Assembly (NCBI RefSeq): GCF_018977255.1
Contig: NW_024704742.1
Span: 124,932,001 to 124,996,000 of the forward strand
Origin: Callorhinchus milii
Lineage: Eukaryota
DNA length: 64,000 nt
Direction of reading: 5' to 3'
The notes beneath the pieces were generated by a model. It searched no databases. It was given only the letters and a program-made list of their open reading frames with translations, and had not been told where the DNA came from. Every line of letters begins with the position of its first letter. Position 1 is the first letter of the stretch. Shown here piece after piece: positions 1-64,000 of the stretch. The translations under genes and the position numbers were made by a program.

Positions 1-769
1 GCATTGGTAGTCCCAAAACTAGACACTTGGAATAGTCTTCCCACTGGTATTGTAGCTGAGCATTTCACTACTGGATTTGTCTCTTATCAGGACTACATTT
101 GAAACCTACTTGCCATAGAAAATTAACACTTCTGTGATTAGTTGCATATGCATATAAGCAATTGAATATCCTTTGCTGTCAGCTTAGTGTCCTGTGGTTA
201 GAACAAAAAACCAAATACCCTGTACACTCAATCTTTAATTCCATGCTACTGTATCCTTGTAAGTGGATTATTGCTTTTTGATCACAGTATGTGTAAAATA
301 ACAATAATTCTACTGTTTGTGTGATTTGAAGAGGTTTTCAATTGAAAAGCGTACTTTCAGTTCCATTAGTCATTTGAGTGGCAGCACATCCCAGGAAGCT
401 CTTGTATTCAGACAGATCATGTTTGCATAAGGAATATCCACAGTTTAATAGCTGCTTATGATGTTCATCGTGGTCAGCAAAATAATATTGGTGAAAACAT
501 TTAAAACGTAATTATTTATAGATTTTATTCTGCTTAATGTTTGTACAAACTGTTAGTTTGTTTTAGAAATACATTGTTCTGCCTGAACCTCAAACTCCTG
601 AAAGAACAAAGTGGATAAATACTTGAGGAAAATAATGTTAAAGGTTTTGGGGAAAAGAACAGTGGAAGAGTATGAAGAGTACATGGTCTAAAAGTAGATA
701 GTTCCAGTGGGGAAACTTGTATCAAGATAGACACAATGGTCCAAATGGCCTTCTTTTTCTCTTTGACCA

Positions 770-941
770 AGCCTTCAGCTCCCCTCTCGACTCTCTACCC
801 CCTCCTCGCTCCCTCCCTTCCCTCCCCTCACCCTGACCATTTCCCCCTTGCTCGGGTCCTGACCCAACTGTACAGCGCCTTGGCACGTCCTCCTGACGTG
901 AAAGGCGCTCTATAAATGGAATCTTGTTGTTGTTGTTGTTG
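770..941 (+). mobile_element. L2-clade LINE 3' end fragment
   Basis: C-rich 3'UTR, CAGCGCCTTGGCACGTCCTCCTGACGTGAAAGGCGC stem-loop and (TTG)n tail; matches the ends of the RT-bearing copies at 4892 and 19542. Confidence 0.8.
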
Positions 942-960
942 TGTGCTATAAACCTATATG

Positions 961-1273
961 TGGAGTCCTGTAGCTCAGTGGTTAGAGCACTCGCCTTGCA
1001 AGCGAGACACCTGGGTTCAATTCCAGGCAGGGCGAAACCTTGGGCAAGTTTCTTACTCCATACGCCTAATAATAATCACTCCAAAAACAAAAACAATAAT
1101 AAATTGGTCATTTCAATCCACGACTGTTTGTGGGACACTGCTGTACGCAATTGGCTGCTGGGTTTCGCCCACAAATATACGGTCAATTCACTTTACAGTC
1201 TATTCTGTGAAGCGCTTTGAGACGTCGAGAAGACGTGAAAAGCGCTATATCAAATGCAAGGATTATTATTATT
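961..1273 (+). mobile_element. tRNA-Ala-derived SINE, short subfamily, full length
   Basis: A box TAGCTCAGTGG, anticodon arm CTCGC-CTTGCAA-GCGAG, B box GGTTCAATTCC, L2-like 3' stem-loop, (ATT)n tail; many near-identical copies in the window. Confidence 0.92.
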
Positions 1274-1957
1274 AAAAGAGATTAACAATGTAAAAAACAT
1301 TGTTAAAGTCAGCATTGGTTAATTTCAATGAAGATTTGGTTATGCATCAATTTCTAAGCTTTAATGTTTAGCATTTCTCATGAAATCTTGTGCTAATTTA
1401 TTAATAATGCTTTCTGGATTTCCAAGTAGTTCACATCAAGCTACACTCTACCTAGATTGTCTATAGGTTACAGCTTTTCTATTTCATCTGTTGTGATCGT
1501 GCAAACTTTTCTCTACAAGTTTTTAAAGAACTTAAAGAACAAAAACATCTTCCAAGCTAAGACTAAATTCAATAATTTGCCAAATTTTGGGCGCTCTAAA
1601 ACGTAGCCGAATGCAAAAGGCTGAATGTGGAACCGGGCAGATTTTCTCCCCACTAGGTGTCAGTGTTACTCTGACTTGGAGGAAACATAATATCTACCAT
1701 ACATTGTTGGTTGATATTTCTCAATGATACTCCAGGCTTTACTCCAGGAAAATTGCAATACCTATAACATTTTGCCTACGAAATACACATTCACTACAAT
1801 TTATATTAAATTGCGCTGAGAGACATCTCCCTGATGAGAAAATATAATATGAAATTCAAGGATTATTATTAATGTAAGAACAGTACGCTTTGTTTTCAGA
1901 TTTATCAAATACAACTGAAAGTCTAGAATGATACAGAGAAATGTCCTCCAAACAGCT

Positions 1958-2121
1958 CACTCCATGGCTGTTTGTGAGACATTGTTGCGTGAAAACTGGC
2001 TGTCACATTTCACCCATCAAATAGAGTCAATCAACTTTCCAGTGTATCCTCTAAAGTGCTTTGAAATAACTCAACGACATGATAAGGCGCTAAATCCAAT
2101 GCAAGGATTATTATTATCATT
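1958..2121 (+). mobile_element. diverged SINE 3' half
   Basis: GCTGTTTGTGAGACATTG...AATGCAAGGATTATTATT resembles the SINE 3' region. Confidence 0.7.
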
Positions 2122-2864
2122 AGAAATACACAAGAGCTGTTGCAATAATACAGTTGTATAAAGCATCATGAATAATACACTTCATAAAATCAGAATTAAA
2201 TTCTCATTGTATTGTAAAAGGAATTTTACTATTTATTGGGAGATGGTTCAGTTAGCCTCCTGGACAGTAACTGGATTTCCTGGAGCCTCCTAGAGATTTC
2301 ATTATGTATATGGTAGCACACAGTGTGTACAAAATTAACTCATTGAGCATGGTCTTGGCATAAACTATGAAGGTGAAGCTCTGGAGTTTCTTAACCCTCA
2401 GGACTGATGATAGTCGACATATACATGTCTCTGACTGGTTCTCTATGTAGAATTACCTAGAGTGTTGCAGTAGAGAAACAGGCCATTTGGTCCAACTAGC
2501 AAACATTTATACTCCACATGAGCTTCCTTCTCTCCTATTCCCCTCTCCCCTACCCGTCTTTTCTCCTCTCCCTCATGCATACGCAAGTTTCCTATTAAAT
2601 GTTGATGCTTTCTGCCTCAACCATAGCAACCATAGCTTCCAGCAGTGAATTCCACTGTGTAAAGTTCCTCCTAAACTCCCTGTTTGACCTCCTACTAACT
2701 ATTTTATATTTTACATGTTCACCTTACACACCAAGATTGTGACAAAAACATTGATATACACGACAGTAATAAAACTCTACTTTTGGATACCTTTAATACT
2801 TCATATTGACACCACATAATAATAATATTACTTGCATTTGATATAGCACTTTTTCACGTCTTCT

Positions 2865-3490
2865 AGACCATAAGACCACAAGAAGTAGGAGCAGGAGTAG
2901 GCCATTCAGCCCCTTGAGCCTGCCCCGCCATTTAATAAAATTATGGCTGATCTTATAACCTAATTCCATTTACCCACTCTATCCCCATATCCCTTAATCC
3001 CTCTATCCTTTAGAAATCTATCAACCTCAGTCTTGAATATGTTCAAGGATAGAGCATCCACAGCCTTCTGGGGAAGAGACTTCCACAAATTCACTATCCT
3101 CTGAGTGAAGAAATGTTTCCTCAACTCAGTTTAAAAAGGCTGATCCTTAATCTCGAGACTATGCCCCTTAGCTTTAGATTCTCCAACCAGGGGAAACAGT
3201 CTCACAGCATCTACCCTGTTAAGACCCTTAAGAATCTTATAGGTTTCTATATAATCATCTCTAATTCTTCTATATTCTAGAGAATATAGGCCTAGTTTAC
3301 TCAACCTAACCTCATAGGTCAAACCCCTCATCCCAGGAACCAACCTAGTGAATCTATGCTGCACCCTCTCTAAGGCAAGTATGTCCTTTCTTAAATAAGG
3401 AGACCAAAACTGCACCCAATATTCTAGGTGCGGTCTCACCAAGGCCTTATATAACTGCAACAAGACTTCCCTAATCTTGTACTCTAAAAT
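2865..3490 (-). mobile_element. CR1 LINE 3' fragment (ORF2 C-terminus and 3'UTR)
   Basis: ORF 3131-3508 reads LYKALVRPHLEYWVQFWSPYLRKDILALERVQHRFTRLVPG, a typical CR1 ORF2 C-terminus; octamer tail repeats AGACCATA/AGACCACA at 2865-2880. Confidence 0.92.
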
Positions 3491-3525
3491 GTGCTCTAGA
3501 TGTCTCAAAGCGCTTCACAGAATAT

Positions 3526-3880
3526 TCTCTCTTCTCATTCCCCCTACCAACGCGCCCGTTCCCTCTGCTCAGCCGGCTCTGGCCTGCTCCACATCCCAGC
3601 ATTGGCGGGAGAGCCTTCAGCCATTCTGCCCCCAACCTCTGGAATTCCATCCCGCAGTTACTTTGCCTCACCCGCTCCTTAGGCTCCTTCAACTCCCGCC
3701 TCAAGACTATCCTCTTCGACCATACCATCGGCCACCCACCTTCCCCTCCCCTCCCTTCCCTTCCCCACCCAACCCCAGCTTGAGTCTGAAATGCTGTACT
3801 CTATCCAGCATCTTAGGACATCCTCCCGACTTGAAAGGGGCTATACAAATGTAATCTTGTTGTTTTTGTTGTTGTTGTTG
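3526..3880 (+). mobile_element. L2 LINE 3' fragment nested in a SINE
   Basis: ATTGGCGGGAGAGCCTTCAGCC (IGGRAFS), 3' stem-loop and (TTG)n tail. Confidence 0.88.
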
Positions 3881-4292
3881 TGAATTGACTGTATATTTGT
3901 GGACAAAACACGGCAGCCAATTACTCCAGCAGTGTCCCACAAACAGTCGTGGATTGAAGTGACCAATGTATTATTGTTTATTTTCTTGAGGGATTATTAT
4001 CAGGCGTGTGGAGTAAGGAAACTTGCCCAAGGTTTTGCCCTGCCCGGAATCAGATCCAGGTTTCTCGTTTGTGAGGCGAGTGCTCTAACCACTGAGCTCC
4101 AGGACTCTGGATTCATATTCAAATAAAATTAAATGTTCTTCTTTCAAGCATTTAATTCTGCCAATTTTCACCTCTTCTGAGAGTGTTTAACTTTCTCTTT
4201 GTTTGGGGTAAGGTTCCACAGGTAATGTCGGATCATTCATCCAAGTTTCCTTTATTCATGTGTGAGCCTTAACAGAGTAGTGAATGTTGGCA

Positions 4293-4534
4293 AAACGCAA
4301 AATACTGCAGATGCTGGAAATCTGATACAAAAACAGAAGTCGCTGGGAACACTCAGCAGGTCAGGCAGCATCTGTGGAGAAAGGAAACTGAGTCAACGTT
4401 TTGGGACCACGACCCTTCGTCAGAACGCGTCTGTATTCTGACAAAGGATCGTGGACCCGAAACGTTGACTCACATTGCTTTCTCCGTAGATGCTGCCTGA
4501 CCTGCTGAGTGTTCCCAGCGACTTCTGTTTTCGC
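4293..4534. mobile_element. palindromic non-autonomous element, probably Penelope-like (PLE) pLTR-derived, with hammerhead-like cores
   Basis: Inverted arms of ~96 bp (4330-4425 and 4436-4531); 14-bp direct flanks AG(T/C)GAATGTTGGCA at 4279-4292 and 4535-4548; consensus CTGACGA-A-GGGTC-GTG-GACCC-GAAA-CGTT. Confidence 0.7.
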
Positions 4535-4891
4535 AGCGAATGTTGGCAGGCTATTTAACCAAACCCAATCCAGCCCTCATTCATTATTCAGTATTTTGTT
4601 TTGAACTAGCCATCAGGAGCAAAAATCCTGGCCAGCATCTCTCTCCCAGAGAAAATTATCATAGTCTAAGCTCCTGCAAGTATGCACAGACCAGGGTTCA
4701 AATCTTTTACTTACACCTCTGTGTGGCAAAAATGAGTTGGTCCCTTAAGCCAGAAGGCCATTGAGAAATCACTTTGAATTGTTGTTGATGAAGTACACAA
4801 TAATGTAAACTTTACTTTGTAAAGCATTAGAAACTTAGCTAAGTTTAATATCAAGTTATTTGTGATTTTAAGAGAAACAAATATATTAAGT

Positions 4892-6253
4892 GTACCCACC
4901 CACCTAAAAACAGCCGTCATCACCCCATCTTGAAAAAACCCTCCCTGGACCCATCCCTTCTCTCCAGCTACTGCCCCATTTCAAAGCTCCCATTCCTCTC
5001 CAAGGACCTGAAACGAGTCGTCGCGTCCCAGCTCCATTCCTTTCTTTCTCACCATTCCCTCTTTGAACCCCTCCAGTCCGGATTCCGTGCTGCCCACAGC
5101 ACCGAAACAGCCCTGGTCAAAGTCACTAATGACATTCTGAACATCTGCGATCAGAGCTCCCTCTGCCCCCTTGTCCTCCTCGACCTCTCTGCCGCCTTCG
5201 ACACTGTTGACCACTCCATCCTCATAAACCTCCTCTCCTTTTAAATAATCTTCGCAGACCTGCCCTTGCCTAGTTCGATTCCTATCTCTCTCACCGTCTC
5301 CACTTTGTTGCCTCTAACGGTTTCTCCTCCAGCCCCCGCACTGTCACGTCTGGCGTCGCCCAGGGCTCTGTCCTTGGCCATCTCCTCTTTAATATCTACA
5401 TGCTCCCCCTTGGTGACATCATCCACAGACATGGGGTCAACTTCCATATGTATGCGGATGACATCCAACTCTATCTTTCTGCCTCCACCCTCAACTCCAG
5501 GACCACTGCTGTCCTGACAGACTGCCTGTCGGACATCAAGTTCTGGATGAGGGCAAATTTCCTACAGTTGAATGTGAACTAGACTGAGGCCATCCTGATT
5601 GGCTCGCGCCAGCGCCTCTGCACCTCAGGCTCTGGCAACATCAACCTCCATGGTTGCACGCTACAACTCACCAAGCCAGTCAGGAACCTAAGTGTCTTGT
5701 TCGCCCCTCAACTGTCGTTTCTCTCCCACATTCAAGCCATGACCAGCTCTGCCTTCCCTCACCTCTGTAACATCGCCCAACTCTGCCACTACCTCACCCC
5801 TCAGGCCGCTGAAACTCTTGTTCATGCCTTCATCACATCAAGGCTCGACTATGCAAAGCCCTGCATGCCCTCGCCCCACCCTACCTCTGCGACCTCCTAA
5901 CTTCCTATTAACCTGCCCACTCCCTCCACTCAGCCGGCTCTGGCCTGCTCCACGTCCCCCGACCCACCTGCCCCACCATTGGCGGGAGAGCTTTCAGCCA
6001 CTTTACCCCCAACCTCTGGAATTCCATCGCCCAGTCACTCCGCCTCACCCCTTCCTTAGCCTCCTTCAAGTCCCACCTCAAGACCCTCCTCTTCGACCAT
6101 GCCATCGGCCATCCCCTTTCTCCTCCCCTCCCTTCTCCCCCCCCGACCGCTGCTCGGGTCTGAACTGCTGTACACAGTCCAGCGCCTTGGGACGTCCTCC
6201 TGACATGAAAGGCGCTATACAAATGTAATCTTGTTGTTCTTGTTGTTGTTGTT
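4892..6253 (+). mobile_element. L2 LINE, 5'-truncated, disrupted reverse transcriptase
   Basis: KKPSLDP...PISKLPFLSK...QSGFRAAHSTETAL...LLDLSAAFDTVDH; YADD at 5451-5462; frameshifts and stops; stem-loop and (TTG)n tail. Confidence 0.95.
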
Positions 6254-7094
6254 AACAGTAGTGCTGATTACCTAAGTGTATCAAGAAGTTCAGATCTTTG
6301 ACCAGAATCAGATATAATTTCAGATTTAGTGAATTATGATAGAAATAATTGTTTATCATTTATTTTATGAAGGTAAATTATTTGAATAGATTATTTTTAG
6401 TTTTGTTTAAAAATGCTATTGGTCTAATTATTTTACACTTGGCTGATTTTTGAGCTGTCCTCCCATCGTGAAGCTCGCTATATAAATGTAAATTGTAATT
6501 ATATTTTATTAATTTATTGATTTGTAATTATTTTCAAAGAGTTCTTAATGCACTAATTAAGATGTATCGTATGTTAGTTCTGAAACAGATCCCCATTTTA
6601 TTCTTATTTCATTTTCATAAGGAATACCTTCCATAACATTTCAGCTCAGCTTCTTGCTCAGCTCAGTTGCTGAACTTCAGTCTTTTTAATCTGAGATGAT
6701 TCAGACAATGAGTCATTCTATAAAATAAATTGTTAGGCATATTCCGTCAAACCTGAAAATAGCCAAGATCTGCTTACCTATGAATGCGACTGAATCCCTA
6801 CAGAATTGAAGAGCCATTTGAGGTCACAATTATCTGAGACAGCCAGAAAGAAATTATTCCATTATTGCAAAATAGAAAGACAGTGACGTACCACAAAAGG
6901 TTTTATACAGAGTGATGGGATTAAACCAAAAAACACTGTTTATTCCAGCATAGGTCAAGGAAAAGCATTTGACAGAAACATAGACCAGGGTATTTTCGGT
7001 AACTGAGTAAAGAATGCAGTAAAATTAGGGGTAGTTGTAGTTCTCTGTCTAATTTTTAAAGGGCTATTTTAGTCTCACATACAAATAGCACTCA

Positions 7095-7405
7095 AATAAT
7101 AATAATAATCCTTGCATTTGATATAGCGCTTTTCACGTCGGGAGGACGTCCCAAAGCGCTTCACTGTAAAGTGAATTGACTGTATATTTGTGGGCGAACG
7201 CGGCAGCCAATTGCGCACAGCAATGTCCCACAAACAGTCGTAGATTGAAAATGACCAATTTATTATAGTTTTTGGTTTTGGAGGGATTATTATTAGGCGT
7301 GTGGAGTAAGGAAACTTGCCCAAGGTTTCGCCCTCTGCCTGGAATTGAACTCAGGTCTCTCGCTTGCAAATCGAGTGCTCTAACCACTGAGCTACAGGAC
7401 TCCAC
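7095..7405 (-). mobile_element. tRNA-Ala SINE, short subfamily, full length
   Basis: Reverse complement of the 961-1273 type; nearly identical to 9994-10317. Confidence 0.93.
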
Positions 7406-7532
7406 GGTCCAGGGACCAATTTATTTGAACTGACTAGTATAACTGAGCACTGAATCGAGAAGGAATATTGAGGAATATGGCAAGAAGAAAGGTTGGTGCA
7501 GTTGTTCTACACAGTGGAACCAACAATTATCC

Positions 7533-7674
7533 AAAACACCAAATACTGCAGATGCTAGAAATCTGAAACAAAAACAAAAATCGCTGGGAACACTCAGCAG
7601 GTCAGGCAGCATCTATGGAGAAAGGAAAGTGAGTCAACGTTTCGGGTCCACGAACCTTCGTGAATTCTGACGAA
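7533..7674. mobile_element. PLE-like palindromic element, one arm plus start of the second arm
   Basis: Matches 4293-4425, then turns round into CTGACGAA at 7667-7674. Confidence 0.7.
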
Positions 7675-7682
7675 TTGATTGT

Positions 7683-7830
7683 TCACTTCATGGCTGTTTG
7701 TGGGATATTGTTGTGTGCAAATTGGCTGCTGTATTTGCCTACAAGCACACAGTCATTACATTTTACAGTAAAATCCTGTAAAATGCAGGATCTTGATCTT
7801 GAGACATCTTGATAATATAACAAAGCACTA
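7683..7830 (+). mobile_element. Deu-type SINE 3' relic
   Basis: CACTTCATGGCTGTTTGTGGGATATTG...GCAAATTGGCTGC. Confidence 0.65.
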
Positions 7831-8109
7831 TAATAATAATTATAATAATCCTTGCATTTGATATAGCATTTTTCACATCTTCTAGACGTCTCAAAGCGCT
7901 TCACAGAATAGACTAAAATGAATTGACTGTATTTTTTTGTGGCGAAATGCAGCAGCCAATTGTGCGCAGCAGTGACCCACAAACAGTCATGGTTTGAAAT
8001 AATCAATTTATTATTATTTGTCGTGTGGAGTAAGGTTTCACCCTGCTGGGAATCGAATCCAGGTCTCTCACATGCAAACTGAGTGCTCTAACCACTGAGC
8101 TACAGGACT
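7831..8109 (-). mobile_element. tRNA-Ala SINE with internal deletions
   Basis: Tail, body and head (GAGTGCTCTAACCACTGAGCTACAGGACT) on the minus strand. Confidence 0.88.
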
Positions 8110-9362
8110 ATATTAAATGCAAGGGTATATTTATTTATTCTATCAAATATAAGAATTGTAGAAGGATTGATATGTATGTAGGGCTGAATGTTCATTTCAT
8201 TTTCATGGCAGTTCTTGGTATTTTATGACCTCAATTATTCTTGAAGATGATAAATAAGATTAAGAATCTTGATTGATCCAATATGTGGATAGCTGAAGTG
8301 TCATATTTTTTGCAAAATAAAGTGGAATATTGGAGAAGAGACGAGAGACAGAATTTCTTTGTATTTCACAAAAGGCTCACAGAATGACAAACAATTGCAT
8401 AGAATGAGAAGACACGGAAACAGGCCCAATTAGTCTATGCGACTGTTTATACTCCACACCAACCTCTACCCCTCCTATTCCCCTCATCTATGCCCTGTAT
8501 TTCATTCTCTTCCACGTATAATAGACTATTGTTGTACACAAATTGGCTGCTGCATTTGCCTAAAATACACAACTACTCACTTTACAGTAAAATTCTGTGA
8601 AGTGCTTTGAGACAGTTTGACAACATGATAAAGCACTATATCATATATCTAGTACAAGTATATATTTATTCTTTCAAATATGTAAAGACTTGTAGAAGGT
8701 TTGATATGATTCCATGAAAAATTATTATGAAGAATTACTCCAATATATTTAACAAATGTCGTAACTGGCACACCTGCACCATTTGATGGATGGATTAATT
8801 GATGTTAATGTGAACTGCACAAATGGGTTCAAGAGGCAATTAGATGCATTTTAGATAGAGGGAGGTTGAGGAATATGGTGAGATTTGGAGGATGGGAGGA
8901 GGGAGGGGGAGTTTATAAAAATCCTTGCACTTGAAATAGCCCTATTCACACCAGGAAAGTGCTTCACAGGATTTACTGTAAATTGTAGTGACTGTGTTTA
9001 TTTTGTAGGCGAAGGTTTGCAAGCATACGTAAAGGAGAGGCTTTTTATTGGATTTCATTGCCTTTTCCTGATCCTATCACTTCTTATGGTCTATTTACAG
9101 CACTGAAACAGTAAATATTATACATTGATGTGGAGTGGACACGATAGAATGAATAGCCTTCTTCTGTGTGTACCTTTCTATGGTAAAAACAAATCTATTG
9201 TTAAGCAGTTTAAGAGAAAAAAATTAATTTTATTCATATAATAGCACATCACAGTGCAGTTACACAGGGCTCTACCTCAGCTAAGTAAGTGGAGAAATGG
9301 TGCGAGCTTGCTAAACAGAAACATGATAGTATTTCCCATGCCTCGCCCAATAGTTTCACTCA

Positions 9363-9680
9363 GATCCAAGGGATAAAGTGAAAGCTTGTCAGCGATGTGT
9401 ACAACAAGGAACTGATACACATGAACACTGTTTCCTTTGTGGTGCAGTTGGGCACCCGGCTGTTGGTTGTCTTTACTGACTGCACAATTCTGGAAACAGG
9501 AGCTGGTAGCCACTTGGGGAGATAATGAGCAGTGAGGGAAGAGTTCATTGCCAACCTGTGCAAAAAGCTGCCAGGTAACACCGAAGACAGAAAAACAGCA
9601 GCAGATGCAGAGTGCTGCTATACTGTTTACACAAATGTCGAGAAGATCACAAGTCTGCTCTTGAGCCACATAAATTAGGG
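9363..9680 (+). mobile_element. degenerate Gypsy-type LTR retrotransposon gag 3' end with downstream Cys-rich relic
   Basis: Frame from 9363 reads DPRDKVKACQRCVQQGTDTHEHCFLCGAVGHPAVGCLY* (C-X2-C-X4-H-X4-C at 9429-9470), then SGNR and SRCRVLLYCLHKCREDH; in-frame stops. Confidence 0.6.
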
Positions 9681-9993
9681 AGAAATCAAGCAAACTTTGC
9701 TTAAATAGACCCATTTCACAACTGGCTATGCTGTTTCAGTTCCAAACACAGAACAATCACATTGATACAATTCACTGGAAAGGAATATTTCTTTGAATGT
9801 CCTGTATACAAAGTCACTATTGTGCTTACTTAGGTGGGGGTGTGAGGGGGTGGTGGGGCTGGGGGGGAGGGGGGTGTGGATGGTGGCTAATGTGACAGTA
9901 GATAAGTGAAGGATAATGAGAACAAGCAGAGTATTGGGGCTGGAATCAATTACTCCGTGGGTGAAGCTAGCAGCAGTGCAAATACACCAAATC

Positions 9994-10317
9994 ATAATAA
10001 TAATAATAATAATCCTTGCATTTGATATAGCGCTTTTCACGTCGGGAGGACGTCCCAAAGCGATTCACAGAACACACTGTAAAGTGAATTGACTGTATAT
10101 TTGTGGGCGAACGCGGCAGCCAATTGCGCACAGCAATGTCCCACAAACAGTCGTAGATTGAAAATGACCAATTTATTATTGTTTTGTTTTTTTGGAGGGA
10201 TTATTATTAGGCGTGTGGAGTAAGGAAACTTGCCCAAGGTTTCGCCCTGCCTGGAATTGAACTCAGGTCTCTCGCTTGCAAAGCGAGTGCTCTAACCACT
10301 GAGCTACAGGACTCCAC
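9994..10317 (-). mobile_element. tRNA-Ala SINE, short subfamily, full length
   Basis: Complete head, body and tail; near-identical to the 7095 and 19636 copies. Confidence 0.93.
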
Positions 10318-10364
10318 AGGATCTCCCTCTGTGCAAACTTTTTAAGATTCTAATGGTCATGTAA

Positions 10365-10665
10365 ATCCGTCCTGATTCACGTTCCCTCGCCTCCCCCACC
10401 CCACCATTGGTGGGCGGGTCTTCTACCATTCTGTCCCCATCCTCTGGAACTCCATCCCGCAAACCCTCCGCCTCGTCCCCTTGCCTCCTTCAAGACCCAT
10501 CTCAAGATCCTCCTCTTCAGCCGTGCTTTTGATCACCCTCCATCTCCCCCTGCCCTCCAGCCTCTCCAATCCCGACCCCATCTCATGTTGGAAACTCTGA
10601 TTGTCCAGCACCTTGGGACTTCCACTCCCGATGTAAAAGGCGCTATACAAATGTAATTTTGTTGT
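10365..10665 (+). mobile_element. L2 3' fragment (older)
   Basis: CCACCATTGGTGGGCGGGTCTTC...AAAAGGCGCTATACAAATGTAATTTTGTTG. Confidence 0.78.
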
Positions 10666-12409
10666 AAATCAACTGAAGAATTATTATATTAATAACAACT
10701 TGCATTTATATAGCACCTTTATGCGAGATAGCGTCTGGGAGCGCTTATCAATATCAAAGCAAATTACTAGTAACTGCAGTAACTGCATCATTCGATGGGT
10801 AAATCCAGATTTAGTTATGATTTTCCACCTACTTAAGTATCTGTTCTGATGTGTTCAAAGATTCTGGAATGAACATTTTTGAAGTGTAACATTGACATGG
10901 GCATCACTAAGCATTACATAGTAATATCATAATGAAGCTTTAGTAGTTTAATTTAATGCTTTTGCTGAGCATATTCCACAACAACAACTTGCATTTATAT
11001 AGCAACCCTTCACTCCAGGTGGTCTCGGAGCACTTAAAACAATGGGGTCTAAATTGCGCATTGTGTAAACCATGTGTAAACACATGTACAAATGGAATTG
11101 CAGGTCTGGGTAATTGTGTAATTAACAAGCAATAAAAAGGATTACTGGCGATTCCCTCATGAATTTGATGCAATGAAGGAACAAGACATTCACAAGGCCT
11201 GCAGGTTGTTTGGAAAATCAAGAGCTGTGAAGAAAAAAAACTTCTCTTTCCACCAGTGCTCACTCTGTCTGAGCAAAATTGGAAAGAATTCTGTCATTCT
11301 CGGAACACACTTAGTTAGTTTAAAATATCAACAGCAGGGAAACATGCTTTTCATATGAGAACATAGATAAAATAGGATGCAAAGGTCAGCATCCTCACCT
11401 GACTTGATACAGTGCCTTACCACGTTGTTGAGACATCTCAGAGCTGTATATTAAAGACTTTATATTTTGTGGGTGAAATATGGCAGCCAATTTCGCACAG
11501 AAGTGTCCCACAAATAGATATGGATTGCGTGACCAAATTATTATTATTTTGTTTTTGAAGGGATTATTACCCCTGGAAAGTGATCTGCCAATTGAATAAC
11601 AACAATAACAACAACAAAAAATTACATTTGTTTAGCGCCCTTCATATCGGAAACAACCGGGTTTTTACTTACTGCTGGGTAAACAGAGGGGTGTGGAGAA
11701 AGGAATTAGTCATTATCAAAATGTGGTTGGAGATGGGTATCAGACTATAGTTCCTGTACTGAGAACACAGGGTCTGTGTTACTGGTGTACAGTCTGGGAC
11801 AAAACTAGTGAAAAAACAGGGTAGGAAAGAGAACTGCTCAACTACAAACCTGAATAATTTATGTGGAAAATCAAAGGAAAGAAAGAGATGGCCAAGAAAG
11901 ATATCTAACAGAATTCAGTATTTTTCCCATTAGCAATGTCAAGGTACAGACCTATAATTGCCAGGATTTTGCTTCCGAACATCTTAGAAAGTTAAAATCA
12001 CATTTGTTATCTTCAAGCCTTCTGCTGGCAATAAAATAAAAACGAGTATAAAATGGATAATGACAAAGAAGCATTTTATCTGAATCTGATTGTCTTGTCT
12101 CTGGTGTCTAATCCTTCAGTCATAATTGTCTTTATCTCCATGAAATACATTTATTATAGAGCTGAGCCTTCTCTGTAACTCAAAACTGACCATTTGAGCC
12201 ATTTACACTTTATAATATATCCTGTCAAGTGCTTTGAGAAGTCTTGATGAAGTGACAAAGCGCTATCATAAACGCAAGGATTTGGGATATGCAATCGTTT
12301 CTTCAGCATAACAGTACCAAAATGTAAATAAATAAAAAAAATTGTGCAGATAAATGAAATTAGCAACACTAACAATTTGGAATAGTTCAAGAGACTACTT
12401 TTTTTGACA

Positions 12410-12730
12410 TAGAATTACATAGAATGATACGGAACAAAAAAATTCCATTTGGCCCAAATAGTCCAGCCCAATGTTTACACTCAATACAAGCCTTCAATCC
12501 TAATCCCCTCACCTATACACCTCTATTCCCTTCTCCCTCATACAAGCAGCAAGACTCCTCTTAGATCCGCTTTTTGCTTTAACCACTGCTTCCAGCATTG
12601 AGTCCACATTCTCACCACTCTCTATGTGAAGAAGTTCCTCCTAAACACTCTTTTAGATTTTCTATTGTTTATCTTATATTGATGTCCCCTTATTTGGGAT
12701 TCCCCAGCAAGTGGGAACTGTCTATTAATG
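12410..12730 (-). mobile_element. CR1 3'UTR relic
   Basis: CATAGAATTACATAGAAT tail, CCACATTCTCACCACTCTCTATGTGAAGAAGTTCCTCC; similar relics at ~2455-2720 and ~17970-18400. Confidence 0.65.
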
Positions 12731-13505
12731 TCCAGCAGATAATATTGAATGATCAGTGAAGAGACACAAAGGGCGGACAGTAACCTGTTCTGCTATAATT
12801 TTACATTTTATATCAATCGGGGGGAACAATGGGGTAAGAATAAATCAAAAATAAAATTTATGAGCAACAGTAAAGTCCAATGGAAACAAAAACAGTGGCA
12901 CAATCTGGATAGATGCCATCATATCTAAGCAGTATCCTAAATGATTAAGATAGAGGTTTGAGTAAGCTTTGTAAGAACTATTTCTGTTTGAAATGAGTTA
13001 GACAGATGGAAAATGAGAAAGATCATAACATTTACCAACATACTGTAAATAATACTGAAACAAGAAAATAGGGATGAAAGGAGTAAAAGGATTAACAAAG
13101 ATTAGAAGAATGTTACATTAAGGATTAGAATAATGAATGGATATGAAAAACAAACTCCCAGCAAACAAAAATTAGGTGAGGATTAATTCCCTCAAAAGAA
13201 GAATTGGATGAACATCTGGTTGGGATTGGGATTGAATTCAAAGGGATACGTACCGGCAGAGAACATTAAATTCTTCAATAGATACAACATTTGCTGTGCT
13301 GCTGCAATGTGACCACGAAAATAACATGTTAGAAAACAACTGTCATTATTTGAATAAGGGAAGTGTGGGTTAGAGAAAATAGGTGTTAATAAACAACAAT
13401 AATTGTTACATTCGCAAAAACGCCTTTGAGGCTAGGAGGGTGTCTCAAAGTGTTTCACAGGATTTACTGTAAAGTGTAGCGATTCTGTATTTGTAGGTGA
13501 ATGTG

Positions 13506-13815
13506 TGAAGTCCTGTAGCTCAGTGGTTAGAGCACTCGCCTCTCAAGCAAAAGATTCCCGGCAGGGCGAAGCCTTGGGCAAGTTTCCTTACTCCACATGC
13601 CTAATAATAATCCCTCAAGAAAAAAAGCAATAATAAATTGGTCACTTCAATCCAAGACTTTGTTTTTGGGACACAGCTGTGCGCAATTGGCTGCCGTGTT
13701 TCGCCCATTAATATACAGTCAATTCATTTTACAGTCTATTCTGTGAAGCGCTTTGACACGTCTAGAAGATGTGAAAAGTGCTATATCAAATGCAAGGATT
13801 ATTATTATTATTATT
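13506..13815 (+). mobile_element. tRNA-Ala SINE nested in an older minus-strand Deu-type SINE
   Basis: Full SINE with putative TSD AATGTG (13500-13505) / AACGTG (13816-13821); host spans ~13395-14150. Confidence 0.88.
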
Positions 13816-13987
13816 AACGTGGCAGCCAATTTGCACACAGCAATGTCCCAAAAACAAGCACAAAGCAATAAGTCAATTTTATCTGGGGGATTGTAGACCA
13901 GGATACCATAAGAAATTCCTATCTCTTTATGATTGTGACCTGGGTCCATCTGAACTGACAGACAGACTCTGGTTTATATATATATAT

Positions 13988-14277
13988 ATAATAACAATAA
14001 CCCTTGCATTTGATACAGCGCTTTTCACATCTTCTATACATCTCAAAGCGCTTCACAGAATAGACTGTAAAGTGAATTTAGATTTAATAAAGTTTATTGT
14101 CTCATCTGAAGGAAGAAACCTCTCACAATGCAGCATATCCCCATTACGCTCATTATGTTTCGCCCACAAAATATACAGCCAATTCACTTTATAGTATATT
14201 CTGTGAAGCGCTTTGAGATGTCTCGAAGACATGATAAGGCACTATATCAAATGCAACGATTATTATTATTATTATTA
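13988..14277. mobile_element. two oppositely oriented SINE 3' fragments
   Basis: Minus-strand tail 13988-14078 and plus-strand 3' half 14155-14277. Confidence 0.78.
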
Positions 14278-14304
14278 CAGCGGAATGTCAGCTTAGGCTA
14301 TGAA

Positions 14305-14600
14305 TTCAAAGGAGTAGGCCATTCAGCCCTTTGAGCCTGTCCCTCCCTTCAATTAGATCATGGCTGATCAGTACCTCAACTCCAATTTCCCACTTTTTCC
14401 CCATATCCCTTGATACCCTTACCTAACAAAAATTTATCCACCTCAGTCTTGAAAATTTGAACGGATCCAGCATCCACAGCATTTTGGGGGAGAGACTTCC
14501 AGATTTCCACAGTCAATTGCATGAAAAAATACTTTCTGATTTCACTCCTCAATGGCCTAGCTCTAATTTTAAAATTTGCCCCCATGATCTGGATTTCCCC
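14305..14600 (-). mobile_element. CR1 3' fragment
   Basis: FKIRARPLRSEIRKYFFMQLTVEIWKSLPQNAVDA...FKTEVDKFL; aligns to 2885-3150. Confidence 0.85.
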
Positions 14601-16240
14601 ACCTTTTTCCCCAGTTTCTTTGTTCTGTCTATTTCTCCATTTTCTGTAGTTCAAATGCAAATTGGGATAAATTTAAATAATAATAAATGTCCTTCCATTT
14701 GACATAGCACATACCACTGTCAAAACATTTAAAAGCTCTTTATGGGGAAGTGTGGTCAAATGCAGTGATATTGTATTTGTAAGCAAATATTGTAGCTATT
14801 TCACAAACATTAAGCGAATGATTAGTTTAACTGGAGAATTGTTGGCTGTGAGGATCTCACATCTCTTTTTGAACAGTGTCATGGGCTCTTTGTCATTTGC
14901 TGGAACATGCAAAATGGGTTTCACTTTAACATCTCATCTGAAGGATGACACCTCCAACAATGCTGCATTCCTCCAGTACCTCACTGAAATACCAGCCTAG
15001 GATGTAAGGTTAAATCCATAAAGGGGCAGGAAGGGTGGGGTCGGGTGGGAAGAGAAGCAGATGCTGGAAAGATGATTTTAAAGAGATTATTCGGATGCAT
15101 TCATAGTAAACAAAGAATTAAAGAACAAATGGGGTTTGTTCAACATGACAGATGAGATAAAGTGGGAAGATAAAGACATAGCTGCGGTTTTAGTGTTTTG
15201 TGTTGATATATACAGTATTATATACAAGAAGGTGTGCAAAATTGTAATAGGTTCAAGTTCTTAAACAGATAAAATATATTATATATATAGTTGCAGAAAC
15301 AGTGTTTCAAAGCTACTCTCAAGGGATGTGGTACTTTAATAAAAAGGGGAAATATTCACGTCTCATTCTAGAGTTTTACTCTTCTTTGTATCATTTTTGC
15401 TGCACTTATTCTGCAAAGTAATCTGAGAAAAATAGTAGGCCATCTTAGACTCCTGGAACTTCTCCTAACCGTTCAGTATTATTTTGTTCTTCACAGTATT
15501 ATATTTGGTGATAGAAGAATATCATTTCTCAGCATAAAGAACAGCTCAATATTTTACAAAATTCTAGAAAAATGCTGCAATTTTCCCGTGATTTTGATTT
15601 GCCCTCTAAAATGATGGTCTTCATAATCTTCAAAGGTAAAGTAGTAAGAGTAATGCAATATAGATGGGAATAAAACATCCAATGAACAATTTCCAACCAG
15701 AAGCCTGCGATTTCCCCAAGTGTGATTTCATTCGTAAACCCAGTGATACACACCAATTTCAGTGGTGCAGAACATTAGAGTAATGAGGTGCATATCGTAT
15801 TTCTCATGTTTTTATCTTGTATCAAAATATGTCAAATTATTATCTATCAATTTAATCTTAATGTCAAATTTCCGCCTGGACGTGCTCTTAGATCAGTGCT
15901 TTTGATCCGCTCCAATCACCGAAATACTTTCAGATGGTCTTTTATTTGTGGCAACTTTGTTTGTAATAAAGTCCCCTTGCAGTTCGTATCGGTGAAATGT
16001 ATTTTATTGGAATTATATGTAATTTTTCCTCAGTCTCAGCACTTTCTTCTATTTTAAGGTCCTGAGTGACCCATTTCCAGCCACTGTGTCTCTTTTATGC
16101 TTCCGAGCTTGAGACCAGGATTTGTGAATATATACTTGAAATTGAGGTGGTGGAAGTGGAACAAGAATCTGATGCTGAAAAATTCTTCCTGTTGCAAAGT
16201 GTTGCAATGAGAGCAGAATAGAAATAGTAGAAATAATATA

Positions 16241-16603
16241 TAATAACCCTTGCATTTGATATAGCACCTTATCACGTCTTCGAGGCGTCTCAAAGCGTTT
16301 CACAGAACATATTGTAAAGTGAATTGTCTGCTGTACTTTGTGGGTGAAACGCAACAGCCAATTGCACACAGCAGTTTCCCACCCAACAGTCACGGATTGA
16401 GTGAGCAAATTTTTTTTAAGGTATTGTTATCCCCGGAAAAGTGATCTGCCAATCGACTAACAACTGCATTTCTGCTTACTGCTAGGTAAACAGAGGCTTG
16501 TGGAGTATGGAAAGCTGCCTAACGTTTCGCCCTGCCTGGGAATCTAACGCAGGTTCTCTCTCTCGCGAGGTGAGCCCTCTAGCCACTGAGCTACAGGACT
16601 CCA
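16241..16603 (-). mobile_element. tRNA-Ala SINE, long subfamily
   Basis: Has the extra CTCTGTTTACCTAGCAGTAAG...GTTAGTCGATTGGCAGATC segment. Confidence 0.85.
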
Positions 16604-19009
16604 TGAGCACCACCAGTAAATAGCCAACTGAGTATCTAAAAAAGAATTGGGCAAGCACATTGTAGAGGATGGATAATTCAGGGTATGTGGAAAGAGGCGA
16701 GTACTGGGATTAGGATGGATGGTTTCTTGGAAAAACAAATACCAACATGAAATCATGAGCTGGATATACTTCCACTGTGTCATATAGTTCTATGGTTCTG
16801 TAGGATTATAAATCACAAGTTTAAGGAAAAAGTTTACTTCTCTCACAAAGAAATATTTTTTATAAGTAGTCTCCCATCTAAAGGAAAAACAATTTACATG
16901 TATTTAATGCCTTTCACTTAGAGAGGCCGTCGCAAAGCACTTCATATTGTTGAAATTGGGGTGGGGTTTGGGGGAAGGAAGATGACCAAAGTGCAGTTAA
17001 AAGGAGGACTATTTAGGTGGGCTTTTATGGTGGGTAGGGAGGGATCAAGATGGAGCAACTCTGGGATGGAGTTGCAGAAAGGAGACAGAATGGCTGAAAT
17101 CTCATGCACTGATGGTGGGAGGACAAGAAACGGGGAGTTTCTCCCAGTGTCCTGGCCAACAATCTCCCAAATAAAACTGGACCTTCAATCCATGGCTGTT
17201 TGTGGGATATTGCCATGTGCAAATTGGCTGCCTCGTTTGCTCACAAAATACACAGAGTCACTACACTTTGAGACATCTTGACAAAGAGTTAAGGTTCCTT
17301 ATGAAGTGCGAGGAGTATTATTATTATATAGAAAGGAGGTCCACCAGACATGAAAGGTGCTATACAAATGTAATTTGCTGTGGTTGTGTAAGGAAAAACT
17401 TCCCGATGTCTGCACTAAAATTGTCCTTGAGGTCCCTGGACCTTGTGACTGTGTCCTGTAGCCTTAGCACATATGAAAGTAGTGTTCTGCATTTGTTTTT
17501 CTTATCCCATTTAGTATCTTAAATTTATCTTTTCGGAACCCCTCTAAGATGTCTCTTTTCAAAACTGAAGATCCCTAGCTAATCTGGTCATTTCTCATAG
17601 CTCACGCTTTTAATACTTAGGATCAGTGCTCAGTACTCTCATTACTCTCTTGTGTCCAGTCTTTGTGTTTCTAAATCTTGTACTGCAAATGTTTCAATTA
17701 GTTTGACCAACACTGAGAGCAGCACAAACTGAACCATACAACAATCACTTGTGTTTATGTAGCGCCCTTCACGCAGAGCAGCCTCTCGGAGTGCTGCCCC
17801 ACGTGTCAACCATAACAACACAACAAATTATACTTGTATAGCGCCCTTCACGTCGGAAAGATGTCCCAGAGCACTGGACAATCAGGGGTTTGGGACTTGA
17901 GATTGACCCATAGTCTATCTTCATTGAAGCGTGAAAAGTGCAGCAGTCCTAAAGGTTACATAGCTTACCTAGAGTGATACAGCACAGGAACAGGTAATGC
18001 GGTCAACTAGAGCTATCCAATTCAATCCTACTCCCTCGCAATCTCCCCAAAGCCCTGCAAACTTGTCCTCCCCAAAAACGTATCTACTTATCTCTTAAAA
18101 GCTGTTATTGAATCGGCTTCCATCACCCTTTCAGGCAATGCGTTCCAGATCCGAACAACTCGCAGTGTAAAAAAAATTCTCCTCACCTCCCATCCCATTA
18201 TACTCCACGAGTCCCATCCCTCCTATTCCCCTCACCTATACCCCTTGATTCCCCTCTCTCTTGTATGCATCAAGTATTTCTTAAATATATTCAGGCTATT
18301 TCCTTCAAACACAGCTTCCTGCAGTGAGCTCCACATACTCCATAGCTCTACATTAAGAAGTTCCTCCTAAATTCCCCATTTGATCTACTATTATCTCTAA
18401 GGAATAATTATTGTTTCGTTGCAAGGTTATGTTTCTTTTAACTGGGAATGAATAAAAGCTCATGTTGAATACTCTTACCCATCTGCTAATGGCATGTTGC
18501 CTGTCTTGAGAAGAATTAATGTCACAACAGAACAAGCAAGTAACCTACTATTCAACAGAGTTAACAATGACAGGACGTATTTTTATGAAAATATATATTT
18601 TTAAAATGCTGCATTTTTTCAATCTAATTCTTGTTTGAGGTCATGTTTGATGTTGTTAAAACGGTTTGCAAAGATGATATTTGTTCCCACCCCATTGAAG
18701 GCATGAAATAGAAGAATCTGTTTAAGTTTGAATCTCAGTACTTTTTGTTTTAAAATAATAGGTGCCTAAGCCAATAACTTGACAACAGCATGTCAATTAA
18801 TAATGAAGATTTCCAGACAAACTAAACTAGTTGGGCGGAGGTGAGGGTGAGCACTAAAGAGCAATATGAATCAACCTGCAAGACAAAGCAAGTGGAGCCT
18901 CCCCATTCATCTCAGTAAGGATTGGATGAGTTATGCCTCTGTCTTGGTCTGCTAGCATATTACACACAAGTGCGATTTTGTGTGAAGAGACTGAACGCTT
19001 CAGCTGAGG

Positions 19010-19428
19010 TACAGTTCACGTTCCTAATCCTCCTCACCTTCAAAGACCTCCATGGCCTTGTTCCCCCTACCTCTGTGACCTCCCAAACCCTACCATCCTG
19101 CCCGCTCCCTCCACTAAGCGGGCTCTGGCCTGCTTCCCATCCCCGCCTCGCCCAGCCCACCATTGTCGGAGGGGCCTTCTGCCGCTCTGACCCACCCTCT
19201 AGAACTCCATCCCACAGTCCCTCTGCCTCGCCCCCTTACTTGCCTCCTTCAAGACTCATTTCAAGACCCTCCTCTTCAACCGTGGTTCTGATCACCCTGC
19301 TTCCCCCCCTGCCCTCCACCCTCCCCAATCCCAAACCCCAGCTCGGGTCCGAAACACTGACTGTCCAGCGCCTTGGGATGTCCTCCAGACTGAAGTATGC
19401 TATACAAATGTAATATTGTTGTTGTTGT
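19010..19428 (+). mobile_element. L2 3' fragment (diverged)
   Basis: FLILLTFKDLHGLVP, IVGGAF, stem-loop and (TTG)n tail. Confidence 0.8.
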
Positions 19429-19541
19429 AATCATCAGACAGTATTTCATCAAGTCACTCACTGCATGTCTTCAGCTTCATCTTTACTGAGAATGTGAACA
19501 GAAAAAAGGCTGGAAAAGGAGGAATAGTAGGGATGTTTTTT

Positions 19542-20679
19542 TTTGTTGCCTCTAACAGTTTCTCCTCCAGCCCCCACACTGTCACATCTGGCGTCCCCCA
19601 GGGCTCTGTCGTTGGCCCTCTCCTCTTTAATATCTTGTGGAGTCCTGTAGCTCAGTGGTTAGAGCACTCACTTTGCAAGCGAGAGACCTGAGTTCAATTC
19701 TAGGCAGGGCGAAACCTTGGGCAAGTTTCCTTACTCCACACGCCTAATAATAATTCCTCCAAAACCAAAAACAATAATAAATTGGTAATTTTCAATCTAC
19801 GACCGTGTGTGGGACATTGTTGTGCGCAATTGGCTGCCGCGTTCACCCACAAATATACAGTCAATTCACTTTACAGTGTTCTGTGAAGCGCTTTGGGACG
19901 TCCTCCCGACGTGAAAAGCGCTATATCAAATGCAAGGATTATTATTATTATTATTATTACATGCTCCCCCTTGGTGACATCATCTGCAGACATGGGGTCA
20001 ATTTCCACATGTATGCGGATGACACCCAACTCTATCTTTCTGCCTCCACCCTCAACTCCAGGACCACTGCTGTCCTGACAGACTGCCTGTCGGACATCAA
20101 GTCCTGGATGAGGGCAAATTTCCTACAGTTGAATGTGAACTAGACTGAGGCCCTCCTGATTGGCTCGTGCCAGTGCCTCAACACCTCAGGCTCTGGCAGC
20201 ATCAATCTCCATGGTTGCACACTTTAGCTCACCAAGCCGGTCAGGAACCTAAGTGTCTTGTTCCATCCTCAACTGTTTTTTCATCCCCACATCCAAGTCA
20301 TGACCCGCTCTGCCTTCCCTCACCTCCGCAACATCGCCCGACTCTGCCACTACCTCACCCCTCAGGCCGCTGAAACTCTTGTTCATGCCTTCATCACATT
20401 GAGGCTCAACTATGCAAATGCCCTGCTTGTCGGCCTTCCCAGTCACTCTGCCCCTAACCTCTGGAATTCCATCCCCCAGTCACTCTGCCTCGCCTCTCCT
20501 TAGCCTCCTTCAAGTCCCGCCGCAAAACCCTCCTCTTCGACCATGCCATTGGCCAACCCGTTCTCCTCCCCTCCCTGACCCCAGCTCAGGTCTGAAATGC
20601 TGTACATTGTCCAGCGCCTTGGGACGTCCTCCCGATGTGAAAGGCGCTATGCAAATGTAATCTTGTTGTTGTTGTTGTT
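19542..20679 (+). mobile_element. L2 LINE RT fragment interrupted by a SINE
   Basis: [25 protein letters not shown]...YADDTQLY; (TTG)n tail; collinear with 4892-6253. Confidence 0.93.
19636..19958 (+). mobile_element. tRNA-Ala SINE, short subfamily, nested in L2
   Basis: Full SINE splitting the L2 sequence AATATCT|ACATGC. Confidence 0.93.
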
Positions 20680-20715
20680 AATGGGTTCACTCAGCAAAAA
20701 AGGACTAGATGGGGC

Positions 20716-20854
20716 AAAACTCAAAATACTGCAGATGCTGGAAATCTGAAACAAAAAAGTCGCTGGGAATACTCAGCAGGTCAGGCAGCATCTATGGAGA
20801 AATGAAAGTGAGTCAACGTTTCGGGTCCACCACCCTTCAACAGAACTGATGAAG
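20716..20854. mobile_element. PLE-like palindromic element, third copy
   Basis: Matches 4293-4425, then CTGATGAAG; putative TSD GA(C/T)TAGATGGG at 20703-20713 and 20861-20871. Confidence 0.7.
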
Positions 20855-20989
20855 ACTGAAGATTAGATGGGCTTGGCTAAAAAACAATGGTGTAGTTCTG
20901 TGTGTGTGTGTGTGTGTCTGCGTGTGTGTACGTGCACACAAGTCTGGGTTTGTACATGTACTAATCTGTTTTTTTATAAATTATTTAAT

Positions 20990-21353
20990 ATAGTAATCTT
21001 TGCATTTGATATGTCATCGAGACGTCTCAAAGCGCTTCACAGAATACACTTTAAAGTAAATTGACTGTATATTTTGTGGGCAAAACACAGCAGTCAATTG
21101 CACAGAGCAGTGTCCCACAAACAGTCATAGATTGATTGACCAAAAATAATTTTTATTTTTTATTTTACATTTTTTTTAAGGAATTATTACCCCCGGAAAA
21201 GCGATCCGACAACCAGGTTCGTACTCACTGCTAGGCAAACAGTGACATGTGGAGTAAGGAAACTTGACCAACGCTTTGCCCTGCCCGGGAATCGGAATCA
21301 GGTTCTCTCGCTCGTGAGGCGAGTGCTCTAACCACTAAGCTACACGACTCCAC
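20990..21353 (-). mobile_element. tRNA-Ala SINE, long subfamily
   Basis: Head, long internal segment and tail on the minus strand. Confidence 0.85.
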
Positions 21354-23584
21354 TTTAAGATAACTAGGTACATTTCCATTTTTAAAACTTCCATTTTGAC
21401 AAATATTTACACTGTAAATGGTCGCTAGAAAACGTGATGTTTTGAGTCGTGCTTCAGAGGCAGGAGAAGAATCCACATTGGACCACAATACGTGTTGGTG
21501 TTTACCTGAACGGTGTGATGTTTTCATTGCTGGGGAGGCTGAGCAGAAATTATTATTATTTCTGGTCTCTCATCCCCCTGGGTGGCAGATAAATCCAAGG
21601 ATTATTATTATTATTACAGCTACCATTCACTCCATCAAGGTGTGAACTATGAACTGGATATTGTAAGAATTCCATTTTGAATTCAAGCTTTAAAGCCCAT
21701 CTTAAAACCTTTCGTTTCAACTGAGTTTTTTCCTCACCTTCATCAATCTTAGCTGCCCCCCAGCTCAGTTTCCCAGTCAGCTGTGTCAAGTACTTTGAGA
21801 TGTTCTTCCGACGTGAAAGATGCTGCATAAATATAAATTGTTGTACGAACACGTTGTGAAAATTCAGCATTTTTAAAAGATGGTCAAAACTGAAAATTTT
21901 TAATATTTGTCAGACTTCATAACAATTCAATATGATAATTATATGAGAATTATTACACTGAATCTCCTCTGAAACAGCAAGGGACTGCAGTTGCTATTTA
22001 TTGACAGGAATAAAAACTGAAAAACAAAAAGACACAACTTTCCTTCCCCATCTAGAATTTTGGCGCTCAGGTGAGACATTAAACTAAGGTTCCATCTGCC
22101 TGTTCAGGTGGAAGATCCCATGTCACTATTATAAAGAGAAGAGATTTTCTCCACGTGTCCTGGCCAACAATCCCCGAGATAAAATTGATCATTCACTTGA
22201 TGGTTATTTGTAGGCCATTGCACATTTCACAGTAAAATCCTGGGAAGCACTTTAAGATGTCTCAACATGGTGATAAAGCACTCTAGCAAATGCAAGAATT
22301 ATTATTATTATATCTTGTCAAATCTTTTTCTTCAAATGCCCCACCCTTTCACTATATTGCTTGAATGTTTGCCCAAAAAGCACACACTTTACACACATAT
22401 CCTGTGAAGCACTTTGGGACATCCTCTCGACATGAACCAAATGCAAGGATTATTATTAAGAGAATATCTTTGATTTAGGGAATCATTTTGATGAACCCCT
22501 TTAATCTCTTGCCATTTTCCAGAATGCACCGGCACTATGCAGGCAGCTTTGATTAGGAAAGAATAAATACCGTCATCGCATACTAGAAATGTTTCATTTG
22601 GAATGCTTTAAAACTGTCCTATAAAAACAGGGATACAAATCAACCGTTTTCAGCATGACTGGGTAAGCATTATTTTCACTCCATGAGATTAGGTCTGATC
22701 TTATTAGGTGTTGATTGATCACTTCAGTATTCACAGAAAGGACTATGTAGTGGAGTTCAGCAATTTGTTCGAAGACATAGTCTCCTTTTGCTTCTGTTAT
22801 TGAGAAAGGGAAATACTGTGAATAGGAACCTGGCTACCTTTGTATCTTCAAATGCAGGCAATTTACTGTAGTTCAAATGAAGGGCATCAGATAAGACAAG
22901 CCTAGAAGCCGAGAGCTTCACATTTATGTACCCAGTGCTTTGAAAATATGAAAATGTAAGAAGAATTGTTTATCCCAAAACTTTTGTTGCAATCCACAAT
23001 CCTCGGGGGTGGGGGGTAACATATAAAATCTAAAATCTGAACCTTGAGGTAATAACATTCTTTTCTGGCTCATCTCTCTTGCTATAATTTAAAAAATAAC
23101 AAGAGTATCAAAATTATTTCTGGTTTCAGTTCAAATATTTAAGAATGAGAGTGTGAGAGAGTGAGAAAGAATGACATAGAGGATTCTCGTCCCTACTTTC
23201 AAATAACTACTTATTTCTCACCCCATCCTACCTCTGCAATCTCCTGAGACCCTTCCAGTTGTGCCTGAGTATCCTCCACTCAGCAAATTAAAGTTACTGT
23301 AATAAAAACTGGAGTATAGATAGCACTTTTAAATTGTAAATTTAAAATGTAAATTTTAATTTGTGTTTCAAGTATTTATTTAGTTTATTACAACAGTTAA
23401 GAAAATAACGTTTGAGTAGCATTAGAATTGTAATACTGGTGCTTGTTTTAGCATTGAACCTGTCCTCCTGGTTATGGGCTAAACAACCCACCCCAAATAA
23501 TAGTAATCATAATCCTTTCATTTGATTTAGCACCTTATTTTCGATGCACACTATTTTCAAATTGATATTATAGATTAATAACAA

Positions 23585-23960
23585 CAAAAATTTGCTACAT
23601 TGTCTTTCACATCAGGAGGTTGATCCAAAGTGTTTCACAGGATAAAGTGCAGTGACTGTGTGTTTTTGTGAGCAAAGCGGCAGCCAATTTGTGCACAACA
23701 ATGTCCCACAAACAGCCATGGATTGAATGATCAATTCTATTTTGGGGATTGTTGTCCAAGATACTGGGAGAAATTTACTTCTCATTTTAAATAGTGCCGT
23801 GGGATCTTCAAGTGTCCACCTAATCAGGCAGATGGGCCTCGGTTTAACATCTCAACCAACATGCGGAACACTCCCAGCACTGCATTGGTGTGTCATCTTA
23901 GACTATATGAGCTCCAAGTCCCAACATGGGGCTTCAACCCACAACCTTCTGACTCAGATC
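23585..23960 (-). mobile_element. Deu-domain SINE relic (SacSINE1/AmnSINE1-like)
   Basis: AATAGTGCCGTGGGATC...GGCCTCGGTTTAACATCTCA...AACCCACAACCTTCTGACTCAGA; family name from recall. Confidence 0.7.
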
Positions 23961-24379
23961 GTTTATACATGCCTATGCTGATCTATAATAAAATGTACTC
24001 AATTGTATCGGAGCGGCTGTTTGGCTCTTGGTGATAATGAGTTCAAATGTATTGGGTGCTTTCAGGGTTATTGTTCAACTCTGTTAATATACACCCCATT
24101 GATTGTGTACATGTGTTTTATTTTCTAAAGTGTGTTATTTCATATAGATCCACATTAAACCATCAAGTTTGTCTATTTCCCTTTAGATCTGATTTAAACT
24201 GGATGACCATTATTAAAACTTGGTGCCATCAGCAAATAATACATATGACGACATCTCGAAGTCGTGATAAGGCGCTATATCAAATGCAAGGATTATTATT
24301 ATTATATTTGTTTGAAATATCTCTTGTCACCTTTACGAATAGTTTGAAGAATTAGAACCCAGAACAGACTCCTAAGATT

Positions 24380-24640
24380 TCACTGTTTAATGGATCCCCC
24401 ATTGCACTTAGCCTTTTTAAAAAATTTATCACCACCTTCTGCTTCTCATTGCCACGTCACTTTTGAGTTCAACAAGCTAATTTGCTAACATTAAATGTCT
24501 TCTGAAAATCCAAGTAAATTGTATTGATTTGGATAGCGATCATTCACTAATTTAATAACCTCTTCAAAGAAATCTAGTAGATTTGTTATACATGACCTAT
24601 TGCTCCTAAAACCACACTGATTACTCCTTATGGCCTTTGC
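24380..24640 (-). mobile_element. CR1 RT relic
   Basis: NQCGFRSNRSCITNLLDFFEEV in ORF 24491-24676. Confidence 0.7.
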
Positions 24641-27289
24641 ACTCTGAGATGAGTATTGATAGCATTTTACTTGCAACCAGTCTTAGGCTAACTGATGTAA
24701 GATTCCTTGGTTTGTTTTTTGCTGAAAATTGACATCCTCCAGATCCTGCATTTGTAGATCTCTGAGAACTCCTTTCTATTGCTTCACTCAAAAGGCTTGC
24801 AAGCTGTAATTCTTATCCACACACAAAAAACAAGCCTAAAACCAGAATGTTCAAGTCAAAACAAGGCTCCGTTCTGGGTCTGGCCTATGTCACTAAGTTA
24901 TCAAACGGAAATAGGTATCTTGACCCACAAACATGATGTTCACCTTTCAAAAGAGAGGCCTCAGAGGATCCTTATCAAGTCAAAAAGATGCTAAATAGGA
25001 TAGAAAGAAATAAACCCAGCGTGTCAACCTGCCTCATTTGGTCAGAAGCTTCTGAGTCAGAAGCTTGTGAGTTTGAAGCCCCACGTCAGGGCTTTGAGCT
25101 TATTGTCTAGACTGACACTCCAACGCAGTGCTGAGAATTTGCTGCATGTTGGACATGGTTGAAATATTCAACCAAGGTCCCATTTCCTGCTGAGGTGGAT
25201 GTTCAGGATCCTGTGGCATTATTTAAATAGGACTGAAAACGTAAATCCAGATCAATTCTTTTGGATGCACCATTGTAGTAGAACAAGGGGACAAAGTTTT
25301 TGAGTTGTAGAGAGTTTTTTTTTACTCATAGAGAAATAATGACTGGAAAAGGTTTACCAGAAAGGGTAGTTGACGTAAGGACTTGTTTAAAAAGTAGCTT
25401 GATGGTGTGATGCGGGGGACAGTAAAGTGGGTGTTCTGGAAAAATAAGATTACATTGGCCAAACACATCATATAATAATAATCTGCAAGGATATGATGCG
25501 CCAAAGCAGCAGGACAAGAAGCAGTGGCCTTGTGGTTATGGAGGACAACTTTAGAATAGTCACCAGGAGTTTTTTTCTTTACACAGCATGTTGCTAAAGG
25601 CTGAAATGAATTACCAATAAGGATTTTAGAGACCAACATATTGGACTTATTTAGGAAATCGCTTCACATTAAAATAGAAAAATAATAGGAAGGATTCTCT
25701 TTGTTCAAATTTTTGTGATCTTGTGTGATCTGCTCTGAGTGGACAAAGAAAACCGTAAAAGTAAAGAAATCAGGTTTAATCAGTAAGCAAGCTGTAGTGT
25801 ATGAATTGTATGGTGGGCCTGACCTTTATGAGCAGTATAAAAGTTGTTCATTATGTATTAATTAGCCCATCCGTGTTAATTAACACATCACACATCAAAT
25901 GTTCATCCTTTTCTGCAAGCGTGTCCAGTCAGCTGTGTGAGGCTCTTTGAGATGTCCTGTGAAAATGTATAATAATAATTCTAACATTTAGTATTGCGCC
26001 TTTCATGTCAGGAGGAATTATCAAAGCACTTCATAGGATTTTACTGTAAAGTGTACTGAAAAGTGGGTTTTGTAGGTGAATGCGAAAACCTGTTTATGCA
26101 GAAATATTCCACAATAACCATGAGGTGAGTGACCAATTTTCTCTGGGGGATTGTTGGCCAGGACACTGGGAGAAACTCGAAGGGTCTTCTTCATGAAAAC
26201 TGATCTTGTAGTCTTGTGATTGTGTGAGTTGTACTGTAACATGAGTCACTTCCTTCGAACAAAATTATTGGAGGTGGGGGAGAGAATCAACAGTCGATTT
26301 CCCCACAGTGGTATAATAATGAATAATAATAATAATAATAATAATAACAACAACAATAATCCTTACGTTTGATATAGCGCTTTTCGTGTTGGAAGGACAT
26401 CTCAAATTTCTTCATAGGATTATCTGTAAAATGCAATGACTGTATTTTGTGGATGAACGAGAGAGACAATCTGCCTATAGCATTGTCCCACAAACAGCCA
26501 TGAAGTGATGACTTGGGAATAATATTCCCCAAAACCCTTTAACATCAACAGTATTTCTGCACTTCTATAAATCTAAAAAGAGACAGAACAGTAAAGTCAT
26601 CTGTAAGTAAACTTACAAACTTTGGTGACGTGACATAAAAGAAGATTCCACTGTATGCATTCACCACTAAAAGTCAGTAAATGTACTGCTCAATGGAATA
26701 TCTCCTTGTGTTTAAAGAGAACAGCATACAGGGTACTTAGAGTTTTTATTGGGAAAAATGTAAGGGCACACTATTTCTTGTGAATGACATATCTTATTCT
26801 CATTCTTAAAGCTAGTTTACACACAGAGAGGCTTCTGTTGGTGACTCTGCATAATTAATGGGAAATTAATGGAGCAGAATACAGGACAGAAGGGTGGAAG
26901 ATCATCTTAAATCACTGAGGGTGGACTGCAGTTGAAAATAAACTTGCTTACGTGTAAAATTGCTACGATTAAGCATTTAATGATACAGACATGAATGGGA
27001 ATATTTGCACGTGAATCAAAATTGAATTGCTCATATTCTGCTTTGCTTTTCAGTAGGGCTGCCTATATATTAAATACCTTAAATTGACAGATACATTTTT
27101 TTTTAAAAAGGGGGATATAGAAGCTTTCAATTTATTGAAAACATGCACAGGACATGATCCTTTAGCAACGACTGCTTTAGAGAAAAGAGACAATTTACAA
27201 CCTCTACTGTTCTAATCCTTAAAAAACAAGTTTAAAATCCATCATGATTTTCACTAATCTCCAATACATGTTTAATTTAAGCCATGTCA

Positions 27290-27900
27290 GGCTGACAAAA
27301 AATGAAATAGGAATGGCTTTTGCTTGAGGCTTCCTCCTAATTTGACAGGTCCTTCTACAGCTGTCTGCATAAATATGACAATACATTTCTAAATCTCCAG
27401 AGAGCTGGTAAATACACATGGATGCACTTAACTGCTGGTGAGCAACATAAAGTAGGCCTGCAGGAAACTGCTGCACTAATGTAGCCTTTTATTAATCTCT
27501 AATTACAGTTTTGTCATCTTAGCGGGGAGGCAAAACTATATAGGTTCCACAATGGCCAAGAGCCTGCCAGCACCTAGCAACCAGCAATTCTTTCATATTA
27601 GGTGCAGAGAACTCACTGCCGCTGCACTGAAGGTGGTTATGGATCACCGCTCTGTTATTTATAGATCACAGTTTAAAAGCAGCCTTCGCCGCAGCAGATA
27701 AATTAGCCGCTTAATAAGCTGCAGCAAACAAAAAAACATTGCGTGAAATGGTGCATAAACTATGAAATTAAAATGCGGGTCGCAACAAATCGTTTTTGTA
27801 ACCTGGTCAAACAGAAGTGTTGATTTGCGTGTTAAATCAATCTTCATTTATGACTAAAGTCATAAATGAATCAAACAAAAGGCTTGCTTTGCAGGAAAAG
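27290..27900. promoter_or_regulatory. candidate conserved non-coding element or enhancer
   Basis: Repeat-free, dense TAAT/TTTAT/TGACA/AACAAA motifs, retained CpGs, perfect palindrome 27843-27870; conservation untested. Confidence 0.45.
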
Positions 27901-28394
27901 GTTTGAGCTTCCAAAGGACCATTTCTGCAATACAAAGGATATCTGTCTTATTTAGCCTTACAGTAAAGAATGTAGGTGTGCCCACCACTTGTATTTATTA
28001 CCAGAAAATATATAATAATAATTCATATGTTTGCTACAGTGTCATTCGTGTCTGGAGGATGTCTCAATGCACTTCTCAGTACATACCGTAAAGTGGAATG
28101 ACTGTATTGTGGAGGCGAACTTGTTTTATCGTCTGTCTGACAATAAAATATTGAAGGTGACAAGAATTGGCAGTTGCATGTGGCATTGCATTTTTCTTGG
28201 GAAGCAAGGTTAAACCAATACAGTATCAGGATCTGCACACAGCACGCCAATGCAGTCACATTATTGATGTCAATAATATATTACAGGGCCAACTATGTTC
28301 AACTTTATTTTCCGTTTTCTGCGTTGCACATTCACTGCTTCATCTAAAGAGTGAAAGAGGAAAGACAGATGCAACAGATTTAGCAAAATCTTGT

Positions 28395-28742
28395 ATTAAC
28401 CTGGTTGAGTTAGTGGCATTCTCATTTCTGAGTCAGAAGGTTGTGGTTTCAAGTCCCATTTTGAAACTCTGAACTCAGATGAGATGTTAAACCAAGGCTC
28501 TCTGAATCCGGTTTAAGTGATATTAAAGATCTTATGGCACTATATGAAAAGTGAAGGGAGTTTCTCCCAGTGTTTTGTCCAACATCCCCCCCAGATAAAA
28601 TTGTTAATTCACTTCATGATTGTTTGTGGGACATTGTGGTGTGCAAATTTTCTGCTGTGTTTGCCTACAAACATACATAGTATATTCTGTGAAGTGCTTT
28701 AGGGTGTCCTCCTAACACGAAAACACAATATCAAATGCAAGG
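28395..28742 (+). mobile_element. Deu-domain SINE relic
   Basis: TCTGAGTCAGAAGGTTGTGG head, GATGAGATGTTAAACC, TGGCACTAT, shared 3' region. Confidence 0.7.
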
Positions 28743-29214
28743 AGAACAAAAGAAGGGGAGGGGAACCCAATTCAACATATAACAATGCTATTTTCACCAC
28801 TTGGAGGAATAATTTTAAACATGTTATCACTTTTTTAAAAAAATGTGGATTTCTAATTTTTTTAGTGTTGTTTTCTTTCCATTGGCAAATGCCTCTGCTT
28901 CTTGTTCCTGGTCTCTTCATGCTGTTATACATTCCACATTCCATGGGCACTGTTTGCTCTGCAATAACCCACCCAAACATTGGTCATGTGTGAGCCTCGG
29001 CAGTGAATGTCAGAAGGCCATTCAAATGTAGAGAGTGTCGCAGCCTAGACTGACCTGCCAGCACATATTTCATGGCCAGTAGAGAGTGCTGTAGAAGAAC
29101 CAGGAGAAGAAACAGTGACTGCCTTTCCATCCCTAACACCCAAGAAGGTTGGGGCTAATTCGACCGCTCCATAGAACCCCAACTGAGAACCGCGGGAATC
29201 AAATATGCCTGGTA

Positions 29215-29712
29215 ATTAACCTGGTGACAACCTGGTTCATACTCTTGCCTCTGAGTCAGAAGGTTGTGGGATCAAGCCCTCAGTGGGGACTTGGAATGCA
29301 TATAGAATATAATACAAAATTACATTTGTATAGTGCCTTTCATGTCAGGAGGAGCTCCCAAGGCACTGACATACAGTCTAGCTGACACTCCAATGCAGTG
29401 CTTGAGGTGTGCTGGATTATTGGAGATCCTTCAGATAAGATGTTAAAAAATGAGGTCCAGTCATGGACATTAAAGATTGCATGGCACTATTTGAAAAGAG
29501 AAGGGAGTTTCTCCCGGTGTCTTGGTCAACAATGCCCCCAAATAAAATTGGTCATTCACTTCATACTGTTTGTGGGACATGGCTATGTGCAAATTGATTG
29601 CTGCGTTTGCCCACAAAGTACACAGTGACTACACTTTACAGTATATCCTATGAAGCGCTTTGAGACATTTTCCTGTCGTGAAAGGAGTTATACCAAATAT
29701 AAAGATCATTGT
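29215..29712 (+). mobile_element. Deu-domain SINE, near full length
   Basis: CTCTTGCCTCTGAGTCAGAAGGTTGTGGG...GCTGACACTCCAATGCAGTGC...AGCGCTTTGAGAC. Confidence 0.72.
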
Positions 29713-32700
29713 TGTTCCTAATGCTCAGTGACATAGTGTGGAACAGTTATAGATTTCAATGATGCTTTGGTCAGTTTCCAAGGCAAGCCGTGTTAAACGA
29801 TAGAATCTCCATGTGTGGGGAGGAAAAACCAGCTGAGAATGATATCCCTGACATCCCTTGAGGCTACGGAGACACTGCAGACTCTTGGCAGCAGCTGTTC
29901 AGCTACAGGTATCAGGAGATAGACAAGGAATAGGAGATAAAAATGTAAAAAAGTACAAAATTGACCTGCAAAAAACTCAAAAGTCTAAATTCATAGTGAA
30001 CCACAATAACCACAATTGTGGTTGGTTGCATCATTGCTGCATCACTATTTATAACAGAAAGGTTATTTTGGCAGTAAGCCGAGTCTTGCATAATTACTGC
30101 AAGCTCACATTTACAAAGTGAGATAAACACAGCCCAAATAGATTGTTATATAACTAAAGCATCAATTAAACAAAACAATATGGGAAGCACTTTACTAAAA
30201 GCAATGAATCTGCAAGCTCGCACTTTTTTGTGTGTCGACTATAGAACAAATACACGGTCACTACATTTGAGATATTCTGTATGAAATGCAACGTTTATTA
30301 TTATTCATTCCTTTTGTATTTTTTCTTTGGGATTCCTGTCGCTCAAACAGGAACTCTTCTGTTAATCAGAGGTAAAAACATAATAATCCTTACATTTTTT
30401 ATAGTGCTTTTTACATTGGGAAGATGTCTCAAAGTGCTTCACAGGATATACTTTAGTTTAGTGACTGTGGCATCAGCCAATTTCCACACAATGTGATGCA
30501 AACAGCCATGAAGTGAATGACCAATTTTATTTGGAGAAATGTTGGCTGGGACGCAGGGAAAAATCAGAACGCAATGATACCAAGTAATGTTTGACTATCG
30601 GGATACAAGCATGTGACAGATTACTCCAAAAAATCAGGATGAAAAGTCCACTACGTCTTCCAATTTGAATTGAAAACTGTAACTTGCTTTGCAAGGTTAA
30701 AGGGAAAAAAGGATCTAGATGAAGAGATGGTTGTACACTTCAAAACTAGATTCTACAAAACATAAATACAGTGTATATTATCCTGCAGGAAATACAGTGA
30801 CAATTATATGTAGTTCCATATGTCCCCAATAGAGGGAGCTAGTCGTAGATGGAATACTGCTGTTTGGCAAGTTCTTGGATTATGCCTGTGATTTAGCAGA
30901 GCAGAATGCTGCAACAATTGGGAATAAGCGATTTTCTGTATGGAAACAGATTGGATGTGGAATGAATGCAGTTAGAATTAGGCATTGCTGCAACAATATG
31001 AAAACTGTTTGCTCTGGTCTGTTTTGGATTGAAATATTACACCGACGGACAGTGATCAAAGTTGTTTTGACAAAATCAAGTAAAATGAGAGATGATCTAG
31101 AAAAGTACACATGGTGTGAATGGGATCAGGTTAGGCGAAAGTATCTTGTAAAATGGCTTGCCAGTGGTGATGCTAGAGTTCTGTTTTGTCAACAAGAACA
31201 AAATAAAATGCCTCTGAGTCCCTAACTCTTGAACGCACATGTCTCAGTCGGGTTGAGGTTTGTACCCAGTGAACTAAAACAAGTAAAGTGATCCACCATG
31301 GACAGAGGTGAGTTGAGGATAAGCTGACAGCTTCCTGATTGAAATGTGCCTCCTGCTAGTCGCCGATGCTTGGCACAGGGTGATTGAGGATAGATCTACG
31401 GGCAAGCCTGCAGAAAAGTACACTGTGGTGGATAGAAAACCTGGGGTGGAAACAAATAAAGAAAAGTTGCTTCATGTTCAGCAAACACTAGATATCAGTC
31501 ATGTTTCTACCTTTTTATTTAGTGCACCTCACTTATATTGTCAACATGTGGCTTTGAGAGCTAATATCTGGAAGATTTATTTGGAGAATTTTGAATGATT
31601 TCATGGAAGGTCTTTCTAAATTAGGTTCCCTGTAGTTAGCAATTTAGAATAAATTAATCAATACCATGTCAATAGAGAAGGTAGTTGTCTTTTATTAGTG
31701 TCATAGATTCATTACAAAGGTGAAGTTAAAGACTGGAAGGAACATTTGACATTGAGGATTAGGGTCATTGGAAGGGTGAACCCAACAATAAACAGTAAAT
31801 CTGTTGCATTACTATTCAATTGATTTTTCAACTATCCAACATGATTCTTTCTTTCAGTGATATGAATGTGCTCAGAAATGCATGTGAATGGTCTTAGAAT
31901 ACAGGTTTTTGAATAATATGCATTTTAACAAGAGACATAACAGGGCAACCTGTCGTCACCTCACTAACAATGCTCAGACAGCGCATTGATTATGTCACAC
32001 AGCTTGCGATCCATAATACTATAGAAGGCTGGTGAATGATTTGCTGGAAACTGAAATGGTTTAAATACAGCAGTGTTCCTCAGAAGAATTCCATTAATCT
32101 TGGGGGGAAAAAAGTTAGGCCTGATAAAGAGTAGGAACAAAAGAACGGCATACCCTATTTAGTATTGTTCAACCAAAATAATAACAATCATCATTATCAT
32201 CATCCCTGCATTTGGTAAAAGTGCTTCACAGGATTCACTATAAAATGCAGTGATTGTATTTTTTAGGCGAACATGACAGTCAATTTGCACAAAAACAGCC
32301 ATGATGTGAATGGCCAATTTTATTTGGGAGATTGTTAGCCAGGGCACCAGGGGAAACGCCATTCTCTTTTTAAATTTGTAGCGATCAATCATTTAGCAGC
32401 TATAAAGAGCTGCAGATTCATTAAAAAAATTATTGACTACTGGAATGCTGCACATAACGTGCATTAATTACGTCCATTTTATTTATTTTCTTCTATCTAA
32501 TCTCTATAATTTGAAGAATGCAGCAAATCCTTTGTATCAAAAATATAAAAGAAAAGATATTGAAATTTGAAATATTTTAATTATTAGTATTCAGCAAATA
32601 CTAGTGCCATGGGATCTTTAACATCCACCTGAATAAGGAGATAGGACCATGGTTTAACTTCTCATCTAAAGGTCAGCACTTCCAACAAAGCAGTATCCTC

Positions 32701-33739
32701 TAGAACTGTACTGGATTACCAGCCTAGACGATATAAATTCAAAGCCCCGATGAACCCACAACTTTCTGACTCAGAGGCAAGATTGCTACGAATTGAACCA
32801 GGCTGACACGTACAGTTGAATTGAATGGTACCTATAACTACTGAAGCCAATAAGTAAGCAACTGTTGGTAAGAGTTATACAGAACAATCCTGATATAAAG
32901 CAGTCATCAGTGTCCAGTGTTTCAGGTGTTTCTACTGAGTCAGTACCAGCCCGATGTGTGCACACGTGTCTGCTTGCCATGCAAAAAAATCGCCGACCTT
33001 CAGCTTGTATTGACGTCTTGCATGCAGGAAGTGACTTTAGTAGTGATCTGACAATCCAGAAGTCACCCAGATTTTAACGCGAGGGAAGCCGATTGGTCAA
33101 TCCACTGAAAACACCCGCTGGTCTACAGATCACCCGCCTTGTAAGCAAGCCAGCCTTGTAATAGGGCACCTTATAATGGAGTTGCTGCATATTGAGGTTT
33201 AATTTGCTGTGATTTGCAACAGAACAGGAAGGGAATCCTGTGAGAAACCAAAATTGTGTCATACCAAAATTGAAGAGAGGCTCCAAGGTCCACTTACAAA
33301 CACGTCAGAGTGAAGATCCACATGTCTGCCAGGTCACTTCTGGTTACCGACCGGTAAGATTTCCTATTTGGGACTGGGAGTCCACATTCAATCGACTCCT
33401 GTTATGAATTGACACACATTAGACCATCATATCTATTGTGTCTGAAACATAATTTTAAAATGGGAGTTGATAGTGGCAAGAGAGCGTGGCTTGTGTCTGA
33501 TTTGGTTGGGCTGGGTTAGCAGTCTTCGTGCATTGTGTGCCCCCACCCCAGACACTGTAGTTGTGTATGCCACAATATCTGAAAGATGATTCCCTAGGGT
33601 AGCACCTAATCAAGTTCTATGTCTGTCCTGTCCCCTCCTTCCCAATATCTTTCCTAAAACAGCAAATATTAATAATCCTTGCATTTATATAGGGCCTTGA
33701 GACATCCTCCCGACGTGAAAGGCGCTTTAGAAATGTAAC

Positions 33740-34084
33740 TTTGTATTTTTGTATTGTCTTATCACATTGTTGAGATGTCTCAAAGCACTTCACAGAATAT
33801 ATTGCAAAGTGAATTGATTGCATATTTTGGCGGCAAAACGTACAGCCAATTGCTCACGGCAGTGTCCCACAAGTCGTGGATTGAGTGACCAAATAATTTT
33901 TATTTATTTTGAAAGAATTATTACCCCTGGAAAAGCAATCCACCAATCAACTAACAACCAATTTCCTACTTACTGCGAGGTAAATAGTGGTGTGTGGAGC
34001 AAGGAAACTTGCCTAAGGCTTCGCCCCGGCTGGGAATCGAAACTGCAAGGCGAGTGGTCTAACCAATACCCTACAGGACTCCAC
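33740..34084 (-). mobile_element. tRNA-Ala SINE, long subfamily (diverged)
   Basis: Body and head similarity to the 39485 copy. Confidence 0.8.
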
Positions 34085-34449
34085 AACAGCACTTGATATT
34101 CCAATTATGGCTTCAGCAGTAATCCAAACAAGATTAGAACAGCCCCTTACACTTTATAGTCAAAACACCCTTGAGATAGAACCGAGCACTTGATTAGCTT
34201 TTTCATTTGTGATTACAGAGGCACAGCCTCATAACAGATCTAAGGTTGTGCTGGTTAATCCCAAGGTTTACCGGAACAGATGGTTCTATGAAGGTTTAGT
34301 GAAACCTTTATGAAAACACTCAGCCAGTGGTTGGGATTGACCCAAACAAGCAGAGCTTATTTGAATTTCACTATGTTGTGAAATGGACTGCTTCAAAAGA
34401 CCATCCAGGCAGAATCTAATGGGACATTTAATAGGAAGATAGATAGAAA

Positions 34450-34450
34450 G

Positions 34451-34483
<33 letters not shown>

Positions 34484-34494
34484 TACATACATAC
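34450..34494. repeat. (CA)n/(CATA)n microsatellite
   Basis: Direct reading; a related tract lies at 34801-34882. Confidence 0.9.
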
Positions 34495-34802
34495 ATAATA
34501 ATAATCCTTGCAATTGATACAGCACTTTTCACATCTTCTCGATGTCTCAAAGTGCTTCACAGAATAGACTGTAAAGTGAATTGACCGTATATTTGTAGGC
34601 GAAACGCGGCAGCCAATTGCGCACAGCAGTGTCCTACAAACAATCATGGATTGAAAATGACCAATTTACTATTATTTTGGAGGGATTATTATTAGGCGTG
34701 TGGAGTAAGAAGACTTTCCCAAGGTTTCGTCCTGCCTGGAATTGAACCTAGGTGTCTCGCTTGCAAGGCGAGTGCTCTAACCACTGAGCTACAGGACTCC
34801 AC
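34495..34802 (-). mobile_element. tRNA-Ala SINE, short subfamily
   Basis: Full length; head nearly identical to the 961 copy. Confidence 0.92.
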
Positions 34803-36477
34803 ATACATACATGCATGCAAGCATGCATACATGCATACATACATACATACATATGTACGTATGTACGTACATACACACATATACTTGGGAAGTAGGGGGA
34901 ATGAGAAAAAGGTTGCTGAGCCTTCAGGCTCTATGCTCCTTGCATCTGGCATAACCTGCCTCTATCCTACAGTATATCCTTTACAATTTATCCTGTGAAG
35001 TGCTCTGGGACCTACCCTGCATGAGGGCCACTATATAAAGGTAAGGTGTTGTCATTGTTGTTGAAGCATTTTGAGATGTTTCATTGATGTGATAAGGTGC
35101 TCTATCAAATAAAATAAAAATCAAATGCAAGAATTATTATCGTTATATTATTATTATCCCTCTGCCTCACCCCTCTCCAACTGTCTTTAAATCCTATGGG
35201 CACCTCCCCTACCCCTTCGCACTTGCTCAGTGCCACTGTGAAGTGCTACGAGTCATTACCTTACATGAAGGACACAATATAAATACAAGTTGCTGTTGAA
35301 ATATAGATTAAAAAATCTATTTGTCATGAAGCAATAAACTGTCAGAATGAGCTGAAAAGGCCTCCTCCTGTCTGTATGTTTTTAATTTTATTCCTTGACG
35401 TGTTTCCATTCATATTTTCTTGCAATCTCATATATCATTTATTATTATTGCATTATGAAACTTAGGTAAGTTGAAAGAGCAAATAAATCATCTTAAGTTA
35501 AGTGTCCAATTGGCTCGTTGATAGCACTCTCACTTCTGAATCAGAAGGATTTGGGTAGAGTCCCACATTGGTATTTGAGCTCATTGTCTCGCGCTGGCAC
35601 TCCACTGGAGACCTGGGAGAGCGTAGCAATGTTGGAGGTAACATCTTTCAGACAAAACATTAACCCAAGGCCCCATCTGCCTGTTTAGATGGTTATTAAA
35701 TATCCCGTGGGATCATTGGTATGAGAAGACAGTTGACCAATTAATCTGAAGGATTGGTGGCCAAAATACCAGTCTTGGCTAATATTCCTCTGGATTAATT
35801 GACCATTCACGTCATGTATATTTGTAACATAATTACAGTGGTTATTTATACCATGTTCCTCCCATATGTTCTCAGACAGTGGTTTGTAAAGTGCGGTCAA
35901 TGAAGAAGGTGTGTGTGTGTGCCAGCAAATACCAAACAGTGTGTTAATTCTCAAAAAGGTCACTAAATTGATTGCCAGTGTTGATTAGCATATTAGTGTT
36001 AATTAGCACATCACAAAATTTACTCCCTACATTTGAAGTGGCCTAAGGAGAGCTAAGTGCTGCTGTTTACCCTTTAAATTAGACCAACTGCACTTTCAGC
36101 CACTCTCCTCCCACCACTCCCTCTCTCCTATCAGCCTTCCTCCCAGTTTCCACCTTTCCCTCAGCTCTGGCTATGATTCAGCTGTGTGAAGCAATTTGAG
36201 ATGTCCTCCATGAAAGTCATCGAATAAATGTAAATCGTTGATGCAAGTTATACTGACAGTTGGTCAAACAAATTTTTCTTCAGTGAGCAAGGGAAAGTGT
36301 GAGGAGTCTGACTTTTAAACCACTGACATGACTGAAACTGATTTAGAATTTGCTTTTTTATTAATAAGAAATAGATCAGAAGAGATTATAATAATTTGTG
36401 CATTTGATCTAGTGCCTATAATATCTGACATCTCAGTAACATCTTAAAGCACTTCACATATCATTGCTGTCAAGTAG

Positions 36478-36752
36478 CATGGTGGTTAGTGTGCTAGCCT
36501 CACAAATGAGAGGACCTGAGTTTGATTCCCGGGCAAAACCTTTAACAAGTTTCCTTACTCCACGCCTTTGTTTACCTAGCAGTAAGTAGGCACCTGGTTG
36601 TTAGTTGATTGGTGGATCGTTTTCTGGGAGTAATAATGGCTCAAAATACATTAGTCACGCAAATCCATGATTGTTGTGGGACCCACAAAACAGTCAATAT
36701 TGTTACGATATATTCTGTGAAGTTCTTTGAGACGTCTCAACGATGTGATAAG
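36478..36752 (+). mobile_element. tRNA-Ala SINE, long subfamily (diverged, deleted)
   Basis: GTTTCCTTACTCCACGCCTTTGTTTACCTAGCAGTAAGTAGG. Confidence 0.75.
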
Positions 36753-37140
36753 GGTGAATCCATGACCAGGACTTTAGGAGAAACTTTACATTTCAATCTT
36801 ATGAAGTATTTTGAGAGGTTTTCTCTTTTTGACAAAGAATTATAAATATTTTTTTTGCTGATGTTGTGGTTGAAATCCGTACAGTTCATCAGTGAAGTGA
36901 GAGGCAGTTGCTGTGTGCCGAAGAAGTGTTTTGTGCCGACATTGGGCACTTAGACTTTCTGGGGAACTTTTATACAATTGTTTGGTTAAGCATGTTGTTA
37001 CCTAGGGGTATATCCTCCTGAGAACATGGAATTTTATGGGAACTGTGCTTCCTTTAGTCTTACAAATTGGTTCTCTTCTATCTTCTGCTATATCTCCATT
37101 TGCATTGGATTATTTGGTACATAATGTTACTTTCAGGCTT

Positions 37141-38310
37141 AACAACAAAAACAACAATAACAAAATTACATTTGTTAAGCGTCTTTCACGTCGGGTGGAT
37201 GTCATAGCAGTCGAGGATCAAGAACTGAGTGTGGGGGGGTAGGGTTGGGATGAGAGAGGGCAGAAAGGTAGGAGGGTGGCTGAAGGCATGGTTCGAAAAG
37301 CAGGATTTTGAGTCATGCCTTGAGGGAGGTAAGGGAAGTAGCGAGGTGAAGGGACTGTTGGTTGGAGTTCCAAAGGGTAGGGCAGAGAAGCTGAAAGTCC
37401 GTCCGCCGATGGTTGGGCGGGTCGGGCTGGAGACATGGAGCAGGCTGGAGCCTGCTGAACGGAGGGAGCGGACAGACTGATAAGGAGTTAGCTGGTCAGA
37501 GAAGTAGGAGGGGTCAAGGCCGTGGAGGGCCTTGAAAGTGAAGATGAGCATTTTGAATTCTTTCCTCTGAGGGATGCAGAGTCGGCAGCCGGGCGAGGGT
37601 GGGGGTGAGGGGATCATGGAGCCTCGTGCGAGAGATGATACGAACTGCAAAGTTCTGGATGATTGCAGCTTGTGATGGGGAGGTCGATAAGGAGGAAGTT
37701 TCCATAGTTGAGCCTTGAGGTGACAAATTGGCTATGAGGGTTTTGGCAGCCTGAGGGGTGAGGCAGTGGCGGAGTCGGGCAATGTTGCAGATCTGAGGGA
37801 TGGCAGAGCGGGAGAAAGGACAGTTGAGGGATGGATAAGATGCCGAGGTTCCTGACTGGCTTGGTGAAGTGGAATGTGCATCCGTGGATACTGATATTGC
37901 CAGTGCCTGAGGTGCGGAGGCGCTGGCACAAGACAATCAGGAGGCCCTTGGTCTTGTTTTAGAAAGTTGGCTCTTATCCACAATTTGATGTCTGACAGAC
38001 ATTCAGTCAGGACAGCAGTGGTTCTGGAATTGAGGGTGGAGGCAGAGAAATAGAGTTGGGTATCATTCGCGTACATGTGGAGGTTGACCACATGTCTGCG
38101 GATGATGTCACCAAGGGGAGCCTGTAGAGTTTGAAGAGGAGAGGACTGAGGACAGAGCCCTGAGGAACACAGTATGAGACTGTACGGGGGCTGGAAGAGA
38201 AACCATTGGCAGAGACAAATTGAAGATGGTGTGAGAGATAAGACCTGAACCACTCAAGGACAGAATCTTGAAGGTTGAGGTGAGAGGTGAGGCGGTGGAG
38301 AAGGAGCATC
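37141..38310 (-). mobile_element. L2 LINE RT fragment, older subfamily
   Basis: WFRSYLS...[40 protein letters not shown] across shifted frames; tail at 37141. Confidence 0.92.
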
Positions 38311-39484
38311 ATAAGCACATACCTTAACAGCATAAGCACATACATTAACAATGTACAATTCATTCTGTCTGCTCTTTACATATATTGAAGCTTTTGAAGT
38401 CAATGATCCTATTGCAATATCCTATTGTAAGTACACATCAAACTATTTGCTACATTGTATATAGCGAAAAGACCAGAGCACCCTCGCATATAAACAAATC
38501 TATTTAACAATCGCCACCTACAAAACAGATTTTAAATGTGTTTTTATGTTTTCTACATTGTTAACAGTATTGGTTGAGTATCCGAGCTGAGGTTGGGAGC
38601 TGAGGGGGTTGGAAGGGGAAAGGTGACCAAAAGCGCAGTCAATGAGGTAGGTCTTGAGATGGATTTGAACAAGTTGAGGTGAATCAAAGGGTTTTGGGGT
38701 GGGGTTCCAAAGTGTGGGAGCAGAAAGGCTGTAAGCCTGCCTCTGATGGTGGATCGGGGGACATGAAGGAGGTCAGTGCTCGCTGAGTGAAGGGAGTAAG
38801 CAGATCAGTGGGGTGCAGAGCAAAACTCCTATATGAGGTACCGTTGCTTACTATAGTCCCCATTTGGGTGACTATGATATTCACGTAATTTTCTGCACTG
38901 CAGATGTTAGACTAGCTGGTCTAATATTCATTCTTTCTTTAAGTACATTTGATATCCTCCAAACCCCATGAACAGCTCCTGCATTACTGGAGCTCCTCAA
39001 AAACATTAGCCGTTGGATTGGTTGCAAGAAGGACAAGGGCAGTCTGTGAATAATTCACTGGACAGTGCTGCTACTCTATGAGCAAGTACCTAGCCTCAGC
39101 TTGTCATCACCCTGTTGATAAGGTGAGGACATGGAACATACAGTGGAGCAATGCATATCCTGCCACTGTTTTGCACTACATGTTGACACACAAAAAANCT
39201 CCATTCTCCTGCCAATTCCAGATATTCATTAATCCTTATCAAAAACAACAACTTGCATTATATATTGATCTTCACACAGGATAGTGTCTTGGGGCGCTAT
39301 ACAGCAGTGGGTGTGATTGCTGGGCAAGGGCAAAGGGGGAAATGATCATTGGTGCGGTTGAAGAGGTAAGTCTTCAGTTGGATGTAAAGACAAAGAGGAG
39401 GTGATGTGGAGGGATTGAGGTAGAGAGTTCCAGAGGTTACTCAGCATGTAAAATCAATTAAAGTAATTTTATAACTGGTATACT

Positions 39485-39855
39485 AGTCCTGTCGCCTATT
39501 GGTTAGAGCACTCACATCGCAATCGAGAAGACCTGGGTTTGATTCCCGGCAGAGCAAAACCTTGTGCAAGTTTCCTTACTCCACACGCCTCTGTTTATCT
39601 AGCAGTAAGTAGGAACCCGATCGTTAGTCAATTGGCAGATCGCTTTTCTGGGGGTAATAATTCTTTCAAAAAATAATAATAATGATTTGGTCACTCAATC
39701 CACGACTGTTTGCAGAACACTGCACAATTGGCTGGTGTGTTTCACCCACAAAATATACAGTCAACTCACTTTACAGTATATTCTGTGAAGCACTTTGAGA
39801 CATCTCGAAGATGTGATAAGGCTCTATATCAAATGTGAGGTTTATTATTATTATT
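39485..39855 (+). mobile_element. tRNA-Ala SINE, long subfamily, full length
   Basis: Head, ~70-bp internal segment, 3' stem-loop and (ATT)n tail. Confidence 0.9.
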
Positions 39856-42800
39856 GCTACAAAAATACAGGTAGATTCTGAAAGCCAGAAAGGCCTTTCG
39901 GAACTCAAATGGTTAAAATAGTTTGAGCTGCAAGATGTCTGTTTCTGCAGTTCAATACATTGGTTCTAATCAAAATAGTCATCAAGGTTGGTGCTTGTGA
40001 GCAATAAACCAAAACAATTGTAAATTTGTATCAGACAAAAAAATCTATAGATTTCTGGCACCAGAACAGCTGTGGGTGTACTGTACCAGGAGCCTCTGCA
40101 CAAGATAAATTGTGGAATTAAATGAAAAATGGATCCCTTAAGAGTTCGGATTGCCCAAAATGTAGTTATCGGACTTTTAAACTTCCTGTCGAACTGACGA
40201 GACAGAAAAGCCACAGCAATGTTTGTGCTGGCTCAGCAAAAGAGATTTTTTTTCTGCCCCAGCAGACTGCAGACGCACAAGACCTCAGCCCAGTGAATGG
40301 CGCAGGTAAAGCCACAGCTAAGGGGTCTCAATCAGATAAACTGACGTCTGTGACAGATAGCTCTCTTTAAACTGGAGCCATTAAACCTGCTCGCCATTCT
40401 CACGGGAATGATACACAACTTCTACAGTATCTCTAATGCAGCTGCTAAAACACAGTTGAAGACTCTTTCACATTCTGAAACGGGATCACGGTTACACTGA
40501 AAAGCCCGAGTCTCCGGTAGCATCGAGTCTGTGGTTGCCCTGCCTTATCACTGCAACCTTAAATCAAGCGTTATTATTAAGCTGAAACCAATTATTCACT
40601 CTCCCTTATTCACATGCACTGCATCCCTTTGTTTTGGTTAAGCTTTTATTTTAAAAAGTACTTTGTTATTTAAAATAATAATACAATAAAAGGTTATTTG
40701 TGGGTGTGCCTAGTGACTTGCCCATGGTTGTAGCTGATGCAGAAGACACTGCATGACTCTGATACTCCACTGAAACAGATTATTGATATTCAGGCCTGTC
40801 ATTCTCACAGTGAGTATTGTGTATCAGTTGCAGCAAAGGTTGGCGCCAACCTGCTTCTTTCATGCACCACTAACCAGAATTAATTGCAAATCAATCGAAC
40901 AAAGTACAACTGATCAGTAAACCAATTAGTAATTTTAGCTGTTCCTCCTGTCTTTGTTTACTTGGAGACTTCGACTTGCTTTTTTTTCTCTCCTCCAGAA
41001 CAGCTATTTAAGAACTTCCTTTATTTTTTNCCTCCTCCTCCTCTCGTAACATTTCATGCCCTTGCAAGTCAGCATCAAAAGAATACTTACAGTTCATGTT
41101 TTCCAATAAGGTTTCGTAACGTTTTCCAATAATCAAACTAAAATGTCCTCTAACATGTTAGTTTTACTGCAAAACCCACTGTTTAACTGCAGAAGATGAA
41201 GCCCCCTTTGTAAAGCAAGATAGATCAAAAGAACCAAGAAATGACATGTAACTGCTGATCTTGTACCTGTGTCTTGGAATGTGTATTCAGTGCTAATAAT
41301 AATGTGTGGGTGTCTTCAGAAGTTTTGAATCACACAGCTATTTGATATTTGTTTTTAACTCCTGATGCTCAGCAGTTTCTGCTTGGTTATATTGTCAGCC
41401 TAGAATTAGCCCTGTCATCGACCGTGTTTGCCCATTGTATATTTGAATGATATAGTTAATAACTTGTCCAAGCTCTGAAACTCTCAAAGGCAGAACTTAA
41501 TTTTGACATTCCTGGTTTGGAAAACATAAAAGACCAGTAATATATGTGCTGATACAGAGTGAAGAGAATGCCAGCGCTGCTTCACTTCATCAAACCCTTG
41601 TGAATAAAGATGGTTCAGATTAATAAACAGTTCAAAGTTTCTGAGTTCAGTTATTTGTGATGTGGCATGGCATGAAATGAAGCCATGGGAAACGAATCAA
41701 AATGTGGAGATAATCACTGCAATGACTGATAACTAGGGCTTTTGGAAATGTGTGTATATATGTGCATGTGTGATGAATTTGAGTTAGTCTATTATTGTCA
41801 TTTTTTTTGCATTTGAAATTCACTCCATTGTGAGGGACTGAGTGACTGCAACAGCGGTGCCTTTCTTACCAGCTGATACAAGTTAGCAGTCTCCCCTACT
41901 CTCTGAACAGGTCTAATTAAGACCAATGGGATTTGTGGAATGCATGAACGATGTCTCAAATGGCACTATTGTTTAGGTGTTGGTTATATTGCTTATTCTT
42001 CTCCCACAAACAATTTAATCCAAGATGCAAACAGTTCTTGTGTTTCAAAATGATGTGCTTGAAAGCCTTTTGACTTGGAGATTACATCTTGATTTTCTTA
42101 GTCAAAGGTAACCTTTGCTGTGTATTAATCTGCGGAAGTACGAGCATCATTAAAGCATGCAAAGTAGTTTGCCTTGTGCAAGTACTGAACGCTTAATACT
42201 ATTTCCATCTAATCTATCCAGGAGGAGGTGAAAATCTACGCTTTTGAGAACTGTTTTATTAAATTAATCTATTATTTAGAAAGTTGTCTGTCTTTCATTC
42301 CCAGCCTTGAAGTAACAGTCAACGTCATATTTTTATAGGATGCTTTCCTGGATAGGGAAAATCTGGTAATTTATTGTGAGGTACAAAAATAAAATAAATG
42401 TTCAAATGGCTAATTTGTTATCTTATTATACTTATAGTCTATGTTTATTAATTTGATGGACTCAACAATAATGAGAGGAAGGAGGGATATCTTGCTATAC
42501 TTTCAGAAAGCAAAACTGTACTTCAATGACAACTTTCTCTCCAAATCCAAATTTACCTCCAAATTCAAATCAATTGGCAATTCATCTCATAATAATGATC
42601 ATTGACAATATTAATAATATGTGCATTTGATATTGTACCTTTCACATCAGAGGACTTCTCAACATACTACACAGGATTTACTGTGAAGAGTATTATGCAG
42701 GCAAGCACACCAGCCTATTTGCACACAGTAGTGACTCACAAACAGCCATGAAGTGAATGATCAATTTTGGCTGGGGAATTTTTGTCCAGGGCAATGATTT

Positions 42801-42912
42801 TTATGGGATATTGCAGGTGCAGATTAACTGCCTGTGTAAGAATGTTCACTTCAAGATCTTTGAGACCTGTATTTATAACATAATGCCATATAAATGCAAG
42901 TTATTATAACTT

Positions 42913-43227
42913 ATAATAATATAATAATCCTTGCATTTGATATAGCGCTTTTCATGTCTTCTATGTCTCAAAGCACTTCACAGAATAGACTGTAAAGTGA
43001 ATAGACTGTATATTTGTGGGTGAAATGCGGCAGCCAATTGCGCACAGCAGTGTCACACAAACAGTCGTGGATTGAAATTACCAATTTAATATTGTTCTTT
43101 TTTTGAGGGATTATTATCAGATGTGTCGAGTAAGGAAATTTGCCCAAGGTTTCACCCTGCCGGTAATCGAACCCAGGTCTCTCGTTTGCAAAGCGAGTGC
43201 TCTAACCTTTGAGCTACAGGACTCCAC
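42913..43227 (-). mobile_element. tRNA-Ala SINE, short subfamily
   Basis: Full length on the minus strand. Confidence 0.9.
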
Positions 43228-44061
43228 AATTTACTTAAATAATATGTGTGGCTTCAGGTAGATAATGATTAATATTCCTTATTTCATGAGAAGACCTGGC
43301 ATTCTGACCGAGAGATATTTTTCACAACTATGAATTTTTTTGACATTCTGCATGCAGCTTTCATTAAAAATGAATCACAATAATTCACACTTTTGTGTTG
43401 TTATTATCGTACAGGTAGTTGTAAATAAATATTGAAGTAGTTTATGCATCAAATATTTGAGTGAGAAACACAAATGGTGCTTGCCTGCCATTTAATCCCA
43501 GTTAGCAAATAGCAACTGTAGGTACATGACAGTTTGGATGATCCTTGATTTAGTGAAAACCTTCTAATGATTGTATATTAAGCTGGTTAAATTACACCTA
43601 GCACTTAAAAAGTTTGACAAGTTCAAGCTTAATGTAGTGCCATAGATGAGCCCAGCTGGAATCACCAATAAAATGAAGCACAGTTCCTCTTGCAATTATT
43701 TATTGTTTGTTTATGCGGAAAATAAACTAAGAGCAGATTCATAAACTCATCTGGCAAATCACCACTAGAACCGTATTCCCTGCATTTATCAAATTGCCAC
43801 TTGCAGTGTTCTGTTCCCTTTACACCAATACATGGCTCAACGGCACTTAAGAAGGGCACAGTCTTTAACCTCATCAAGAGTCCCAAAACAACTCATTTAC
43901 TCTTTTAACTATCACTACCCTGTCAAAGGTTTTGTCAGCCTTTTCATTGTAATGAAGACCCACATTTTTCCAGCTGCCACTTTTTTTTGTGTGTGCTGAA
44001 GTAATAATTGTTTAGCTATGTCAGCCATCTAGCAGCAGCCTGTGCATGGGCGAAGCAGACT

Positions 44062-44361
44062 TAATAATAATAATAATCCTTGCATTTGATATAGCGCCTT
44101 ATCATGTCTTCAAGATGTCTCAAAGCGCTTCACAGAATATACTGTAAAGTGAATTGACTGTATATTTTGTGGGCGAAATATGGCATCCAATTGCGTACAG
44201 CAGTGTCCCACAAGAGTCGTGTATTGAAGTGACCAATTTATTATAATTTTTTTTGAAGGAATTATTACACCCAGAAAAGCGATCCACCAAACGACTAACA
44301 ATCGGATTCCTACTTACTCCTAGGGTAAACAGAGGCGTGTGGAGTAAGGAAACTTACCCAA
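44062..44361 (-). mobile_element. tRNA-Ala SINE, long subfamily, 5'-truncated
   Basis: Tail and body present, tRNA head missing. Confidence 0.87.
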
Positions 44362-45494
44362 CATTGCCCAACAGTGCTCAATGCTAGGATATCACCTATT
44401 TCAAGCCATTGTTACATGGTAAAAAGGATTAAACTAGAGCCAAGATCTTTGATGCGCCCTCACAAAACACAGCCAAGCAAATTTGTTGGAACCTAAATAT
44501 TTCAAGGGGAGATGGACTCAGCTGAAAGTCTTCAGATGTGTCCGTCTTGTCATGTTTTATCTGATAGACACTAACTGGTGCTGCAGCACATTTATTTGGT
44601 TATAATTCTTCGGTCCCTCTTGTGTTCATGAAGCCTTTATTATGGTGATGACATTGCATATAATAAGCAATAGATCAGGCTTTGTGAAGCATCTGCGGCA
44701 TGTTTAAATCAGACGGAACAATTCAAATCCCCAACTGATTTAGCATAGGCATCCATTTGGTTGTGTTAGCTTGGTTCTTGTCCTATTCTTTGGGATGCAT
44801 TTCCGATTTTTTTCTCTCTTGATATGTCTTTAGATTGTCCTTCACTATTTGGTCAACTTATTTTAGACCTTTTAAGTTTGAACTTTTTAACTTTAATGTG
44901 CTTTTGTTTTTTCCACATGTGACATAAAATAGGCTCCACTGAAACCTATTAATAGAACAACTGACAGACAGGAGTGGAGTAAATGATAATAGTTAGGGAC
45001 ATGTCGACTGTGAACACTTTATCATTTATGTGGATACCACACACATCTCTCAATATTCATCCTTACATCGAAAATGTACTGTAGTTTTTTTGGAGGGGTC
45101 AGCCAGGGAATTGATATATGTGGAAACCCATCACCTTGTTTAAGATTATCCAAACCGAATTGAGATTTCCTTACATCCCACCTACACATGGAAATTCCAG
45201 AGATGTTTATTGGAATGGAATGTGCATTCTCTCCCTGGAGGGATGCATCCTGCTTACCGATGACGGAAATCACATTGAAACACGTAAGTATGTTATCTGT
45301 GCATGGTTAAAATGACATAAAGCTCTGGTCTTTTGAGCACAATTACGATGGGCCAAATGACCTTCTTCAGAGCTGGAAATTTCAATGTTTCTTTGTAACT
45401 TCAGTATTTATACTGCACAGTTCTTAAAGAGACTGGAAGAGTTGTAATTAAGACAAAAAAGAAAATAGACAAAAAAGAGAGGAAATATATAACA

Positions 45495-45860
45495 ATAATA
45501 TAATATTCCTTGCATTTGATATAGTACCTTATCATGTCATTGAGGCATCTCAAATGCTTCACAAGACTTTATGTGAAGTGCGTGATTCTATTTGTGGGCA
45601 AACAAGGCAGTCAATTTGCTCACTGCAGTGTCGCATAAACAGCTATGAAGCAAATGATCAATTTTACTTGTTGACCAGGCTACCGGGAGGAACTCAGTCT
45701 CTTTTCAAATAATCCTATGAGATTTTGAACAGACAAGTGGGGCCTTAGATTAACATCTCACCTGAAGGATGGCACCTCTCCTCCAGCTCTGTATTGGAAT
45801 ACCAGCCTAGATTATGAGTTGAAAGTCACGATGTGGGGCTTAAACCCACAACCTTATTAT
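45495..45860 (-). mobile_element. Deu-domain SINE relic
   Basis: Collinear with 23585-23960; a partial second copy lies at ~45880-45980. Confidence 0.65.
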
Positions 45861-46074
45861 AACCAGATCAAGAGCAGTAAGACTGGGCACTAGGAGAAAC
45901 TCCTTTCTCTTTTTGAATAGTGCCATGGGATCTTCAACATCCACCTGAACAGGTAGACGAGACCCAAGTTTAATGTCTCACAATGCACAAGGTCTCTTTG
46001 TTGAAAGTGGAGCAAATGTTTTGTACACTGGCTTGTTTCACAAGCTTTGTGGAGTGGTACAGAATAAAGAAATG

Positions 46075-46810
46075 CTGTCTATGGCAGTTCACTACCTCTG
46101 AGTGCATAGGAACATCCATCCATGTCATTTGATTTTTCTGGCAGTGCACAGGAATTTCCATCCACAGTGTTTGATTTCCTTGGCAGTATCTTTCCATGGC
46201 ATTCAATTCAATTTACCTGGCAGTATAGGCTAATTGTCCTTAGCGTCAGATTTCCCTGGCAGTATTCAAGCTTTCCAGCCATGATGTTTCAATTCCCTGG
46301 CAGTGTAAGAATTAATTGTGAATGGCATTAAATTTCTCTAGCAATTCAGTGGCTATCCAGCCACAACATCTGATTTATATGTCAATGTAGGGGGCCCATT
46401 CCATGTATGTGCCCATGGAATCCAATTTCTGGACTGGTTGGCCCATGTATTTATAGCATTCAATTTCCAGGGTAGTACAGAAGCTATTCATGCTTGACAT
46501 CTGATTTCTATAGAAGTGCAGGGAGCCTCCATGGCATCCAATATTCCTGACAGTCTACATGCATGGCATTCAATTTCACCAATATTTTAATAGATCCATG
46601 TGCTAGTCGTGTCTGATTTCCCTGTAGTACAGTTGCTATATATGCCTGTCTATGCATTTGTGGTATCACATTTCTGTTACATCTGGTGCATATATCTATG
46701 CATTTGAGATGCATGATTTTTCTCACTGGGTAGTGGGTTAAATATCTACAACAGTGAATTTCCCTGGTGGTTAAGGTGTGTATCATTGACATGCCCTCCA
46801 ATTTCCCTAT
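46075..46810. repeat. degenerate ~40-bp tandem repeat (minisatellite)
   Basis: Core RATTTCCCTGGCAGT; GGCAGT at 46140, 46182, 46219, 46258, 46299 and decayed units beyond. Confidence 0.75.
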
Positions 46811-47640
46811 TTATCTTGAGATATCAGCATTATACAGGGAGAACCATATGAATTTCTGCACAGAGTAGGAGATTTGGGCCTTTGTATTGTGAAAGAATTG
46901 TGTTTCAGCTCTCATGGAGTTAACACGTCTGTACTGCCTGCCTTCTGCATTCTGAAATCAGATCTTTAAGCCTCATTTTTGGCAAAGGAGATGGCGCTAA
47001 CTTAGAAATTCTCTGTATGAAATCCAGTCTTTTAAACCTTTATTGCCCTCTATTGTGTAGTTATTTTCTCCAGTCATTTTAGGTCGCTTCAAACCACTAC
47101 CTCACTTGGAAGGAGCAACAATCTGCTCCCGTGCCAGCATTATAGTGTAAATCAACAGTGCCCAAGGTGACTCTGCTCTTTCTGAGTGAGTAAGCTTGAA
47201 GCTTAGGATTTGTGAACCAGTATCTTACAATTCTGTACCTCGGCAAGTCGATACATCAATTTAAAATGAATTAGAAAATACTTAAAAAATAGAGCCATTG
47301 AAGGGTATGGGTAAAAGAGCAGAGATATAAGATAAGTGTATATAGCTCCAGTGGAGGAGCAAGCAGAACAAAGACACCATGGGCTGAATAACCTAGTTTT
47401 GTGTTTAAAATTTCTAAGATTCAATGACAATGCAATTCACTACTACCTTTGAAAAAAGGTGGCCTTTAATCAATCCATTATTGTCACCTTTTATTTTATT
47501 CATTTTAATTCATATTTCTGCAGTCCATCCATAAGAATTTTTTGCTGTCAGTTCCTTCCTGCTTCATAGCAATTTGGACTCTATTGCATTAAAGCAATTT
47601 GCCATCCTAAATTGGACCAAGTTAAATAAAATTAAATAAA

Positions 47641-47848
47641 ATGTCCCACAAACAGTTGTGGATTGTGTAAAAAAAAATTGAGGGGATTATTATCCCAGAA
47701 ATGCCATCCACAAATACACTAACAACCAAGTTCCTACTTCCTGCTAGGTAAACAGAAGAATGTGGTGTAAGGAAACTTGCCTAAGGTTTTGCCCCGCACA
47801 GCTATTGAACCCAGGTCCTCTCGCTTGCGAGGCAAGTGCTCTAACCAA
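47641..47848 (-). mobile_element. tRNA-Ala SINE long subfamily, 5' part
   Basis: CTGCTAGGTAAACAGA...GGAAACTTGCCTAAGG...GTGCTCTAACCA. Confidence 0.8.
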
Positions 47849-50800
47849 TTAAAAAATACTATTGTGAATGATGAAAAGGTGAAATAGGAGACAGCCCTGT
47901 TGATGTAGAGGATAACGCTGTAGTTTGCAGACTAGGAGCTTGCTGGTTTGAATCGACTGTGACTCCCTCCACATTTGAGTGGACACTCACTGCTGAGTCT
48001 CACACATGAACAATGCTCGCTTGAGCTGGGTATTAGAGGGCAACTGTGGAAACTCATTCCTTAAAAAGGAGGCTAGACCAGGAGCAGCGAGGTTGCTCCC
48101 AGTGAAAACAAAATCAGAAAAAAAGTTGGACAAACAAAATTTATATTAAAAAAAATGCAATATAACCAGAAATAAATACTGGAAATCCACCCTAGGTTTA
48201 ACAGCCCTGTTTTTATTTTAAGTTATCTGGTCAGCCTAAATCAGGCTCAAACAGGAAGGTTCTGTCCACACATTCATTGTGCCTCACAAGATGACAGCAT
48301 GAAAAAACATGACACTTCCCTAATGAGCCATGTAGGAGCAAATCCAGGCCCTTAAACAAACAACAGTCCATAGTATTGCAAAGGAATTAGAAGCAGGGAT
48401 AGGAGATAAGGAAGCCTTCACAACAATAGTGGGTTCTTTTTACATTTACTTTCCCATTAGTGATTAACCTGTTTCTGCCAAGTTAAAGATGACAGATCAG
48501 AGTCCGGATATTTTGTGCAATAATAATCCTTGCATTTGGTATTGTGCCTTTCACGTCAGGAGGATGTCCCAAATTGCTTCACAGCACATATTATGATGTA
48601 AGTGACTGTGTCTTTGGTGGGTGAACAAGGCAGTCAATTTGTGCAAAAACAATGTTGTGGATCCAGGCCATGGAAGGATAGATTTTCCACACACAGCTAC
48701 TATCCTTACAGTAATTCTCTTTAAATTAAAAAATACCACAATTATAAAATGAGAAATCTCAAAATTTTGACCCATTAACCTATGAAGACTGCATTTATTT
48801 TCGCATTTGTACATTGTGCTCCTTATATTTTGTGGTGATAGGGATAATGCCTTTCTGCCAATACAATCCAGTTTTTATAGCACCTTTCAAGCTGGAAAGA
48901 TGTTTCAAAGAACTTGACATGGCTACCCACTCAAGCTTGGGGTTGGGGGTAGGGGATGGCAAAAATGGCTAAAAGCATTGTTAAAGGTAAGTCTTGAGGT
49001 GGGCTTTAAAAGTGGGGAGGGAGGAGGCGAGGTGGAGGGACTCTTGGATGGAGTTCCAGAGAGCGGGGAAGAAAGGCTGAAAGCTCACCCAACAATGGCA
49101 GTCCGGATAGGGCGGGGGACAAGCTGGTGCTTGCTGAGGGAAGGGATCAACCAGGTCAGTTAAGTTGCAGGATTTGTGGATCCAGGATGTGGAAGGATGG
49201 GTTTCTTATTTTCTTCCTCGCATCTTGATGGTATCAAATACTTTTAGTTAAGATGCAGGTTGGCACAAGTTAGGCACATTTGTGGAGTTCCTCCAGACAA
49301 ATCAAAACAATAGGGCGAATTTTTCAGTTACTTGTATGGGCAGTGGGGCATGTTGGCACAGCATACCAGCACTCCAGTGTGGCGTACCACTGTGTGCTCT
49401 GAGGCAACAACCTGCCGGCAGGTCTTCAGCAGACTTCATCTCTGGATTTAGAAGAGGTGGCAGCACAGCCTAGGCAATTCCCACAGAGAGGGAGTGAAAC
49501 TAAGAGGGAAAGCACCTTATCCCACTTCCACAAACCTCCTGACAGCCAGAGTGAGCAAAGGCTTGGAAATGAATTGCCAGCCTCCTCCGTATTACACTGC
49601 TGGTCATTGCAGGTAAAGGGGGATGAACAGAAATAAGAGAGATAGGCGCTGCTCACATAAAAGGTGCTGTGGCTTTTAGCCAACTGAGTGGAATTATTTT
49701 CTGAAATACAATATTTCAAAACATTATAAGAATGTTCTTTTGGTCCAGAGTCCAGAATCCTCTATTTCAATGGGGACACGGGAGGGTTAACAATAAAAAC
49801 ATTAAGCAGCTATTCAGCTTGCATAACATTGTTAAACCCAAAGTCATATACATGAATCATTGGGTGTCAAACATGGGGATTTCAAGCAGATTCCTTAATC
49901 CGTTGACACACAGACAACAACAGCATTTTACATTTATATAGGGCCTTTCACCTTGTGTGGACAGCTCAAAACACTTCACACAACTGTCTGGGAGCTTAAG
50001 CTGGGGGTTGGGGTGGAAGGAAGCAGAGGGAACAATGGCCAGAAACATGGTTGAAAAGGTAGATCTTCTTTTGAGGGTGGGAAGGGAGGGGTAAATGGAG
50101 TTATAGAGATTAATGGGAGACTGAAAGCTTACCCAACGATGGTGGGGTGGATTGGACGATAGGGGGAGTGGGAGCAGCATGAGGTAGACCTGTGTTTGCT
50201 TTACTGAAGAAGCAAGTTTGGTAGGAGGCAAGGGATGAGGGAGGGAAAGGAAATGAAGACATGTTCTTAGATGACATTGTCAGAGGTGGAGATGGAGATT
50301 CATTGGAACTCCATTCCAAAAACCAGAACACATCAGAGGGAGTACCCAGAGTAAGGCAAATCCAGATTCCTTAAAGAATCCCGTTTTAAAATCAGCATGA
50401 ATTGTACACGAGTATTAATGACCACAAGTCATTAAAGAGCACTATTTCCATTAAAAATGAGAAAATCCCACATATAAAAAGAAACAGCACAACAACTTCT
50501 TGAATGTTAAGGTGGTTGAGGCCAGGACGCTGGAACTCATTTACAATCGGCTTGATGGGGGCATGGTAGGGTGGGTATTCTGGAAAGATGAGATTGGATG
50601 CCCTTCTTCATGTAAAACAATCTTGCAATCTTCTGATGTTCTTCACCTTTATTTAACATGCACTAAAGCCTGTGCCAGCTGTTTTCTAGCTTTAAGAGTA
50701 AAATAAATACCAATGTGGCTCAACCATATCCTTAGTGGAACACATTTGTCCAATGGACTCCCTCAGCGAGATTGAAGGAAAACTATGTGACAAATAAGAT

Positions 50801-50999
50801 CAGCATTGTGGTGTCTTTACGGTCATAGGGCTGAAAATTTAATTTGGTATCTTTAAGTGCCTTGAATTACCATCAACATTTTGGGGAGAAAGGGTGAACA
50901 TGATATCACTATTCTATTGGTTTTGTATCTTTCTGAAATCAGCTGCAGATTTGCTCGTTTATCTCCTTCCCACTATAGTATATATATATAGTATATATA

Positions 51000-52680
51000 G
51001 GTGGTCTATAGTATACATAACAAAGTAACAGTTCATTTTCTGTTCCTTAACGGTAACAAAATAGATTCTATTTTTGGACCCTCTAGCACAGCATCCCTTT
51101 CCAGGGCCGTAACCGTGTCTTTAATCAATATTGCCACTCCCCATTCTTTTTTTCCCCTTCCCTGTCCCTCCTGAATACATTGTTGCCAGGAATATTCAGC
51201 TCCCATTTCTGCCCTTGTTTACCATTACATCATAACCCCATGTGGCAACTTGAGCCTACAGCTCACTAATCTTATTTGTCACACTCGTGCATTTACGCAC
51301 ATGCACTCCAAGACCAATTTAGTCTGTTCTGCATTTCTCCCCTTCTAATCCCTCCTTTTTCTGGATTATTCCTGATCACATTGTTATTCGTCTCTCCCAG
51401 CCCTCAATGTAATTTGTATGTCCTCTCTAATGCTACATCCTGATTCCCTTCACCCCACAAAATTAGTTTAAACCCTTCCCCGCATCACTAGTTAACCTCC
51501 CTGCGAGGACATTGGTCCCATCCTTGTTTAGGTGTAACCCATCCACCTTGTACAGGTCCCACCTGCACCAGAACTGGTCCCAATGATCCAGGAACCTGAA
51601 GCCCTTCTTTCTGCACCATTTCTCCAGCCATGCATTCATGTGTTTGATCCTGCTGCTTTGACACTCACTTGCACAAGGCACTGTGAGTAATCCAGAGATC
51701 ACCACCTTTGAGTTCCTACTCTTTATCTATTTCCCTAGCTTCTGATACTCTCCCTGTAGGATCTTAGCCATTTTTTTCCTTATGACATGGATCCCAACAT
51801 GGACCACGACTTCTGGATTTTCGCCTTCCCCCTATAGAATATTTTGCATAATTTCCATGAAGTCTTCAACCCTGGCACCAGGGAGGCAACATACCATGTG
51901 AGAGTCATGTCTTTGGTTGCAGAAACACCTATTTACTCCATTGACCATTGTGTCCCCAATGACAATTGCATTGACACTCTTCTGTGTCCCTCCCTGTGCA
52001 TCCATTTGCTTTTGACTCCCCTCCCCAGAGATGTCATCACCCTGACCGGTATTCAGTGCAGAGAACTGGTGTGTGAGTGCCACACTCTCAAGGGATTTCT
52101 GCACTGCATGTCCCCTCTTTCTACCATGCTGGGTGGTCATCAATTCGCTCTCCTTCTGAACCCTCTGTGGCTGTGGGGTTACCACTTCCTGAAACGTTTG
52201 ATCCATGAACTCTTCAGCCTCCCTTATGCTAAGTAGTGACACCAGCCTCTCCTCAAGCTCAGAAAGTCTGATCTCAAGCTCGAACAGCCAGAGGCACTTC
52301 CTACACATGTGTCTGTCCAGGGCACACAAAGCATCCTGGAGTTCCCACATTGAAACAATGTGCATGCAATTTGTCTCAACTGCCCTGCCATATTCTCAGA
52401 CATGTTTCATATTATCTTAATATAACTATTATATATTTTATAATTATGCATCTTTTTCCCCCTCTGCACCGAATTCCACTCTCACCAAATCCCTTAACAT
52501 AATTCTCACTGTTCCACCTCACTCTTACATATCAGGTTGCCTCTACCTCAAGATATATTTCCCACTCTTCTGCTGAATGAAAGAGTTCTCTCGCTGGAGA
52601 AATCCCACTTTCACCAAATTCCTTAACAGAATTCTCACTCTTTTCCACCTCACTCACTTTCCTTCTCATGCTGCTGGGCT
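51000..52680 (-). mobile_element. CR1 LINE 5' region: 5'UTR, ORF1 (zinc finger, coiled coil, SGNH esterase) and start of ORF2 endonuclease
   Basis: MWEL...HMCRKC..LELEIRLSELEERL, IVIGDTMV...VCCLPGARVED, VISGLL...NAWLEKWCRKKGFRFLDHW...DGLHLN; CVNAR and YRPP remnants; stops present. Confidence 0.9.
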
Positions 52681-53452
52681 CTCTGCTTAAGTTAATGATG
52701 TAAATCATTGCATTATGTGCTTTTAAAACATTAAACTTTGCTGACTTTTCTTTATGGCTTATGATGTCCCATAAATGACTTTTAAAGAAAAGAGAGTTTC
52801 ATTCGTTGGTTTGCGATGCATCTAAACTCAGATCGGAAAGGTGAAAAGTCCAAATTATTGCAATCTACTCTCTGGAGGATGCATCAAACAAGTAAAAATA
52901 CATCCATGGAGCAAGCGAGTGGTGCTGTTTCACATGGGTACTGAATTCCTTTTGTCTTTGATGTTAAGAAGCCACTGGTTATCAAAAGTTTTTGACCGAC
53001 TGCCAGAGTTAGTACAGGCTTTACTGTACTGCAGAAGTAAATATAGCTGTAGATTTTGTATCTCTTCAGTCCGATAAAGCTGAAAGCTCATTTGATGTTC
53101 AGTCGCTGAACAGCTGGTCTTTTGCTTTTAGAAGCCACATAAGTTCTTGCTTCAGTTCTGCAGGAAAACAATATATTTCACACTGCACCAGCACCTGACA
53201 AGGTTGTTTCTAACTCTTTGCCCACCTGGAGTGATACCCACTCAGGTAACAGGTCAGACCGTTCCCAGGCTTATACAATGTCAGTTCTGCCCTCTTGGTG
53301 CAAATACAATCTACTAATGATGCTCTTGAATCAGGAAACCACTTACTAACAGACACAGGGGAATATTTAGCTAAAAGGTGATGCCAAGCCAATTGTACCA
53401 ACCATTGTCCTAGATCCCAAGAAAGAGTAAACAAAGAGCAAGGATTGAACAT

Positions 53453-53797
53453 TGGAGTCCTGTCACCTCGCAAGCCAGAGGATCCGGGTTTGATTCACAG
53501 CAGGGTGAAACCTTAAGCAAGTTTCCTTACTTCACATGTCTCTGTTTATCTAGCAGTAAGTAGGAACCTGGTTGTTAGTCGATTGGTGGATGAATTTCCA
53601 GGGGTAATAACACTTTCAAAAAAAATGTGGTCAATCAATCCGCGACTATTTGTGGGACACTGTTACACAATTGGCTGCAACATTTTGCCCACAAAATATA
53701 CAGCCAATTCAATTAACAGTATATTCTGTGAAGCACTTTAAACCTCTCAATGACATGATAAGGCACTACATCAAATGCAGAGATTATTATTATTATT
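53453..53797 (+). mobile_element. tRNA-Ala SINE, long subfamily, head partly deleted
   Basis: TGGAGTCCTGT..., long internal segment, (ATT)n tail. Confidence 0.85.
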
Positions 53798-54495
53798 GGA
53801 CCTTTCTAAATTTGAGCCATTGTTGCGCTCTTACAGCATTTCCAAGGTCTGATATTAGTCTGGCTTCTTAAACCTATTTTGAACACTTTTTGCAAAATTG
53901 TAGAAAATTCTAAAATTCATTCTTAATTTGGAAGCTGTTTTTCAGCAGTTCTTTTAAAAAAAACTTTCAAGTTAACTTCTGCATGCAGGTAGATTTACTC
54001 AACTTTAAATTCATTTAAAATTTAAAAATATCCGTATTTTGTCTCCGAAGCTTCTGAAAATGCTCAGTATTTTATATTAATATGGCACAACATTTAATAA
54101 CTATCACAATGAATCCATTATGAAATCATATTTTCTATTATGTCAGAGTACCCATCTGATAATGCCAAATTATAATAATTATCAATAATAATAATGATCA
54201 TTTTGCATTTGATGTTGCACTTGGCATTTTGGGACAACTTCTCAAAGGGCTTCACAGGATTTAAATTGTAGTGACTGGGTACTCTTTGTAACCAATATGT
54301 ACACAGTGAAGTGCATCAAATAGCCATTTAGTGAATGACCTTCTGAGGGTTGATGGCCAGGACAGCAGGAGAAACTCGCTTCTCTTTCTAACTTGTGCCA
54401 ATGGGAGTCTTCAAGTGAACAGCCAGACAGGATCTCGGTTTAACGTTATATTTGTCTCCAACAATACAGTGTTCCCCAATACTGTATTGGAGTGT

Positions 54496-55568
54496 CAACA
54501 ACAACAAGATTACATTTGTATAGCGCCTTTCACATTGGGAGGACGTCCCAATGTGAAACAGAGTACAGCATTTCAGACCCGAGCAGGGGTTGGAGGGAAG
54601 GGAGGGGAAGGGGGGTGGCCGATGGCATGGTCGAAGAGGAGGGTCGTGAGGTGGGACTTGAAGGAGGCTACGGAGGGGGCGAGGCGGAGTGACTGGGTGA
54701 TGGAATTCCAGAGGTTGGGGGCAGAATGGCTGAAGGCTCTCCCGCCAATGGTGGTGGGGGGGGGGTTGGGTCGGGGGACAGGCCAGAGCCGGCTGAGCAG
54801 AGGGAGCGGGCGGATTGGTAGGGGGTCAGGAGGTCACAGAGGTAGGGTGGGGCGAGGCCATGGAGGGCTTTGTATGTGAGGACCAGGATCTTGAACTGGA
54901 TCCTCTGAAGGATAGGGAGCCAGTGGAGTTGGGAGAGAGTGGGGGAGATGGGGGTCACAGAGTTTAATGCGGGAGAGGACACGGGCTGCAGAGCTCTGGA
55001 TTATCTGCAGCCTGTGGAGGGAGGAGCTGGGAAGTCCGACAAGCAGGGCGTTTGCATAGTCGAGCTTGGAGGTGATGAAGGCATGAACAAGAGTTTCAAT
55101 GGTCTGAAGGGTGAGGTAGTGGCGGAGTCAGGTGATGGTATGGAGGTGAGGGAAGGCAGAGCGGGTCATGGCTTGAATGTGGGGGAGAAAAAACAGTTGA
55201 GGGTCGAACAAGACACCTAGGTTCCTGACTGGCTTGGTGAGTTGTAGTGTGCAACCATGGAGGTTGATGTTGCCAGAGCCTGAGGTGCTGAGGCGTTGGC
55301 GCGAGCCAATCAGGAGGGCCTCAGTCTTGTTCACATTCAACTGCAGGAAATTTACCCTCATCCAGGACTTGATGTCCGAAAGGCAGTCTGTCAGGACAGA
55401 CGTGGTCCTGGAGTTGAGGGTGGAGGCAGAAAGATAGAGTTGGGTGTCATCCGCATACATATGGAAGTTGACCCCATGTCTGCGGATGATGTCACCAAGG
55501 GGGAGCATGTAGATATTAAAGAGGAAATGGCCAAGGACAGAGCCCTGGAGGACGCCAGATGTGACAGT
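54496..55568 (-). mobile_element. L2 LINE RT fragment nested in a Deu-type SINE
   Basis: [22 protein letters not shown]...[23 protein letters not shown]; putative TSD GTCAA at 54494-54498 and 55567-55571; host ~54190-55650. Confidence 0.94.
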
Positions 55569-55779
55569 CAATCTTGACTGTGAGTTCAAATGTCCAACGT
55601 AAGGCTTGAAAGCACAACCTTGTAACTCAGAAGAAGGCTGTCAAATGAGCCATGGCTCTCAATGCCATTCTCCATACTTTAAAAGTAAAATAAGTAAAAG
55701 TATAAATTTTCACATATTTACTTTTTGCCTTCTTAAAATTTTAGTTTTAATCTTAACAAAGATTCTAAATATAAATATT

Positions 55780-56115
55780 ATTAATAATCATATTCCTTTG
55801 ATTTGAAATGGTACCTTTCACGATCGGAGGAAATCTCAAAGTGCTTCACAGGATTTACTTAAAGTGTAGCGACAGGGCATTTTGTAGGTGAATGCTGCAT
55901 CTAATTTATGCATAGCAATGTCCCACAAATGCCATGAAGTGAATGACCTATTTTAACTGGTTATTGTTAGCAAGAATACTGGGAAAATAGTGCCATGGGA
56001 TCTTTTACGTCAACCTGAGCAGGCACATAAGAACTTGGTTTAACATCTCATCCAAAGGACAACACGTCCTACAATACAGAGGACCTGCATCATTCATTGG
56101 AGTGACAGCCACCAT
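55780..56115 (-). mobile_element. Deu-domain SINE relic
   Basis: AATAGTGCCATGGGATCTTTTACGTC...GGTTTAACATCTCATCC. Confidence 0.68.
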
Positions 56116-57989
56116 TATGCTTCAGTGAGCTTTGCAATTTTTTTCAGCGCATTACTGATACCTTCCTTGTAGCTTGCGCGTATTTAAGTGCAGGCTGGAA
56201 ATAATGCAGCCAAGTGCATTTCAAATGTTACTGAAAATGTGGAAAGTAGCTTGAATAACATTGAACTTTGAGTTGCAAAAGGGATTACAATGTAATATAT
56301 GAATTATTCAAACAGTGTGAATATTCATAGCACAACTTATCCTTTGATGCTATCTCTGTTGAGTATGTTGACTGAGTGTCGTATATGGAATAGTTAAGCA
56401 CTGAAAAACAGGTTCAATGAAATATCATCTATTGTTGAAGAGGAATTATGAATGACAATCAACCAGAACTTGTCAGTTATTTAATCCATAAGTGGTGCAT
56501 CTGTCACAGAGTAACTGAGTTTAGCTCTAATACTAGAGCTGTACCAAATGCTGGATTTAGGTGCATAGCACATAGCCTCATGGTATGGGGCTATGGTATA
56601 TGGTAGGTGTCCGCCTGGCTCAGTTGGTAACACTCTTGCCTCTGAGTCTATTTCGCCTCTATGCAAATGTAATTTCTTGTTATTCTTGAGTCAGAAGTTT
56701 GTGAGTTCAAGCCCCACATCGGGAAATGGACTCACAGTTTAGGCTGACACTCCAATGCAGTGCTGGGGGAATGCTGCATTACTGGAGATACATCTCTCTT
56801 TCTCTTACTCACCATGCATAATAAAGGAAGTTAAAGGAAGCTATAGTAATGTCTTCCACACCACTCACTTTCAGTCTCAAACACAAATTCCAAAACTCCC
56901 TTAACATTTTCACTGGTTGTTGGCTAACAAAGGGCCTTTCCATAAAAAGGACAACATAATTTACCCCTTCTAGCAGTTATAGACATGCACACAAAAGCTG
57001 AAGAGGTGTGAATGAAAGCTGTTTGTCATGGAACAACACATATTTTTTCCTGAGTTGCACAGAAACTCCAAACTATTGATCAATTGCTCTTTGAGGAGAT
57101 TTTACTAATTATTTGATTTACAGAAAGAAGATAGAGGGAAATTGAGTGCCTGGCAAATACCACAGTGCAGCATCTTTTGGCAGGTTCATTTTAATGTATC
57201 CAATGCAGCTGAAAGGGGAATGAGGTGTCTGAATGGATCCATTAATTTAATTGAAGTAAGTTACGTCAAGAGATAAAACATCTAGAGGCTGCATCTCTTC
57301 AGACTACAGCTCTTCAGTTTGCACTTTGGTAAATAGTCAGGGAGCCTTACAGAAAAATCAGTGGACAAGATATATAGTGTGTAGAGACTTCAAGGCTGCA
57401 GACTATCAACAGTGGGAGGCATGAATAGACGTTGAAGAGGTTTTGGGTTCAAAATAAGTGTTCTACCTAATAAGTGTTCTCCCTACATGAGCTTTTTGTT
57501 CATATGTGAGCTACCTGTACATAGAATACATATGAGTAATCCACTTTTCCTCAGTAAAGTTTCTTTCTAAGAGGTTGCTTGAAAGGTACCACATCTCAGT
57601 CTCTTCTCTCTCTTGACAGCTGGTGATAGAACCTTGCAAAATGGAACAATACAGATGAAATTAAAGATTGTGTGTCTATCTCCCACCCCGGCATATGGAA
57701 AGTGGCTTTTATCTTCCTTTTTCCACCTTGGTACTCACACTACGTATTTTCCAGGTAGGTTTCTACACTTTTACACAGTTTCTTTAATTCAGGGTGTACT
57801 TCAATTATGCGAGGGAATCAATGGGGATAGTGGTTATAGAATTAGACTGAACTACAGTTGTACATTATAAGGATCTCGAAGGAGAAGAATAGAGAAGACA
57901 TAAACATTCAGCTCTATTGTCTGATTCCAGGGACAGGGGGAATAGATTCAGAAACAGTTTGTATTCTTATCACATGAAAATGTCTCAGT

Positions 57990-58315
57990 TCAGCTTGGTT
58001 CAGTTGGTAGTATCTTGCTTCTGATTCAGAAAATCCAGGTTGGTATACCATTACAAATGCCAGGGAGTGCTGCAATGTTATTATTCAGATGGATGTTAAA
58101 AATCCCATGGTACTAACCAAAAAGAGAAGGCAGTATATAAAATTGGTCATTCACTTCATGGATGTTCGTGGAACATTGCAGTGTACAAACCGGTTGCTGC
58201 GGTCACTCACATAATACACAGTCACCACACTTTACAGTATATCCTGTGAAGCACTTTGAAATCGTCCTCCCTATGTGAAAGGTGCTATATCAAATGTAAG
58301 ATTTACTATTATTAT
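57990..58315 (+). mobile_element. Deu-domain SINE relic
   Basis: GGATGTTAAAAATCCCATGGTACTA...GTGAAAGGTGCTATATCAAATG. Confidence 0.62.
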
Positions 58316-59023
58316 TCACATCCAAATATCTATACTGTTAATACTATTTGCTAGATTCTGAAAATTGATGTATCTGTATCTAAACAGTAAATACCTTGCA
58401 ATAAAATATTGCAGTGCCTGTTAAATTATTCAAAAGTTATAGGTGCCTCAGAAACAACAACTTGCATTCATATAGTGCCCTTCATGTAGGATTGCTTAGA
58501 GCACTTGTTAAAATACCAATCTAACAGTTGGGTTGTAAACAGTGGACATTTTTTATCATTGACTCATATCATTGTAATCATATATGTACTATAAATTCTC
58601 TGGCACCTCACACAAGAGGGCAATCTTATCGTCTGAATCTAGACCGTGAGTTACGTAGGTAGATAGGTTTAGTAACTATATATAGATCCAATCCTGTCTT
58701 CACCTGTTATCCACACAGGATGATTTCCCATCAGGGTCAGCACCTGGAACCTTGTTTCATTCTCTCCTCCCTTGCCTTGTTGAAGTGAAACCATTTTGTA
58801 GAATCACAGAATAATTCAGCACAAAAGCAAACCATTCAGCTCAACTGAATCTATTCTGCTGTTTTTCTGTGTATAACCTAGTTAACCAAATCCCACTCTC
58901 CTACTTGCTCTGCATGCCATTTAATATTCTTTTTCAGCATTTATTTAGTTCCCTTTTGAAATATTTTATGGACAATTTAGGACTGCATTACCAGTTCAAC
59001 TGAGTTTGTCTAACTGAGCACAT

Positions 59024-59264
59024 CTGCTGTGCACAATTGGCTGCCGTGTTTCACCCACAAATATACAGTCAATTCATTTTACAGTGTATTCTGTGAAGCG
59101 CTTTGAGACGTCTCAAAGACGCGATACAGCACTATATATAGAGTGAGTAACTGGACTCAAGGTAAAGATCATCCATGATCTTACAAAATGGCGGAACAGG
59201 CTCGAGGGACTGAATAACCTACACCTGTTTCTATGCTTCCATATCAAATGCAAGGATTATTATT
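59024..59264 (+). mobile_element. SINE 3' half with a 100-bp CR1 3'UTR insertion (59141-59240)
   Basis: SINE tail GCACTATAT|ATATCAAATGCAAGG interrupted by GATCATCCATGATC...AATGGCGGAACAGGCTCGAGGG. Confidence 0.78.
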
Positions 59265-61478
59265 GTCTGACTAGGATGGAACCTAGGAGCTTACTGCTCC
59301 AAAATGCACTGTGAAGTGGCTTTGCTCACGCAGTCATGAGAAAAGACAAAAANGATTTTTATCCCCTGAACCAAGTTGTAAGAATTCTTTGAAGTGGAGC
59401 CCCTTGTCCCATTAACACTACAACGCATTATAAACCAGGGTGCTGGACATGATCGCTTTGTGCGACCACATCCTCTACCACTACCATCAGTGGAGCAGCT
59501 GTCATCACTGCTCACGTCTTGTCAATAAGCATGTATGATGTGTGTATGTGTCTGTGCATGTACACAAGCCATTGTGATTAGGTGTTGGAGGATGGAAGGA
59601 TGGTGCTGGCTGCTTCAGTCTGCCAACAGAAAGCTCTAATGTAAAGATCCTTAATCATGTGAGGATTATGTTGGCATTTTTGCACTTTGTCCAAAAATAA
59701 TACAATATGTTCATTCAAAACATATCATACGCATAGGAGGATACTTGTCTTTATTGGGGTCTGAATTCTGATCAAGAGTCATTAATAAAAAGCCTGAGTC
59801 GCAAATTAAATCTCCCCCTTGTAATGGACAGACCTCATGCTGACAGGAGGTAAAGGAGATCTGGATGTCAATCGCTCTGGACATCAAACCCACTGACACA
59901 ACGTAGTCCCAGTTAAAGGAAGGAGTTAAAAATAATACTTCTAAAATATAGGGCCTTTCACATCAGGGGATGTTTCAAAGTCTGGAACAACCTACTTCAT
60001 ATCCCCCTCCCTGGTTGAATTGGCCTGCCATCTTTTGGCAAGTTTTCAGCCATTCTGTCCCCACTTCTTCAACTCTATCCAGGTATCCATCCCTCTGCCT
60101 CGATGCCTCTCTACCCAAACCAGCCTTAAAACCTTAAGACCACTTCCTCCCCAGCTCGGGTTCTCAGTCAGCTGTGTGACGCGCTTTGAGACATCCTCCC
60201 CACATGAAAGGTGCTACATAAATTGTTGCTGTTGTTGTTAATCATGATGACATTGATCCTCAGAATCCTGAACCTGAGTTACAGCTTTGTAACTAAACCA
60301 GACACATAAAGTGATACTTTTTCCAGCTACTGTACATTTCCTCAACAAACAGATACATTTTCCTCTGGTAAGAATTAGACACTCATGTCCCCTGGCAGAA
60401 ACCAGGCAGAAAAGACACATTCGCAATTCCTGTAAAGACATGTGCCACAGGGAATGTTTTATAAACACAGGCGATCCCTCTTTTACATACCTCCTGGTTG
60501 AAAGCAGATTCCCTATTTATTCTTCACCTATTGCTGTCAATCATAGGAGTTTAAAGAAGTGGTTTAATTGGCACTTGCTTCATAAACTCTACCACATAAT
60601 AATCTTCTTGCCATATAATGAGTAGACATGTACAGCAGAGCATATAATCTGATAATTAGTAATCTAATTTCCTTTGAGCAGAGAATGGTCTTTCGAAGCC
60701 ACAATCCTGCATTTAAGCTGAATGTAAGCTCTACTGGGTGGCATGAAATTCTGTTATCGTTTGTACTGTTGAGTGTCATTTGCTTACTTTTGTGTGGTCA
60801 GACCACTTCTCCTGAGCGAGCGCAGGCATAACAGCGGTCTTTCTGTGGGGCTGCATGAAAAATGATTTAAAGGGGTGAAAAACAATCAAATAAATAAATC
60901 CCCAGGGTTTATAGACACTTTGGGGGGTGACAAATATCACTTTTAATGTGATCATTATTACTGGTAATGATTATTACATCACCAGAACATGGTCATGTTT
61001 CAGTCAATGACTGCTGAACACTCTCCTCTTCCTTCCCCCCACCCAACATCACCATAACGGTTGTGAAAGCCATTGAGTGAATTATCACTGCCAATTGAGC
61101 TTCAATCAATCTCTCCTAGCTCAGTTCACATTTTTAAAATATCTGTCTTTTTATTGTTTGTTAGGAAACCGGGATCGTACTTGCTGGAAAACTAGTCTGG
61201 GAGTCAGGTCTGGGCATATGTGATTACTGGCTCTTCATATTAGGTGGTTCAGATCAGATCTGGGTTTCACATTGCTGGGTTGTATGTCTCTGGGTCTTTG
61301 TAGATTGACTAGATGTACAAATCTGAAGCAACGTCAATAACAACTCACAGAAAAGAAATATCTTGTAAGTAATTTCCCATTCCGCTAAATTCATCCTTTA
61401 TTATGTCTCTCCTTCAGATGAGTCGTTAAACCAAGGTCCTATCAGCCTGTCGACGTTAAATATCCCATTACAATATTT

Positions 61479-61684
61479 AATAATAATCCTTGCATTTGAT
61501 ATAACGCTTTTCACATCAGGAGGACGTCCCAAAGCGCTTCACAGAACACACTGTAAAGTGAATTGACTGTATATTTGTGGGCGAACGTGGCAGCCAATTG
61601 CACACAGCAATGTTCCGCGAACAGTCGTAGATTGAAAATGACCAATTTATTATTGTTTTTGGTTTTTGGAGGGATTATTATTAT
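61479..61684 (-). mobile_element. young SINE, 5'-truncated, nested in a plus-strand Deu SINE (~61410-61915)
   Basis: Near-identical to 10005-10209; putative TSD TATTT at 61474-61478 and 61682-61686. Confidence 0.88.
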
Positions 61685-64000
61685 TTTGAAAAGAGAATGG
61701 AATTTCTCCCTGGTTAAAAATCCCCCAAATTTTGGGGATTTGGGGTATTGTTGGCCAGGACAATGTTTCACAAACAGCCACTCCATGGGTATTTGTGGAA
61801 CATTGCTGTGTGCAAACTGGCTGCTGTGTTCGCCCACAAAATACACAGTCACATCAGTTTTCAGGATATCCTTTGAAGCGCTTTCAAATACAAGTTCTAA
61901 TGTTATTATTATTATTTTGCTGGTATATTATCTCTCGCTTACCAAGCTTTAAAGGCACCAAGTCCTGGAATATAATAGAGTACAATACAATTTACATTTT
62001 TGTAGCACCTTTCATATCGGAGTCCGTCTAAAAGCGCTTTACACAGCTGGCTGGGCACCGAGCCAAGGTGAGGGGGGAGCTGAAGAGGGTGAGCAGGGAA
62101 GTAATAAGTGTGCAGAGTTTGTTACAAGCAGCATCACGGTGAGATTATAGAAGTTTGTCTTTCTTGTGATCTTTTGTGTGGAGTGAGTGAGGGCACAAGG
62201 ACAATTACAGCATTCAGGTGCAAGCTCAGACAAGCGTGCATGAGAGCTAATATTTCAATTTGCCAATATTTCTGAATCTCAGATTGTGGAATTATAGTAC
62301 TTCAACTGAGATTACAGTCAGTTTGCGGAGAGCTTCAAAGGGAGGCCTGGAATCAACTCAAGTCATGTTGACATTCTCAAAAGGAATAATTTAGGATCGG
62401 GCTTTATTTTAACCTTATCCTCTGGAGTTTCTTCATGTTGTGCTCCTTAATACTAATATATAATACTAATGATCATTACATTTGACAGCACCTTTCACGT
62501 CAGGAGGAAATCTCAAAGCACTTCACAGGATATACTAAAGTGGAGTAAGCAAATCTGCTAAGAAACATTGTAGTTTTCATCTATTTTGTTTTTTTATATT
62601 TATTTTACTAATCAACACTAGGGTTTATACTGCAGCGAAAACGATGCTTTTGTAGCTTTGTGAGAAGAAATTGCATCAGAATCTAGATTTTCTCTGTTTA
62701 TGTAGATTTACTTTGTTTATATAGCACTTCAGAAAGTCCAGAATTTTGCAAATTCTTAAATATAACCTTGATTTTCAAGTTTCTTTTAAGAACTGCAGGA
62801 GGAAATGACTTTCAAAGTTCAGGCACGCGCTGAAAACTCCTGAACTAGTCAACTCAAGGAGTCAGAAGATTCTGTACTGTTGACTTCACAAAATCAGATT
62901 AGATGAAGAAGGCACTTTGGCCTATCTGGTCTCAGACCTCCAGAATACCCAGCCCACCATCCTCCATCACAGCATCAAGCTGCTTTTTTAAATGTGCCAA
63001 TTCTCCTGGCCTCAACCACCCATCCTGGTAATGTGTTCTAGTCATTAATTACCCACTGAATAAAGAACACCTTCCTGGTGTCTGTCCTGAACTTGCCCTT
63101 TGCAACTCTAAACCTATGACCATTTGTTATGCAGTCATTGTGCATCCCATTTTAAATGCTTTGGGAAATCCTCCTGACGTGAAACATGCTATAATAATGT
63201 AAATGTATATTGTATCTTGAAGTATTGTTCAGCACTCTGAGTGGTTAGCCCCTATGAAAGGTCCTAATATCAGTGCAAATTGTTGGTGTTATTGTTGCTT
63301 TGAGTTCCTTTTATAACATTTTATACACCTCTATAAGCTCTCATCTAAATCATCTTCTCTCAAAAATGAAGAGTCCTAACTTATCTAATTGTTGCTCCTA
63401 ACACATTCCTAACGTCAGTATTAAGAGCTAAATTGTTTTGTAAGCCTGTATATATATCATAAAGACAAATCCTGAAATATGAATCTTTCAGTGACTCTAC
63501 CATTATAAATGTCTTCAATAAATTCACTTAAATACACCAAGAACATTGTGTTATTTAAAGTCAACATGGATATCAAATAAATCAACAACAGTGCCTGAGA
63601 AAAACTAAACCAGCACAGAAACAGGGGATTTTCATATTTTACTAATGGTTTAGGGACTGATTTCAAATTACTAGCTGATCAACCAAGAAAAGGAATTTAT
63701 CATTGAGTGATAACTGAGCAAAAACAGCTGCTTGAGTTCCAACAGTGTGAGTTATTGCAAAGAAAAGTACCTGTATTTGTATTCAATCGTGAGTATGGAT
63801 GAAGAATGCAATAGCTTTCTTTTTTGAATACACAAAGCAAAAGGGACCTTTACTTATCTGATAATAAATACAAAGCCATGGTCACTTTGTCAAGTTCTCT
63901 GTGATGGGTTGTCTGAAACTGATGGAAAGAATGAGAGAAGGAAGAAGAAGTCTGCAGAGTTTCACTGAGACAAATTGCAGTTCTTAAAACAACAGCTTGC

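Follow-up and report, generated by a model that had tools for sequence, protein, structure and literature searches.

The insertion and its surroundings

A stretch of 64,000 nucleotides from Callorhinchus milii (NCBI RefSeq assembly GCF_018977255.1, contig NW_024704742.1, positions 124,932,001 to 124,996,000 of the forward strand), here called the window and numbered from its first letter, carries at 4279-4548 a compact insertion in which two versions of one sequence stand head to head. Each inverted arm (4330-4425 and 4436-4531) is 96 bp long, in agreement with the original prediction of about 96 bp; the pair has 9 mismatches and encloses a 10-nt spacer (4426-4435), and the insert region folds into a single hairpin (-180.4 kcal/mol, z -19.3; 0 of 200 shuffles are equally stable). 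On either side stands one copy of a direct repeat, 4279-4292 and 4535-4548 on the plus strand, of a length (14) reached by 1 of 3000 random position pairs under the same rule. The 14-bp target site duplication that had been proposed is present as a direct repeat, though an imperfect one: identity is at 13 of 14 positions, and the final 1-2 nt of the left copy coincide with the family terminus at 4291/4292 that is known from the loose ends described below. The arm-bearing insert itself, 4291-4531, is 241 bp and consists of ends only, with neither reverse transcriptase (RT) nor endonuclease sequence.

The left arm, whose sense strand is the minus strand, corresponds to a 136-nt unit (4291-4426) that is read here as the end of a Penelope-like element (PLE) and is made up of a hammerhead, a downstream stretch and a tail. 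The decayed minimal type-I hammerhead occupies 4391-4426 (C3 at 4423, G8 at 4418, stem II 4415-4411 with 4407-4403, predicted cut 4395|4394), with G12 changed to A at 4402 and a stem II mismatch at 4406. Downstream of it, within 4388-4291, a pyrimidine tract is followed by YAG (4374-4372), ATG (4371-4369) and 27 open codons, a candidate splice acceptor and ORF start. The optional 3' tail of 35-38 nt (4291-4328, minus strand), which lies between the two termini of the family, is restricted to this arm. The first base of the head-to-head junction spacer still belongs to the family unit and its remainder is private to this copy. The right arm (4436-4531, plus strand) is an inverted, tail-less unit that stops at the inner terminus, the mirror of 4330, and holds a second decayed minimal hammerhead (4436-4470, plus strand; G8 at 4443 has become A, and stem II is mismatched at 4448); three extra bases, 4532-4534, separate it from the right copy of the direct repeat. 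Thus the outer terminus is used on the left and the inner one on the right, and each arm stops just upstream of the hammerhead core. The spacer region 4426-4436 resembles a stutter, in which the junction is briefly and imperfectly copied in inverted form before the right arm starts again, and may record aborted priming.

Two further copies lie in the window. Copy 2 (7532-7674, minus strand) is a tailed arm with a 2-nt core deletion and a 10-nt inverted stub (7665-7674); a target duplication was looked for around 7532-7674 and was not found. Copy 3 (20715-20860, minus strand) is a tailed arm with a lesion at A6 and a 9-nt inverted stub (20846-20854), and between its flanks, 20703-20713 and 20861-20871, there is a direct repeat identical at 10 of 11 positions, 7 of 3000 random pairs reaching a length of 11. 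Both are one arm plus a stub of 9-10 nt, and not long palindromes. The unit starts in all three copies no more than 2 nt from the equivalent of 4426, and their inversion points agree within 2 nt, at a small palindrome that overlaps stem I; the spacer across which the sequence folds back is 10 nt in copy 1 (the insertion at 4279-4548), 0 in copy 2 and 2 nt in copy 3, where the fold-back is exactly at CAG-AA-CTG. The inverted ends of pseudo-LTR (pLTR) type and the duplications of variable length that the original prediction had named as PLE features are both seen, the latter as 13/14, none and 10/11 in copies 1, 2 and 3. The 30-nt flanks of the three copies are 50-63% AT and so not notably AT-rich. 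Copy 3 also has a 6-nt echo at 20855-20860, similar to the stutter in the copy 1 spacer, that may record aborted priming. Copy 2, without its target duplication, sits between a SINE and what we take to be a CR1-like ORF1 piece.

The window is otherwise rich in tRNA-headed SINEs and LINE fragments. Its ten tRNA-like Rfam matches (964-1035, 4035-4106, 7335-7397, 8038-8109, 10242-10313, 13509-13569, 19641-19712, 21285-21342, 34727-34798 and 43152-43223) are probably tRNA-derived SINE heads in the most abundant repeat of the window, and not tRNA genes. Among 76 window ORFs (stop-to-stop frames of at least 90 aa, a length at which short decayed PLE pieces can be missed) Pfam finds RVT_1 in five and a GIY-YIG domain in none, and no RT or GIY-YIG ORF adjoins any of the three copies. 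Broken RT frames with RVT_1 matches lie at 4849-5900, 19781-20500, 37189-38375 and 54671-55640, with copies 86-93% alike; by their motifs the five RVT_1 frames are presumably LINE pieces, and the broken frames 3' fragments of L2-type LINEs. Frames at 3131-3514, 14376-14672, 51832-52395 and 7460-7530, for which Pfam gives no match, are taken by us to be CR1-type LINE pieces (the end of ORF2, and the zinc-finger/esterase region of ORF1). A 42-bp tandem repeat in two copies is present at 46101-46187.

The hammerhead motif and its decay

The majority sequence of the window arms has CUGANGA with one A added, then stem II (5 bp, with a loop of 3 nt), GAAA, a C-G pair, UU and a 3-bp stem I. A descriptor of it is matched by 0 of 20,000 dinucleotide shuffles on either strand, the real match being on the sense strand only, and stem II forms within the majority core with a pair probability of 0.98-1.0. 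The minimal type-I hammerhead of the original prediction is in this respect borne out by the sequence features of the majority, which agrees at every position with the minimal hammerhead (min-HHR) consensus given in the supplement of PMC4209133. Helix III is reduced to C-G and stem I is 3-4 bp, so that the helix III and the loop 1-loop 2 contacts of a canonical type-I hammerhead are lacking; a self-complementary AACGUU duplex is possible (-5.7 kcal/mol).

An intact core has no match in the window, and no single window copy satisfies the min-HHR consensus. All four full-length window arms (4403-4423, 4438-4458, 7640-7664 and 20823-20846) are damaged twice, once in the core and once in stem II. 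The damage that had been noticed in both arms of copy 1 is confirmed as G8 to A at 4443 and G12 to A at 4402, and both are CpG-type transitions. The Rfam search that had been suggested gives no hammerhead, either for the region 3800-5000 at E<=10 (six matches, one of them a tRNA and five due to chance) or for the whole window at the gathering score, where the ten tRNA matches are returned. An exact 22-nt pattern has 0 matches in viral contigs; one match in prokaryote genomes and one in metagenomes, with alignments of only 22-29 nt, were set aside as chance.

A conserved core had been expected, and in the window it is not the more conserved part: changes affect 8 of the 84 sites in core and stem II and 15 of the 361 downstream (four window arms; Fisher p 0.056, in the direction opposite to conservation; 3 of these 8 changes lie at CpG), as is to be expected of dead insertions. 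Since core and stem II are no better conserved than the sequence downstream, the inserted copies are not under selection for the ribozyme. If the excess of lesions in core and stem II were to hold genome-wide after CpG masking, it could mean that intact ribozymes within host transcripts are selected against.

The family in public sequencing runs

With the left arm (4262-4440) as reference and a likeness of 80%, four public runs were searched, one of RNA and three contig sets from three coded organisms. The family is of very high copy number, with 7,246 RNA reads and 17,858, 10,972 and 19,875 contig records matching one arm. Loose ends peak at 4291/4292 and at 4327/4329 in all four runs, with A-rich heterogeneous flanks among the 24 listed of 801, and these peaks imply that the family can end at either of two 3' sites, separated by 35-38 nt, between which the tail lies. 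Among the joints listed, 4292 is joined directly to 4329/4330 in two. Opposite strands are joined in 14 of the 15 joints listed of 77, nine being head-to-head with unequal arms, two tail-to-tail and three ambiguous; these orientations are our own reading, forced by the lengths of the sides, and symmetric hairpins may be under-represented in contigs. As the arms of the head-to-head joints are unequal, the palindrome is not a fixed design of the family.

Loose ends also pile up at 4426 in all four runs (668, 247, 119 and 295 records), and agreement beyond that point is 0.36-0.47. The letters just past it are TG in all four, and stem I thereby gains a fourth base pair; three of the four have in common some 18 nt of G-rich sequence beyond 4426, so some copies reach further upstream.

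At 4406 the family letter restores stem II in 97.6-99.3% of the depth; at 4402 it restores G12 in 49-66%, a fraction that decay at CpG, together with bias towards a reference that is itself mutated, has probably lowered. One loose-end consensus of run X1 (108 contigs, agreement 0.58) has an intact core, with stem II as AGGUC/GACCU versus GGGUC/GACCC, and this G-C to A-U change at pair 10.1-11.1 is the sole compensatory change seen; a further change, at 4411, is wobble-compatible and is itself at a CpG site. Core conservation as judged from the read tables was rejected as a test because matching favours the reference, reads are clipped close to their ends and 40 of 90 rows are listed. Variants at 4339, 4348, 4350, 4373 and 4408 reach 13-40% in runs X6 and X2 and stay under 6% in X1, from which several subfamilies are to be expected, the window copies being nearest to the run X1 mix.

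A candidate ORF start and splice acceptor

From the minus-strand ATG that follows the pyrimidine tract and YAG there are 27 open codons to the end of the tail and 14 to the inner end, and the candidate ORF is open in three of the four window arms, in the same frame. The combination of YAG-ATG and 27 open codons occurs in 109 of 20,000 shuffles, a count made post hoc. There is a resemblance to the 12 + 22 codons inside the pLTR and tail of Adineta Pen2a, as described in PMC3846280. A 40-aa query against longer proteins gave 11 candidates, none at E<=1, and a 30-aa query against 1.84 billion representative proteins gave 0 matches, both weak blanks given such short queries. The stretch 4388-4291 (minus strand), like its equivalents in copies 2 and 3, is branch-point-like and pyrimidine-rich, and there is a second U-rich CAG in the tail. 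In insertions that lie in the sense orientation within host introns the YAG stretch could act as a cryptic splice acceptor.

Can the two cores work?

With the cores on opposite strands, any one RNA has just one of them in sense, and the helix III of a dimer cannot therefore form in one RNA. Folding of the RNA of the whole insert gives stem II a probability of 0.0 on either strand, both cores being buried in one hairpin. Given two lesions per core, their placement on opposite strands and a read-through RNA that is predicted to be one hairpin, no cleavage is expected at 4279-4548, and by these models it is almost certainly absent. The proposal that the family is by design palindromic, with cores on both strands, is accordingly not supported, the inversion points differing among copies and read-through RNA burying the cores.

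In the RNA run (X21, whose organism may differ from that of the window) 46% of the first mates are on the plus strand and 54% on the minus strand (7,246 reads of 13.87 million). No pile-up of RNA starts or ends on the arm is present in this run, a polyA single-cell library and so a poor cleavage test; its reads are consistent with passive transcription and are no test of cleavage. Dimer cleavage of PLE hammerheads was reportedly described by Lunse et al. in 2017. In PMC4209133, monomers of minimal hammerheads did not cleave, and tandem dimers cleaved at a low level.

Relation to known elements

Minimal hammerheads are described from the pLTRs of metazoan PLEs, mostly as solo dispersed copies in the thousands (Cervera and De la Pena 2014, PMC4209133). 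The motif here shares with them CUGANGA plus one nucleotide, G10.1-C11.1, GAAA, a self-complementary 15.2-16.2, NUH, a short stem I and the absence of helix III, and rows of the alignment in that paper have C-G-U-U and a 5-bp stem II, as here; the alignment rows compared here include no cartilaginous fish and no identical sequence. Opposite-strand min-HHR pairs 100-700 bp apart are already in the same paper. The C3-to-C3 distance here is 14 nt and those pairs are farther apart; its examples are tied to an ORF, whereas the present insert is without such a link.

PLEs that bear an endonuclease (EN+) are reported to have an inverted copy at the 5' end and a one-sided tail of 30-40 bp (Craig et al. 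2021, PMC8557442), and elsewhere an inverted pLTR 37 bp shorter than its partner, a 31-bp tail, target duplications that are 8-10 bp long or absent, and palindromes at the junction that were read as self-priming (Arkhipova et al. 2013, PMC3846280). A one-sided optional tail and a variable inverted copy with a palindromic junction, the marks of EN+ PLEs, are found in all three window copies. As far as those accounts go, the insertion is like EN+ PLEs in its head-to-head end, in an inverted copy that is shorter by about the length of the tail, in the palindrome at the junction and in an ORF start possibly within pLTR and tail; it differs in a target duplication (12-14 bp) somewhat longer than 8-10 bp and in that only ends remain.

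Anole Poseidon protein is reported to cleave and extend both strands in vitro, with two internal RT starts that delimit the tail, and hammerhead cleavage to be dispensable for insertion in vitro and assisted by the protein (Frangieh et al. 2024, PMC11167929). PAc of Anolis carolinensis likewise has two alternative 3' ends, with the hammerhead some 90-125 nt upstream of them; its targets are AT-rich, with which the A-rich flanks of the loose ends here may be compared, and no RNA-seq reads end at its hammerhead cut site. The PAc ORF begins at stem II; here N7 is C, which leaves no AUG, and the sole candidate start is 44 nt further down.

Retrozymes are described as units repeated head to tail on the same strand; canonical hammerheads and RNA circles are typical of them (Cervera and De la Pena 2020, PMC7229834; Li et al., bioRxiv 10.64898/2026.07.22.740005). 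Animal non-LTR retrozymes as so described resemble the insertion in being non-coding, in a type-I hammerhead, in kinship to PLE pLTRs and in long target duplications; unlike them, the insertion is head-to-head, of minimal type and decayed. No head-to-tail array of the unit is found among the 12 TRF rows for the window, and direct joints are 1 of the 15 listed. With no tandem of the unit in the window and a hammerhead that is not canonical by the descriptions in those two sources, the term retrozyme-like that had been used is not sustained.

A probable insertion scar and its alternatives

The insertion is very probably a dead retro-insertion, the 3' end (pLTR plus tail) of an abundant EN+ PLE in the known head-to-head inverted form. 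The PLE origin first suggested for it gains support from the tail, the inverted ends, the variable target duplication and the minimal hammerhead. The GIY-YIG endonuclease would nick both strands some 12-14 nt apart, as the literature on such enzymes leads one to suppose, and the interval would later become the target duplication that is observed. The two 3' termini, 35-38 nt apart in the data, would reflect two internal RT starts, as in anole Poseidon. The first cDNA may then have halted at CAG-AA-CTG, the small palindrome made up of stem I and the first letters of the core. Fold-back self-priming at that palindrome would be one source of the inverted arm, and a second cDNA started from the other nick would be the alternative. 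The stubs of copies 2 and 3 fit fold-back priming, since they are without a 3' end; the long right arm of copy 1 (4436-4531) fits either fold-back or a second cDNA at the opposite nick. An attempt to separate a fold-back from a two-template origin by the differences between the arms gave no discrimination, the nine differences being private or at CpG. The hammerhead would on the dead-insertion reading be a passenger of the pLTR, and in active parent elements it would probably cut after GUU, as a dimer or with assistance from protein.

A refinement of this explanation, and not one that excludes it, is that the 136-nt unit is no truncation of a long element and is itself a non-autonomous master, a SINE-like parasite of a PLE with a fixed 5' end, with the inversion still arising at insertion. 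This has a real chance of being right, and a smaller one than of being wrong. That the three window copies begin within 2 nt of 4426 and that the loose ends of all four runs pile up there with so little agreement beyond are what it would lead one to expect, and non-autonomous PLEs have been published for Chlamys, according to PMC8557442. Against it, the G-rich continuation of about 18 nt past 4426, with similar consensus in three of the four runs, indicates that some copies continue upstream; contig counts would point to flanks that are each unique rather than to one common continuation that has collapsed; and the small palindrome offers a mechanical reason for a hotspot of truncation. A stricter form, in which the 5' end of a fixed 136-nt parasite is set by CAG-AA-CTG and the ribozyme sequence doubles as the fold-back primer of the second strand, is rather improbable. 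If such a parasite does exist, its thousands of short junctions, in which one arm ends at the outer terminus and the other at the inner one, could decide from genomic data whether the inverted ends and tails of PLEs come from fold-back priming or from two-nick, two-start reverse transcription.

Much less can be said for a retrozyme-like palindrome that spreads as one complete hairpin and has functional cores on both strands, and it is judged very unlikely. The copy at 4291-4531 does have both cores and a target duplication; the stubs in two of the three window copies are just 9-10 nt, the spacers are unlike (10, 0 and 2 nt), contig joints have unequal arms, both cores are predicted to be sequestered in the RNA of the whole insert with opposite strands precluding the helix III of a dimer, and a tandem array of the unit is absent from the window. 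Least credible of all is a MITE or fold-back DNA transposon with terminal repeats that are hammerhead-like by chance, for which the long inverted arms, the want of coding capacity and the high copy number might speak, since the arms are not terminal on both sides (the 38-nt tail is one-sided), the target duplication is long and variable (13/14, 10/11 or none) where fixed symmetric terminal inverted repeats with a short duplication would be looked for, most copies are single-armed or unequal, there are two alternative 3' ends and none of the 20,000 shuffles yields the motif. The preference of the original prediction for a retroelement over a DNA-transposon MITE is upheld by the one-sided tail, the variable arms and the variable duplication.

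Significance

As a decayed insertion of a known class the single locus matters little. It is an ordinary member of that class, each of its structural features being already described for PLEs: papers already report opposite-strand pairs, inverted pLTRs and a tail on one side, and the proposal of an under-described system is not supported. A literature search found no paper on this family in cartilaginous fish; Repbase and Dfam lay outside that search, and the family may well be catalogued there. The supplements of bioRxiv 10.64898/2026.07.22.740005 list a chondrichthyan family, which could bear on novelty.

For those who annotate genomes there is a warning that hairpins of this kind are neither MITEs nor microRNA precursors nor functional double ribozymes. 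The family, on the other hand, is a large natural data set, with about 11,000-20,000 contig records per run in which termini, tail, junction and target duplication can be read within 250 bp. The origin of the inverted ends and tails of PLEs is debated, with self-priming, endonuclease resolution and two internal RT starts each having been put forward, and a census of the junctions of this family could test between them.
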